From an uncultured virus (IMG/VR IMGVR_UViG_3300042485_000398) (taxonomy: Duplodnaviria > Heunggongvirae > Uroviricota > Caudoviricetes), in the IMG/VR virus record IMGVR_UViG_3300042485_000398, positions 62,001 to 117,295 of that record: 55,295 nt of DNA. One strand, 5' to 3'. Position numbers and translations under genes: made by a program. This document shows, piece after piece, positions 1 through 55,295 of the stretch. Position 1 is the stretch's first letter. Each line of letters begins with the position of its first letter. The notes under the pieces were generated by a model. That model made no database searches. It was not told where the DNA came from and saw only the letters and a program-made list of their open reading frames with translations.

Positions 1-3000
1 AGAAACCATAAACGTCTGTGCGATTGGATCGGGAGCTCCGAACCTAAAATCAAACATTGATAAGTCGAAGTCAAACATTGGTAGATCTGGCACAACGGGT
101 GGTTCAGGTTGAACAACTGGCGGTGCCGGCGGTAGCGGAGCAGGATCTGGAGCAGTTACAGTAACATTAGTTACCTCAGTGACGTTATTGGTAACGTTGG
201 TCACAGATGTATTATTGATATTTTGTGTAACCTGAGTGACTTCGGTAACATTTGTGGTATTATTGATTGTAGTAAATGTATTATTTACCACTGTTGTTTG
301 AACAACACCAACCGCTCTTTCACCTAGTCGATTTGTTGTCGTATTGCTATCGGAAACCGATCTACTATCCGACAGATTTGAGGTTGCCAGATTAGCAACT
401 CTTGTAGAAATAACAGTATCTTGAACGCTTTGTGATAAACCATTCGCAGAGAATGTCATCGAGGCAGCGGTAGTAATAAACTTGGGTCTGTTTTTAGAAT
501 CATCGGTAAGTCTGAATAGCTTTTCTCCGACGCGGAAAGTACCAGCAGGAATTCTGAATTGACCAAAGCATTCACCAGACGCATTTGTGATCAGTGGGTC
601 GCCATAATCACCAGTTGCTAGTGATGTATTTTGAACAGAATTTGTTGCGCCGCTAACAACACCAGATAACGGACGACAATGAGCCTCAACAGTGGCACCG
701 TCAAAGAATGGATATACACGAGTAAGCGGCTTCATTCTCGTTGCTTTAAACGTCACAATAATAGAACGCATAAACGGAATGATAGAAGTATTTGTTACTC
801 TAGGACCAATTCGTTGAGTTTGTGTTTCCGGCGTTACAGTAAGTTGAACGCCCTGACGAGTTTGTCTTTGTTCTGTTGTCGTTGTTACGATAGCAATATC
901 TTCTTGGAATAGAGTATCGCCTCGTATGGCAGTGTTACCCGCTGCCGTTTGTGTGTTTGTAGTAACTCTACCCGTTCCGGTATCTTGCCAATCTTCCCAC
1001 TGAGTGCCCCATGCATCAGCAAGAGTTTCCCAAGCATCATAGTTACCATCAAAATTAGCAGAAATATCAGGAAGAACAGAAGTGTCTGTCCAGTTATCAA
1101 CAGGAGGATCGAGGTCTATTTCACCGATATATGTGAACAGAAGTTCACCGGTGCAATTACGGAACTTAGATGCTTGTAACTGACTCATCATCGTAAATTC
1201 GGTATACGGTAGTGTCAGTAGATCGCCTGTTTTTGTAATATTAGACGAGTTTGCAGAATCATACTGTAGGTCCACATTTTCCATGAAGAAGAATGGACGC
1301 ATTTCTTTTGCGTTTGGATCGATAGCAATATGGTATTCATTACTTAGAACATTACCGACATTATGTCCGGTGAATGCATCTACAAGAATACCGTTCTTAA
1401 AGCGATCTAGGCCGTTGGTATCAGTAATACTCAAATCACTAGCAGATTTTTCTAGTAAATTTAGCGAAGTGTAGTATTCCAGTCGATTTAGTCGCTGTTC
1501 TAGCTGACCAATATCGCGCATTGTATAACGACGATTATCAATTGCCTTATACTTAATTCCATAATCCGGTCTACCCACAGATTTAGCAACGTTGGGTGCC
1601 AGAGAAGGATACGGAGGAATGTCTATAACCGCGATAGATAAAGAATTCTCCGGTTCTACTGGTTCAAGTGGACTTAAAGAAGATACACCATATACAGAGG
1701 AAAATACACCCTCGTCGTCCATAACAATTCTATCTTTACGTCCCAGATAATACTCAATGTCTGTAGTAAATTGTTCTGTCGGGAAAGGTGTTATAATAGC
1801 TGCGCCAGTAGGACCACTAGGTGAAGAACCTACTGCAGGATTAACTGTCGCTGAGCCAGGGCTTGTCGTGAATGTAATAGTATCATCCCAGCGAGGACGA
1901 AAATCTAGTGTGTCGCGAAGATCATATGTGACCCCGGAAGTTGTAGAGGTATAAATTGGAATTTGTTCTGTGCGAATTTTGCCCGCTGGTGTAGTTTCGT
2001 CATCTACAGGATATGAATCAACGGTGTAGAAGTTGTATACAGTAGATGGAGAACCGCCATGAGTAAAATAGTCAAACGTGACAACCAACTTTTTATCTGT
2101 TAGCGTAAGACTTGCACCTGGTTTTTTAACAATTCTGGCGTTTGCATAGAAGCCGTCTCGCTGACCATTATCGAAGTTAAACAATGAAGTTACATCTGTT
2201 CCGCTTGCCTGAATATCTGCCGCGGCATCATCGAAATCACCGATCTTGACCGTGCGAAGTTTGTAACCATCAGACGCGCCTAAATTATATGTACCTGTGG
2301 TGTTGCCACTATCTTCGGTATCTAGAACAACTACGGCGCTTTCTTTAAGTTCTTTAGTTACTTTATTTGCGCCAGCAACTTGTACCTTACAGTGAACGCG
2401 AATGTTTGTGGCCGCGCTGATTGCTCCAGGGAAAGTTATTGTAATCTGTGTTCCAGTATTAGTTACAGTTACACTAGCAGTAGATTGTAGATTTAATACT
2501 GAACCAATTTCATATGCCACACTATTAATAGTGCAAGCGGCCTTGGTAGTAATTAAGATATTATCTAGAATTTCTGTGTTAGTCAGTGTTCCAACAGTAA
2601 ACGGAAAACTCTCAGGTGAACTTACCGAGAATGTAATAGTGTTGCTGCCATCAATAGTGTCATCAAATTGTTTGCTATAGACAAAACTATTGTCAACAGA
2701 AACAGGATTTGTAGTCTTCAATGCTCTAGCAGGAAACTTGAAAAGAAGACTGTTAAATTTGCTTTCGTAAATATAAGCCTTACTATCGACGAGAACAACA
2801 TCCGCATGACCATCGGCAGTGGTATCATAGTAAACGCCCTTAACATCTTCAAAGTTAAATGAAGATGTCATTTGAATGTCGTAGAGATACATGCGGAATT
2901 GCGTATTATATGCGCCAGGTGTACCAGTCTCGTGAACGATGTGGCGAACTCTAGCTGTACCGATTTGCGATCCTGGTGCCGCCGTGGCAGATTGTGCGCC

Positions 3001-4296
3001 ACCTGTTGGAGAACCAGAAGTACCAATAGCATTTGCGGCAGTGCCGCGAAGAGATACGGTATCACCCGCTGCAATATCCCAGTTACCGCAGAAGTTGTCA
3101 ACTAGAATATAGCTACCAAATGCAGTAGAGATAGGAACTTCATTTACAACCTTTGTTGTATTACCTTTCGGAACAACTACATATTCTGTTTGTCTAGTTT
3201 CGTATGCATAACCGCGAACATATGCTTTACCTGCTTCGATACCAATTGCTAAAAGTGTCTCGTCACCACCGGCTGCGGGGGTTGTCGCATTATATGGTAT
3301 TAGACCACCATTGGTTCCGGTGTCGAGATGTTCCTTGATTAAAATAGGAAACGCTTTTACAGTATAGTTGCCCGATTCATCGAAAGTGCGTTTTGCAAGA
3401 TTGCGACCAAGGTCGGCATAAATGCGGTCTTCGCTCATAACATTTTGTAACTGACCAGCAACAACTGTTATATACTCAGAGAACTCGTCGCCTGGCGTGG
3501 CATCAAGCGCATATTTAACCAGAGATGCGGTCGTTACATATCTGTCGGCACCTGGCGCGGCATAGTTGAATGTACCTTGTGCGGGATCCAAAAGATCGGG
3601 GTCAGTTTCATGTGTGACGATACTTTCTACAATCTCAAAACCAATTCTAAAATAGGGGTATGCATTATATTTTAGTAGTTCGAGAGTAGTTTTAGTAAAA
3701 GGAAGAAACTTACCATCTAGAAAAATAATACCATCATCTAGAGTTACAAATGACCCTCTACCATAATAATAGTTGCCTTCTTCAAAAGTATCATCTACTA
3801 CAAAAGTATCGGTAACTTGATCGCCAGTTTCAGATTCTATTACGCGAATTGTTTCACCGGGAGAAAAGTGAACTGCGTCCGTGGATCCATCACCCGTAAG
3901 ATATCTTAAATAAAGTGTATTAAGATCGGGTGAGTCCTCCTCCGAACCGCCGCTCACATAAATAATTTCTGCTTGTATCGAAGATGTTAAGCCAATTACT
4001 TTAGCACCTACATAATCCTCAATATCTTGAATCAAAAATCCAGAAGCATCTTCATCTAGAACTTTAATGAAGTCCCGTGCGGTGTCTAGTTTGAACTCAC
4101 ACCCGGTAACTACAGACCCATTTTTAAAAACATGGTTGCCGAATTTTCCAACCTGATCCTGAAGAATAGATTGAAGTTGTGTTAATTCTCTTGCCTGAAC
4201 AGCATAACCCGGCTTGAACAGAATTCTATTGTAATTGTTTGCAATCGCATCCGCAGCATCATCATAATACGGGGATACATTTAAGTCCAAGGCCAT
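1..4296 (-). CDS. Large virion structural protein, DUF4815/VrlC-like (3' end beyond window edge)
   Basis: Not in ORF track because it runs off the edge. ATG at 4296 gives MALDLNVSPYYDD...RILFKPGYAVQARELTQLQSILQDQV, the typical N-terminus of this T4-like family. The same frame reads DPIAQTFMVS at the window edge. The interior was only spot-checked for stops. Confidence 0.85.
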   Translation of the reverse strand, partial: MALDLNVSPYYDDAADAIANNYNRILFKPGYAVQARELTQLQSILQDQVGKFGNHVFKNGSVVTGCEFKLDTARDFIKVLDEDASGFLIQDIEDYVGAKVIGLTSSIQAEIIYVSGGSEEDSPDLNTLYLRYLTGDGSTDAVHFSPGETIRVIESETGDQVTDTFVVDDTFEEGNYYYGRGSFVTLDDGIIFLDGKFLPFTKTTLELLKYNAYPYFRIGFEIVESIVTHETDPDLLDPAQGTFNYAAPGADRYVTTASLVKYALDATPGDEFSEYITVVAGQLQNVMSEDRIYADLGRNLAKRTFDESGNYTVKAFPILIKEHLDTGTNGGLIPYNATTPAAGGDETLLAIGIEAGKAYVRGYAYETRQTEYVVVPKGNTTKVVNEVPISTAFGSYILVDNFCGNWDIAAGDTVSLRGTAANAIGTSGSPTGGAQSATAAPGSQIGTARVRHIVHETGTPGAYNTQFRMYLYDIQMTSSFNFEDVKGVYYDTTADGHADVVLVDSKAYIYESKFNSLLFKFPARALKTTNPVSVDNSFVYSKQFDDTIDGSNTITFSVSSPESFPFTVGTLTNTEILDNILITTKAACTINSVAYEIGSVLNLQSTASVTVTNTGTQITITFPGAISAATNIRVHCKVQVAGANKVTKELKESAVVVLDTEDSGNTTGTYNLGASDGYKLRTVKIGDFDDAAADIQASGTDVTSLFNFDNGQRDGFYANARIVKKPGASLTLTDKKLVVTFDYFTHGGSPSTVYNFYTVDSYPVDDETTPAGKIRTEQIPIYTSTTSGVTYDLRDTLDFRPRWDDTITFTTSPGSATVNPAVGSSPSGPTGAAIITPFPTEQFTTDIEYYLGRKDRIVMDDEGVFSSVYGVSSLSPLEPVEPENSLSIAVIDIPPYPSLAPNVAKSVGRPDYGIKYKAIDNRRYTMRDIGQLEQRLNRLEYYTSLNLLEKSASDLSITDTNGLDRFKNGILVDAFTGHNVGNVLSNEYHIAIDPNAKEMRPFFFMENVDLQYDSANSSNITKTGDLLTLPYTEFTMMSQLQASKFRNCTGELLFTYIGEIDLDPPVDNWTDTSVLPDISANFDGNYDAWETLADAWGTQWEDWQDTGTGRVTTNTQTAAGNTAIRGDTLFQEDIAIVTTTTEQRQTRQGVQLTVTPETQTQRIGPRVTNTSIIPFMRSIIVTFKATRMKPLTRVYPFFDGATVEAHCRPLSGVVSGATNSVQNTSLATGDYGDPLITNASGECFGQFRIPAGTFRVGEKLFRLTDDSKNRPKFITTAASMTFSANGLSQSVQDTVISTRVANLATSNLSDSRSVSDSNTTTNRLGERAVGVVQTTVVNNTFTTINNTTNVTEVTQVTQNINNTSVTNVTNNVTEVTNVTVTAPDPAPLPPAPPVVQPEPPVVPDLPMFDFDLSMFDFRFGAPDPIAQTFMVS

Positions 4297-4310
4297 GTGT
4301 AACTTCTCTC

Positions 4311-5870
4311 TTAAAAGTTAATAACTGTTCTAATCTTTTCTACTTGATCTGCTTGTCTATTAATGGGAAGGCGATTTTCTATATAAAGAATTTCACCTGT
4401 AGTATTAATAACATCCGGACTAGTTAGACTATTTATAGTCAATCCAGTAACGCTGGTTCTATTATTTGTCAAAACAGAATCTACTGTGATAACTGAAATC
4501 ACGGGAAGAAGATATACTTCATCTGTAGCTTCTTTAATCTGAGCAACAATAAATCTTCCGCCACCGTCTGTCGAAATGGAATCATCGTTTGAATAAACGG
4601 TGGTATCATCAACTGTAATTACATAACAGGTAGTGCCAGTGTCTGCCATAAAATTAGCCAGTTCATCGTCCAATGGATTTTTAACTATACCAAGTTGACG
4701 ATAATCGTTATTGTAAAAATAATCAGTTGTGTCATTTGTCAAATTGACTGAAAGACAAACTGTTTTGGCATAAAGTTCTTTAACAGGATTTGCGCCATGT
4801 CCATAATATGGGGAAACAGTTGCAGTGGCGGTAGCACCAGAGCCAAAGCCTAGAATATTATTAAATGATATCTCTGCAAAGGTATATCCTGTACCCGGGT
4901 TAGTAACATCAACACGTTCAATTCTACCCAATTCATCTACAAATGCCACTGCTTCCGCGCCAGATCCGTCACCGGATATGGTAACAAGAACGTCTCCTGA
5001 AGAATAATTCTGTCCAATTTGCAGTAAATTAATTCTATCTACAGTGCCTGGAACTGCGGCGGCTTCAATACTTTCTTGAACCAGAGATACTGGAATACTA
5101 CCTAGAGATACTTCTGCGGTAGCACCAGCACCCGTTTCATTATCTACAATTTCAATATATGCAAATGAATAACCATAACCCTGATTGGTGATGGTGATAT
5201 CTGTAATTTCATCGTCGGTAACTACAGCCACAGCCGTAGCTCCTACCCCGTCACCCTGGATAAGAACTGTTGGCAAATCTTCTGAATCGTATCCTGTTCC
5301 TCCAGAAGTTACGGTGATATCATCAATTTCACCGTTGATATCGTATAACGGAACACCTACTCCTGCCATCTTACGAACTGGAATAAAATCTGGAGTAAGA
5401 AACTTCAATTGATCTGATGCTTCGACTCTAAACATGTATTTCCACACATATCCATCTGGAAGTATGAATGCATTGGTAACATCTGTGCTGTTAGGTTTAT
5501 TAAAACTGGGCGTGCCACCGTTATTATTTAAACATTTGTATACGCGCATATCATCTGTCAGGACATAGAAGTCCTCGGTTGACAAATCATCTACATCATC
5601 GTAATGATCATAAATGGTACCAGCTACCCAATCGATACGACGAATCATCATAACAGCATCCGAAGCTTGGACACGCTTAACAAACATCATATTCCTATGT
5701 GTTTGGCTATTATAAGACTCGGTATCGAGTGGGGTTTCTGGTGTGCCGACAACTGGCCATTCTGTGGTTTTACCCACAAAGAAATAAAAGAAGTCGTTCT
5801 CGTTAACTACGTCACGATAGAAACTTCTTGCTAGTTCATTTCTAGCCAATGTTCTTAGCAATAGAGCCAC
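4311..5870 (-). CDS. gp8: Baseplate wedge subunit, T4 gp8-like, with inserted Gly/Thr repeat modules
   Basis: Motifs FYVLTDDMRVYKCLNN, DGYVWKYMF, YRQLGIVKNP and GEILYIENR; baseplate context. Confidence 0.85.
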   Translation of the reverse strand: MALLLRTLARNELARSFYRDVVNENDFFYFFVGKTTEWPVVGTPETPLDTESYNSQTHRNMMFVKRVQASDAVMMIRRIDWVAGTIYDHYDDVDDLSTEDFYVLTDDMRVYKCLNNNGGTPSFNKPNSTDVTNAFILPDGYVWKYMFRVEASDQLKFLTPDFIPVRKMAGVGVPLYDINGEIDDITVTSGGTGYDSEDLPTVLIQGDGVGATAVAVVTDDEITDITITNQGYGYSFAYIEIVDNETGAGATAEVSLGSIPVSLVQESIEAAAVPGTVDRINLLQIGQNYSSGDVLVTISGDGSGAEAVAFVDELGRIERVDVTNPGTGYTFAEISFNNILGFGSGATATATVSPYYGHGANPVKELYAKTVCLSVNLTNDTTDYFYNNDYRQLGIVKNPLDDELANFMADTGTTCYVITVDDTTVYSNDDSISTDGGGRFIVAQIKEATDEVYLLPVISVITVDSVLTNNRTSVTGLTINSLTSPDVINTTGEILYIENRLPINRQADQVEKIRTVINF

Positions 5871-5883
5871 AGTTTATTACCTA

Positions 5884-6327
5884 TTATTCTACAGTGACCG
5901 TCCAAGTGATTGTCATCGAGTCACCTGCAGCCTTGTTGATAACTGCAAACTCGGTACGGCAAAGCATTGTGCCCGCCGAAGAAGCGTTGAAAATACCTGC
6001 TTCTGTAACAGCACCCGTGCCGGTACCAGCTGGGAATGTAGCAACATATTCTACGGAGTTGCTTGTAACTGTTGTAGAAAATAGCGTGACACGACCCAGT
6101 TGTGTTTGTAGGGCTGTATCACCTGCGGCTGGATCGTTTGTACCCGAGCCGATTGCCATGTGAGTCATTGCTGTTTCAGTGGCGTCCTTCATGCGTGATG
6201 CGATGTAGTCTAGGCCCGCGTCAACAACGAGGTTGGTTACATTAAGTTCTTGCTTAAGGTTGCCTGCATTGTCATTGACAACGATAGATAGCTTACCTGT
6301 AGCTGAAAGGAAATCCTTATTTCTCAT
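5884..6327 (-). CDS. Small virion/tail structural protein
   Basis: 147-aa ORF (NLVVDAG...MAIGSG...TEAGIFNA...TITWTVT) resembling phage tail/baseplate-associated beta proteins; SD-like AGAAGG upstream. Confidence 0.6.
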   Translation of the reverse strand: MRNKDFLSATGKLSIVVNDNAGNLKQELNVTNLVVDAGLDYIASRMKDATETAMTHMAIGSGTNDPAAGDTALQTQLGRVTLFSTTVTSNSVEYVATFPAGTGTGAVTEAGIFNASSAGTMLCRTEFAVINKAAGDSMTITWTVTVE

Positions 6328-6350
6328 GAGTATTATACCTTCTTCTTGTG

Positions 6351-9300
6351 TTAAATCGAATTGTTACTTCCAACGTAATCGCCTGCTTCATAAGCGCCGG
6401 AAGTGTAATCGTATGACCAGTAGTCTTGTGTATTTATATTGCCAATTTCGCTTACTGTGGAAGTTTCTACTAGATTTTTACTGATACTAGAGTGTGTGTC
6501 TTCCATAATATGTAGCGTGGATTGAGCAGCCTTACCCGGCTCAACGACTTCAATATTTTCATTGACGCCGTTTGGTAAACCATCGCTAGACGCCTTATTT
6601 ACCGAAAGCGAATTACTGTCCGAGATAAAAATACCATCGGTTACTGTTTTAGTAAATGAAGTTTCCACAACATCCGTGATAATAGGATCATCGTCTGGAA
6701 CTCTAAACACAGGAGTAATTGAGTCAATGGTTTCAGTTACAGTCACCGTCTCATTGATTAACTTGGTGATTACCATATATGGTATACTATCACCCGAGGC
6801 CACCGTTTCTGTTAGTCCTTTAGCCACTCGAATGGATGCAGTATCAATAGCAGATAGAATAATATCCGCATCTGTGATATAATCTTCGGCAAAATAATCG
6901 CCAAGAATATATGGTGCGGCGGTGTCAATGGTTTTATCAACATATTTGTAGAAGTGAGATGTAGAACTGTCTGACATACCCATAGTGGATTCACTAACGG
7001 TTCTCATGAAGCCGAAATAGATATCTTCCGAGGTAAGTGGAATATCAAGTAGTGTTTTACCGACATCAATAGCATCGATACTATCACTTGTTACCGGAAC
7101 ATCAGTTACTCCTTTGCCCACATCGTTGATAACTAGCTCTGTGAACCCATTGCTTATGTCGGATAGAGACTTACCAACATGTGATGCATGTTCTTCAGTA
7201 GTAAGATATGTATCATTAAGCGTCTTCCTAAAGTCTACTGCAATATCATAACTTACACCAAGAATTTCTACTGCTCGAACAATTTCAACTGGGAATTCAT
7301 AGAAGTGAATTGGTTGACGAACAACTTCAAACGAAGCCCCAAGCTCTAGGGTGCTACCTAGTAATAGTTCACTGAATATGGCCATGCCGGCAGGGTGAAC
7401 TGTGTTTTTCACCATTGTCATCCAGTTAACAGATGGCACCTTTGAGCGAAGAACATACGAATAATTCTGGTAATAGTAATTGTCTTGGAGTTTATTAACA
7501 TCCGACAACATACCTTGACGATTCTGGAATCCTTCTTGTATCGAAGTTATTGCTCCTGTGGAGAAGCGAAGGACACAATTTGATCCAGATGGCGATGTTA
7601 TCGTAGCTGTAAATGTCTGTGCTTCAAATCCACTACCACTTGAGAAGATTCTTACCTTTGTAGGTCTTCCTTGAGCATTGACGCTATCAATAATAACACT
7701 GGCTCTATTATCTACACCGAACTGGACGTAATCACCCGCGAAATAATTTAGAGCCGTATCTGGGAAACTGAATACATATTGCCCAGTTGATCCGCTTTCG
7801 GAAATTGAGTATACTTCACCCTGTAAGAAGCCGTAATTTGGGGTGCCAGAAATACTAACAATGTCTACGGTATCTGTAATGCTACGAGTAAGATAACCAT
7901 ACTTATCTGTTAACTCATCAATATAAACAAACGACCTTATGGTATCGGTGCTAAAGGATACGATAGTGGATTCTTCTGCGTATCCAGTACCTCCGGTTAA
8001 CATCGAAACATATTCAATACCACCGGTAGCATTTAGATACGCTTGCGCTGTTGCTCCAGTAGCCCCGATGTCGGAAATAAATGTGATTGCGGGAATTGCA
8101 TTATAGCCACTACCGGGTGCATCCATGGCATCGATGAAACGTTGTTCGTCGCCAGTACCTGCAGAGGTAAAATTGATAAAGTATTCTTTAGAAAGCACAT
8201 GAAAATTACCGACACCCACATTGGTAAGATCCAATTCATTATATGAACTAATAGCTACATAATCGCTGGCAAAATAAGTATCATCTAAACAATATCTTGG
8301 ATCACTATCGATTAAAGATTCCGCGAGTTTGATTGTATTGTTATTAATTTTAATAACATAATACACACCGGAATCATCCAGCCCTCCGATTTCGGTAGAA
8401 TCTGCCTTATATACAACCAGATCGCCAGTATTATAACCATGTGCCGCTATCGTTATGGTATTAGTAGAAATGTTTACATTGGCACTTTTAAAAAAAGTTC
8501 TTGTAGGAACTTGTTGCAACGCAATTTTGTCACGATACAATCGAAAATATCTACTGTCAATTACTTTAACAAAATATTGTCTATATGGAATTAATCCGCC
8601 AATTGCCGTGCCTTCCATAGGATCATAGATAACACAATCGCCAGTTGTAAACCCATGGTCCGGAATTAAAAATCTGGCATATATGTCAAAGTTTTCAGCC
8701 GGATCGAAGTCTCTAGAAGAAACTGCCGGGTCACCTGTTATTGCCTTGATTTCGCCATCGACAACAAGGGGTCTGGCATTTGCGCCTGCACCCGGGAGAA
8801 TGATAACATCATTTTCTTGTTGCTTAACATAAAGTTCATATGTTGGAACAGTAGAGTATGCTAGTCTCGTTACTTCATCAACTATAATATTGTATGTCTC
8901 AAACGTAGAAACACTACCAATATCAATGTGCGAGTAAATCTTGGCCCTTTTACCCTTTAAATCAAACGGGTCTAATGAGATAGTATCATCTGTTGTGATA
9001 CGCATCTTTTCGCGATTTACCCATATACCATCAGATGGCTTTAAAACATAAGTTGATGGATAGATAATATCAACATGTTCGTTGAAGAAGGTTCTAAAAA
9101 TGAATAGAATACTTTCTTCTGACCCCTTTGCTTCATAAAACTCTCTAATGAATTTTATAAGGCGACGATCCGTAATAAGTGAATCTTTAGGAAACATCTG
9201 TAGATATTGTTCACGGAACGAAGGAATAAAGGCATCAAGTGTATTATTGATATCCGAAAATGAGCTGGCATTCAATAGGACATTATTCACCTCTCCATCC

Positions 9301-9419
9301 TGATCTAGAAACTCATAGTATTTTTCTAGAAAAAGGACGAATTGTGGGAATTCTGCTTTAATATAATCTGGAACTTGATTTGTAATCAAATATGCCAGAG
9401 AATTTTTGAAATCCGACAT
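6351..9419 (-). CDS. Baseplate wedge initiator, gp7-like, with accessory inserted domains
   Basis: N-terminal FVLFLEKYYEFL / FYEAKGSEES and internal LQDNYYYQNYSYVLRS...VHPAG motifs; located between gp6 and gp8. Confidence 0.7.
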   Translation of the reverse strand: MSDFKNSLAYLITNQVPDYIKAEFPQFVLFLEKYYEFLDQDGEVNNVLLNASSFSDINNTLDAFIPSFREQYLQMFPKDSLITDRRLIKFIREFYEAKGSEESILFIFRTFFNEHVDIIYPSTYVLKPSDGIWVNREKMRITTDDTISLDPFDLKGKRAKIYSHIDIGSVSTFETYNIIVDEVTRLAYSTVPTYELYVKQQENDVIILPGAGANARPLVVDGEIKAITGDPAVSSRDFDPAENFDIYARFLIPDHGFTTGDCVIYDPMEGTAIGGLIPYRQYFVKVIDSRYFRLYRDKIALQQVPTRTFFKSANVNISTNTITIAAHGYNTGDLVVYKADSTEIGGLDDSGVYYVIKINNNTIKLAESLIDSDPRYCLDDTYFASDYVAISSYNELDLTNVGVGNFHVLSKEYFINFTSAGTGDEQRFIDAMDAPGSGYNAIPAITFISDIGATGATAQAYLNATGGIEYVSMLTGGTGYAEESTIVSFSTDTIRSFVYIDELTDKYGYLTRSITDTVDIVSISGTPNYGFLQGEVYSISESGSTGQYVFSFPDTALNYFAGDYVQFGVDNRASVIIDSVNAQGRPTKVRIFSSGSGFEAQTFTATITSPSGSNCVLRFSTGAITSIQEGFQNRQGMLSDVNKLQDNYYYQNYSYVLRSKVPSVNWMTMVKNTVHPAGMAIFSELLLGSTLELGASFEVVRQPIHFYEFPVEIVRAVEILGVSYDIAVDFRKTLNDTYLTTEEHASHVGKSLSDISNGFTELVINDVGKGVTDVPVTSDSIDAIDVGKTLLDIPLTSEDIYFGFMRTVSESTMGMSDSSTSHFYKYVDKTIDTAAPYILGDYFAEDYITDADIILSAIDTASIRVAKGLTETVASGDSIPYMVITKLINETVTVTETIDSITPVFRVPDDDPIITDVVETSFTKTVTDGIFISDSNSLSVNKASSDGLPNGVNENIEVVEPGKAAQSTLHIMEDTHSSISKNLVETSTVSEIGNINTQDYWSYDYTSGAYEAGDYVGSNNSI

Positions 9420-9422
9420 GTA

Positions 9423-11288
9423 TTAAGTTCCGATAATATTAATTGTTGTACCTGAGATATAATTTCCAGCACCAGAAATAGTAGAAGTATCTTGTGCTAA
9501 AACTAAATTCTTATTTGCATACGGGGTGACCGCATACGTATAGGAAATATCCTCATTTACTGGTGCCATAATGATGTCCGGTGATGAACCTTGTGGCTTA
9601 ATATAAATTCTAAGATAAAGATCCGTACCAGAAATAGTATTAATATACAAACTAGGTATCAAGATTTTACCTGTTTGATACTCTATTGTTCCTACGGCAG
9701 TTGATATCAGGACATTAGTATCATCATACAAATCTAATACACCCGGCAGCGAATCATCTTCGGTATAACTGTCTCGAAGATAACATGTTACTTGCTTGCC
9801 CGATGGTAATATCGTGGTAAAAAGGTTTGATCTTACACTATTGGGCGCGATTGTAGTATTATATGCAAATGAAATTCTATTATTTTCGCCCGTGAATGGC
9901 TGATATGCTCTATGTAGATTCATTTCTATATTGGTGGCATAGATAGAAGTTGAAACAGAATTTAATAATTCTAACAATTCTGAATAGTAAAAGTTCTTTT
10001 TTACTTTAGAAGTTGTATTTACAAAATAACTCGCCAAGTATTCAGACATAGTATTCTGAATAACAGACGCCGACACGGATGTATTATTTTTTAAATATCT
10101 GGCTGTTATATTAAAACTAACATACAGATATGAGGGGTCCACAAATACTGGCTGAATTCCAACGACACCTCTAGGCTTTAGAATGTCCCGTGCAATAGAT
10201 GTCTTATCGGATTCCGTGATAACACTATTTGGCAGAGGCTCAATTGAAACGAAAACTTTACCGTAAATAGGAGGGTCATTATCTTCTCCTCCCCAAACAG
10301 TTATCGAATTGATGTTGGCGTATTGACTCTCGATCAGTGCTGTATAGTCCTCAGCGGTTACGGCTCTATTCTTTGTAGCATTGAATTTAGGTGCAATGAA
10401 GCGAATTGAATCAGTTGATTGGGCTTCTGCACCGCCAAATGCAGCGGCGGCCGAAACAGAAATTATTTCTCCTGTTCCAAGAATTACAGATTTTGCGGAT
10501 AATCCTGTGACAGAGTTTGCGCCTATCCCACCACTTACAATATAGTCTATAGTAACAATATTACCGACTGTTAATTTTTTACCCAAAACGTTATCACCAA
10601 AACGAACTTCAATTAATCCATTTGCATTTTCTTCCACAAAGAATGCTCTTGAAGTTTCCGTGAGTGAAACGATGTTCTGATTTTGAACGAATGTTTGAAG
10701 GTCTAATTCAGATGAAGATGTTTGGACTCTACATACTATTGTAGAAGTGTCCACATTTCTATTTAAAAGTTCGAACGGACCAGACACAGTATCTGCCGTA
10801 ACGGTAAAGAAGTTATTGGTTCTTACACCTTCGATTAGAGTTACAACGAAAGTAAAAGTTCCGTCTGCTTTTGTTGCAGTAATATCGTCTTCAGGATAAA
10901 ATGTATACGTAACACCATCTGAACCAACTCCCTTAAACCCTAGGTTTTTACTTAGAGTTGCCGTGCTGGATGTATACGATGTCGGAGGAGTTATTTCAAT
11001 TGTGGCCTCAACTCTAGCGGAACGAATTGAGCGAGGATTATATCCAAGAGACTTAGAAATCGAAACGACAGACGATCTTTTTACCGCACTGTCTATGAAC
11101 ATTTCATTTGCGAGAAGGTGGGCAAGCGTTGCGTTATAGTGAGTATTATACGCAAGTAGGTCAATTAAAACCGATAGACCAGATCCATCAAAGTTGTAGT
11201 CCGCAAACTCAGTTTGACTTTGTAGATATGTCTTTAGATTTTCTCTAATGCCAAAGAAATCTAGTTCGGTAACATTTAATTGAGCCAT
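9423..11288 (-). CDS. gp6: Baseplate wedge subunit gp6
   Basis: ELDFFGIRENLKTYL, DYNFDGSGLSVLIDLLAYNTHY, NRAVTAEDY and WGGEDNDPPIYGKVF motifs. Confidence 0.92.
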   Translation of the reverse strand: MAQLNVTELDFFGIRENLKTYLQSQTEFADYNFDGSGLSVLIDLLAYNTHYNATLAHLLANEMFIDSAVKRSSVVSISKSLGYNPRSIRSARVEATIEITPPTSYTSSTATLSKNLGFKGVGSDGVTYTFYPEDDITATKADGTFTFVVTLIEGVRTNNFFTVTADTVSGPFELLNRNVDTSTIVCRVQTSSSELDLQTFVQNQNIVSLTETSRAFFVEENANGLIEVRFGDNVLGKKLTVGNIVTIDYIVSGGIGANSVTGLSAKSVILGTGEIISVSAAAAFGGAEAQSTDSIRFIAPKFNATKNRAVTAEDYTALIESQYANINSITVWGGEDNDPPIYGKVFVSIEPLPNSVITESDKTSIARDILKPRGVVGIQPVFVDPSYLYVSFNITARYLKNNTSVSASVIQNTMSEYLASYFVNTTSKVKKNFYYSELLELLNSVSTSIYATNIEMNLHRAYQPFTGENNRISFAYNTTIAPNSVRSNLFTTILPSGKQVTCYLRDSYTEDDSLPGVLDLYDDTNVLISTAVGTIEYQTGKILIPSLYINTISGTDLYLRIYIKPQGSSPDIIMAPVNEDISYTYAVTPYANKNLVLAQDTSTISGAGNYISGTTINIIGT

Positions 11289-11289
11289 A

Positions 11290-11688
11290 TTATCTGCTTC
11301 TTCTTAGAATAGTTGAAAAGTTAAAAGGACCTTCGATACCAAAGACATAAAAAGTAATGTTTACCGTAAAAGCATTTGCATCATATTCAGGAATAACCTC
11401 TATGTCTTGCGCTCTAACTCTTGGCTCATATTTGTTAATCAATATTTCAAGTTCTAGTTGTAATCTATTGGCCGTAATAACATCGATATTTTCAAACAAT
11501 AATGCATATATGGGAGACCCTAATTTAGGTTGAAAAGGTCGCTCATAAAATCTAGTAAGCACTAGAGTTTTAAGAGATTGTTTAACTGCATTGACATCAT
11601 ATTTCTTCGCAACATCACCCGTTACAGGATTAGCTGCAAACGAAAGATCGAAGTCCGAGTATATTCTGTTTACTTGTTTAATAGCCAT
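11290..11688 (-). CDS. gp25: Baseplate wedge subunit gp25
   Basis: YSDFDLSF...AVKQSLKTLVLT..YERPFQP..GS, YEPRV; adjacent to gp6. Confidence 0.92.
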   Translation of the reverse strand: MAIKQVNRIYSDFDLSFAANPVTGDVAKKYDVNAVKQSLKTLVLTRFYERPFQPKLGSPIYALLFENIDVITANRLQLELEILINKYEPRVRAQDIEVIPEYDANAFTVNITFYVFGIEGPFNFSTILRRSR

Positions 11689-11693
11689 AAGTA

Positions 11694-11701
11694 TATTTAT
11701 A
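11694..11701 (-). promoter_or_regulatory. T4-type late promoter TATAAATA upstream of gp25
   Basis: Exact TATAAATA in the short intergenic gap, 5 nt before the ATG. Confidence 0.7.
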
Positions 11702-11708
11702 CATTAAA

Positions 11709-12593
11709 TTAGCCTCTGAGACCAGGCATTTGATCAAATTGTCCTTTAGTTTTATACGGTGCGTCCCTGTAGAAACTTTGTGCCCAACCCCTAACTGCTA
11801 ATGTTGAGGGTTGTCTTAATCCAATATGAATCCATGGAGCCTTGGATGGGTCACTACCCTTTCTGGGCGCCGGCGCCCATTCGTAAAGAAGTTGGTCATA
11901 AGGAATTTTTAATCCTGCAATAATATTTGCAACCTCACGGTGTCTACCCCCTACATATCCACAACTTGCGAACTGCATATCAATACCCCAGCCAACATTA
12001 TGGGCTGAGCCATTTGATTTTGAGCGTAGAGTTGATGTAATCACAAACCCGTTGCCGAAACGCGCTCTAATAGGATCAATACAAAGAACAAAAAGATCGC
12101 GCAAGTTTTGGACTATTTGATATGCTGTCCATCTTCTTTCAGCAGCAGTTTTTCCGCCCATAGGAATACTAGCTGCGCCGCCTAGGGCTGGGTTCAAGAC
12201 ATCTCGTAAAGTATAGTAGTGTGATAGCCTAATGTCCTTTGCCATTGCATTGTAGTTACCAGATGAAGGAATTATTGGTAGCTTATTTCCTTTAAAATCT
12301 GTATCGGTCTTTCTAAGTCCCGCGGCGGGCGGCACTGGAGTTCCTGGTTCAGTAGATGTAGGTGCTCCACCTTCGTCACCCATAAAACTGGGACTGCCGT
12401 CGCTGTTCGCTTCCGCACAACCAGGATCCTCATTTGCAGGTTCATTTGTACCCGGCGCTTGAGTAGTTTCTGTCGGTTGCGCGGCGGGTGCGGCTGCCGG
12501 AGCAGTAGGGGCGCCGCCGGCTGGAGGCGCCGTCGTAGTTGCTGGCGTATTAGAGTTTGCTACGGGTGGATTTGTTGGTGATGTTTCTGCCAT
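11709..12593 (-). CDS. Peptidase M15-like Zn peptidoglycan peptidase with Pro/Ala/Thr-rich N-terminal linker
   Basis: LSHYYTL, SAHNVGWGIDMQF (HxxxxxxD) and WIHI zinc-ligand motifs. Confidence 0.75.
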   Translation of the reverse strand: MAETSPTNPPVANSNTPATTTAPPAGGAPTAPAAAPAAQPTETTQAPGTNEPANEDPGCAEANSDGSPSFMGDEGGAPTSTEPGTPVPPAAGLRKTDTDFKGNKLPIIPSSGNYNAMAKDIRLSHYYTLRDVLNPALGGAASIPMGGKTAAERRWTAYQIVQNLRDLFVLCIDPIRARFGNGFVITSTLRSKSNGSAHNVGWGIDMQFASCGYVGGRHREVANIIAGLKIPYDQLLYEWAPAPRKGSDPSKAPWIHIGLRQPSTLAVRGWAQSFYRDAPYKTKGQFDQMPGLRG

Positions 12594-12602
12594 ATATTCC
12601 TC

Positions 12603-15600
12603 TTATGCCAACGATGTATAGGGGTTTAATGCCGTATCGTCGTTGATTGTCGCTTGTTCGTTGAAGGAGATGCCACCCGCTGAATTTAGAAGCTGACTAC
12701 TACCACCTGCGCCCGCCGAAGTAAGGCCATCTGAACCACCGATAATAGGTGATGCTGAGACAGATACTGGTTTTTCAATAGGAATTGGATTTGCAAGTGT
12801 TGCAATCTTAGCGCCAGTTGCTTCGCTTGCTGGATCAGCCGAGTTGGCATTACCGGCGGTGACCGCCGATCCTGGTTCAGTAACAGAAGCAGATGTAGGA
12901 CCAGATATCGGAAGATCGTGAGTGCTTCCACCATTAGTACCAGTATCAGTTCCAGTTGCTCGAAGATTTGTGCTACCAGCATTCAGTGTGGAGACATTTG
13001 CAGTTGTGACATCAAGAGTTGGTGTATCAATAGGTGAAGACGCAACAAGAGGTGCCTTAAGATTGATATTTCCTGTACCTTCAACGTTGACGGCTGCGCC
13101 AGACTTGACGTTGGTTGCTGCCGCAGAGTTGACATTCACGGCATTACCAGACTTGACATTAACTGAATCCGCTGCTTGTGCGTTTATTACATTTGCGGAC
13201 TTGATATTTGTAGAAGCAATGGATTCTGTATTAACAGAACCAGCAGACTTGATGTTTGTATTGCCAAGAGATTCGATGTTTGTATGTGTACCAGACTTAC
13301 TATCGATAGTTACTGCGGCTTTGCTCAAGATTGAACCATCTGTGTCTTGGTTGATATTGCCAATAGATGTATGATAAGAAACTCCAGATACCTTAACGTG
13401 ATAATCGCCCTTAGATGTTACTTTATAACCGCTTGCGGTAAGGTTATGAGTGCCATCAATTGTCGAATTGAAGTTGCCTGCACCATGTATTTGCATGTCG
13501 CCTTTATTATCGTGCGAGAATACACCATCGTTTCTAATGAAGATGCCGCCACCTACAGATAGTCCAAAGTGACCAGCAACGTTTAAGTTGAAGTCATTAT
13601 GAACGTCCATGTTGACTTTACCGTTCATAGTAAGATTTGCATCACCCATAATCATAACATTACATTCACCTGCAACGTGAACATTGGCGCGGCCCTCAAT
13701 TAAAATATATCCGTTATTATCGATAATTGTATAGTTATCACCAACAACGCGAGTTACTTGTGTTCCGTCAGGACCGATTTCATTAAATGAGCCTGATTTA
13801 TGAGCGGTGTGAATACGTTCGGCACCGGGGGTATCGTCGATTTCTTGAACGTGACCGGATTCGGATGCAGTAACCTTGTTGAAAGGATACTGAGCGGCAT
13901 ACGCGGTCTTAGGTTGCGACCAAGATCCACCGTTTCTACCCGCTTTTGGAATGTCTCTTTTACGAAGAGCATTTTTGGCTGCAGGTGATGCACCAGAACT
14001 TAAACTCTCTTGATTTGCACCCTGTGACGTTGGGTTATTTTGAATATGAGGTGAATTTATACCCACCGCAAGAGGATTAGTATCTGGTTTACCACCGAGA
14101 GACTTCTTCGGATATTGGCCTCTTGGATCGCCGAACCCGTTTTGGGTATCGTTTGTAACGGGAATATTGGCAGCATCGGGCGGAGCTTGCGTCAATGACT
14201 GCGCGGTATCTGCCGCGGCTGGATGTTCTACGCTATCTGCTTGTAGCGGATTTGTATTCGGAGGAGCTGTTGCGATAGGCGGAGCAACTCTCGTGACTTC
14301 TTTTTGTGAAGACGCAAATCCTTTTTGATCTTCTACAATTGTAGTTGTTACTACAGAACCATCGCCATATTTTTCGGTGACAACAGTTGTCGTTGAACCG
14401 TCTGTATTTGATTTACTTGGTCCTTGTGCCGCAACTGGAGTATTATTACTAAAAGTTTTCTTGACTTTCTCAAGATTTGTAGTATACTCACCCGCGATTC
14501 CAGACTTAGCACTTATAAGGTCGTTTGATAGCGCAGTATCTGGCCCAAGAGGAGCATTATTAGTATCTCTAACCCATTTATTATAGTTGAAGATGATGTC
14601 TTTTTGTTCTCTCTTTAGAGAAGTAATAACATCAAGCCATGCTTCTGCGGTAGGAAGATCCCACTTAGCTGTTGATGTATCGCCCGCGGAAACCTCTTGC
14701 GTCAATTCAACAATGTCTCGCATCGTGGATTCAATTTCGCGAGTTAATTGGGCGTCAATACTTTCCTGCCATTCAGGTCTGTTGAGAGATATAATGTATT
14801 TTGTTCTATCTGGTTGATAGTTTATTGGTTTTAATCCATCGACCTGTATTGCGTAGTTACCCCCAAACGGAATAACTGTGGCAATTATTGGAATCTCTCT
14901 GAGTGGCAGCGCCCCACTATTTTGAGGATAAAGAGCATTTCCAAGATTTTGTTCAAACGTTTTAGGAGTTTTCGGAGTATAGTTATTGATACGTTCTTGC
15001 TTAATTGCACCGTCAATAGCAGAAATCAGTGTCAAATACTGAGGAGTTTTAGTATCGGTCTTATCAATTAAGTTTACAGACGCAATGGGTGTTCCCTTGG
15101 TAGATAGTGTAACAACACCATTAGATGCTGTCCATTGATATGAAACTTCGACTGAGCCATATGTAGACTTCATTGGATTAGGGTCGACAGGTGGCGAAGA
15201 AGCCTGCGTTGGTCCTCCTACCGCGGCCGCAATTTGCGTGGACGGTAGCGTAGGAACTGCGTCTGCGGACGCCGCACCTGTTTGAGGAGTTGGAGGAACA
15301 GAAGCGGGCGATACCGGCAAGAACGACGAAACAATTTCACCTTCTGCTGGCTTTTCGGTAGTGGTAGGCGAAGAACTGCCTAGCATTCCTGAAACATTTG
15401 ATGCTGCATTCGACAACGCACTTGTAACGTTGCCCGTGGCAGAGTTGAGTGCTCCTTGTGCGTTACCAGCTATACCCGAAACTGCGCCAGTTGCCGCTGA
15501 TATAGCGCCCGTAACATTTGATACCGCAGAAGCGCCAAGGGCGGCGGCTGCGGCAGATGGATCGCTTGCACCGGCTGTTATCGCGGTGAGATTATTAGCA

Positions 15601-17816
15601 AGAGCAAGACCAGACACTGCGGTCGAACTGGAATTGAGTATGTCACTTGCGGCCGCAGATGCTTGTTTCTTCAATGATTCCATCGATGCAGAACCTGCAC
15701 TACTAATCAGAGAAGTCAGTTCTGGTTTACTTACACCGATTGCACTAATAGAGGCTGCTTTTGCTTGCTCGAACTTATCAAGCAATCCAGGTTTAGCACC
15801 TGTTTGTTCTATTAGCGTTGTATTGAGTGCTGGAATAGCTGCACCCACATTCCCCATCTTATTAGTTTCGGATGCGATCAGATCAGAAATTTTTGCGGGG
15901 TCAGTGACGCCATCGATTGCCGCACGAAGAAGTGCCGTTGCACCCGGAGGACACATACCTCGACGATTTAATTCATTGATTACCGCAGTCTGTGAATCGT
16001 TGGCTAGACCAAAACCGGACTTTAGAGATTCACCAATAAAACTTAACGATGCTGGATCAACTTTGCCGCTTGCACCAGCTGCACCGAGTGCAGCACCTAC
16101 TGCTTCTGTGGCAGTATTTTCAACATCGGCTGCCAGCGAAGTAATCTGTTTTGCAAGCGATGTATTAGATACCTTGCTTACCGCAGAGGTTATACTATTT
16201 TTAGACGCAAGACTACTAATAGATGGAACTTTGCTGGTAACTCCGCTAACTTTAGATGAAATGCCCGATATAGATTTCAGTGCTGAAGTAGTATTTGCTG
16301 GCAATATACTTGACGCTGCGGCCAAAGCATCTTTAGCCTTATTGATTTCACTGAGTTTATCTTTGATTGTTGATGCTGCTATTCCCAGTCCAGCATCTAG
16401 TATGCCACCAATATCAGCAGGAATAATTCCATTTTTAACTAGTCCAGAAATGACTCCGTTTATATTTTTACCAGATAGAACATCAGCCAGATCTTTAGCA
16501 GTTTCTATTAGAGCCTTGGTACTGATTTCTGTTGTTGGTGCTCTTACGCCGGATTTTAGTAGGGGCTTATCGCTATTAGTTTCTTTTGGTTTTTCAGCTA
16601 CCGCGTTATATCCAATATCGTACCAATACTTAGAATTGATGCCATCTGAATTGGATTTGATAACACCTTGGGCAAAACTAATAGCATCATCTAATTTTCC
16701 ACAAAGGGCGACGGAAAGTAAGCCCGCTACAGTTTCTTTAGAAGTGTCTACGTTTACAATCTTTGCATTACTTAAATCTACGTATGCCTTCTTTAAATAA
16801 TAATATGCTGCTTTATCTTGCATTTCTTCCGATGTCACGAAAGAAATCATGCTTCTTACGGCAGCCTCATGATTTAGAGGAATAGGATTGTATAAGAAGA
16901 AATACTGGATATTATTGCCGGCTTCTCTCTTGTAAGGCGCGAAGTCATAATCACCAGCAGTATCTTGAACTGCCTCTGCGTATGACTTAACTCTTTCGGC
17001 GGCACCAGGGCGACTGCCATTAATCTGAATACAATCTTCTGCCCATTCTTGTATTTCTGGTTTTAGAAAATCAATATCAATAAGTTGTGATATCGTCATT
17101 CTATATGCGCCGTATTCACCGCGATTGTGAACCTTACGCCATATGTTTCTCTTACCACCGACAACATATTTTCTAGAAATTGCTTGTTGACATGCAGTAA
17201 GAACTTTTACACAGTCCTCTTTTGTCAGTTTACCTGGCGAACCGATATCTGGTAATTTTGCGGCAGTAGTTTGATATCCAGAACTTACCTTAGAAGTTTC
17301 AATCGTAGTAGGAACAGCCTTTAATACTTCAGTTGCTGCTTTAGAAACATTGAGAGGAACATCTGCAATCTTTAATGCGCCGGTTATCACGCCGGAAATA
17401 TTTCCATTTGATGCCGCAGTAAGAATGCTTAACCCATTTGATAATAATTTGCTAGTAGTTTTATCGATAACTCCACTCTTAGTAAGAGTTGCCAGTAACT
17501 TATTGGCATTAGAAACTGTATTTCCCGGTAGAGATGACGAAGAGACATTAATCTGTTTAGTTAAACTATTTGCACCTGTCTTTGAGAGCAAACCTACTGC
17601 CGCCAATCCACTAGTTACCGCAGATAAACTCGGAGTTTTTCCTTGTTCGATTGTGTTTGCTAGAGACAACCCAGACTTAACTGCCTTGGCTTGATCTCGT
17701 GACAAAACGCCAGCTGAAGACAGTGCATTTACCGTTGATGATAAATCAGGAAGTTTACCAGTTTTGACAGACTTGACTGCCGATGTAATTAGACTGGTTG
17801 CTTGTAATAATGACAT
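12603..17816 (-). CDS. gp5-like C-terminal part (beta-helix spike) with a very long Ala/Ser-rich N-terminal extension
   Basis: YPFNKVTASESGHVQEIDDTPGAERIHTAHKSGSFNEI is the T4-like gp5 signature, followed by VxG / 8-residue beta-helix repeats. Confidence 0.8.
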   Translation of the reverse strand: MSLLQATSLITSAVKSVKTGKLPDLSSTVNALSSAGVLSRDQAKAVKSGLSLANTIEQGKTPSLSAVTSGLAAVGLLSKTGANSLTKQINVSSSSLPGNTVSNANKLLATLTKSGVIDKTTSKLLSNGLSILTAASNGNISGVITGALKIADVPLNVSKAATEVLKAVPTTIETSKVSSGYQTTAAKLPDIGSPGKLTKEDCVKVLTACQQAISRKYVVGGKRNIWRKVHNRGEYGAYRMTISQLIDIDFLKPEIQEWAEDCIQINGSRPGAAERVKSYAEAVQDTAGDYDFAPYKREAGNNIQYFFLYNPIPLNHEAAVRSMISFVTSEEMQDKAAYYYLKKAYVDLSNAKIVNVDTSKETVAGLLSVALCGKLDDAISFAQGVIKSNSDGINSKYWYDIGYNAVAEKPKETNSDKPLLKSGVRAPTTEISTKALIETAKDLADVLSGKNINGVISGLVKNGIIPADIGGILDAGLGIAASTIKDKLSEINKAKDALAAASSILPANTTSALKSISGISSKVSGVTSKVPSISSLASKNSITSAVSKVSNTSLAKQITSLAADVENTATEAVGAALGAAGASGKVDPASLSFIGESLKSGFGLANDSQTAVINELNRRGMCPPGATALLRAAIDGVTDPAKISDLIASETNKMGNVGAAIPALNTTLIEQTGAKPGLLDKFEQAKAASISAIGVSKPELTSLISSAGSASMESLKKQASAAASDILNSSSTAVSGLALANNLTAITAGASDPSAAAAALGASAVSNVTGAISAATGAVSGIAGNAQGALNSATGNVTSALSNAASNVSGMLGSSSPTTTEKPAEGEIVSSFLPVSPASVPPTPQTGAASADAVPTLPSTQIAAAVGGPTQASSPPVDPNPMKSTYGSVEVSYQWTASNGVVTLSTKGTPIASVNLIDKTDTKTPQYLTLISAIDGAIKQERINNYTPKTPKTFEQNLGNALYPQNSGALPLREIPIIATVIPFGGNYAIQVDGLKPINYQPDRTKYIISLNRPEWQESIDAQLTREIESTMRDIVELTQEVSAGDTSTAKWDLPTAEAWLDVITSLKREQKDIIFNYNKWVRDTNNAPLGPDTALSNDLISAKSGIAGEYTTNLEKVKKTFSNNTPVAAQGPSKSNTDGSTTTVVTEKYGDGSVVTTTIVEDQKGFASSQKEVTRVAPPIATAPPNTNPLQADSVEHPAAADTAQSLTQAPPDAANIPVTNDTQNGFGDPRGQYPKKSLGGKPDTNPLAVGINSPHIQNNPTSQGANQESLSSGASPAAKNALRKRDIPKAGRNGGSWSQPKTAYAAQYPFNKVTASESGHVQEIDDTPGAERIHTAHKSGSFNEIGPDGTQVTRVVGDNYTIIDNNGYILIEGRANVHVAGECNVMIMGDANLTMNGKVNMDVHNDFNLNVAGHFGLSVGGGIFIRNDGVFSHDNKGDMQIHGAGNFNSTIDGTHNLTASGYKVTSKGDYHVKVSGVSYHTSIGNINQDTDGSILSKAAVTIDSKSGTHTNIESLGNTNIKSAGSVNTESIASTNIKSANVINAQAADSVNVKSGNAVNVNSAAATNVKSGAAVNVEGTGNINLKAPLVASSPIDTPTLDVTTANVSTLNAGSTNLRATGTDTGTNGGSTHDLPISGPTSASVTEPGSAVTAGNANSADPASEATGAKIATLANPIPIEKPVSVSASPIIGGSDGLTSAGAGGSSQLLNSAGGISFNEQATINDDTALNPYTSLA

Positions 17817-17828
17817 TAAATGCTCCGA

Positions 17829-18857
17829 TTATGCTTTAGCAGACAACATTGCTGGTGTATATTTTTTAGAGAATTTATCAACTTTGGCGAAATTTTCTCT
17901 ACCAAAGGCAGAACCGGTGCTAAAGTTGTCTCTGCCTCCAGTTGCATCAGTAATGATTTTGTTTGCTTCACTCTGACTTCTCGCCGTTTTTCTGCCTCGA
18001 ACCACTCCTCCACCCAAGCCTCGATATTGATAGAAGGCAAAAAACGCCTTAACCGCCACATCTTGATCAGTAATCAACAAATCTGGATTAGCTATGATAT
18101 CAACGCCGATAATTTGTTTAATCGCGGCATAGTTTGCTCTACCCGTCAACTGATTTAGACCCTTGCCTCTGTAATTCCATCCGTCGGTTCCGCCTTTATT
18201 ACCATTTACGGTAGCATAGATGAAGTTGGCCAGACCCTGTGGATTATTGGCATATTTAACTGCCTGATCTGCTCTTTTCGGCCACACTTGTCTAATTCTT
18301 GCTGCGGAATAACCCATTTGTTCTGCCTTAGGTTTAAGACCACATTCTTTTTCTGCAAGTGCGACAAATGCGATACTCATATAGTCATCATAACCAAGAC
18401 TTTTTGCTGTTTGGAAAATCTTTTGGGCCATTCCTTTGGCACTACCGGATACTTGAATATCTTGTGCGCCGTCTGGTGCACCTGCTGGATCAGAAGCACT
18501 GTTGCCACCTGCTGGTGCGCATGGATCACCTGCCGGACCGCCAGGTACCGCACCGACCGTGCCAAAAAACATGGGGTGCTGGCCGTCTGAGCCATCTGCA
18601 AAGAAACCTACGACCCACGTTCCGGTCACTACGCCGTTCGCCGAGCCGCCGACCCCAGATATTGAGGGATTATTTGCGGGCATAATTGGGACAGCCCACG
18701 GCAAATCTTCTGTCGGTAGTAGCTCCGTGCTATCTATGTGATAACCCATGATACGAACACGGCATCTTCCGATGCGTAAAGGATCGTCGCGATCTTCGAC
18801 CACGCCGAACCACCAGTAAAACTGACCAACATTATTAGTTGTTCTATTATCCATCAT
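17829..18857 (-). CDS. gp5 N-terminal OB-fold fused to a GH19-family lysozyme-like domain
   Basis: WWFGVVEDRDDPLRIGRCRVRI.GYH...LPWA...GTWVVGFFADG (gp5 OB-fold) plus DGWNYRGKGLNQLTGRANY (GH19 motif). Confidence 0.85.
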   Translation of the reverse strand: MMDNRTTNNVGQFYWWFGVVEDRDDPLRIGRCRVRIMGYHIDSTELLPTEDLPWAVPIMPANNPSISGVGGSANGVVTGTWVVGFFADGSDGQHPMFFGTVGAVPGGPAGDPCAPAGGNSASDPAGAPDGAQDIQVSGSAKGMAQKIFQTAKSLGYDDYMSIAFVALAEKECGLKPKAEQMGYSAARIRQVWPKRADQAVKYANNPQGLANFIYATVNGNKGGTDGWNYRGKGLNQLTGRANYAAIKQIIGVDIIANPDLLITDQDVAVKAFFAFYQYRGLGGGVVRGRKTARSQSEANKIITDATGGRDNFSTGSAFGRENFAKVDKFSKKYTPAMLSAKA

Positions 18858-18882
18858 AGTATAAGTAACTCCATTAATCTAT

Positions 18883-20496
18883 TTATTTGCTTGGAGCCGG
18901 GGTTGGAGCCGGTGAAGGAGGATTAGTTGTTGCTGGCGCGGCGGCAGGAGCAGCCGATGCTTCTTCGGCTACAAGTTCTTTCAAATAAGAATCCTTAGCA
19001 ATTTCGCAAATCATATTATGTCTCAATTTTGTAATTTGATGATGTATCGCAGTTATCATATAATATCCACTTATCCATATATCTCTAACACTGTCCTCAT
19101 CCGTTTCACCATTTCTACCAGACCCCACGGAAGGATAATCAAAATCTACGATTGTACCAACTTCCATGTCTGTTCTACCTGGAATAGTAATTTTCATTTT
19201 CATAGTAGAAATGTCAGAAAACAGACTGTTTCTTTGCTGAACATATTTCTCAGGATGAAGATTCATCAATTCAGGATCCGAGCTATCTAGAACACCAGGA
19301 TGTATAGACTCAATAAAAACTTTACTGTCGGATGAGCGAATGACTGTAGCCGGAAAAATTGAATTATATTTCTTGCTTTCATCCAGAACTAGACCCGTTT
19401 GACCGGGCGCAGATTTATAACTACCTAAATGAGGATATTTCTGAAACTCAAACCCGTGATCGTATGACGTTGCCACATATTCTTTCTTGACTACATCTAA
19501 TGTGAAAAGAGAGCTTGCAAAATGCCCCAAGTCTTGACCTTTAAGAACATCAACGTTTGATAGAAACTCTAGATTTTCAACGTGAGAATACGCCAAACGA
19601 ATTGCATTTTCTCCTAGTTGTTCTGCCTCATATTTCTTACGATACTTCAACTTCGACATAATAAAGCCAACTGACATCTGCGATCTAATTAGATCGTTTA
19701 TAGAACACATGTAAAAACCTTTGGTCGTCTCATAAAATAGAAAAGTCGGAGCATCGGTAACATTTGTTCCCAATGCTCGTTTTGATAGATAACCCATTAT
19801 TTGAAATGGTGTCCACATAGGAGGTAATAATGAAACCTTAGAAGTATGTGGAGTATCGCCGATAGTAAAGTCAGATTTGGGAGCAGTTGCCGCTGTGTTT
19901 TTATCGTTCAAGTATCTAGGAATATCCTTGAACGAATCCTCAAAAACTTTGGCTGCTATTTCATCTGTTGTACCTTCATACTTCTGGCACAAATATGAAA
20001 TATTATCTACCATACCTTCCATCGAAATGAAGTGCAGAGAATACAATTGTTCTTTGTCTTCATTCGACAAAAATCTATTCTTGATAGCATATACAGCAAA
20101 TGATTTTTGTATTTTATTTGTTGGGTCGTAGGGCGCCTGAGCTAACTGAGGAGTAGAAATATCCAGAGTTAATATTTCGTCGCCTATCAAAGGAACCTTT
20201 TCTATCAAGTTTTGTGTGTCACGGATAATCACATTTCCATGTAAACAAGGAGAAAACATATCTTCATAGATATTGATTTCGACCACGAAGTCTCTAATAT
20301 CAATAATGCCGCCGTTAGTAACTAGCAACACCTCGTTGTAAATAACATCACCCGCTTTTTGTAGAATTGCAGGATTCAGATCAGCAAAGGCCGACTCATC
20401 GAAGTCTTCTTCATTTGAAAAGAGATCCCCATCGCCTTCATATTCAGGATCTCCCTTGGGCTTAGATGCACCCAAAAAACTAAGAAAGTCTACCAT
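18883..20496 (-). CDS. Baseplate hub / tail protein (gp27-like position)
   Basis: INIYEDMFSPCLHG, FLFYETTKGF and ISGYYMITAIHH motifs; between gp53 and gp5. Confidence 0.6.
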   Translation of the reverse strand: MVDFLSFLGASKPKGDPEYEGDGDLFSNEEDFDESAFADLNPAILQKAGDVIYNEVLLVTNGGIIDIRDFVVEINIYEDMFSPCLHGNVIIRDTQNLIEKVPLIGDEILTLDISTPQLAQAPYDPTNKIQKSFAVYAIKNRFLSNEDKEQLYSLHFISMEGMVDNISYLCQKYEGTTDEIAAKVFEDSFKDIPRYLNDKNTAATAPKSDFTIGDTPHTSKVSLLPPMWTPFQIMGYLSKRALGTNVTDAPTFLFYETTKGFYMCSINDLIRSQMSVGFIMSKLKYRKKYEAEQLGENAIRLAYSHVENLEFLSNVDVLKGQDLGHFASSLFTLDVVKKEYVATSYDHGFEFQKYPHLGSYKSAPGQTGLVLDESKKYNSIFPATVIRSSDSKVFIESIHPGVLDSSDPELMNLHPEKYVQQRNSLFSDISTMKMKITIPGRTDMEVGTIVDFDYPSVGSGRNGETDEDSVRDIWISGYYMITAIHHQITKLRHNMICEIAKDSYLKELVAEEASAAPAAAPATTNPPSPAPTPAPSK

Positions 20497-20500
20497 TATA

Positions 20501-20995
20501 TTACCTTGAAATCAATGTCTGGAATTTAGTTACGAATGAGTTAAGATACTTAGGTTCTAAAATCTTGACTTCTCTCTTAGCATCATTCAGTATTTCTTCA
20601 TATTCGATATTCGTAACTGCGATTTTATTTTCAGTATAACTAGATTGTACCGTGATGCCCTCATCGTTTTCATAGTGATGAACATCGTATAATTCTTCCA
20701 GACCGCCATATTTTAGTTTGCTATATTCAATCAAATCTGCACCCGACTTCGGCCATTCTTCTCTAATGTCAACGATGTTATTTAAAATCATAATAACCCA
20801 GTGATATGTGGGTGAACCATAATATAAATCGCTGACTTGCTCGACTGTATATCCTTCAGGAATAGTTACGGTCTCTAGTTCCGAATAGTGTGTCGCAAAC
20901 GTATTTGTATAAACTCGTCTGAAAATATCTGTGACATACTTGTATTCATTTCCAATTTTAAGTATATCCGATGGAAAGTTGCTAAAATATGACAT
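20501..20995 (-). CDS. gp53: Baseplate wedge subunit gp53
   Basis: MSYFSNFP, YGSPTYHWVIMILNNI, EWP and HHYE motifs. Confidence 0.85.
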   Translation of the reverse strand: MSYFSNFPSDILKIGNEYKYVTDIFRRVYTNTFATHYSELETVTIPEGYTVEQVSDLYYGSPTYHWVIMILNNIVDIREEWPKSGADLIEYSKLKYGGLEELYDVHHYENDEGITVQSSYTENKIAVTNIEYEEILNDAKREVKILEPKYLNSFVTKFQTLISR

Positions 20996-20997
20996 AA

Positions 20998-22197
20998 TTA
21001 ATATCCCAGCTTTGAGCGTTTGTTTGTAAGAGTTTCGAGTTCGGTAAATTCGAGTCTAATGGTGGCTTCTGTTGGCATACCGTTAGTTCCTTGAAAAGTG
21101 GTGAACCCATCTGCGCCATAATCGATATTCATTCCTGTGAGGGCACAATTTGATATTCTTCTGACCCAGGTGTTTTCTGCGCCAGACTTATGATAGATTA
21201 CAATTAAAAACTCTGACGGATAAATTAAAAATACGCCAGCATTACTAGGTTCTGGATGCATATGTTCAAGAAATGTCCCAATAATACCACCGACGCCACC
21301 CCTGGCCTCCGATTTACCAAAAACTGTTAAACCTTCTTCATATGTTCTGGGTGCAAATTTATATTCAAAACCAAATTTTCTGAATCCCATATTTTTAAAC
21401 AACTGCTCTTTATACGGGTTCTCTACTGTTTTTGATGTAGCTTCTTTTAAGTTTGTAACCTGATTTCCGCCAATTGCACCTGCAAGACTTGCTAATTTTC
21501 TGGCTGCTAATGCACCAACATCGGTACCGACATCTCCTAGTGAGGCTTCTCCACTAAAGTTACCCGTTGCCGCGGCGCCGACAAAACCTCCTATATCAGC
21601 AACATCATAGTTTGCCGAATAACCGTAGCTAAGTTTATCTTGAATGCCTAAAACGATTGCTTTAGATCCCATAATCAATCTTCTTGCGCCTATACCATTA
21701 AGAGCCGCACCAGCTGCCACCCCGGCAGCTATACCCAGTGCTGCCACCGTGCCGGCTGTTCCAGCCGCACCAGATTTAAAGAAGTTTGATAACCCACCTT
21801 TAGCGCCCATAATACTCTTCAATCCTGCAAGACCAGCAGTACCTAATGTTTCGGCAGCAAGTTTTCCACCTAGTGCGGCACCAGCGGCTGTTGCATGTTC
21901 TGCATCGACTCTTTGTTGGCCTGAAGTTTCAAAAATAGTAGCTCTACCAGAGTCCCTCAATGCATTTGCTGCGGTGGTACCTTCTCTAACAAGAGGATAA
22001 AAAGCTATCCAATGTGTGTGTTCACTTTGGTCGTTAACAGTAGCTAAACTTTCCGGATATGTAAATGTCTTGGACGCTTTACTTCTTCCACTGAATGGAT
22101 TGACCATACCCGAAGTGTCTCTATTAAATCTTCCTTCAGGAGAAGGAGAAGAAGCGGACTGCTTTGGGCTTGCCGGCTCTCTTTTTTGTTCTGCCAT
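20998..22197 (-). CDS. gp48: Baseplate tail-tube cap gp48-like
   Basis: NPYKEQLFKNMGFRKFGFEYKFAP, YPSEF and LEFTELE motifs. Confidence 0.8.
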   Translation of the reverse strand: MAEQKREPASPKQSASSPSPEGRFNRDTSGMVNPFSGRSKASKTFTYPESLATVNDQSEHTHWIAFYPLVREGTTAANALRDSGRATIFETSGQQRVDAEHATAAGAALGGKLAAETLGTAGLAGLKSIMGAKGGLSNFFKSGAAGTAGTVAALGIAAGVAAGAALNGIGARRLIMGSKAIVLGIQDKLSYGYSANYDVADIGGFVGAAATGNFSGEASLGDVGTDVGALAARKLASLAGAIGGNQVTNLKEATSKTVENPYKEQLFKNMGFRKFGFEYKFAPRTYEEGLTVFGKSEARGGVGGIIGTFLEHMHPEPSNAGVFLIYPSEFLIVIYHKSGAENTWVRRISNCALTGMNIDYGADGFTTFQGTNGMPTEATIRLEFTELETLTNKRSKLGY

Positions 22198-22200
22198 TTC

Positions 22201-22239
22201 TAATAAATATCCTATTGAGCTTGGTTTGGACTATTTATA
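22201..22239. promoter_or_regulatory. Face-to-face late promoters between gp48 and gp4
   Basis: TATAAATA on - strand at 22232-22239 (towards gp48) and AATAAATA on + strand at 22202-22209 (towards gp4). Confidence 0.6.
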
Positions 22240-22694
22240 TGACATACACAAAGGAGACTATGAAAGGTCTCTACAAAATACAAAATCCTAAGAAGTATAT
22301 TGGTGATCCTGGTAGAATTATATATCGTTCTAGCTGGGAGCTAAAGTTTATGAAATGGTGCGATAGTAATCCAAGTGTATTAGAATGGGGTTCAGAAGAA
22401 CTGGCTATTCCTTATATTTCACCCAAAGATAATAGAGTCCACCGATACTTTGTAGATTTTTATATGAAAGTCCAAGAGAGTAGCGGTAAAGTAAAAAAAT
22501 ACTTAATTGAAATAAAGCCTGCTAAATTTGTTCAGCAGCCGAAAATTCCTGCGAGAAAGACTAAACAATTTCTAAATGAAGTTATGACTTGGGGTGTAAA
22601 TCAAGCCAAGTGGAAGTATGCAACTGAATTTTGCGAAGATAATGGTTGGGAATTTATGATATTAACTGAAAAAGAACTTGGAATTAAAGCATAA
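22239..22694 (+). CDS. gp4: Head completion nuclease gp4 (TnsA-like); start probably ATG 22239 or 22260 rather than 22164
   Basis: NPKKYIGD...YRSSWELKFMKWCD, HRYFVDF, EIKP and NQAKW motifs. Confidence 0.9.
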   Translation: MTYTKETMKGLYKIQNPKKYIGDPGRIIYRSSWELKFMKWCDSNPSVLEWGSEELAIPYISPKDNRVHRYFVDFYMKVQESSGKVKKYLIEIKPAKFVQQPKIPARKTKQFLNEVMTWGVNQAKWKYATEFCEDNGWEFMILTEKELGIKA

Positions 22695-22718
22695 ATATAC
22701 ACTAAGGAGATTTATACC

Positions 22719-22841
22719 ATGGCTAAAGCAACAGGAAATACAAAGACAGTATTCGCACCTCGCCGCAAGGGAGTCAAACTAAGCACGATGAACAAGCATA
22801 AGCGCCGCAATTTTAAGAAGTATAGAGGTCAGGGCCGTTAA
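22719..22841 (+). CDS. 40-aa basic protein MAKATGNTKTVFAPRRKGVKLSTMNKHKRRNFKKYRGQGR
   Basis: Below ORF-track cutoff. Strong SD (AAGGAG), CATAAATA late-promoter variant at 22690-22697, stop overlaps gp2 ATG. KKYRGQG C-terminus recurs in T4-like phages. Confidence 0.75.
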   Translation: MAKATGNTKTVFAPRRKGVKLSTMNKHKRRNFKKYRGQGR

Positions 22842-23419
22842 TGCCATCAAATAACGCCTTTCAGAAACTTCGTGCGCAAGTAGGAGATGGACAGAAGTCC
22901 ATTGACTGGTATATGCGCAACGTTAAGAGCCTCGTGGGCGCAAGAGTTTCTGGAAACACAGTGATGCAATCTGATATCGGCAGTCTTACCAGCAAGGTAG
23001 AGATTGGTGCGATGTATATGTATTTCTATGACCCGAAGTTTAAAAACGAACTACCGTTTTACGATACTTTTCCTTTAGTATTGCCGTTCGGTCCAGCTAA
23101 AGGAGGTTTCTATGGTATTAACGTTCACTATTTGCCTTACCTGTTAAGAGCAAAAGTTTTGGGTGAATTGATGAACTTTGCGGATTCCAAGACGCTTACA
23201 CCAACCAGCAAAATGCGCTTGTCATATAATCTTTTAAATAGTCTACAAACAGCCGCGGAAATTAAACCTTGCATCAAACATTATTTGACTACACATGTAA
23301 GGTCACAATTCATGAAAATTAATCCTGTTGATTGGAAAGCAGCGATATTCTTACCAGTTGAAGCGTTTGTTGGTGCAACTAAAGAATCAGTTTTCAGAGA
23401 CACTAGGAGCAAGATTTAA
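22841..23419 (+). CDS. gp2: DNA end protector protein gp2
   Basis: YFYDPK..ELPFYDTFPLVL...GINVHYLP...R, CIKHYL and AIFLPVEAF motifs. Confidence 0.9.
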   Translation: MPSNNAFQKLRAQVGDGQKSIDWYMRNVKSLVGARVSGNTVMQSDIGSLTSKVEIGAMYMYFYDPKFKNELPFYDTFPLVLPFGPAKGGFYGINVHYLPYLLRAKVLGELMNFADSKTLTPTSKMRLSYNLLNSLQTAAEIKPCIKHYLTTHVRSQFMKINPVDWKAAIFLPVEAFVGATKESVFRDTRSKI

Positions 23420-24015
23420 TGGAACAAGCATATAATAGCTTGGCAAATTTCCGCGCGGAGACGAGAAAAAGAGATTTTGCTCGTTCACATAGATTTGAAG
23501 TGCAAATAATTCCACCAGCAGAGTTGATGGGCGACGACGGTAAAAGAGTGCCAGGCGGACAAAGAATGGCCACACACTTAACATCTGCCGGTCGTTCAGC
23601 CAATCATCTGTCTCTATTTGTAGAAGATGCTATGATTCCAGGAATACTCCTTGGAACTAGACCAGTTAGAATCAACAATTTAAATGAACAACGTGCCAGC
23701 GCAATTGATTTTGGTGGAGACTCAATTACCTTTACGTTTTTAGTTGATGCGACATGGGCAGCAAAAGACTTTTTCGGAGATTGGATGCGCGGAATTATCA
23801 ATAAGAGAACCCGTGAAATTGCTTTCCCGAACAAATATTATGGCGGCATGATAGTAACTGCCTTGAATAATAAAGATGAAGTCGTTGCCAAATGGGAAAT
23901 AGAAGATGTATTTCCAAGATCGATTGCACCCATTCAAATGTCTAATAGTAACACACAGCCTATTAGATTACCAGTGACATTTACATATAAAAGATGGTTT
24001 GTAATACCAGTTTAA
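23419..24015 (+). CDS. Tail tube-fold protein (gp54/gp19-like)
   Basis: ARSHRFEV, FFGDWM, VFPRSIAPIQMS and VTFTYKRW motifs. Confidence 0.7.
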   Translation: MEQAYNSLANFRAETRKRDFARSHRFEVQIIPPAELMGDDGKRVPGGQRMATHLTSAGRSANHLSLFVEDAMIPGILLGTRPVRINNLNEQRASAIDFGGDSITFTFLVDATWAAKDFFGDWMRGIINKRTREIAFPNKYYGGMIVTALNNKDEVVAKWEIEDVFPRSIAPIQMSNSNTQPIRLPVTFTYKRWFVIPV

Positions 24016-24033
24016 TTAATGAAGGACTAAATT

Positions 24034-24720
24034 ATGCCGTTGCCAACTATGACTACTCCGACTTTCAGAGTAAAGTTGCATTCTTTATCAAATGAAATTG
24101 AGTTTCGCCCCTTTCTCGTAAAAGAGGAAAAGATACTTATCTTGGCTCAAGAATCCAACGAGCCAAAAGAGATGATAAAGGCTATGCAAGATATTGTTAC
24201 ATCTTGCTCTAATGGAAATGTGCAGGGCAGAGACTTGCCGTTTTTTGATCTACAGTATGCATTTATTCAATTACGCTCCCAGTCTATTGGCAGTGTCACT
24301 GATTTCGTTTTGATTTGCGGTGAATGTGGACACAAGACTGAGACTACATTAGATTTGAATTCGTTGACAATCGATTTTCCCGAAAATCATACGAATAAGA
24401 TAATGCTTTCAGATGCCGTTGGCGTGATTATGAAATATCCAAAGGCAGAAATTTTAGTCGATGATGAAACTCCAGCATTCAATCTTGTCGTAGCGTGTAT
24501 AGATAAAATCTTCGACCAAGACGAAATCTACAACGCAGAGGATGAAGGTCCAGAAGAAGTAGAAAAGTTTATTAACAGTCTTTCGACACAGCAGTTTGAA
24601 AAGATAGTAGAATTTTTCCAGACTTCACCAAGACTTGAAAAGACAATTGATTATACATGTGTTAAATGTGAAACAGAAAATACGGTATTAATAGACGGTG
24701 TAGAAAATTTTTTCGAATAA
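24034..24720 (+). CDS. gp26: Baseplate hub assembly protein gp26-like
   Basis: MPLP...FRPFLVKEEKILILA, LRSQSIG, two CxxC pairs, C-terminal NFF. Confidence 0.85.
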   Translation: MPLPTMTTPTFRVKLHSLSNEIEFRPFLVKEEKILILAQESNEPKEMIKAMQDIVTSCSNGNVQGRDLPFFDLQYAFIQLRSQSIGSVTDFVLICGECGHKTETTLDLNSLTIDFPENHTNKIMLSDAVGVIMKYPKAEILVDDETPAFNLVVACIDKIFDQDEIYNAEDEGPEEVEKFINSLSTQQFEKIVEFFQTSPRLEKTIDYTCVKCETENTVLIDGVENFFE

Positions 24721-24740
24721 CCCTTTCTCATGATAATTTG

Positions 24741-24896
24741 ATGAATCATTATAAGACAAACTTTATTTTAATGCAAGAACACAAATACAGTCTGTCAGAA
24801 CTTGAAAATATGATGCCATGGGAAAGGGAAGTTTACATTGGATTGTTGATGACCCACTTGAAGAAAAAAGCAGAACAGAACCAACAGGATTATTAA
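24741..24896 (+). CDS. gp51: gp51-like protein (51 aa from ATG; frame open upstream to the gp26 slippery site)
   Basis: Translated by hand: MNHYKTNFILMQEHKYSLSELENMMPWEREVYIGLL..., matching the gp51-like family of marine T4-like phages; no SD before the ATG. Confidence 0.8.
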   Translation: MNHYKTNFILMQEHKYSLSELENMMPWEREVYIGLLMTHLKKKAEQNQQDY

Positions 24897-24899
24897 GAA

Positions 24900-27269
24900 A
24901 TGGCCAGTAACTTACAAGGACTATCAGATAGACTACAGACTGCCCCTAATAATGGGCCAGATCCTGTTGTCGACCGTCTGGATGAGGTTATAGGTCAAGC
25001 AAAAGACATCAAAAAATTATTGAGTTCGTCTGGTTCTGGCGTGGGGAAAGAAACTCAATTAGAAAAAATTAAGGAAACTACGAATCCTTTTTCAGTGACT
25101 ACTGTGGATGGCGAAAAAGCTGCTAAGATTTTATCCGCTGCCACAGAAAACATAAGCAAAGACTTAGAACAGTATACCGACGAAGAACGTAAAATGCTGA
25201 CCGAACTTGTCAAAGAAATTGGTAAGTTGACAGAAAAGAATCTAGAAGGATTCAATAAAGGTATCAAAGAGGTGCTTGCTCTTGCTAAAAAGGGACAAGC
25301 CGTTGCACAGGCTTCAGGTAATACAGACGCCGCAACTAGATTTGCGAATGCCGGAAAGGCAGCTAAAGAGCAATATTTTCAAGCAAATGATATGGGTCTT
25401 AAAGGAAAAGAAGACACATTTAGAAATCGCTTGAAGCGTGCCGTTAGTGGCAAAGACACGACAACGGGTACTGCAATTCCAAAAGGATTTGTAAAAACTC
25501 AGCTTGAAGGTGCAAAAAGAGTCTTCACCGGAAAGCCCGGTGATATGAGATATGACCTGTTCACTTCTGATAAAAAGAAAAGAGCCGAAGCCAGAGATAG
25601 TATGGGATTGGCCCAAGAAGCGGAAAAATTAACTGATCTGACTACAGAACAGAAGAAACTACTGGCCGATAGAGGAATAGCGCCTGCTTCTGAAAAAGAT
25701 ATATCATATCGTAGAGAGGGGAAACCAGTATCAAAAGATACTATTAATGCCGAACTTCAAAAAGATTACGATGAGAAAAAGGGTGCATCGGTTATTCTAC
25801 CAGATAAACCAACTACAGGAGCAGTAGCGGCTGGCATCGAATCTAATGTAGCACAACCTACAAGCGAACTACAAGAAGATGCGGCTGGAATGTCAGAGAG
25901 CCCGGTTGTAGATGCTATCCAAGAAAATACGAAAAAGCTAGACGAAATATCTGATACATTCAAAGAAGCAAATGAATTATTCTCTGCAATAAAAGATACG
26001 ATAGAAAAGATTGCTCAATCGATTGAGAATTCTGGTGGCTCAGATGGACCAGGTGGCGGTGGACCCGTAATCGATATCGATTTACCTAGCCGTAGAAATC
26101 GCGGCGGAAATATTCCTAATGCTCCAGATGGTAGCAAGAAGTCTAGATCAGAAAGAGCTAGAAGTCAACCGAGAGATGCCAAGGGTAGATTTGTTAGAAA
26201 AACACCAGCAGTTTCTCCCGGTAGAACGCCTGGTAGGGGCAGAGGTATGCTTGGTGCATTAGCATTAGGCGCTGGTGCTCTCGGCGCGGGGGCATTGTTT
26301 GCGGGTAACGATAATGATGGCGGTGAAAACTTAGCCGGAAATAATGCCACAAATATTGCTGCCAACACTGCAATGGTGGCAGCCGATCTTGCTCCTATGT
26401 CCGGAGATACAGCAAAGCCTGTTACTAAAGCGGGTGAAAAGGCTGCTACTAAAGCGGGTGAAAAGGCTGCTACTAAAGCGGGAGAAAAGACTGCTACTAA
26501 AGCGGGTGAAAAGGCTGCTACTAAAGCTGGTCAAAAGGGTGCAGTTAAAGCCGGAGAAAAAGTTGCGTCTAAGGGTGTAGCTAAAGTTGGCGCGAAAGCA
26601 GTTGGCAAATCGCTATTGAAGAAAATCCCAGGTGTTGGTCTTGTTGCTGGTGGTGTATTTGCTGCCCAACGAGCTATGGCTGGTGACTGGACAGGCGCAG
26701 GCCTAGAATTAGCATCGGGTGCAGCGGGAACTATTCCTGGTGTTGGAACAGCCGCTTCTGTCGGCTTAGATGCTGCACTGGCTGCTAGAGATATGGGCGC
26801 CTTGGGTGGCACACCAGAAACACGTGCCGCAGAAGCCGCACAAAGTGGCCAAGCACCAAAGGCGGCAACACAACCAAAACAAACAGCTAAAGTCCAGGGT
26901 AAGCCAGGCGGCGGCATATTCAGCAAAGCAGCTGGATTTATGAAAAGAAATCCACTAATGACTGCGGTTGGTTTAGGTGGAGTCGGCCTTGCCGCTGTTG
27001 GTGCAAAGAAGGCTTACGATTACATGAGCGGTGGCGGAGAAGAAGCTAAAGTCCAGTCAGGACAAAATCCTGATAGCGGCATCTTAGAAAAGGGGTCGGA
27101 ACAGGCTAAAGACCAAATGAAAGTCAATGTTCCGCCTCCAACAATCATCAATCAAGGTGGTGGCGGGGGCGGCGCATCGCAAAGCTCCCCGGTACCAAAT
27201 ACTAAAACTTATGTTAGAGATGATGAGAGCAGTTGGATGAGATTTGCTCTAAAACGAGCAATGGCATAA
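24900..27269 (+). CDS. Tape-measure-like / gp29-like tail protein
   Basis: 789 aa, helical and Ala/Gly-rich, KKIPGVGL motif; follows gp26/gp51. Confidence 0.6.
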   Translation: MASNLQGLSDRLQTAPNNGPDPVVDRLDEVIGQAKDIKKLLSSSGSGVGKETQLEKIKETTNPFSVTTVDGEKAAKILSAATENISKDLEQYTDEERKMLTELVKEIGKLTEKNLEGFNKGIKEVLALAKKGQAVAQASGNTDAATRFANAGKAAKEQYFQANDMGLKGKEDTFRNRLKRAVSGKDTTTGTAIPKGFVKTQLEGAKRVFTGKPGDMRYDLFTSDKKKRAEARDSMGLAQEAEKLTDLTTEQKKLLADRGIAPASEKDISYRREGKPVSKDTINAELQKDYDEKKGASVILPDKPTTGAVAAGIESNVAQPTSELQEDAAGMSESPVVDAIQENTKKLDEISDTFKEANELFSAIKDTIEKIAQSIENSGGSDGPGGGGPVIDIDLPSRRNRGGNIPNAPDGSKKSRSERARSQPRDAKGRFVRKTPAVSPGRTPGRGRGMLGALALGAGALGAGALFAGNDNDGGENLAGNNATNIAANTAMVAADLAPMSGDTAKPVTKAGEKAATKAGEKAATKAGEKTATKAGEKAATKAGQKGAVKAGEKVASKGVAKVGAKAVGKSLLKKIPGVGLVAGGVFAAQRAMAGDWTGAGLELASGAAGTIPGVGTAASVGLDAALAARDMGALGGTPETRAAEAAQSGQAPKAATQPKQTAKVQGKPGGGIFSKAAGFMKRNPLMTAVGLGGVGLAAVGAKKAYDYMSGGGEEAKVQSGQNPDSGILEKGSEQAKDQMKVNVPPPTIINQGGGGGGASQSSPVPNTKTYVRDDESSWMRFALKRAMA
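26424..26560 (+). repeat. 24-bp coding tandem repeat (ACTAAAGCGGGTGAAAAGGCTGCT; TKAGEKAA), four near-perfect plus about two degenerate units
   Basis: Directly visible in DNA and protein. Confidence 0.9.
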
Positions 27270-27302
27270 AAAAGGGGCGCTTAGAGCGCCCCTTTCTCTT
27301 TT
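27268..27302. terminator. Bidirectional intrinsic terminator between convergent tape-measure-like gene and gp32
   Basis: AAAAAA-GGGGCGC-TTAGA-GCGCCCC-TTTCTCTTTT. Confidence 0.85.
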
Positions 27303-28218
27303 AGTCGTCCGCAAGACTTGCGAAGTAACTCATATTATCATCACTCTTTTCATCATTCCAAGGTGGAGTTTCTTCGGTTGCCTTAGCAGCCGTCTTCATC
27401 TTGGTTTCAACGAAGAGTTCATCCTCTGCATCAAGCGGATTTACCTTCTCTGCGGTAGGCACACGAGTACCACTACCAAGAACAGTATTCAGCTTGGTCT
27501 TGAGTTCATCATAAGACTTGAAGTTTGAGGGATCAAGAAAAGCGGCAAGTGAATGCGTCTGCTTCCAGATTGCTTCTAGCTTATCCTCATTTTCATCAAG
27601 TGGCGTATTACCATCAAATTCTGACTTATCGTAGTTACGATAGCCTTCTACCTGACGAATACGGAGCTTGAAGTTGGCACCTTCCCAAAGATCAAACGGA
27701 TTAACCGGCTTCTCATCTTCAAAAGTAGGCTGCATTACGTCCTTGATCTTGTCGAAAATCTTCTTACCATACTTATAGAGAAAGACTTTACCTTCGTTCT
27801 CAGGGTTCGATGGGTCCTTAACAACAAGAACGTTAGAGATATAAGACAAGCGGCGCTTCTGCTTACGAGCGATTTCCTTATTGGCTTCGATACCCGAATT
27901 CCAGAGTTCTGAATTGAGTTCACCAAGAGGATCTGGCTTGTTAATAGTGGTCAACGAGTTTTCGATGTACCACTTTCCGGTCGGACCTTGAAAGCCGTGA
28001 TCATACACGCGAACCCAGGGAAGTTCTTCGCCTGGAGGAGCAGGAAGAAAACGAAGAACAGCCTGGCCATTGCCAGCCTTATCTACTGAAGGCTTCCATA
28101 AGCGATCATCATCGCCGCGCTTTTCGTTTGTGGGATTTGCAATCTTTTCGACTTCTTTCATAAGTGAGTCGAAGTTGCCACGGTTCTTACGGAGTTCCGA
28201 GAGAGAATTAAAAGACAT
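27301..28218 (-). CDS. gp32: Single-stranded DNA-binding protein gp32
   Basis: DDRLWKP.VDKAGNG.AVLRFLP, WYIENSLTT, YGKKIFDKI and acidic tail YFASLADD. Confidence 0.95.
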   Translation of the reverse strand: MSFNSLSELRKNRGNFDSLMKEVEKIANPTNEKRGDDDRLWKPSVDKAGNGQAVLRFLPAPPGEELPWVRVYDHGFQGPTGKWYIENSLTTINKPDPLGELNSELWNSGIEANKEIARKQKRRLSYISNVLVVKDPSNPENEGKVFLYKYGKKIFDKIKDVMQPTFEDEKPVNPFDLWEGANFKLRIRQVEGYRNYDKSEFDGNTPLDENEDKLEAIWKQTHSLAAFLDPSNFKSYDELKTKLNTVLGSGTRVPTAEKVNPLDAEDELFVETKMKTAAKATEETPPWNDEKSDDNMSYFASLADD

Positions 28219-28259
28219 ATTTGTATTCCTTACTTTGCGTTATATTGCGTTGTATTGCG

Positions 28260-28427
28260 TTAATATTTGCGTTGTGTATCATAATCATCATAGTCATCGA
28301 AATCTTCTTCTTGACTACCAGAGTATTTATACAGGTTTTTGCGGTGCTTACTGGATTTGTCCACACCTTTACGAACTTCTTTGACACGAGGTTCGTAATC
28401 GAAGTCTCTACGCTTAGAATGACTCAT
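28260..28427 (-). CDS. 55-aa hypothetical protein (MSHSKRRDFDYEPRVKEVRKGVDKSSKHRKNLYKYSGSQEEDFDDYDDYDTQRKY)
   Basis: Hand-translated. ATG immediately follows the gp59 stop; basic N-terminus and acidic C-terminus; contains TATAAATA at 28324-28331 that could drive gp32. Confidence 0.6.
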   Translation of the reverse strand: MSHSKRRDFDYEPRVKEVRKGVDKSSKHRKNLYKYSGSQEEDFDDYDDYDTQRKY

Positions 28428-29018
28428 TTAACAGACCACTTGGCCTTTCTCCTTGATCCATAGTTGAGAGAATTTGTCTTTATCAAACTTGACAAAGACG
28501 CGGTACTTTGTTATCAAACGAGATACATCTTTCCATATAAAATCATTTGCTAACACAGTATTATTACTATACACGAAATTAAACAATTTGTCAAGAATAA
28601 TTAGGGTTTCAAGACTAATTTTTTTACCAAGGTATAGTTTTAATGCTAAGGGATGTTGGCCATCACTAATCAATGGATCAACATTTGCTTTTTCAGCCTC
28701 TAACATAAGTGTAGAAATATCTTGGGTGAACAGATATGTCAACTTCTCTTTTCTAGCCTTCCAGTCCCGATATACGTTATCACTTTCGGCATCAAATAAA
28801 CCATTATGTCCATTGACAAAGTTAGCAACGAAATAATCTACCATCTCAGTAAAGATAAATCGTTTCGCCAACTTGCGAAACAATAGAACATCCTTACGTT
28901 TAAGAAATGTTTCTCTCTTACACCTGACACCCGATTTCGTTTTTGTGATATCGTAATCATCAGAAGTAAAATGAAGTTTGAGTGACATGTAGACACGATA
29001 AACTTCGAAAGAGTCCAT
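28428..29018 (-). CDS. gp59: Helicase loader gp59
   Basis: YMSLKLHF..DYD, FLKRKD..LFRKLA and ISLETLIILD motifs. Confidence 0.88.
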   Translation of the reverse strand: MDSFEVYRVYMSLKLHFTSDDYDITKTKSGVRCKRETFLKRKDVLLFRKLAKRFIFTEMVDYFVANFVNGHNGLFDAESDNVYRDWKARKEKLTYLFTQDISTLMLEAEKANVDPLISDGQHPLALKLYLGKKISLETLIILDKLFNFVYSNNTVLANDFIWKDVSRLITKYRVFVKFDKDKFSQLWIKEKGQVVC

Positions 29019-29308
29019 TAGAAGGGTAGCTTTCCATCCTTGCGCTTCAACATATTTAGTTCTTCTGCTTCCGCACGAATCTTTTCCTTAAGTGAAGTTG
29101 TCAATAGAACCGATGCCGATTCCATTTCAATATCATTCTTCACGCAATAATCAACTAGCAAGTCCATACACGGTAGACCTGTTGTCGATGCTTGCTTCTC
29201 AATAAATTGAGAAAACTCAGTAGAAGTTCTAAACTTCTTCGTAATCAGAAATTCGTTGCTGACTTCATCTACCACTTGAAAATCCTCGACCATAAAATTG
29301 TGTTCCAC
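29018..29308 (-). CDS. gp33: Late-transcription coactivator gp33 (true start probably downstream, e.g. 29293)
   Basis: FSQFIE...DYC....IE.E....L...LKEKIRAEAEELN.L....KLPF. Confidence 0.85.
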   Translation of the reverse strand: MEHNFMVEDFQVVDEVSNEFLITKKFRTSTEFSQFIEKQASTTGLPCMDLLVDYCVKNDIEMESASVLLTTSLKEKIRAEAEELNMLKRKDGKLPF

Positions 29309-29810
29309 TCATTTCATTTTTATCAAAAAGATACCAACAAGCATTGTCCTTGCCAGTAAACTTACTATCTTCAATCCACTTTACTCTACCTATGGCCACA
29401 ACCTTACTACAATATTGTAGATAGGGTATTGCTTGTTTAGTATGCATCCAATCAGCATCAAAGAGAAGCCATGTAGGACGAATACTAGCAAACCTATCAA
29501 TCAATGGATGAAGTATCCATCGCGACCAAGGCGGATTAGTTATAATATAGCTGGTATTTGCGGGAATGTCAACAGTTAATGCATCATATTTTTCAATAGA
29601 CGGGTCTTTAGGATCAATATCAGAAACCAAAGTAGCTACTGCATTACTATCTGTTAAGGTGTCTATATGCCTACAGAGTCTACCGTCGCCGGCACAAGGC
29701 TCAGCGAAGGTAAACTCCGAGGGAAGAAAGGGTAAGAGAGGCTTTACTGCATCCAACGGAGTCGGATAGAAGTCGTTCTTACGATGTTCAAAGTTACTTC
29801 TCTTACCCAT
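29265..29810 (-). CDS. Amino (N6-A/N4-C) DNA methyltransferase
   Basis: DFYPTP, FAEPCAGDG (SAM-binding) and IITNPPW (catalytic motif IV). Confidence 0.8.
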   Translation of the reverse strand: MGKRSNFEHRKNDFYPTPLDAVKPLLPFLPSEFTFAEPCAGDGRLCRHIDTLTDSNAVATLVSDIDPKDPSIEKYDALTVDIPANTSYIITNPPWSRWILHPLIDRFASIRPTWLLFDADWMHTKQAIPYLQYCSKVVAIGRVKWIEDSKFTGKDNACWYLFDKNEMSGTQFYGRGFSSGR

Positions 29811-29813
29811 TCT

Positions 29814-30419
29814 TTATCCTGCATAAAATATATGATCACCAATTTTAGCTACTCTACGAAGATTCCAACCTGGACTTACATAGTCGGCATGATAGAATAG
29901 AACATTTTTTCCTAATACGCCATGATTAGCCCCAGCGAACAATACCTTCTCAGCAACTTTCTTTGACTCAGCATATTGTTGCGCACTGCGGACACTCTTC
30001 TTTCCTTCGCATACCCATGAGAACTGACACACACGTTTTGTTCTCTGGTATACAACGGAGCATACGGATTTAGGAAACTTGGGGCTATTTACCCGATTGA
30101 TAGTGACAGCAGCAACGGCCAATTTGCCTTGAGTAGACTGGTTACCAGCCTCATAATAGATATTGTCTGCGAGACACTTCAATTCTCTGTTATTTGCCAG
30201 ACGAATATTTTGTGTCTGGATTCTTTGTTGTGTTACTTTACGTTGTTGTTCTTGGGCATCTTCTTTGATGTCCTGAATTACTTCTCCGACGCCGAGGGAA
30301 TATTCCCTTGCTTCTCTTTCGATGGCAGTTTCAGCATATGAATTAATTCCATATAAACTATAACTTAATAGTGTAATAATCGAAAGAAACTTGAAAAACT
30401 TCTTATTAAAGGAAGTCAT
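29814..30419 (-). CDS. Cell wall hydrolase (SleB/Hydrolase_2 family) with N-terminal membrane/signal segment
   Basis: CLADNIYYEA, VTINRV, CQFSW, FYHADYV.P.W and IGDHIFY motifs. Confidence 0.9.
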   Translation of the reverse strand: MTSFNKKFFKFLSIITLLSYSLYGINSYAETAIEREAREYSLGVGEVIQDIKEDAQEQQRKVTQQRIQTQNIRLANNRELKCLADNIYYEAGNQSTQGKLAVAAVTINRVNSPKFPKSVCSVVYQRTKRVCQFSWVCEGKKSVRSAQQYAESKKVAEKVLFAGANHGVLGKNVLFYHADYVSPGWNLRRVAKIGDHIFYAG

Positions 30420-30599
30420 CTTATTTCCATTTTTTTGTTATACTTGAGAGGGTATTAACCAGTGACTCCCCACACTGATTGTCCGAAGACAAAAAATAAC
30501 CCACTGTGCTTGCTGGTGTCAGGTCGCACAATGGGTCATACAACTATTTAGCATCCGTAGATTCTTACATCACTCATTTCATCGTATAAACCAAACAGG

Positions 30600-30970
30600 T
30601 GATAGTTTTATTCTGTTTCGAGGGAAAACTATCAAAAACCCAATGAGATTATGCGGCTAGCGCATATCCTGCAAAGGCAACGTTATCGTTTGCATTTACG
30701 TTTAGTGGCACTTTGCCAAGCAATCAGTCTCGAACCGCCCTATTACACGAAAATCGAATTCCAAGGTCACCCCCATCAACAAGAAACTCATCTAGGCAAG
30801 TACCGCAGCAAAAATCATCTTCTATTATACGCGCTCTTAAATCTTCTAGGTTAGTATACTGAGAGTCACGTATGTCACGACAACTGCAAATTACCATAAT
30901 TTCCTCTTGGTGGAGGTGCGGGGAGTCGAACCCCGGTCTTTCCGCCTTTATTGTTGATTGTCAACAACTG
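30600..30970 (-). ncRNA. ssrA: Circularly permuted two-piece tmRNA: acceptor piece ~30970-30908, intervening segment 30907-30775, coding piece 30774-~30600
   Basis: T-arm CGGGG-TTCGACT-CCCCG and CACCTCCA-CCA come first. 5' strand GGGGGTG comes later and pairs with a G3-U70 Ala determinant. Tag frame 30693-30649 = ANDNVAFAGYALAA*. Terminal hairpin GATAGTTTT...AAAACTATC. Outer ends approximate. Confidence 0.93.
30724..30897 (-). CDS. 57-aa Cys-rich protein, Bfd-like [2Fe-2S]/metal-binding, nested in the tmRNA precursor
   Basis: SD AGAGGA directly after the CCA, then MVICSCRDIRDSQYTNLEDLRARIIEDDFCCGTCLDEFLVDGGDLGIRFSCNRAVRD*; CxC...CxxC pattern. Confidence 0.6.
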   Translation of the reverse strand: MVICSCRDIRDSQYTNLEDLRARIIEDDFCCGTCLDEFLVDGGDLGIRFSCNRAVRD

Positions 30971-30976
30971 ATAATC

Positions 30977-31007
30977 TATTTATACACTAGTTTGCTTTGG
31001 AAGTCAA
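30977..31007 (-). promoter_or_regulatory. Composite sigma70-type and T4-late promoter for tmRNA
   Basis: TTGACT-17 bp-TATAAA, where the -10 box is part of an exact TATAAATA. Confidence 0.7.
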
Positions 31008-31023
31008 CAGTTTTTTATATTCT

Positions 31024-31590
31024 TCACGCCGCAGCATCGATTACAAATGACCAGAATGATGTGCCAGGGTAGAACGTAGCAGGTTTACCGAGTTGTTGCT
31101 CTAGTCGTTTTACGTTCTCAACTACGTCTGGCCAACCGGGTGGCCACACGACTTCTGGCCAGCCCTCCACATAGTCATGGCCGCACAGTAGACCACCACT
31201 TTTTAGATTTCTCAGTCCATATTGAATGATATGCCAGTCATTTGGATTAGTGTGTGCGGCATCGACAAAGAATATATCTGCAGGGTTGTTTACATATTCC
31301 GAGTATTTAAAATACGGACAGGCAGCGCGGATGCTATGAATATTTGGTATATCCTTAGTGTTCTTGTGGAACTCACCATGGAAATCTGTGTCTGTCTGCG
31401 GGGCATAAAATGTGTCTACACAATATACATTTACAGAGGGATGGCAGGACTTTGCCCATGTATATGCGCTACGTCCGTAGAGACTGCCGATCTCCATGAT
31501 GACTCCATTCTCTGGAACCTCATTCGCCCATTTCTCGATTTGATGAAGTTCTTGCTCGGTCATCCAACCGGGAATTTCTAAATTAACCAT
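31024..31590 (-). CDS. Class I SAM-dependent methyltransferase (Methyltransf_24-like)
   Basis: PGWM, MEIGSLYGRSA, FVDAAH and GGLLCGHDY motifs. Confidence 0.8.
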   Translation of the reverse strand: MVNLEIPGWMTEQELHQIEKWANEVPENGVIMEIGSLYGRSAYTWAKSCHPSVNVYCVDTFYAPQTDTDFHGEFHKNTKDIPNIHSIRAACPYFKYSEYVNNPADIFFVDAAHTNPNDWHIIQYGLRNLKSGGLLCGHDYVEGWPEVVWPPGWPDVVENVKRLEQQLGKPATFYPGTSFWSFVIDAAA

Positions 31591-31599
31591 TATATTATC

Positions 31600-31980
31600 C
31601 TATAGATTAAAATTGATACTCTCTCCGCAGCCGCAGCTACTAGAAGCAAGCGGTGCTTGTATTTCAATGACGCTACCAATAATATCAACTTTTTTATTAA
31701 CGGTGCTACCTATAAGATATAGTTCCGACGGTCTATCCAGCCAGAACGTCCAATCATCATACTCTTGTGGAAAGTCATCTTCTACGAGTTCGTCAGCACT
31801 CTTTACCAAATCCCACTTGTAACTGAACCCGGCACATCCACCTCCTGCGAGAGATAGTCGAACACCTAGTGCGTTATTTGAAACTGAGACATTACGAAAA
31901 TGCTCAAGTGCGGATTCCGTAAACTGTATGCGGTCTTTTATCATCAAACTATTTATTACGACTCGCTTCGAATAAATCAC
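31600..31980 (-). CDS. iscA: A-type Fe-S cluster carrier (IscA/SufA/HesB family); start probably 31944
   Basis: GGGCAGFSY and C-terminal CGCGES motifs. Confidence 0.88.
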   Translation of the reverse strand: MIYSKRVVINSLMIKDRIQFTESALEHFRNVSVSNNALGVRLSLAGGGCAGFSYKWDLVKSADELVEDDFPQEYDDWTFWLDRPSELYLIGSTVNKKVDIIGSVIEIQAPLASSSCGCGESINFNL

Positions 31981-32617
31981 GAGTTTCGATAAGTTTTTTG
32001 GCCCAGTTGTCGCGCTTTTCTACAAACACCTGAGGCTCATCGCCATCTACAGCAATCAAGATAACAAGAAAGGGAACAGGAATACCAGTTCGTTCTTCAT
32101 ACATGATTGCATATGCAGCGGTCTGCATAAAGTAGGAACTGATATATTCCTTCTTCTTGGGCCGATTAGAAGTCTTAAAGTCGATTACGGCGCGAATACC
32201 ATTGTATTCTCCGATACAGTCAACGCGACCAGCCATACGCAGGAAGTCGCTGTATAATGCCAGCTCTTGGCAGTGAATGTTATCGATAGGTTCAAGAATT
32301 GACTTAAACTTAGTAAACATTTCCTTGTCGAGCAAGGACGCTCTCACGCTATCAAAATCGACTTCTTCATTCTTTAAATATGCTTCGGTAAGTGTGTGTA
32401 TTTTAGTACCGCGAGTAGAAGCCTGCTTAGAAATGCGGTCGGCTTCTTCTTCACCAACGCGCTCACGCCACTTGTTGATGCCATCTTTATTCAGAACACC
32501 GAGAACAGTGGTAGCAGAGGGATATCCAACACCCGAGGCATTGACATAAACTCTGCTACCATCTTCTCTTGTTTCATCTTGGGCGAAATCAGTATAATCA
32601 TAGATCGTTTTAAACAT
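31949..32617 (-). CDS. PD-(D/E)XK exonuclease typical of marine T4-like phages
   Basis: YPSATTVL, RGTKIH, AGRVDCI, IDFKTS and Q..AYA.M motifs. Confidence 0.85.
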   Translation of the reverse strand: MFKTIYDYTDFAQDETREDGSRVYVNASGVGYPSATTVLGVLNKDGINKWRERVGEEEADRISKQASTRGTKIHTLTEAYLKNEEVDFDSVRASLLDKEMFTKFKSILEPIDNIHCQELALYSDFLRMAGRVDCIGEYNGIRAVIDFKTSNRPKKKEYISSYFMQTAAYAIMYEERTGIPVPFLVILIAVDGDEPQVFVEKRDNWAKKLIETRDLFEASRNK

Positions 32618-32622
32618 ATACT

Positions 32623-32651
32623 CTTATAACATGATTCGCATAGTTTGTCAA
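32623..32651 (-). promoter_or_regulatory. sigma70-type promoter for the exonuclease gene
   Basis: TTGACA-17 bp-TATAAG, with GCGAATC in the spacer. Confidence 0.65.
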
Positions 32652-32656
32652 GTCTT

Positions 32657-33412
32657 TTATGCGTATCTCTCCTCATATTCTAATCTGGCCAGAATATATT
32701 CTTTAACCAATTTGGACCTTACTATATCATGAACAGAAAACTCTACAGTTTTGAACGAGGGCATTAGTTCGGCGATAGCGATGAACTTTTGAAGTCCAGA
32801 CATATCGGTCTTTTTATATAGATCAGTCTGTCGGAAATCTCCGCAGAATATGATCTTTGAGTTTCTGCCAATTCTGGTCATAATTGAATTTAATTCCATA
32901 TCCGTCATATTCTGACATTCATCAACGATGACGATGGAATTATCTAGAGTGATACCACGAACAAATGAAGTGATCATAAAGTTCACTGACTTTTGTTCTT
33001 GCAATCGCTGAAATGGCTGGATATGATTAAACAAATCCTCGCAGATTTCTACATAAGGTAACTGATAAACTTCTGTCTTTTCTTTTTCATCACCAGGTAG
33101 GTGACCAATTTCTCTTGATGGAACAGCAGAGCGGACTATTACTACTCGCTCAAATACTGTTTCTGGATCTAGTGCTTCTTCTAGTGCCTTAAAAAGCGCG
33201 ATGTATGTTTTCCCTGTTCCTGCTACACCGTGAAGTAATATTGCTGCGGACTGTTGATTATAAAGTTCAAAAAATTGTCTCTGATTAAAGGTTTTTGGTT
33301 GAATATTTTTTAGGTCTTCGTATTTTACTTTGCATAGCTTACTCTTCTCTAGGGTTACGGGCGAGTCATTATTTGAGACAACTTGTAAGGCGTTTTGTTT
33401 TCTTCTTGACAT
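32657..33412 (-). CDS. phoH: PhoH-family ATPase (start at MSRRK, SD AAGGA)
   Basis: GVAGTGKT Walker A, IGHLPG, FVRGITL, VDECQN, GDFRQTD and DIVRS motifs. Confidence 0.93.
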   Translation of the reverse strand: MSRRKQNALQVVSNNDSPVTLEKSKLCKVKYEDLKNIQPKTFNQRQFFELYNQQSAAILLHGVAGTGKTYIALFKALEEALDPETVFERVVIVRSAVPSREIGHLPGDEKEKTEVYQLPYVEICEDLFNHIQPFQRLQEQKSVNFMITSFVRGITLDNSIVIVDECQNMTDMELNSIMTRIGRNSKIIFCGDFRQTDLYKKTDMSGLQKFIAIAELMPSFKTVEFSVHDIVRSKLVKEYILARLEYEERYA

Positions 33413-33441
33413 AACAGTCCTTTGAGGTTTGAGGTTGATAC

Positions 33442-33474
33442 AAAAAAGGCGACACTGCAATAGCAGAGTCGCCT
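33442..33474 (-). terminator. Intrinsic terminator-like hairpin in the phoH leader
   Basis: AGGCGAC-TCTGC-TATT-GCAGT-GTCGCCT followed by a T-run on the - strand. Confidence 0.65.
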
Positions 33475-33538
33475 AGTGCCGAGGGAGGCACGATGGATTC
33501 GGGAAGAGAAATCGGTATAACTGTCTTCATGTAGTTAT

Positions 33539-34087
33539 TTATTGTGTATCATCTTTCCACCAGCAAGGAATTTCACGATTTTTCCATTTTGCCATAGTTT
33601 TTTTTGCGCCGATATAATAGTTACGATATGATTGTAAGGAATCACCTTGTACCTTGTATTCATCTGGCATCGCAGGCGTCGGCTGTGTTAGATAACTTAC
33701 CGGAATATTTTTGGGTGGCTTGCGAAGAAAATAAACTAATCGGTCGGTCGCATGAATTTTACCATACCGATAAGTGTATTCTGCCAGTAGGGATTGGAAT
33801 AGACATACAAGCCAGTTATAATTATTGTTAGACTGGCGAACCCAGATAGCACTCGGATGATTGATATGTGTTGCTTTGTAGAGAACTGTTTCAAGGGTGT
33901 TGTCTTCCATACGCCAACGCTTGATTGAACGGCCATTCGCAGTTTTGTCTAGGTATTGTTCACCGTCGATTACGCGATGTGCAGTAGATAACAGTTGTGC
34001 ATATTCTAAGATCATCTTAACGACATGCTTGTCATTATGATATTCAGCACATTTGGAAACGTCACGATCCAAATAAAAGATATTCAT
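33539..34087 (-). CDS. Pyrimidine-dimer DNA glycosylase / DenV-like protein
   Basis: MNIFYLD...DKHVVKMILEYAQLLSTAH, HINHPSAIW, EYTYRYGKIH, AMPDEYK and YRNYY motifs. Confidence 0.75.
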   Translation of the reverse strand: MNIFYLDRDVSKCAEYHNDKHVVKMILEYAQLLSTAHRVIDGEQYLDKTANGRSIKRWRMEDNTLETVLYKATHINHPSAIWVRQSNNNYNWLVCLFQSLLAEYTYRYGKIHATDRLVYFLRKPPKNIPVSYLTQPTPAMPDEYKVQGDSLQSYRNYYIGAKKTMAKWKNREIPCWWKDDTQ

Positions 34088-34093
34088 GATATA

Positions 34094-34363
34094 TTAACTT
34101 TCTTCGATAGATTCACGTATGCAGCGTATATGCTCTTTTGCTACACTTGATATTATATCAGATTCCCTCGCAATGTCAAGACATTCTATAACTTCAATTG
34201 GGTCCATTTCTAATAAATCGTCCATCATGTTTCTTTCTGGTGTAACTCCGAAAGCATTGACGCAAAATAAAACAAGCTCCACATCGGCATCCGTATATAA
34301 CGGTATGCGATAGCGTCTAGGTTCCTTACGAAATCTATCTGGAAACTGGAGGATGTTATTCAT
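34094..34363 (-). CDS. Hypothetical protein
   Basis: 89-aa ORF filling the gap, with an AATAAATA late-promoter-like site just upstream. Confidence 0.6.
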   Translation of the reverse strand: MNNILQFPDRFRKEPRRYRIPLYTDADVELVLFCVNAFGVTPERNMMDDLLEMDPIEVIECLDIARESDIISSVAKEHIRCIRESIEES

Positions 34364-34374
34364 GTTAATATTTA

Positions 34375-35808
34375 TTAGGAAAAGACTTTTACCATGTATT
34401 TCGCCTCGAAATCATCCGCGTCTTTGAAGTTATTCACCATGGGCATACCCTTGATATTAAGACTAGTATTCAATAGCATTGGACAGCCGGTTTCTTCATA
34501 CCACCTACTAAGAAGTTCATACAGTCCAGAGTGTTGCTCTTTTGTCACAGTTTGGACGCGACTTGTACCATCAGCATGGACAATAGCAGGAAACTGATCA
34601 GGATATTTACATCTTGAAGTATATTGCATATAAGGGGAGTCTTCCCATGACATCTCAAAGTAGTCTCTCGCATGTTCTGCCAAAATAACTGGAGCGAATG
34701 GCCGAAATTTTTGACGCTTTTTAATGGCATTTACTTTATCCTTAATGTCATGTCCTCTTGGATCAGCTAGAAGGCTGCGATTACCTAATGCTCTAGGACC
34801 AAATTCAGCTTGACCATTTGCAACTCCTACTATACTAGCCTTATGCAATTCTGTCAAGAGTTTTTCTACTGGATATTCTCCTCCCATATCTGCACCTAGA
34901 TATGGACCCTTCCAGTTCAATTTTTGTCTGTTGTTAGCTGCAATCGCACCCAAAGAACTACCCGAATCTCCAGGATTAGGCATAATCCAGACATTATCAA
35001 AATACTTTCGTGCAATATGATTTGCACTACAGTTTAACGCACAACCACCCATAAGAACGAGATTATTTTGTCCGGGGTCTTTCATTTTTGCTCGTATCAG
35101 AAGTTTTTCGAATTCTTCTTCATAGACTTTTTGAGTTGCCGCAGCGACACTATAAATGTCCAGGTCTCCATCATCTGGCCTCCACCAGCGACATCCACGA
35201 TGCAGGTTCTCAGATTTCCAAAGATTTTTTACTTCATCATAATACTTTCCAGGATCACCATATGCTACCATTCCCATTAAGATATATTCGTCTTCATTGG
35301 GCTTTAACCCAATTCTATCTGTCATAGCAGAATAGAACAGGCCCAAAGACTTGGGATAGTCCATAGACCATTTCTTTTTGAGTTTACTACCAGAACATTT
35401 CCAGATTGATGCAGTATCGAATTCCCCAATAGCATCAATAACAAGAGCGGTTGCATCATCATATGGCGAAGTGTAAAAGCCAGCAGCGGCATGTGACTCG
35501 TGGTGATAAGCAAACTCTACCGGAATATCTTTTAGACCAAAATGTTCAAGATACTGCCTGACACTAAATCGAATCAGTCCCTGACCGGCTAACAGTCTTC
35601 TCATTGCCCTAAGTTTAGGCTTTTCATACCAGTGAATTTTTTCTGGTTTGCCAAATTTCAAAGCAGCATGAATTAAATCATCATTTAAGTCTTTGTCGTT
35701 TTTGATACCAGAATATCTTTCTGCATGGGAAGCAAACAAAATTTCATTGCCAGAAACAACAGTCAAAGACGCATCGTGTGCGGCCGCAGATATACCCCAT
35801 TCAATCAT
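34375..35808 (-). CDS. Carbamoyltransferase (NodU/CmcH/TobZ family)
   Basis: HDAS, ERYS..KND, HHESHAA, DAIGE, GGCALNC, EFGPRALGNRSLLADP, FRPFAP and LLNTSLN motifs. Confidence 0.93.
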   Translation of the reverse strand: MIEWGISAAAHDASLTVVSGNEILFASHAERYSGIKNDKDLNDDLIHAALKFGKPEKIHWYEKPKLRAMRRLLAGQGLIRFSVRQYLEHFGLKDIPVEFAYHHESHAAAGFYTSPYDDATALVIDAIGEFDTASIWKCSGSKLKKKWSMDYPKSLGLFYSAMTDRIGLKPNEDEYILMGMVAYGDPGKYYDEVKNLWKSENLHRGCRWWRPDDGDLDIYSVAAATQKVYEEEFEKLLIRAKMKDPGQNNLVLMGGCALNCSANHIARKYFDNVWIMPNPGDSGSSLGAIAANNRQKLNWKGPYLGADMGGEYPVEKLLTELHKASIVGVANGQAEFGPRALGNRSLLADPRGHDIKDKVNAIKKRQKFRPFAPVILAEHARDYFEMSWEDSPYMQYTSRCKYPDQFPAIVHADGTSRVQTVTKEQHSGLYELLSRWYEETGCPMLLNTSLNIKGMPMVNNFKDADDFEAKYMVKVFS

Positions 35809-35816
35809 AAAGAATC

Positions 35817-36692
35817 CTATTTTGGTTTTATCAAATAATCATATATTTCGGTAGCAAACATTTTGTGGGCTTCGATGCCAGCATGTCCATAAGCACATCT
35901 TTCACCCTTATATTTATACATTGAGCCAACAGGTACAAAATTCAATCTATCAAATGTATCTTTATAAATCGTTTTTAGACGTTTAATTAAATCAATGTCT
36001 GTTTTTGTTTTTAAGAATTTTAAATTAGAATGCTGACTAGATGGATCATCAGGATAAGGAATGTAGGGATGCGTTTCTATAAAAATATGTGGTATATTTT
36101 CTTGGTGTAAAGCAGTTTGTATTGACCGTAAAATAATCATATTGTTCAGGGCCACTTGATATTCGTTATTAATTTGTATCAGTGCATCATATAAGGTCTC
36201 TAGTTTATTTAATGTATGTCTATGAGACATAATAAAGTTGTGTAAATTACCTTCTTCATCTATGATCATATCTCTTACAGGAGATGTCGCTCCTATAAAT
36301 ACCACATCTCCATCTTTGTAATAACCATTTGCTATATCCGACAGTATATTAAACAATATCTTTTTTTGAGAAGTGCCTGGTTCAGCAAAGTTCACATATT
36401 CCGTGGATAACATATCACTAAGATGTTTTGCGTATGAATATTGATTGCACAATTTCACATATCGGTCATTAGCTGATTCCGAACACCTTGGATCTAACAT
36501 GGCATAAACTTTACTGTATAGTTGTGCGTTCCAGTTGCTGCGCCCATATCTCATTTTCAAAGTATTGACTTCTTTGAGCGACATATCGAATATATCCGCA
36601 TCTGCCAATTCGGACCCAGCAGTATTGGAACAGCCATAAAAAATTGTTCTTTTTATGTTGCATTCTTCAATATTATGGTATCGGATCGACAC
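35817..36692 (-). CDS. SGNH/GDSL-like protein
   Basis: FYGCSNTAG (block I variant), NFAEPG and C-terminal GHAGIEAH. Confidence 0.55.
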   Translation of the reverse strand: MSIRYHNIEECNIKRTIFYGCSNTAGSELADADIFDMSLKEVNTLKMRYGRSNWNAQLYSKVYAMLDPRCSESANDRYVKLCNQYSYAKHLSDMLSTEYVNFAEPGTSQKKILFNILSDIANGYYKDGDVVFIGATSPVRDMIIDEEGNLHNFIMSHRHTLNKLETLYDALIQINNEYQVALNNMIILRSIQTALHQENIPHIFIETHPYIPYPDDPSSQHSNLKFLKTKTDIDLIKRLKTIYKDTFDRLNFVPVGSMYKYKGERCAYGHAGIEAHKMFATEIYDYLIKPK

Positions 36693-37806
36693 TTAGCTCA
36701 TTCCACAAGTTATAAAATTTTATGTCTTTTTTAAGAAATTTTGTTTCTAATTCTTCAATCCAAGAATCTAATTGTATCGTTTCATCTCTAACATTTGTAA
36801 CTTCATTGTCGTCAACATGAGATAGAAGACTTTCTCTGATATTTACCAATTGAATGATATCAGAAGAAAAGTAGGATTCATATTTGTCGATGCATATATC
36901 TAACTGATCTATTGCTAATTTTTTTATTTCAGGCGTAGCAGCAAAAATATTAAGTGAACGAGGAGAAGTCAATAGCTGAAATGTAATACCGTCATAATAG
37001 TCGCTGTAGTAAACATAATCACAGAATTCCACTAAACTTAAAGCACTGGGCAAACAATAGGTTGCATGAATAGTAAGTTTACTATCACTAAAATTTCTAA
37101 TATATTTTACATTTTCCTCAAATGCATTCCATTTTGCACCATGTCTAATATATTCGAATTTGTCCTTAATAGTTTCAAAGCTAACTGCCCACTTAACTTT
37201 TTTTCCTAGAGTTAATAGCTTTTTAGCAACGTCATTGTTTTTAACATCTACCGCCATATTAGATAGGACATAGTAAAACTTGTCAGGTAAAATATCAATT
37301 AAATCCAAATTTTGCTTCTGTAGTAGAGGCTCACCCCCTAGAAGTTGCACACTAAAAACGTCATCTGCATTCTGTTTTATAAACTCAAGCAATTGAGCAT
37401 CGGTATCTTTCGAGTTCTTTTCAAAATTGTCTTGGAGTATAGATGCCCACTTAGAACTAAATTGTGAGTTACAGTAAATACAACTTAGGTTACATGTGTT
37501 GTCCCATCTTAGATCCAGGGATGTCAATTGAAAATCTGTTGGTTCAGAGAAGTTTTTAGGATTAGTAATCTTTCGTTGTGATATACTTCCTCCTTTTTCT
37601 GCCAAATCACAATAAGAACAATAACTTTCTGGTTGGCCAAGTAGAATATTTTCACGAATTTTATTAGCCTTTTTCCCTAGTAACATCTCAGAAGGATTGT
37701 CTTTTTTTATGTTACCCAAAGGAAAAGAGCCAGCACAACAGAACTTAATATCTCCGTTGGTGTTGAGAAATAATCCAGTAAAAGGATATTCACAGAATTT
37801 ATTCAT
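36673..37806 (-). CDS. Radical SAM protein with N-terminal Twitch/SPASM-like Cys domain
   Basis: CNLSCIYC and GGEPL; N-terminal C..PF...GDIKFCC...CSYC. Confidence 0.88.
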   Translation of the reverse strand: MNKFCEYPFTGLFLNTNGDIKFCCAGSFPLGNIKKDNPSEMLLGKKANKIRENILLGQPESYCSYCDLAEKGGSISQRKITNPKNFSEPTDFQLTSLDLRWDNTCNLSCIYCNSQFSSKWASILQDNFEKNSKDTDAQLLEFIKQNADDVFSVQLLGGEPLLQKQNLDLIDILPDKFYYVLSNMAVDVKNNDVAKKLLTLGKKVKWAVSFETIKDKFEYIRHGAKWNAFEENVKYIRNFSDSKLTIHATYCLPSALSLVEFCDYVYYSDYYDGITFQLLTSPRSLNIFAATPEIKKLAIDQLDICIDKYESYFSSDIIQLVNIRESLLSHVDDNEVTNVRDETIQLDSWIEELETKFLKKDIKFYNLWNELSVDPIP

Positions 37807-38668
37807 TAATCAAATACTTATATAGTTCTTCTGCCATCACTTGGTGTTCAGAAATTTTAGGATGACCGAAACCACAATATTTTGGATGAGGCTCTAATGC
37901 ATTCCAATTTCTACCATATTCATAACTCTTAAAATAATAATCAAGTTTCATGATGGAGGGCAAATCTTTACTTTTTTCTGCTATACGATACATATTTGAT
38001 TGATAGAAAGTCGGATCTGAAATCCCTTTGAAAATATTATTGTAGTTAGTGGTGACATGAAAACTTTTTACTCTACCATTTGTTCGATGGTAGAGATTAT
38101 CAATATATTGAATTTGCCAGTAGGCATCCCAGCATATTTGATATGTGTTTCCCACGGTAGCTACATAATCTTTGTGAAATTTCGGCGAGGGCCAATCCGC
38201 ATGATATGACAATAACGGCTTCTTCGTTATTCCATTCTCATTTAACCAAAACCATCTATTAGCACTTGTTAATCCAAATAGAACTAAGTCTTTATCTCCG
38301 ATTTTCCCAGTGGCCAGGTCTTCCTCATAGCAGTATATTGAATACTCCATGCCTGCTCCACCAAGCCCTCTGTTTATCCAAGGAACGCCAAACTTATCTG
38401 CCAGCCAACGCGGCCATGCCACTTCTTTGGTACGGCGTATCTGTTCGCCCCAATCCCATCTGCCGTTCTCATCGAATAAAGTTTTATCGGAACAATACTT
38501 CGGATTATAATATTTTGTATTCCACTCAGGACAGTATAATCCGCCCAAGTCAATTTTTGTTTTATCAACTTCGTATTCCGTTAACGCATCAACAAAAACA
38601 TGATCTAGCGTTTCATCACCGGCAGTCATACTACAACCATAAGCAATGATTCTATCGAATTCAATCAT
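37799..38668 (-). CDS. SGNH/GDSL-like protein (paralog-like to 35817-36692)
   Basis: AYGCSMTAG, INRGLGG and C-terminal GHPKISEH. Confidence 0.55.
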   Translation of the reverse strand: MIEFDRIIAYGCSMTAGDETLDHVFVDALTEYEVDKTKIDLGGLYCPEWNTKYYNPKYCSDKTLFDENGRWDWGEQIRRTKEVAWPRWLADKFGVPWINRGLGGAGMEYSIYCYEEDLATGKIGDKDLVLFGLTSANRWFWLNENGITKKPLLSYHADWPSPKFHKDYVATVGNTYQICWDAYWQIQYIDNLYHRTNGRVKSFHVTTNYNNIFKGISDPTFYQSNMYRIAEKSKDLPSIMKLDYYFKSYEYGRNWNALEPHPKYCGFGHPKISEHQVMAEELYKYLINE

Positions 38669-38768
38669 AAATGAACGGGTCCTGCTTTCGGATCTCAGCC
38701 AGTCTCTTTTTATACTTTTGCTTTAGAACATATGAATTATATAATCTTTGAATCCATTTAAACAACAT
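38661..38768 (-). CDS. 35-aa peptide MLFKWIQRLYNSYVLKQKYKKRLAEIRKQDPFIYD
   Basis: Hand-translated. Fills the only gap in the operon and overlaps both neighbours (11 nt upstream, 8 nt downstream). PFIY C-terminal motif recalls small proteins found beside carbamoyltransferases. Confidence 0.7.
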   Translation of the reverse strand: MLFKWIQRLYNSYVLKQKYKKRLAEIRKQDPFIYD

Positions 38769-39930
38769 AAATTTCGTCCCTATTATTATTTTTACCACAT
38801 GCTTCTGAGCAAACATAAAGTTTACCGTCAGAGCAGCTTTTCTTCTTCCATGTATCTTTCAGATTTTGATAGTAAAGACCATCGACAATTGTTTGAAAGT
38901 TGCTAGTATTTAGATTGATGGAGGAAGTTCTTGTTTGAGAATAATGCCATTTTTTAAATTGATATTCATCAATTCTATGATAGCTATTATTAATCGCACT
39001 ATCAAACCAACAACATGGTAGTAAATCGCCACTAGAATTGACATAAAATGTTTTCTTGTTATTAGAATTGCATTTAGGTTCGATTTCAGTATGCTCTAGT
39101 TCACTGGTATATTCTTTTGGACTTCTGAATATCTTTTTAAAATCTTCATGTTCGTCTTCTATGCTCATAAAGATATCTCTTACATCAACAGCCGTTTTAT
39201 CCATTCGCTCTACATCATAGTTTCTAAAAACGATGTTTCTTTCGTTGTCATATTGAAAAGACACTCTATATTTTTCAGATGGTGCCTGAATTGCATATTC
39301 AAACTTACCGGTAGCATCATGAACTGGAATACTACTAACACTCTCAAATCCTAGCGGTCGTTTCGCAATAAATTTTGCTCCAACACTCTCGGCCAAACTT
39401 TTAGCGTAATTAACCTGATGTTCATTGTGGGCAAATACTAAAAATTCCCAGACAATATTCGCACCAGTGGTAGTAGCGGCAATAAAATTATTAAATGCCG
39501 TATCCCATTTGACATTTCTACGATATATATGGTTGGTGTCTTCAAGCCCATCTATACTAAAGACGATATCTCCCTTGTATAATTCTGGATTGAATAACGC
39601 GCCCATTTTTTGCCAGAAATCTTCATTTCTAGTGCCACCGTTTGTGTGAAGTCTTATCGCTGATTTAGGCGACACTTCTCGAATATAGGAAACAATTTCG
39701 TGTAGATCCCTACACAATGAGGGATCACCAGAACTTCCGCATAAAATCCACACTTCAACTTTTTCACATACTTCCGGCGTGAACCAAGTTTTAAATTTTT
39801 CTAGACTAATCTGAGATAATTCAATCGTGCTTTTAGTTTTCCCACCCATCCAGTTACGTGTGCATCCGGGGCATGCCGCATTACAGTTATTGGTGAGTTC
39901 GATGTGTAACTCGTAAATATTAGGAATCAT
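38758..39930 (-). CDS. Radical SAM protein with C-terminal SPASM/Twitch-like domain
   Basis: ELTNNCNAACPGC, TNGG and FSIDG; C-terminal GDLLPCC...CSEAC. Confidence 0.88.
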   Translation of the reverse strand: MIPNIYELHIELTNNCNAACPGCTRNWMGGKTKSTIELSQISLEKFKTWFTPEVCEKVEVWILCGSSGDPSLCRDLHEIVSYIREVSPKSAIRLHTNGGTRNEDFWQKMGALFNPELYKGDIVFSIDGLEDTNHIYRRNVKWDTAFNNFIAATTTGANIVWEFLVFAHNEHQVNYAKSLAESVGAKFIAKRPLGFESVSSIPVHDATGKFEYAIQAPSEKYRVSFQYDNERNIVFRNYDVERMDKTAVDVRDIFMSIEDEHEDFKKIFRSPKEYTSELEHTEIEPKCNSNNKKTFYVNSSGDLLPCCWFDSAINNSYHRIDEYQFKKWHYSQTRTSSINLNTSNFQTIVDGLYYQNLKDTWKKKSCSDGKLYVCSEACGKNNNRDEIYVV

Positions 39931-41171
39931 CTATATGCTTCCAATTTTTTTGCCCAGTCTGGAAAGTATTCAGAAAACTTTTGATTTTTATACTTATCAT
40001 GTTTTTCTGAAATAACATAGAAATTGCTGAAATGTCTTTCCGAAGGCCTCTCTGACATTAAATGCGTAGTCACATTTCTTAGCGTATCAAAATTCCATTC
40101 ATTAGCCTCTTTATATTCAGAAATATAAGATGTGATTTTTTGGATTAGCTCTAGCTTAATTTCTCTGGGCAAATTGGTTATCTTATAATGATCTGGCTTG
40201 TATAACATGTTATACCATATACCAGAATTCACTCCATATCTATTACGTATGAATCTATCAAACTCTGTGATGTGGTCAATATTAGCTATGCTTATAGTAT
40301 AACAAAAACTAATCTTTATTGACGGATGTTTCCGACTTAACTCATGAAACTTGTCAATATTTGCAAGAACCACATCCCATTTTGCAGGATGTCTCATGTA
40401 TTCAAATACCTGTTCTATTCCATCGATACTTAGTGCAATATCAGAGGTTTGAAACTGAGTGAAAACATCAATCTGTTTTTGACTAGGAAAAATTGTGCCA
40501 TTTGTATTACAATGCAGGTACTGGGACTTACTTACCCCAGCTTCAATACACTTATGTAACATTTTCCATGGCTTAGTAATTAATAACGGTTCACCGCCAT
40601 AAAAGTCAATTCTTTTAGATTGTAGAATCCATTGTTCAAATTCTTCCCACAATAATGGATTGTCATCCGAGTAACTTATTCTCGCGGGCTCGAAGCGGGC
40701 AAGAAATTTTCTTTTATCTGCATATTCTTTTAAATATACATCATATTCTTCTGTTTGCCAAGCACTACTGCTATTTGAGTTGCACGTTCTACACCTTAAA
40801 TTGCATGTATTACCAAACTTCATGTCAATATAGAACGGCGTTTCTGGGCCCATAACATCAGGATAATCCTGTTCATATTTTTCCCACAAATGTTGCTCTC
40901 TCAGGCGCTTACTAATTTTTCCTCCAGCATTTTCTTCTTCCCAACAAGCAATACAATTGGGATGCTGAATGCCAGCATCTAATGCTTCCAAAATTTCTCG
41001 TCTGTGATTGCTTTTCCAAAACTGACTAGGCTTATGCGTATTGAACCGCATCTCCTTGCCATCATCGTCTAATAATACGTCTCTTGCCATGCAGCATGTT
41101 TTAGCATTGCCCATAGTCTCGGTTGCAATTCCATATTTGGCAGTCAGACAAGTTAATTTTTTGGTAGACAT
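39927..41171 (-). CDS. Radical SAM protein with N-terminal Twitch-like domain
   Basis: CNLRCRTC and GGEPL; N-terminal GNAKTCC...CIACW. Confidence 0.88.
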   Translation of the reverse strand: MSTKKLTCLTAKYGIATETMGNAKTCCMARDVLLDDDGKEMRFNTHKPSQFWKSNHRREILEALDAGIQHPNCIACWEEENAGGKISKRLREQHLWEKYEQDYPDVMGPETPFYIDMKFGNTCNLRCRTCNSNSSSAWQTEEYDVYLKEYADKRKFLARFEPARISYSDDNPLLWEEFEQWILQSKRIDFYGGEPLLITKPWKMLHKCIEAGVSKSQYLHCNTNGTIFPSQKQIDVFTQFQTSDIALSIDGIEQVFEYMRHPAKWDVVLANIDKFHELSRKHPSIKISFCYTISIANIDHITEFDRFIRNRYGVNSGIWYNMLYKPDHYKITNLPREIKLELIQKITSYISEYKEANEWNFDTLRNVTTHLMSERPSERHFSNFYVISEKHDKYKNQKFSEYFPDWAKKLEAYR

Positions 41172-42364
41172 TTTTCAGCCCAAGGATAGGTTTCAAACAC
41201 ATTCTGTTTTCTGATCTTATCAAGTAACTGTTGTTTCATAACAAAATTATTTTGAATAATAGGATTATGTAGATTATCGGTTCTGGATTCCAGGTATTTG
41301 ATGATAAATTCTACTGCTTGTTTATTTAAAGCATTAGTATTTTTCTGAACCTCAAAATATTCCCGCAATTCGTTCAATCTAAGATTATAATTATCTTCGG
41401 GCATAACATCAGGCTGCAAAAAATCTGGACTATTAACAGGAATAACGGAACAGTGAATTCCAACCGTATCAAAGAAACGAATCAAGTCTGCCATTGTATC
41501 CAAAGATAAGTTTTGTAATGTTGTGCTTATGGTAGCATGAATGTTTTGATGTTCTTGCATAATGGTTTTGTAAGTCAATAAGTTCTTTTCGATTTTTTTC
41601 CACCTACCAGGAAATCTAATATATTCAAACGTTGACTTATAACCATCAATACTAAGGCCGAGATGAACTTCTCTAAACTGTTTCCAGTAGTCGATAAATT
41701 CATACGGGTTGTTCATTCCGTTGGTATTATAGTGTAGCGCAATGTTTTTTGCCGCACCAGTCTCGCATAAAAATTGTAGTAGCTTAAGGTTTTCATCAAT
41801 GATTAGCGGTTCACCGCCTATCAAATAAATTTGTTTGATAGTATGAATATGTTGTGACAATACCTCATTGATATCTACGGCATCAATCCACTTTGTATCC
41901 GACCAACTAGACTGATAATATTGTTTTGCTTCCGGGTGTTCATCTACTTCCTTACGAATCAGAGAACTACTGAACGGCCCACACATTCTGCATTTAAGAT
42001 TGCACTTGGCATCCAAATCAAATTCAACTTTTACAATACCAATAGGCTCTGGACTTTTTTCAGCCACAATCCTATCATATTCTTTACGAAAGACTGAATT
42101 CGCATAATCTCTAAAACTCTTATTACCAGAGTCTTCGATATTCCAGCATCGTGAGCAAAGTTCTGGCTTATTCCCCTTTAACATTTCATCTCGCAGATAC
42201 GACATGGTTTTTGTTTTCAGTAATGTATTCACATCATAGTTTTCTTTGTCTTTGATGTTTTCTTGAACTTGTTTTGAGCCAATCGCATTGCAACAAGGCC
42301 TAAATTCCCCGTGTGAGCCAATGCTCAAATTCATCCAGGGATATACGCAAATAGTATCTGACAT
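41153..42364 (-). CDS. Radical SAM protein with N-terminal Twitch-like domain
   Basis: CNLKCRMC and GGEPL; N-terminal CVYPW...GEFRPCC...CSRCW. Confidence 0.88.
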   Translation of the reverse strand: MSDTICVYPWMNLSIGSHGEFRPCCNAIGSKQVQENIKDKENYDVNTLLKTKTMSYLRDEMLKGNKPELCSRCWNIEDSGNKSFRDYANSVFRKEYDRIVAEKSPEPIGIVKVEFDLDAKCNLKCRMCGPFSSSLIRKEVDEHPEAKQYYQSSWSDTKWIDAVDINEVLSQHIHTIKQIYLIGGEPLIIDENLKLLQFLCETGAAKNIALHYNTNGMNNPYEFIDYWKQFREVHLGLSIDGYKSTFEYIRFPGRWKKIEKNLLTYKTIMQEHQNIHATISTTLQNLSLDTMADLIRFFDTVGIHCSVIPVNSPDFLQPDVMPEDNYNLRLNELREYFEVQKNTNALNKQAVEFIIKYLESRTDNLHNPIIQNNFVMKQQLLDKIRKQNVFETYPWAEKCLPKN

Positions 42365-43614
42365 TATTGTACCTCGTTTACGTGATTTCTATTATTACCC
42401 AATTCACCCTGATCCAGTTTATTGAATTCTAAACCACAACAAGAACTGCATTGATGACTGCGCATCGAACTACCACGCTCGAAACTCATCGGTAGATATC
42501 TTTGAAAATATGCAGTATTAATAATTTCTTCTAAAGTATGCTTATGAAGATCCAGTGAGTCCATACCACCATTAAGTTCGATCATTTTAAGCGAGTTATC
42601 ATTAGGATTTGACCATTGCGCACCAAATCTCCATGGTTCTCCGCCTAGAAAACAACAAGGGAAAACATGACCTGTGGCAGACAAGAACACTTCGTTGTTT
42701 TTCTGGTGTTCATTAATCTTTGCTCGACACATAATACCCAAAGAGTTGTGTTTAATCTTAATTGTTTCGTTGGAGTCGGGATCATGATTTACTAAAAACT
42801 CTTCTGTGTTTTCAGGCATCAATCTACCAAATTCTTCATTTGTGATATATTGTGGAATAAGATTCTTTATTGCTTTTGCAAAAACAACATCATTTTGATG
42901 CTTTAGTCTCTCTTCTTCCGGTTGCTTGATGTAGTATGAGGAACCATCTGGATTTCTAACTCTGTAGTACCCTCTTCCGGCTGCATCATATCCTTGCCAT
43001 CTAGTTGTTCTTTTAATATTGAAAGTTCTAAAATTCAATTCTTTTGCGATGGCCTTGGCTTCGTCAATTTGATGCTCATTAAAATCAAACGCGATAAAGT
43101 CCCATTTAGCTATGCCGCCTGCGGCAGTAAATGCTTTCATATTAGCATGAATTTTAGCAAAATTGGTATTTCTTCTGTATAGGTGATTTGTGTCCCATAA
43201 GCCATCAACAGAAAAAGTTACACCATCATCTCGTTGATTTTCTCCGTTGAGAATTTGACCTAGTTCTTTCCACCAACCTTCCGATCTAGCACTAGCATTT
43301 GTGTGCATTACTAATGAGAGATATGGGTTATTTTCTCGCAAATACTTGAATATTGGCAAAGTATCTTTAGCAGTAATAGGATCTCCATAATTCCCACATG
43401 CATACACCCGTCTAAGTTGTGAAACAAACGGAATAGGAAACCATTCTTTGAATTGTTCTAGAGAAATATCTGTTAGATTTAGAAGAGGATTGATTTCTTT
43501 ACCCTGATTGATATAACGAGGACACATAGGACATCCTGCATTACATTTATTAGATAATTCAATGTGCATCGCAGTAATATTGCGCCACGATTTGTATAGT
43601 GGTTCAACTTGCAT
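42364..43614 (-). CDS. Radical SAM protein with C-terminal SPASM/Twitch-like domain
   Basis: ELSNKCNAGCPMC, CGNYGDP and FSVDG; C-terminal GHVFPCC...CSSCC. Confidence 0.88.
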   Translation of the reverse strand: MQVEPLYKSWRNITAMHIELSNKCNAGCPMCPRYINQGKEINPLLNLTDISLEQFKEWFPIPFVSQLRRVYACGNYGDPITAKDTLPIFKYLRENNPYLSLVMHTNASARSEGWWKELGQILNGENQRDDGVTFSVDGLWDTNHLYRRNTNFAKIHANMKAFTAAGGIAKWDFIAFDFNEHQIDEAKAIAKELNFRTFNIKRTTRWQGYDAAGRGYYRVRNPDGSSYYIKQPEEERLKHQNDVVFAKAIKNLIPQYITNEEFGRLMPENTEEFLVNHDPDSNETIKIKHNSLGIMCRAKINEHQKNNEVFLSATGHVFPCCFLGGEPWRFGAQWSNPNDNSLKMIELNGGMDSLDLHKHTLEEIINTAYFQRYLPMSFERGSSMRSHQCSSCCGLEFNKLDQGELGNNRNHVNEVQ

Positions 43615-45010
43615 TTTCAGTTAATTCCTTGCACATGTGGTAAAAATCCTTGTATTCAGGAAAAGTTTCTATTAGATTAAGCCCAGGAGAACGTTTGTCA
43701 TATTCGGAAAAGAACTTATAGAAGTCCTTGCGACCGGTTTCGATTAATTCAGGAGTAATCCTAGGTCCACCAGTCACAAAGTAATTTCTTACTCGCTTTA
43801 GCTTTTCCCATTCATGTTCATTGAATCCAAACTCCATTCCGTATGGAGTAATACGCTGCTTGATGAAATCAAGGTCCTCATCGATATATGATACCCATTC
43901 TGGCGGAAGAAGATTAATCATCCAATGTGGTGGTTCTTTTAGATACGGCGTATCAAATCCAATACGCTCTTTACCCCACTTATCGCGAAGTTCTAATATC
44001 TTTTCTAAGAATGGACGGAAAGAAGCAACACACAGAATGTTGTAGGTACACATAAAACTAATGTTTGCTTTTGGAACAATTCTTAGATATGTTTCTACGT
44101 TCTGCAAGAAAAGATCCTGATCCAGACCTCTGCGCATATATTCTGCCTTCGGTCCCCACGATTCTAGACTTGTGTAAAGTTTGAAATCCTTAATTTTCTT
44201 ATTTTCGATCATCGACTTTACTGTTTCAGCAAACTTTGTCACTCGATTATTCGAAACGCCAAGATTACTATTCAAATTCAATTCAAGATGCTGAGTACCA
44301 TCACCCTCTTCAATCAATTTAAACAACTTCATTGTGTTTGAGTTGATAAGTGCTTCGCCGCCCGTCAGGCGAAGAACACGGAGATCCTTCTTTAGGTCAG
44401 GCCACCACTTCCAAAATGCCTCGATGTAGGGATTGTATTCGTCATCTCTATACACCTTACTAGTTTCTAGATATTCAATCCCATACTGATTATAACTAAT
44501 GTCATAATTACCATGCTTGCGGATTTCATCTTCCCATAGTGAAGATGCTTGTGGACAGCAATAACCACACTTAAAATTACAACCTGCACCAAAACTAACT
44601 TCAAGGAAGTAAGGATTGTAGTCTGCATCCCATGCCGTATTCTTAATCATTTCAGTTTCAGCGGCGGCATCTATCCAATGACTTGCATTATGAAACATTC
44701 TATCGCTAAAATTTTCGCCAGGAAGATTTTCTACGTTCCAGCAGTAGTAACATTCTTCTGGACGTCCGCCCTCAAGCATAATTTTACGCTGTTCTTTCTT
44801 CCACTTCGTATTATGAAGTGCAGAAGGATTTTCAGCAATTTCTTCTAAAGGAATATGACGAGGGCGAGGATGATAACAACTGTGATTGTCGCCCATATGA
44901 AGATACAGAGTCTCGTGGCGCCATTTTTGCAGACAAAATCCATTACCCACTGTATTCAGTGTATCTCGGACTTTTTTTACCTTATTAATATATTCTAAAT
45001 TATCACTCAT
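43604..45010 (-). CDS. Radical SAM protein (FC..KW/HSC.HP subtype)
   Basis: CNFKCGYC and TGGE; N-terminal FCLQKW...HSCYHP...CYYCW. Confidence 0.88.
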   Translation of the reverse strand: MSDNLEYINKVKKVRDTLNTVGNGFCLQKWRHETLYLHMGDNHSCYHPRPRHIPLEEIAENPSALHNTKWKKEQRKIMLEGGRPEECYYCWNVENLPGENFSDRMFHNASHWIDAAAETEMIKNTAWDADYNPYFLEVSFGAGCNFKCGYCCPQASSLWEDEIRKHGNYDISYNQYGIEYLETSKVYRDDEYNPYIEAFWKWWPDLKKDLRVLRLTGGEALINSNTMKLFKLIEEGDGTQHLELNLNSNLGVSNNRVTKFAETVKSMIENKKIKDFKLYTSLESWGPKAEYMRRGLDQDLFLQNVETYLRIVPKANISFMCTYNILCVASFRPFLEKILELRDKWGKERIGFDTPYLKEPPHWMINLLPPEWVSYIDEDLDFIKQRITPYGMEFGFNEHEWEKLKRVRNYFVTGGPRITPELIETGRKDFYKFFSEYDKRSPGLNLIETFPEYKDFYHMCKELTENAS

Positions 45011-46439
45011 TAATCAGGCCTTCGCATTCTTCAATAAATTCTATCATTTCTGGAAATGTTTCTTTGAGGTTAGTCTTACGCCGCTTATCATGTTCTCTAA
45101 AATGCATAGTGAAGTTTTTCTTATGAAGAATTTCTTCATCTTTAGGCATTGGTTCAACTGCCCAGTCATAAAGGCGCTTTACTTTGTCAATTTCATAATC
45201 TTTGAAACCCTTAAATCGATTTGATACGGTCTCTTTGTTTTGCTCCATAAATTCGATACTATTTAGCAAAGGCTGCAACATCTCTTTAGATGCCAACTTT
45301 AGACTCAGCCACTTAGGATCAGTAAGCATAGGAGTATCAAACCAAACCAACTGTCTATCCGTATTATACTCTTGACGCAATCTTAAAATATTTTGAAAGT
45401 ATGTCATCCAATTCGGTAAACATAGAATGTTACATGTCACAATAAAGGTTAGAGAATGCTTTTCACCTTCACTCAAAAATTGTGTGATGTTTTTATAAAG
45501 AACATCAAAATCCATACCTGTCCGAATATACTCTGCCTGTTTTCCCCAACTATCGAGACTACAGAAGAGCATGAAGTGATCGATTGCATCCTGATCTGTG
45601 ATTTCTTTCAAGTCATCCATAAACTTTTGCCACTGTCCTTTTGGAGGGCAACAATTGCTAGTAATACTTAGCGTCAAATCTGGTTTTGGATTTTTCTTGA
45701 CATGGTCAAAAATCTTAAAAGTATTCTTATCCATCAAAGGCTCGCCGCCTGTCATACGAAATGTCTTTAACTTGTCATATACAGTAGGAAACCACTCCCA
45801 GAATGCAACAAGATATGGATTTACAGGAGAATTATCCGGCACCCAACCCTGTTCTTTCATCCAACCATCGTCATTATGAGTTCTATCGAAAAGCCGATAT
45901 GGACCATGCTCTTTAATTTCTTTATGCCACTCTGTAGACAAATGAGGGGAACAATATGTGCATTTTAAATTGCAGGCCTGATTAAAGTTGACTTCCAAAT
46001 ATTTGGGGGCAGGATTTCCTTCAAACCCAACTGCTAACGCTTCATCGATAATACCCGGCGAGTTAACATCAAAACTGCGATACGCTCTATCGCTCATATT
46101 ACCAGTATCTTCGATATCCCAACAGAAAGAGCATTCCGACGGTCTTTCGCCTAGTAACATCTTCTTTCGCTGTTCTTTCTTGTATTTTGTGTTATGTAAA
46201 GCACCTGGATCTGCCGCAAGTTCCTCTAAAGGAACCTTATGGGTTCTAGGATGATAGCAACTATGAGTTCTGCCAGTAGGAATATGAATGCTGACATTAA
46301 ACCACTTTGCAAGACAAAAGGAAGGACTTACTTTGTTTAAGCCTTCCAGCATATCCTTAGTGTTGTCAAAGTAAACACTCTTGTATGCTCCATCTAGATC
46401 GGCAGTTACTTCATCACCGCGTTGATTTTCATCGTTCAT
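45003..46439 (-). CDS. Radical SAM protein (FC..KW/HSC.HP subtype)
   Basis: CNLKCTYC and TGGEP; N-terminal FCLAKW...HSCYHP...CSFCW. Confidence 0.88.
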   Translation of the reverse strand: MNDENQRGDEVTADLDGAYKSVYFDNTKDMLEGLNKVSPSFCLAKWFNVSIHIPTGRTHSCYHPRTHKVPLEELAADPGALHNTKYKKEQRKKMLLGERPSECSFCWDIEDTGNMSDRAYRSFDVNSPGIIDEALAVGFEGNPAPKYLEVNFNQACNLKCTYCSPHLSTEWHKEIKEHGPYRLFDRTHNDDGWMKEQGWVPDNSPVNPYLVAFWEWFPTVYDKLKTFRMTGGEPLMDKNTFKIFDHVKKNPKPDLTLSITSNCCPPKGQWQKFMDDLKEITDQDAIDHFMLFCSLDSWGKQAEYIRTGMDFDVLYKNITQFLSEGEKHSLTFIVTCNILCLPNWMTYFQNILRLRQEYNTDRQLVWFDTPMLTDPKWLSLKLASKEMLQPLLNSIEFMEQNKETVSNRFKGFKDYEIDKVKRLYDWAVEPMPKDEEILHKKNFTMHFREHDKRRKTNLKETFPEMIEFIEECEGLINE

Positions 46440-47773
46440 AGGGTATTACACCATTCTAAAAATTCTTTGAATTCTGGAAATACTTCCACTAGGTTGCTTT
46501 TGCTTCGTCTATCGTATTCTGGGAAAAACTTAGCAAAATCTCGTCTGGCATTTAGACGATACGTATCATCAATTGCATGTTCATCGTTATAAAAGTAATC
46601 TCGAATACGTAACATCTTTTGACGTTCTATATCAGTAAACCATTCAGACTCCTGAATGAATTTCAAGTCAGAATCGATATACTTACCGAAATCTTTAGTT
46701 AGAATATTGATTGTCCAGTGTGGCGGTTCTTTAAGATGTGGAATATCAACAATAATTCTATCTTTGCCCCATTTTTTTCTAAGTTCCACAATATAATCTA
46801 AGAAGTCTCTGAAATACGGTACTACAAGATTATTATACGTTACCATAAAGGACATGTAAGCAGTTGGGACCAATTCTAGAACGGTGTCAACATTCTTCTT
46901 AAACAACTCGTAGTCCAGACCACGCCGAATGTATTCAGCTTGTTTACCGGTGCATTCAATACTGGTAAAACAACGAAAATTCTTAATCTTATTGTTATCT
47001 ATAAGTTCTCGAACAGTATTACTTACTTCAACAACTTTTCGATTGGTTACACCGAGATTGGTATTAATCTGCAACATAAGGTCAGAATTACCCTCGTCAC
47101 GCAACGTCTCTAACAGACGATATGTATTGGTGGTCATCAGAGGTTCACCACCAGTAATACGGAAAATCTTCAACTCTTTTTTTAGTTCTGGCCACCATTT
47201 CCAAAATGCTTCCACATAGGGATTATATTCTTTCTCAGAATATATTTTCTTTCCTCTAGTTCCATATGGACTGTCTGTTAGATCATAGTCACCAAATTCT
47301 TCAAGTTCTTGTTCCCACATAGAAGAAAAAGATGCAGTGCAATATCCACACTTGAAATTACACGCATTACTAAAACTAATTTCCATGTTGTATGGATTTA
47401 CGTTCTGATCCCATGGAGTATTGCGTAGAAGTTCGGTTTCTTCATTAAGATCAAAAATAGGATTAATTTTATCAATATTCTTCAATACGCGGTCGCTGAC
47501 CTTACCAATCTTTTCAATATTCCAACAATATGAACAACCAGGCGGTTTACCACCAGAAAGCATATACTTTCTAGTGAATTTCTCATAAAGTGTGTTGTGA
47601 AGAGCGGCTGGATCTTCCTCAATTTCTTCCAGCGGAATAATTCTAGGACTAGGATGATGGCAGCTATGCTTGTCACCCGAATGCAGATACAGCGCAAGCC
47701 ATCTCCACTTCTGTGGACAAAATCCCTCGCCTACAGAATTTAGTGTGGTTAAAGCATCATCTATTTCACTCAT
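46436..47773 (-). CDS. Radical SAM protein (FC..KW/HSC.HP subtype)
   Basis: CNFKCGYC and TGGEP; N-terminal FCPQKW...HSCHHP...CSYCW. Confidence 0.88.
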   Translation of the reverse strand: MSEIDDALTTLNSVGEGFCPQKWRWLALYLHSGDKHSCHHPSPRIIPLEEIEEDPAALHNTLYEKFTRKYMLSGGKPPGCSYCWNIEKIGKVSDRVLKNIDKINPIFDLNEETELLRNTPWDQNVNPYNMEISFSNACNFKCGYCTASFSSMWEQELEEFGDYDLTDSPYGTRGKKIYSEKEYNPYVEAFWKWWPELKKELKIFRITGGEPLMTTNTYRLLETLRDEGNSDLMLQINTNLGVTNRKVVEVSNTVRELIDNNKIKNFRCFTSIECTGKQAEYIRRGLDYELFKKNVDTVLELVPTAYMSFMVTYNNLVVPYFRDFLDYIVELRKKWGKDRIIVDIPHLKEPPHWTINILTKDFGKYIDSDLKFIQESEWFTDIERQKMLRIRDYFYNDEHAIDDTYRLNARRDFAKFFPEYDRRSKSNLVEVFPEFKEFLEWCNTL

Positions 47774-48168
47774 CTACGCATCCTTGAGATTTCTTCCATC
47801 TGATCTTGATTAATTACTGGTACTGCATTAGATTTATGCATCGTGGCAATACCCCTGATCAGAGTACCAGTATATTCATTAGGCTTCTTAGCAAACGTCA
47901 TACCACCGCTATCTACAGATTTATAACGTTCGCGATGATCGGATTTATACGCTGCTGGCATGGGAGTGCCACGCAGCTTAGGCTTATACTTACCTTGACG
48001 GTATTGCACATATTCGTCAAAGGTCTTAGTCGAAGAACCAAGACGTTTCATCTGCTTATTGTAGTCTACCCAGTCCTGAGCATACTTACCAGTGATTCCC
48101 TTATTTACAGTCTTTCTATTTTTGGTATTTGTTGTAGTATAAGCTGGGCCCAACAGATGCATTGACAT
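47770..48168 (-). CDS. Conserved phage hypothetical protein (start at MSMHLLG, SD GAGGAG)
   Basis: C-terminal YTG..IRGIATMHKSNAVPV...ISRMRR, a motif I recognise from T4-like phages; stop overlaps the first radical SAM ATG. Confidence 0.75.
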   Translation of the reverse strand: MSMHLLGPAYTTTNTKNRKTVNKGITGKYAQDWVDYNKQMKRLGSSTKTFDEYVQYRQGKYKPKLRGTPMPAAYKSDHRERYKSVDSGGMTFAKKPNEYTGTLIRGIATMHKSNAVPVINQDQMEEISRMRR

Positions 48169-48189
48169 AATAATCTCCTCAAGACTTTT

Positions 48190-48261
48190 ACAATACAACA
48201 TATAGCCAAGATTGTCAATAGAAAAATAATGGTTGACATTTGGTCGCGAATCGTCTATAAC
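48190..48261. promoter_or_regulatory. Divergent sigma70-type promoters
   Basis: - strand: TTGACA(48218-48213)-17 bp-TATTGT. + strand: TTGACA(48233-48238)-17 bp-TATAAC. Confidence 0.7.
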
Positions 48262-48274
48262 TAGATTATAAGTT

Positions 48275-48478
48275 ATGGAGATTGTGATGATTCTTGAGAT
48301 ATCTAGAAGTGAAGAGACCCTGCTTAAAGAGTTGGGTGTCACATGGAACGGTTGGCAGTATGAACATGCCGAGTTTCTTGAAATTAATTTTGAACTAGAA
48401 GCGAATGGTATTCCTACCTATTCGTCTTTTGAAGAATATCTTGAAGGCCGTGTGGCATATAAAAGGAAGGTTGCATAA
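48275..48478 (+). CDS. Small acidic hypothetical protein (start probably 48284 or 48287)
   Basis: ORF directly behind the + strand promoter, with GGAG SD. Confidence 0.6.
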   Translation: MEIVMILEISRSEETLLKELGVTWNGWQYEHAEFLEINFELEANGIPTYSSFEEYLEGRVAYKRKVA

Positions 48479-48615
48479 TGAACACCGAAGAACTAGAACA
48501 ACACTTCCTTCAGATGGAGAAGGAACTATTCGAACAAGAAGTTACTTCGAAGTCGCCCGATACACGCCGTCCCAATCTTTCGGAGGCGATACCTGAAACT
48601 CTTCAATACGGCTAA
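48478..48615 (+). CDS. Possible truncated ORF MNTEELEQHFLQMEKELFEQEV... overlapping the cyclase 3' end
   Basis: TAATG coupling with the upstream gene and AGGAAGG SD; 74-nt antisense overlap with the cyclase gene. Confidence 0.35.
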   Translation: MNTEELEQHFLQMEKELFEQEVTSKSPDTRRPNLSEAIPETLQYG

Positions 48616-50602
48616 TCATCGAGTCGTAATAATCAGATAGTTCACCTTGCCAGCACTTCTTTAAGTCGCTGGCAAATTTTTTGGCTATTTCCCAGTTACC
48701 TTCACGATAAAATGTAAGAAACTTCTCATGCTGTTTCTCGCCTGGATGATCGAAGGTTTCCAAGATAGTGAAAATCTTAGCTGGCAGTGTCTTACCTTTA
48801 ACTGCAATCAAATCAAGTTCGACTACTTGGTATACATCCCTAACCAGTTCGGCAGTTTGCGGTCCGACGATGAGTTTGACGCCATAAGACTTGGTTTGAC
48901 CTTCCAGACGAGCAGCCAGATTAACGCCATCCCCCAAGCAAGTATAGTCAAAACGCTGAGTGCTGCCCATATTACCAACAACCACAGTGGCAGTGTTAAT
49001 ACCAAGACCCATCCCAAAAGCGGGAATGCCTTCTCTTTGAACTTCTTCATTGAAAGTCTCCAAATCTTTTAGCATCTGAAATGATGTTTTAACTGCATCT
49101 AGTGCATGTTGGTTATTATCGAGAGGCGCATTCCAGAATGCCATCTGTGCATCGCCGATATACTTATCAAGTGTGCCGTTATTTTCAAGAATTGCTTTTG
49201 TCATGACCGTCATATAACGATTCATGATTGAAGTCAAGCCTTGGACATCTTCACCATAATGTTCTGAGATAGTAGTGAACCCTCGAACGTCCGTAAACAT
49301 AATTGAAAGTTCGCGAGACTCTCCGCCAAGTTTTAATAGTTCTGGTTCTCTTTGTAGTCTTGCTACCAAATCTGGACTCAAGTAGGTACCAAACTGTTTC
49401 TTAATTTGTTGCTTCTGAAGGAATTCGCTAATAAACTTTACAGTGTAGATATGCATATAGATTATTGCAATTGCTAGTATGTTAAATGTTACATCAAGTA
49501 AAATACCGTGTTGCGAGAACAGATATAATGGTAGATAGAAATATCCGCCTAGTAGAACTGCGATAAATATAATCGAAAATCTAAATCTAGAGAGAATGAT
49601 CAATGCCAGAGCAAGACCCAGAAACGCCGCAAGATCCGCAATTGCTGACCAATTCGGAATCGAAACAGAATCCCCATTTATCAGAGTTTCTAGTAGACTG
49701 GCCTGAAGGACATGGGGATGTTGCGCACCTGATGGAGTCGCTACAGGATTTGCAATTCCAGCAGCAGTTACGCCAAGAATTACAATTTTCCCATCAAGAC
49801 GAGGAATATCAGAACCTACTTCAACAGTCGGAAATACGTAATTGGGGTTGACAAATACTCTTCCATATTCATCAGTTTTAATAGTTTCAAAAGAAGGAAT
49901 TCGTAATGCTTCAACCCCAGTCTGATTTATCTTGGCTTGATACGAAGAGTCTCCTGCAGCTACACGCAGCATCTCTAGAGCAAATGCGGGATAGTATTCG
50001 CCTGATGTTTGAGATAGAAGAGGAACTCGCCTTACAACCCCATCACTCTCGGGTAGGGTCGACGTTATCCCAACACCGACTGCGGCTTCTTGAAGAGGTG
50101 CGATATTACTTAGAACGCACGGATATTGAGGAAGAAATTCAGTTGCTTCTCCATCGCCGATTACGGCAACGCCTGTTCTCCGAATTGTCGCACTTGCCCG
50201 AGAACAAGAATCACTTACCGTCTGACTCAGAACGACTGGATGTGATCTAAGGGTATCGACAAGAACACCGTCAGTCCCCATACGATCAGGCTCAGGCATA
50301 AGTATAGTGCTGCCAACAAGAGCAGCCCCTCTGCCATAAATGTCGCTAATAATTTGAGCATGGACTTCCCTAGGGAAAGGCCACTGGCCATATTTCTCAA
50401 TTGCTTTCTCCCCAATATTGATAGTTACAATTTGTTCAGATTGCGTCGGCGAACCGAGCATCAAATAATCATAAAACTTCAATCTCGCGGATTCGACCAT
50501 GTATGGGTTTGATAATTTTACTGCTAACAGCACCGCGAAAGTAATCAATGCCAACCACGGCGAAAGAAGAGCTTTCTTAGTTTTTTGTATAAGAGTATCC
50601 AT
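48542..50602 (-). CDS. CHASE2-domain membrane class III adenylate cyclase
   Basis: N-terminal TM, GQWPFPR, DGVVRRVPL, three TMs, then FTDVRGFT, DKYIGDA and YTCLGDGVNLAARLEG. Confidence 0.93.
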   Translation of the reverse strand: MDTLIQKTKKALLSPWLALITFAVLLAVKLSNPYMVESARLKFYDYLMLGSPTQSEQIVTINIGEKAIEKYGQWPFPREVHAQIISDIYGRGAALVGSTILMPEPDRMGTDGVLVDTLRSHPVVLSQTVSDSCSRASATIRRTGVAVIGDGEATEFLPQYPCVLSNIAPLQEAAVGVGITSTLPESDGVVRRVPLLSQTSGEYYPAFALEMLRVAAGDSSYQAKINQTGVEALRIPSFETIKTDEYGRVFVNPNYVFPTVEVGSDIPRLDGKIVILGVTAAGIANPVATPSGAQHPHVLQASLLETLINGDSVSIPNWSAIADLAAFLGLALALIILSRFRFSIIFIAVLLGGYFYLPLYLFSQHGILLDVTFNILAIAIIYMHIYTVKFISEFLQKQQIKKQFGTYLSPDLVARLQREPELLKLGGESRELSIMFTDVRGFTTISEHYGEDVQGLTSIMNRYMTVMTKAILENNGTLDKYIGDAQMAFWNAPLDNNQHALDAVKTSFQMLKDLETFNEEVQREGIPAFGMGLGINTATVVVGNMGSTQRFDYTCLGDGVNLAARLEGQTKSYGVKLIVGPQTAELVRDVYQVVELDLIAVKGKTLPAKIFTILETFDHPGEKQHEKFLTFYREGNWEIAKKFASDLKKCWQGELSDYYDSMISRIEEFQVSPPKDWDGVYRATSK

Positions 50603-52031
50603 TACATGGTCCAGTCGTGCATGTTATTTCCATTTTCGCAGAGTCGGCGGCAGTCAAGTTATTTTGTGTGACAGTTACACCAATTCCAGGACTATTTAGT
50701 AAAAGTTGAAATTGCTTCATAGAAGAACCCAATTGAGTAACCGATGCAGTAACTCCACCAAATGGTGCGCTGATATCCAGAAAATGGTTAGCAGTTCCCT
50801 GTTGTAAGGTACTGATATTATTAGCATTTCCTAACGCATTGATAAACAACGATTTTCCTCCAGCATCTTTTTGTTGAGCCGAGATTTGATTGCCAAGTCC
50901 ATTGGTGATAATCTCGGCATATTTGCTGCCTTGTTGTTGCGTCAATGACACTACGTTGTTATCACCAGTAACGGAAACTTCTGCTAAGTTCTTGCCGATT
51001 GGTGTAGTTGCTGTTCCTTGATTAATAGTAACGCTGTTACCACTACCATTGATAGTCATTGCTTGTGCGCCATTTACGCCACGGATTTGGTTCTGCTTAG
51101 AGGACTGTTCGATGTAAACAGAATTGCTAGAACCAGTTACATTGATGTAGATAGAGTTTTGTGTGATCGCATTAGTTTGATTAATCTTCAATGATTGGTT
51201 TGCACTGATAGAAGCGAGAGGATATGTCGGTTCAGGTGGTGCAGGTGCAGGAGGTGGCGGCGCAGAAGAACCAGCATTCGGTTGAACTGGAGTAAATGCT
51301 GTTCCATTCAGCGAGGTACTACCTTGTAACTGATCAATAAACAAAATTGGCGATAATGAAGTATCACCGAGATTGAATGATGCAAATCCTAGATTATAGT
51401 TACCATCAGCAGGAACAGTAAACACTGCGACTTGCCAACCTGTTGCACCATATGAGTTTGTAGAATAGTTACCTGTTCCTGGATTCGTAAACCCAAGTAG
51501 CGCATAGTTCTGCGTAAGACCATTGACAGTTGGTGTTCCTGGACCGCCAGTAAGAGTTATGATTGAACCATCATTGAATGGAACGTAATCGGTCGAAAGA
51601 TATTGCCACGCAAAGGTATATGTTACACCTGCCTGCAATGCTACGCTTCTTCTAACCCAAGATGCGTTAGTTGGAGTTGAGTTTCCACCAAGAGATGTAA
51701 GATAGGATCTGATACTAGAAATGTCGGATCCTTGTAAACCAAGCGATGTCATGGCAGGGTCGAAGTTGACTGACCCTGCTCCTGCTTGAACAGCAAGCAT
51801 GTAAGAACCATATGGCGTAACTGTCCAACACTTACCGCCACCTGGACAATAGTTAGTCATTCCAGTTGTAACTTGAGAACCTGAACCGTTTGGACTCCAA
51901 CTGTTTCTTAGAGTTGTTGACCCATTACTGACAGTCCATTCGGTATAGTTACCGTTTTCAAATCCAAGGTTTGTTTGTGCGAACGCTGGTATCGTAAAGA
52001 ATAGTAAAAATAAAGCAATTAGTTTTTTCAT
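50577..52031 (-). CDS. Secreted protein: signal peptide, beta-sandwich-like domain, Pro linker, curlin-like repeats
   Basis: MKKLIALFLLFFTIPAFA; NLGFENG..W; PPPPAPAPPEP; repeated GxxNxxxxxQ units (GSSNSVYIEQ, GSGNSVTINQ, GDNNVVSLTQ, GLGNQISAQQ, GNANNISTLQ). Confidence 0.7.
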   Translation of the reverse strand: MKKLIALFLLFFTIPAFAQTNLGFENGNYTEWTVSNGSTTLRNSWSPNGSGSQVTTGMTNYCPGGGKCWTVTPYGSYMLAVQAGAGSVNFDPAMTSLGLQGSDISSIRSYLTSLGGNSTPTNASWVRRSVALQAGVTYTFAWQYLSTDYVPFNDGSIITLTGGPGTPTVNGLTQNYALLGFTNPGTGNYSTNSYGATGWQVAVFTVPADGNYNLGFASFNLGDTSLSPILFIDQLQGSTSLNGTAFTPVQPNAGSSAPPPPAPAPPEPTYPLASISANQSLKINQTNAITQNSIYINVTGSSNSVYIEQSSKQNQIRGVNGAQAMTINGSGNSVTINQGTATTPIGKNLAEVSVTGDNNVVSLTQQQGSKYAEIITNGLGNQISAQQKDAGGKSLFINALGNANNISTLQQGTANHFLDISAPFGGVTASVTQLGSSMKQFQLLLNSPGIGVTVTQNNLTAADSAKMEITCTTGPCNGYSYTKN

Positions 52032-53173
52032 CTTGCACCTGTTTCTTGCATCACAGTTATATTACCCTGTGGTCTACCAGTTCCCGATGTTGTCCACTTA
52101 TCGTCCATAAAGTTATAGACATCTACTAATCCGTTTTGAACGGATACAACTTGTGCTTCGTTACCCTTCTCTAACCAGATAGTAACTGCCTGTTGTCTGT
52201 CATCTGATAGTCGAGTATACACCCAACCGACCTGAACGTTCTTCTTGAATGTCGGCGACACATTAGTATAAACTGTTTCCGCTGGTTTACTACCTTCGTT
52301 AAACTCAGCATAAACTTCTAGAAGTTCTTGTGGTGTTGCTTGGCGAAGCATGGCAACAGTAACTTGTTCTGTATTATCATTCGTGCCTGCATCTGGATCC
52401 TTATTGTCATCCGATGCTGCTTTTGCTGGGTTAGTGAATTTCTTTAAACTATCTCTAGCAAGTTGAAGTAAACTCTGACCATCATCTGTTTCCAACGGAA
52501 CAATTTGAACGTTGTTATCTAATGTCTTAATCAAAGGATTAATGATTACTGGTGGAGCAGGAGGAGCAAAATTGTTTTCTACAACTGTTGCTTGGAATGG
52601 TTGGTTTAACGTAACTACGCCAGATGCAGTTATTACATCGATTGAACCGTTAGGACATTCGGCAGTTTGTTTTGTGATGTCCAATTCGTTATAGCATTCG
52701 GGAACCAGCACGACCGTAGAACGACCTGCTTCATCAACCGACATAACGAAGTCTGTGCCACGAACTGCGATAGTAGCAGTCGGTGTGCGAATGTTTACGC
52801 CTCGTGGGTTTGTTTTTGCGACTTTGCCTGATGCGTATCTGACGGTGCCAAGCGCGACCCGAAGTCCAAGTTTGCCCTTCGTCTTCCCTCCCCCATCATA
52901 CACAAAGTCATCCACAAGAAGGCGAGAGTTTTCTGTAATATTAACGGTAGTCGAGTCATTGAATGTAATCCTAAATCTGCCTTGACTGTTTGTTGAAACA
53001 GTGTCCATCTTTTGAACTCGTGCACCCTTAGATGCAACTGTAGTCTTGGCGCCACGCTTAATAGCACCACCTCCTCTGAAATCTGTTATCGACCCAATAT
53101 CCGCAAAGGCAGGAGTCGATAACAGAAATATCAGTAGAAGATTAGTGACCAGTTTTGATATTAAACGTGCCAT
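52028..53173 (-). CDS. Secreted/periplasmic FecR-domain protein
   Basis: Signal peptide ..STPAFA; DTVST...ITFNDST..ITENSRL and IRTPTATIAVRGTDF motifs; start uncertain (53173 or 53185). Confidence 0.8.
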   Translation of the reverse strand: MARLISKLVTNLLLIFLLSTPAFADIGSITDFRGGGAIKRGAKTTVASKGARVQKMDTVSTNSQGRFRITFNDSTTVNITENSRLLVDDFVYDGGGKTKGKLGLRVALGTVRYASGKVAKTNPRGVNIRTPTATIAVRGTDFVMSVDEAGRSTVVLVPECYNELDITKQTAECPNGSIDVITASGVVTLNQPFQATVVENNFAPPAPPVIINPLIKTLDNNVQIVPLETDDGQSLLQLARDSLKKFTNPAKAASDDNKDPDAGTNDNTEQVTVAMLRQATPQELLEVYAEFNEGSKPAETVYTNVSPTFKKNVQVGWVYTRLSDDRQQAVTIWLEKGNEAQVVSVQNGLVDVYNFMDDKWTTSGTGRPQGNITVMQETGAR

Positions 53174-53915
53174 TTGATCCCACACTATTAATATTGATCA
53201 CAGTTTCAGATGCACCATACTGTTGTGTTGTTACAGTGTTTAGCGAACCTGTCAGGTTTACATATAGTGAGTGACCGAATGTTCCACCGAGATCGGTTTG
53301 TGTAACATCAAAGTCATTGTAGTTGCCTGTCACCAGAATAGTTTGTGACGCATTTGGTGATAGTGCATCCATGTTGATTGTGTTATTGTTACCGTTGAAA
53401 TCCATCGAGTTGCGGATATTAGCACCCGAACCACGGAAAACAAAAGCATTGTTGTTACCAGTGAACTTGGCATTCATGTCGAGTTGATTACATGAGGAGT
53501 CAGACTCTTCTGTTCCACAACGAATAGTAGCAGTGTTCAAATCGCCAATTTGACGAATTGTTACATCGGCGATTCCTTGTGCTCCTGTATCGGATACGAC
53601 ACCCATATAAAGTTGGTTTCCATTGCCTGTCTGTATTGCGATAACGCTCTGGTTATCACCACGTAGGTAAATAGGATCAAGAGTAGAACCGATAACGTTA
53701 GCAGTACCAGTTTGAACGATGTTAACATCTACGTTACCCCCTTCTTGATCGATATATACCTTATTTGTTGTTGCAACAGTATTCGCTTCTGTTTCATTTG
53801 GCGAAGTTGTTACAATTGCTGGAGGAGTTGGTGCTGTTGGCAGCACAGTTTGTGCAATCACAGATGTTCCATAACAAAGAGCAGCGCCAACGAATAAAAA
53901 CTTACTTAGTTTCAT
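53142..53915 (-). CDS. Curlin-like repeat secreted protein (start at MKLSK)
   Basis: Signal peptide; NKVYIDQEGGN, QTGTAN, QTGNGN, QIGDLN and GNNN repeats (QxGxxN curlin pattern); directly after csgG. Confidence 0.7.
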   Translation of the reverse strand: MKLSKFLFVGAALCYGTSVIAQTVLPTAPTPPAIVTTSPNETEANTVATTNKVYIDQEGGNVDVNIVQTGTANVIGSTLDPIYLRGDNQSVIAIQTGNGNQLYMGVVSDTGAQGIADVTIRQIGDLNTATIRCGTEESDSSCNQLDMNAKFTGNNNAFVFRGSGANIRNSMDFNGNNNTINMDALSPNASQTILVTGNYNDFDVTQTDLGGTFGHSLYVNLTGSLNTVTTQQYGASETVININSVGSNGTFNIKTGH

Positions 53916-54726
53916 TTGTTGTTTCCTTTTGTTTGAATCTCCATAGATTTTTGGTTTCACCATCCTTGATTAACTCAACAACGGCCGTTTCTATGGCAGA
54001 ACGGATCGCATAACTACCTGCTTCATTACTTGTTTGTTGTCCATCAAATTCAAACGCTTTAGTTGCCATGTCGAAGAATGTGAATGCAGTTATCCCCTCA
54101 GATGTAGAGAGAACAGTTTTCTCTACAGTAACCGAATTGAGAACTTCACCAGTCTGGACAGAAACTAGACGAAGACTAACTGTAACTTGGTCTTGTGTGT
54201 ATTGCTGGTATGGACCGACGCCAAGGAATCTAGCGCCAGTACCACCAGTTTTAATGTTAGAGTTATAGTCAATGATACCACCTTCTATGATGATACCTGC
54301 AACCTTTAGTGGTGGAAGAGGTTCGGCAGATTCACCTGAAATCTGTTCGCGCATCTGGCGAACAAGTTGACGTTCTTTAATCAGCGAATCAATACCAACA
54401 CGCTCAACAGGGATAAACCACTTACCATTGCCCGTATCTTGTAAAGTCTTAATCAGATATGCATCTGCACCTTGGGTAACCGCAGTAGAGAAACTTGCGA
54501 GAGTCGAAGATGGTTTACGTTGACCAGTTCTATCAGTAAATGAATACAACGCAATAGGAATTGGTTGACCATCAAGTTCTGGTAAATTTTTAAAAAGTTT
54601 TGGATTAGCAAAACGCTTGACTTCTGCATCGTCTCTGAATAGATATGATTGGTTAGCAGTAGGATGAAGCGCACCAACGCAACCAGAAAGAACGAGTAAA
54701 AGTGGAAGGAGAATTAACTTTTTCAT
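53902..54726 (-). CDS. csgG: Curli secretion channel lipoprotein CsgG/HfaB family
   Basis: Lipobox LSGC; FTDRTGQRKP, STAVTQGA, WF.PVER.G...L.KERQL.R, EGGIIDY.SN and DQVTVSLRLVSV.TGEVL motifs. Confidence 0.92.
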   Translation of the reverse strand: MKKLILLPLLLVLSGCVGALHPTANQSYLFRDDAEVKRFANPKLFKNLPELDGQPIPIALYSFTDRTGQRKPSSTLASFSTAVTQGADAYLIKTLQDTGNGKWFIPVERVGIDSLIKERQLVRQMREQISGESAEPLPPLKVAGIIIEGGIIDYNSNIKTGGTGARFLGVGPYQQYTQDQVTVSLRLVSVQTGEVLNSVTVEKTVLSTSEGITAFTFFDMATKAFEFDGQQTSNEAGSYAIRSAIETAVVELIKDGETKNLWRFKQKETTNETK

Positions 54727-54735
54727 AACGTCTCC

Positions 54736-55185
54736 TTAGAATGCAAACGTAGCAATAGGAACGACAACAACCGTAGTATTGCCATTCTTATCAACTACTG
54801 TTAGAGTAACTTCGGTGCCAGTCTTGACATAACTTACAGAGTTACCATCGAGATTGAATGTTCCCGTGGTTGCTGTTCCGCCTTCTGCGAACAGATTGTT
54901 AGAAAGTTGTGTTGCAAGTTGTGCGTAAACCTGAGAGGTAAAGAGTGCCATGAATTTAGCAAGAGGAGTATTTGATGCCTCTGCCCTTATCAGTGCCGCT
55001 TTCGCTGCTTCGGCATCCTTAATTGCCTGCTCACGCGAACGCTCTTGCGCATCGATTGATTGCACATGCGAAGACCACCCATAACCAGTAAAGGAAGGTG
55101 ATTTAAACTGTTGAACAATTGGATCCGCGTATGCTGGACTACTTAGACTTAGTAGCGTCAGGAGCACCATCGCTCGTTTTAGCAT
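54736..55185 (-). CDS. csgF: Curli assembly protein CsgF
   Basis: Signal peptide then FKSPSFTG (CsgF N-terminal NPxFGG-like), SQVYAQLATQL; directly upstream of csgG. Confidence 0.8.
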   Translation of the reverse strand: MLKRAMVLLTLLSLSSPAYADPIVQQFKSPSFTGYGWSSHVQSIDAQERSREQAIKDAEAAKAALIRAEASNTPLAKFMALFTSQVYAQLATQLSNNLFAEGGTATTGTFNLDGNSVSYVKTGTEVTLTVVDKNGNTTVVVVPIATFAF

Positions 55186-55276
55186 CTTTCTCTTCCTTTT
55201 TGTTTTTGTTGTCAGAAGAAAAATTTAAATCAAAGGAAAATACTTTAAGGATCTCAATCTTTAGATTTAGTGTCAT
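55139..55276 (-). CDS. Possible 45-aa ORF MTLNLKIEILKVFSFDLNFSSDNKNKKEEKDAKTSDGAPDATKSK
   Basis: Hand-translated; GAGGA SD upstream; overlaps the csgF start by 47 nt. Confidence 0.3.
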   Translation of the reverse strand: MTLNLKIEILKVFSFDLNFSSDNKNKKEEKDAKTSDGAPDATKSK

Positions 55277-55295
55277 TACTGTGATCCTCTTTTAT

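Follow-up and report, generated by a model that had tools for sequence, protein, structure and literature searches.

Evidence for a four-cysteine small-protein gene within the intervening sequence of a permuted phage tmRNA gene

Introduction

In two-piece tmRNA genes, the intervening sequence (IVS) is regarded as RNA that is cut out and lost. The window analysed here, a stretch of 55,295 nt from the 117-kb record of an uncultured virus, carries a tmRNA gene of this kind, the IVS of which is occupied by an open reading frame (ORF) for a short protein with four conserved cysteines. The locus raises the question of whether this ORF is a gene, from which RNA it would be translated, and how its product and its position relate to the tmRNA. 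No description of a protein gene in the IVS of a permuted tmRNA gene was found in the available portions of PMC9004378, PMC11915505, PMC4131195, PMC5746245 and PMC8541194.

Results

The permuted tmRNA gene and its nested reading frame

The virus is a T4-like myophage with a permuted ssrA gene. A permuted (two-piece) tmRNA with the tag ANDNVAFAGYALAA was located on the minus strand by ARAGORN (30558..31003), and the Rfam family RF04321 (tmRNA_permuted) matched 30969..30649 over model positions 1-213 with 95.8 bits, the gathering score being 47. The gene order fits a permuted tmRNA, with a CCA-ended acceptor piece upstream followed by a coding piece that starts with GGGG; the tag reading frame lies inside the coding piece and ends in ALAA and a stop codon (Table 1). 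The permuted tmRNA was the only Rfam match in the window, and intron families were absent. No SmpB gene was found in the 117-kb record, which is 71% complete. A blastn search of GenBank phages with the tmRNA region returned a sole match, to 38 nt of Ruegeria phage RpAliso.

Table 1. Features of the permuted tmRNA gene and of the ORF nested in it.
Feature	Position	Strand	Basis
Promoter-like site of the tmRNA precursor (TTGACT 31007-31002, 17 nt, TATAAA 30984-30979)	30979..31007	-	Read by eye
Expected transcription start	~30972-30969	-	Placed from the promoter-like site
Acceptor (tRNA-like 3') piece, last bases ...CACCTCCACCA	30908..30969	-	Rfam RF04321 alignment; ARAGORN
IVS, 133 nt, from CCA to G1	30775..30907	-	Rfam, sequence, relatives
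Leader AGAGGAAATT; predicted 5' strand of the IVS stalk	30898..30907	-	Sequence, pairing tables
Shine-Dalgarno-like GAGGA within the leader	30906-30902	-	Sequence
ATG start codon of the four-Cys ORF	30897-30895	-	Sequence
ORF, 57 codons + stop, four-Cys mini-protein	30724..30897	-	ORF read, homologues, selection
Conserved 41-codon part of the ORF, fills the IVS exactly	30775..30897	-	Alignment A3, AF2
Predicted 3' strand of the IVS stalk GAGTTTCTTGTTGAT, codons 37-41	30775..30789	-	Pairing tables
Coding piece, starts GGGGGTGACC; G1 = 30774 (GGGGGTG)	30558..30774	-	ARAGORN, Rfam, sequence
Tag reading frame	30693-30649	-	ARAGORN, Rfam, sequence

A preliminary description of this DNA had placed a 57-codon ORF directly after the acceptor CCA, with 41 codons filling the 133-nt spacer and a codon boundary (GAT/GGG) at G1; the coordinates were verified on the minus strand, and the boundary is present as described. 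The ATG begins 10 nt past the CCA. Codons 1-41 reach the GAT/GGG boundary, and the remaining 16 codons and TGA lie within the coding piece (30774-30724), the stop codon (30726-30724) being 51 nt past the RNase P site and 30 nt ahead of the tag reading frame. L122-L126, with the same IVS as the window, likewise have a spacer of 133 nt.

The promoter-like site listed in Table 1 was omitted by the consensus promoter scan, since its -10 hexamer ends in A; L220 and L229 have an equivalent element, TTGACA-17-TATAAA-tagattatcagttg, in front of their acceptor pieces. No promoter-like site besides the tmRNA's own was read before the ORF. Because this is the only such site in front of it, the tmRNA precursor very probably also serves as the mRNA of the ORF, and the earlier proposal of a dual-purpose precursor is retained at that strength. 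An RNA-library contig of 151 nt (X1) matches 30768-30918 with 0 mismatches and covers the entire IVS plus 7 and 11 nt past the junctions; as a contig it is silent on strand, ends and level, DNA carry-over is possible, and it lends weak support to expression. Two further RNA-library contigs (X2, X5) come from relatives with a different, 74-nt IVS.

A small-protein family under purifying selection

Among 1.84 billion proteins the family comprised 38 cluster representatives at E<=1e-3, 6 of them at E<=1e-10. It was present as 47 distinct versions in 80 viral loci and as 79 distinct domain versions in 104 metagenome loci, almost entirely on uncultured phage contigs. Cellular genomes were searched with a degenerate DNA pattern, which picks up 44 of the 48 distinct viral versions, and gave a single match, on a bacterial chromosome (L283), where the homologue has a metabolic-gene neighbourhood and no tmRNA. 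No homologue was found in 50,697 GenBank phage records by tblastn with three family members as queries. For the window protein, searches of Pfam, NCBIfam, PHROGs, PDB sequences and PDB profiles returned nothing meaningful, and the ESM Atlas held no usable neighbour of its sequence. Longer or fused forms of the family were not found, which is weak evidence; a 163-aa member (P0053) has no Pfam domain. The family is a new group of phage small proteins with a Bfd-like four-Cys core, missed or called hypothetical by annotation pipelines.

The family domain corresponds to about residues 1-38 of the window protein, the cysteine pattern of which is C4-x-C6 ... C30-C31-G-x-C34. In an alignment of 67 sequences (A3), C4, C6, R7, I9, D28, C31 and C34 are invariant; of the cysteine motif reported earlier, the candidate ligands C4, C6, C31 and C34 form the conserved core of the family, and C30 is not conserved. 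The tail past about residue 41 is without conservation in A3. In the AF2 model, which consists of one short strand and two helices, residues 1-40 have a pLDDT of about 84 and residues 44-54 one below 50.

The ORF is retained in 17 of the 78 close relatives of the window tmRNA with a locatable acceptor end, as 6 distinct nucleotide versions. The leader of L223/L225, TAAAGAAATT, lacks a good Shine-Dalgarno element, and one leader variant of the window clade reads AGAGTAAATT.

Substitutions in the family are conservative (V/I, D/E, R/K, Y/F), and entropy at codon positions 1/2/3 is 0.975/0.702/1.429. The median dN/dS over 36 close pairs of family members is 0.15; between the window type and L206, pS is 0.32 and pN 0.043. 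Judged by its homologues, its invariant cysteine core and this pattern of substitution, the spacer ORF is protein-coding, a genuine gene under purifying selection that belongs to an unnamed small-protein family.

Relation to bacterioferritin-associated ferredoxin

The cysteine pattern had been read as the ligand pattern of bacterioferritin-associated ferredoxin (Bfd; PF04324), at a spacing shorter than usual. The family resembles Bfd in being small, in its start (M, two hydrophobic residues, C-x-C) and in a C-G-x-C pair at a helix start; it differs in being phage-borne and attached to tmRNA genes, with no bacterioferritin partner seen. By hhalign, C4, C6, C31 and C34 (in the order C-x-C ... 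C-x-x-C) align with the cysteines of E. coli Bfd, with a probability of 34% against E. coli Bfd and of 25% against a low-diversity alignment of 18 enterobacterial Bfd sequences. The spacing between the cysteine pairs of Bfd is usually about 30-35 residues. C6 and C31 are separated by 24 residues, outside this range and shorter by 9 residues than the spacing in E. coli Bfd.

In the profile search proposed earlier, no family member reached the curated cut-off of Fer2_BFD (26 bits), the window protein had no match to it at E<=10, and none was found in the 117-kb record (71% complete). Fer2_BFD was the commonest weak Pfam match, in 5 of 39 members (best E 0.048), and five members scored 10.4-16.7 bits with the Bfd HMM, against a maximum of 9.1 in 1060 shuffles. 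The AF2 model had 0 matches in the PDB by Foldseek, and the best Z of a wide VIA-align search, 2.4, was noise; the domain is too small for either search. Taken on sequence, the likeness to Bfd at the level of the ligands is real but below threshold, and membership of the Bfd family is weakly supported.

Linkage to permuted tmRNA genes

A permuted tmRNA was present on the same strand in the loci of 34 of the 47 distinct viral versions, with the gene in the IVS in 8 and upstream in 26. Sufficient flank was available for 60 metagenome versions, of which 34 were linked to a tmRNA and 25 were without one; of the family versions with such flank, about 40% lack a tmRNA in their vicinity. The family is strongly, if not always, attached to same-strand phage permuted tmRNA genes, and the gene lies upstream (e.g. 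L220, L241), in the IVS (window, L218, L223, L373) or just downstream (L371). The linkage spans alpha-type and beta-type tmRNAs with different tags.

Outside the IVS, where 39 of the 47 viral versions are found, the stop codons are ordinary. The gene stands beside ordinary tRNA genes in three loci (L263, L274, L331), starting 9-15 nt after one in L263 and L274. In L308, a locus with a second, damaged acceptor piece, it follows an acceptor remnant with the same leader and has its own stop codon. The rearranged relatives, with the gene upstream, inside or downstream and L308 as an intermediate, provide material on the reshuffling of permuted tmRNA genes. A tree built from 48 domain sequences had support for 6 of its 44 inner branches, so that single and multiple origins of the IVS location are indistinguishable in it. 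The gene was present in 2 of 54 sampled phage permuted tmRNAs; tmRNA function therefore does not need it. Another IVS ORF, of 56 aa, was seen in L106 and in two further loci only.

This linkage could mean that the protein works specifically with the phage tmRNA, as a partner in its maturation or charging, in its use with SmpB or in the fate of tagged proteins. Such a role, which we hold to be rather unlikely, would explain why the gene travels with ssrA, and is in keeping with same-strand contact in three positions, with the two tmRNA types served and with a ClpP gene two genes from the four-Cys gene in L263. Against it stand the rarity of the gene among the sampled permuted tmRNAs, the tmRNA-free metagenome versions, the copies beside ordinary tRNA genes and the cellular homologue among metabolic genes; moreover, inherited synteny in related myophages could yield the same linkage.

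The IVS stalk and the codon boundary

Four divergent IVS-resident lineages share one layout: the CCA, a purine-rich leader of 10-12 nt, ATG, 41 or 45 codons and G1, with the stop codon past G1 and G1 on a codon boundary in all four. In each of them the leader is predicted to pair with the last codons before G1, prolonging the acceptor stem; in the window GAGTTTCTTGT would pair with the leader and TGAT with ACCA. Acceptor stem and extension would form a stalk of about 21 bp, and the ORF would occupy the loop at its end. The MFE of IVS and stem is -47.7 kcal/mol, and the ribosome-binding site falls inside the strong predicted helix. The layout of the 15-nt 3' strand recurs in L218, L223/L225 and L373, and L223 shows a compensatory change (A-U to U-A) at the first stalk pair. 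The lineages have only 14-25 of 38 residues in common, and the stalk is nonetheless conserved. The IVSs of ORF-less relatives likewise end in ...GAT/GGGG. On these alignments and predicted pairings, both ends of the IVS are constrained as RNA, and the codon boundary at G1 can be put down to the fixed, RNA-constrained 15-nt stalk strand (GAG TTT ... GAT/GAA).

The preliminary description had drawn a different conclusion from this boundary. RNase P cleavage was proposed to leave a stop-less 41-codon message, a natural tmRNA substrate, as a possible feedback or iron-linked switch. Spelt out as an ArfA-like circuit, RNase P and 3' processing would free the IVS as this message, its product would be tagged by tmRNA and destroyed, and the protein would accumulate only with saturated trans-translation. 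ArfA is expressed from non-stop mRNA under tmRNA control, according to the available portion of PMC10107115, and the nested ORF is like it in being small, with a stop past an RNA-processing site, and thus a would-be substrate of trans-translation (a likeness of geometry only). Unlike ArfA, neither the window protein nor the family gave an ArfA Pfam match, and most family members have normal stops. We consider this circuit improbable, in its message and in its switch. The position of stop and boundary in all four IVS-resident lineages agrees with it, as does a tail that is unconserved and modelled with low confidence. However, most members lie outside the IVS with ordinary stops, so that the family as a whole is unlikely to depend on a truncated and tagged product, and L308 has its own stop in spite of its acceptor remnant and leader. 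The boundary comes with the stalk strand, GAT being present in ORF-less IVSs too, and is at best a 1-in-3 coincidence, then inherited; the Shine-Dalgarno element is predicted to be still paired in the excised IVS. As to iron, nothing ties the locus to iron regulation, and the record yielded neither SmpB nor Fer2_BFD.

In a wider version of the same logic, the IVS would be the ancestral home of the family and a built-in ribosome-rescue sensor; one primary transcript would give the tmRNA and, once processed, a stop-less message of 41-45 codons, with its tagged product as a metal-binding effector under ArfA-like control. The four-Cys product would be destroyed by the tmRNA made beside it and would escape when trans-translation is saturated or blocked. 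This we regard as very improbable, even though the unit of leader, ORF and stalk is common to lineages in which only 14-17 of 38 residues are identical, L308 resembles a duplication intermediate and acceptor remnants lie ahead of 'upstream' gene copies, all of which fit it. That the ORF is untranslated, its open frame and conservation being by-products of IVS RNA structure, is hardly credible: the IVS ends are indeed RNA-constrained and a 41-codon open frame by chance in an AT-rich 133 nt is not very unlikely, but the highest variability at third codon positions, the dN/dS of about 0.15, which largely refutes it, the conservative substitutions and the tmRNA-free family members, one of them on a bacterial chromosome, speak against it.

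Discussion

The explanation that we consider likely is that of a genuine gene nested in the IVS of a two-piece phage tmRNA gene, translated from the precursor into a metal-binding product. The tmRNA promoter would drive the ORF, and the precursor would serve as its message ahead of processing. Translation would most likely be co-transcriptional, starting before completion of the 3' stalk strand hides the ribosome-binding site. Ribosomes would then pass 16 incidental codons at the tmRNA 5' end and stop at 30726-30724; the stalk would then close, and RNase P and 3' trimming would free both tmRNA pieces. The four cysteines of the resulting mini-protein may hold a Bfd-like [2Fe-2S] cluster or zinc, and the ORF tail would be dispensable. 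Our best guess is that it acts in redox or iron handling as an accessory factor, made early and together with the phage tmRNA. Against the explanation count the burial of the ribosome-binding site in a strong predicted helix, the leaders of poor Shine-Dalgarno quality, the lack of matches in family and fold libraries and in the GenBank phage records, the family versions distant from any tmRNA and the rarity of the gene among the sampled permuted tmRNAs.

The IVS holds a conserved, selected gene in at least four divergent phage lineages, and the ribosome-binding site of this gene is part of the predicted stalk by which the tmRNA ends are presented to the processing enzymes. The locus would offer a natural case of competition, within a single molecule, between translation and the maturation of a stable RNA, and it may bear on the question of why phages carry tmRNA.

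The available portions of PMC11915505 describe tmRNA genes with group I introns (the intron form of ssrA) that contain ORFs for homing endonucleases; these likewise are coding ORFs within a tmRNA-gene segment removed from the mature RNA. The phage ORF differs in that it sits in the IVS of a permuted gene and would be released by tRNA-processing enzymes rather than by self-splicing. An intron-borne homing endonuclease was rejected as a candidate, with no intron in the window (Rfam) and no endonuclease domain, whether HNH, LAGLIDADG or GIY-YIG, in 39 family members. The same portions of PMC11915505 report a tRNA-Ala gene and a repetitive element in other permuted-tmRNA IVSs; these share with the phage locus the tolerance of the IVS for large functional inserts, but are an RNA gene and a repeat, as against a phage protein gene.

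With respect to its precursor, the arrangement would resemble tRNA-mRNA co-transcripts, with an mRNA and a stable RNA on one molecule, and the genes in L263 and L274 follow tRNA genes. Co-transcripts of this kind include the tyrT-tpr and thrU-tufB operons of E. coli and the small ORFs of the T4 tRNA region, in which the mRNA is parted from the stable RNAs by RNase P or RNase E. Unlike these, the phage ORF lies between the two halves of one RNA gene, with its ribosome-binding site in the predicted processing stalk.

As to the wider neighbourhoods, 2OG-Fe(II) oxygenase genes, a lead to function rather than evidence for one, lie near the four-Cys gene in 5 of 21 loci, the bacterial locus included; in the window's own record the only 2OG-Fe(II) oxygenase gene is 68 kb from it.

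Locus anatomy

The IMG/VR viral record that holds the window is 117 kb long (completeness estimate 71%), and the neighbouring genes are typical of a T4-like myophage (gp32-type SSB, helicase loader, DNA methyltransferases, cell-wall hydrolase, exonuclease, PhoH and carbamoyltransferase). All features of the finding are located on the minus strand. The preliminary description had placed an ORF of 41 + 16 codons in a permuted tmRNA, with its ATG after the CCA of the acceptor piece and its first part filling the intervening sequence (IVS) up to the first nucleotide of the coding piece (G1); this was borne out in all details by ARAGORN, Rfam and reading of the sequence. With the coding piece beginning at 30774, the IVS is 133 nt long. 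The first 41 codons stop precisely at GAT/GGG; the remaining 16 and the TGA lie inside the coding piece, the TGA 30 nt short of the tag frame (30693-30649). The promoter-like sequence is absent from the consensus-scan list on account of the final A in its -10 hexamer, and no second promoter-like site was read ahead of the ORF on inspection of the sequence. A cell-wall hydrolase gene (Hydrolase_2/endolysin-like) adjoins the tmRNA downstream (window 29814-30419, minus strand), as in a distant relative (L239:1845-2339).

Features of the window locus, and oxygenase genes near family members at other loci
Feature	Position	Strand	Remarks
Promoter-like TTGACT-17 nt-TATAAA	31007-30979	-	Read by eye; immediately ahead of Rfam model start
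Permuted tmRNA	30558..31003	-	ARAGORN, sole call; tag ANDNVAFAGYALAA
RF04321 tmRNA_permuted	30969..30649	-	Rfam, 95.8 bits (gathering score 47)
Acceptor piece 3' end, ...CACCTCCACCA	30908	-	
Leader AGAGGAAATT, then ATG	ATG at 30897	-	Leader next to acceptor end
ORF, 57 codons	30897..30724	-	
Coding piece 5' end, GGGGGTG	30774	-	
2OG-Fe(II) oxygenase genes	L241:444-1031, L236:1851-2516, L264:236-841, L275:2-328, L283:810-1433		

Conservation and selection

A word-based search returned only near-identical proteins, in entries P0001 (15 members, 24 contigs) and P0002. When residues 1-44 were searched exhaustively with HMMER, 38 cluster representatives reached E<=1e-3, and six of these also E<=1e-10. 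They are 42-89 aa long apart from two outliers, of 163 aa and of 3397 aa, the second without an aligned stretch. Among 67 aligned sequences C4, C6, R7, I9, D28, C31 and C34 were invariant and M1, L20, R23 and G32 almost so; thus the four cysteines of the proposed motif held, whereas C30 was unconserved. Past about residue 40 both length and sequence vary across the family.

Selection was analyzed on codons 1-38 of 48 distinct nucleotide versions. Entropy at codon positions 1, 2 and 3 was 0.975, 0.702 and 1.429. The dN/dS ratio, proposed as a check in the preliminary description, was below 1 (median 0.15 in 36 close pairs), and in the window clade pN was 0-0.054 and pS 0.05-0.50. Such codon statistics are the mark of a translated gene and are not expected of an RNA element; judged from sequence, the ORF is a real gene.

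Nature of the protein

Sequence searches of Pfam, NCBIfam, PHROG and PDB gave no significant match. Fer2_BFD, the family of bacterioferritin-associated ferredoxin (Bfd), was the commonest weak match: 5 of 39 members hit it, the best at E 0.048. Five family members scored 10.4-16.7 bits with a Bfd HMM, and none of 1060 shuffles exceeded 9.1. With hhalign, MxxCxC and CGxC aligned with those of E. coli Bfd at a probability of 34% (25% against a low-diversity Bfd alignment), and both alignments required a 9-residue deletion, the family being that much shorter between the two motifs. The AlphaFold model (mean pLDDT 72.8; about 84 over residues 1-40 and <50 over residues 44-54) contains one short strand and two helices, and fold searches with it gave no usable match. 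The ligand pattern read earlier as Bfd-like is therefore retained, but membership of Fer2_BFD is unproven; the protein is a putative four-Cys metal-binding mini-domain, with Fe-S or Zn as candidate metals.

Positions of family members

The family alignment picked out 107 relatives on viral contigs, and the best 80 of these comprised 47 distinct proteins. A permuted tmRNA was present on the same strand of the same locus for 34 of the 47 (ARAGORN and Rfam): 26 versions lie just upstream of it and eight inside the IVS (five window-clade versions, L218, L223 and L225). The other 13 have no tmRNA above threshold, L238 showing only a weak sub-threshold match; two of the 13, L263 and L274, begin 9-15 nt past ordinary tRNA genes. 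The viral contig of L263 (399-2029) has four genes in a row: ClpP protease, tRNA-Thr, the family ORF, whose start is 15 nt past that tRNA, and a tRNA labelled Pyl by ARAGORN (anticodon CTA, suppressor-like).

A degenerate DNA pattern from the invariant residues, which matches 44 of 48 distinct viral versions, was used for cellular and metagenome scans. One genome from each of 185,579 prokaryote species gave a single match, L283, a free-standing gene on a gammaproteobacterial chromosome without a tmRNA nearby. In JGI metagenomes the pattern matched 104 loci, among which 79 domain versions are distinct; this set is partly of the same origin as the viral set and not independent of it. Classes were assigned with Rfam added and by inspection: 27 versions were upstream of a tmRNA, five in an IVS, one (L371) just past the tag region, one (L308) a hybrid, 26 without a tmRNA (one directly after a tRNA) and 19 on loci too short for judgement. 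In L371 (1-400, ORF orientation) the gene begins about 57 nt past the tag stop codon, within the ARAGORN 3' limit of the permuted tmRNA, a third kind of position, immediately downstream.

Of 21 loci examined, 5 have a 2OG-Fe(II) oxygenase gene no more than about 1.2 kb from the family gene; in L283, the sole bacterial homologue, the oxygenase (PF13759) is the divergent neighbour. The only such gene in the window's own record is 68 kb off. A rubrerythrin/ferritin-like gene lies upstream of the family gene in L243.

In the reverse direction, 120 loci were fetched by an acceptor-end pattern; ARAGORN found a permuted tmRNA in 54, and only two of the 54 had the gene. Among 78 close relatives of the window's tmRNA, 17 had an ORF-bearing IVS (133 or 134 nt) and 61 had unrelated IVSs of 28-122 nt without the ORF. 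In freshwater metatranscriptome contigs (runs X2 and X5) close tmRNA relatives have 129 nt of the ORF-bearing IVS (window 30778-30908) swapped for 74 other letters, so both forms co-occur in nature.

A dedicated role of the protein in tmRNA biology, which would be compatible with our main reading, could be argued from the gene's attachment to tmRNAs in three positions (upstream, inside and downstream), but the association from tmRNA to gene is weak and some copies are free of any tmRNA; we consider such a role unlikely. The weak reverse association and the ORF-less close relatives point to an accessory gene with a preference for the tmRNA locus, the tmRNA being able to do without it.

Stalk, leader and rearranged copies

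IVS-resident genes fall into four lineages (the window clade, L218/L361, L223/L225/L319 and L373), which share only 14-25 of 38 residues and differ in their tmRNA tags. Their layout is identical in order: CCA, a purine-rich leader of 10-12 nt (AGAGGAAATT, AAAGGAAATTCA, TAAAGAAATTGC or AAAGGGAATTCA), ATG, 41 or 45 codons and G1. The last 15 nt before G1 are fixed (GAG TTT CTT GTT GAT or variants). In every lineage the leader is base-paired to GAGTTT(T)CTT.., and in three of them ACCA also pairs with TGAT; the 7-bp acceptor stem is thus prolonged to form a stalk of about 21 bp whose loop contains the ORF. At the first pair past CCA the window and L218 have A-U and L223/L225 have U-A, a compensatory change. 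ORF-less relatives form a like stalk from other sequences (CCA-TAGACAC...GTGTCTA-TGAT-GGGG); the stalk therefore belongs to the precursor, and the gene has been accommodated within it. By this geometry one stalk strand consists of the Shine-Dalgarno-like bases, which folding of the precursor would mask.

In L220 and L229 the tmRNA, promoter and acceptor piece are very close to those of the window, the protein is 66-73% identical and the gene lies upstream of the tmRNA, whose promoter (TTGACA-17-TATAAA) is within the last codons and stop codon of the ORF (L220:1337-1368, L229:1320-1370). The metagenome locus L308 (620-889) starts with an acceptor-like piece that has lost 12 nt in the T-arm region and has the 3' end CCTCCACCA, including CCA; next come the leader AGAGGAAACAAT, a family ORF that has its own stop, a tmRNA promoter and the beginning of a second acceptor piece. 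L308 looks transitional between the in-IVS and upstream arrangements. L229 and L231 have a more decayed acceptor remnant (GTGCAGGA..ACCC..GG) ahead of the ORF. On the simplest reading, which lies beyond the resolution of so short a protein tree, the acceptor-leader-ORF order would be old in this subgroup; in upstream copies a second promoter-acceptor unit would have ended up behind the ORF and the first decayed. Several upstream-type loci have a TATAAT-like hexamer 0-2 nt ahead of the ATG.

The preliminary description noted that RNase P would cut between two codons and proposed that processing leaves a non-stop message; such a circuit would be ArfA-like. The boundary exists, but it is a by-product of the fixed 15-nt strand, and GAT precedes G1 in ORF-less IVSs too; the boundary is not taken here as an independent sign of a designed non-stop message. 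Because RNA constraints account for the boundary, most family members lie outside any IVS with ordinary stops, and L308 retains the leader yet terminates at its own stop, we regard this circuit as improbable. A purely RNA-level explanation of the ORF was ruled out by the codon statistics.

Proposed working

The locus anatomy, the family and the selection on it, the tmRNA linkage and the stalk are established, and to these we add a working model for the gene in the IVS. The tmRNA promoter would drive a precursor that doubles as mRNA. Ribosomes would load on the leader while the 3' strand of the stalk, about 110 nt further on, has yet to be transcribed; they would read the 41-codon domain and then 16 more codons within the 5' end of the tmRNA, with termination at 30726-30724. 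Closure of the stalk would mask the ribosome-binding site, and RNase P and 3' trimming would free the two tmRNA pieces. Translation through G1 would have to block acceptor-stem formation transiently, so that the two fates of the transcript would compete. One RNA-library contig spans the entire IVS with 0 mismatches, although a contig gives no strand, ends or expression.

Other contents of tmRNA loci

No description of a protein gene in a permuted-tmRNA IVS was found in the portions of the literature searched (PMC9004378, PMC11915505, PMC4131195, PMC5746245 and PMC8541194 among it). PMC11915505 records a tRNA-Ala gene and a repetitive element as IVS contents, and homing-endonuclease genes in tmRNA introns. 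ORFs nested within removed segments of stable-RNA genes are already known in kind; the finding adds a new small-protein family.

Unrelated ORFs begin soon after CCA in other long phage IVSs: 56 aa, Cys-containing and seen at two further loci only (L106:116-283, minus strand; IVS 157 nt), a 28-aa hydrophobic peptide after AGGAG (L053:737-820; 107 nt) and 70 aa (L049:731-940; 140 nt). Some ARAGORN-predicted phage tmRNAs (L301, L357, L369 and L362, also L278-L281) have unusually long tags of 26-28 residues, e.g. ANVSTFKFWQSPVSVAANDEAFALAA and ATTSTFKFFEVPASVARAANAERFELAA, and in one of this group a double stop follows DDCKSSKINTRNDEVFAMAA.
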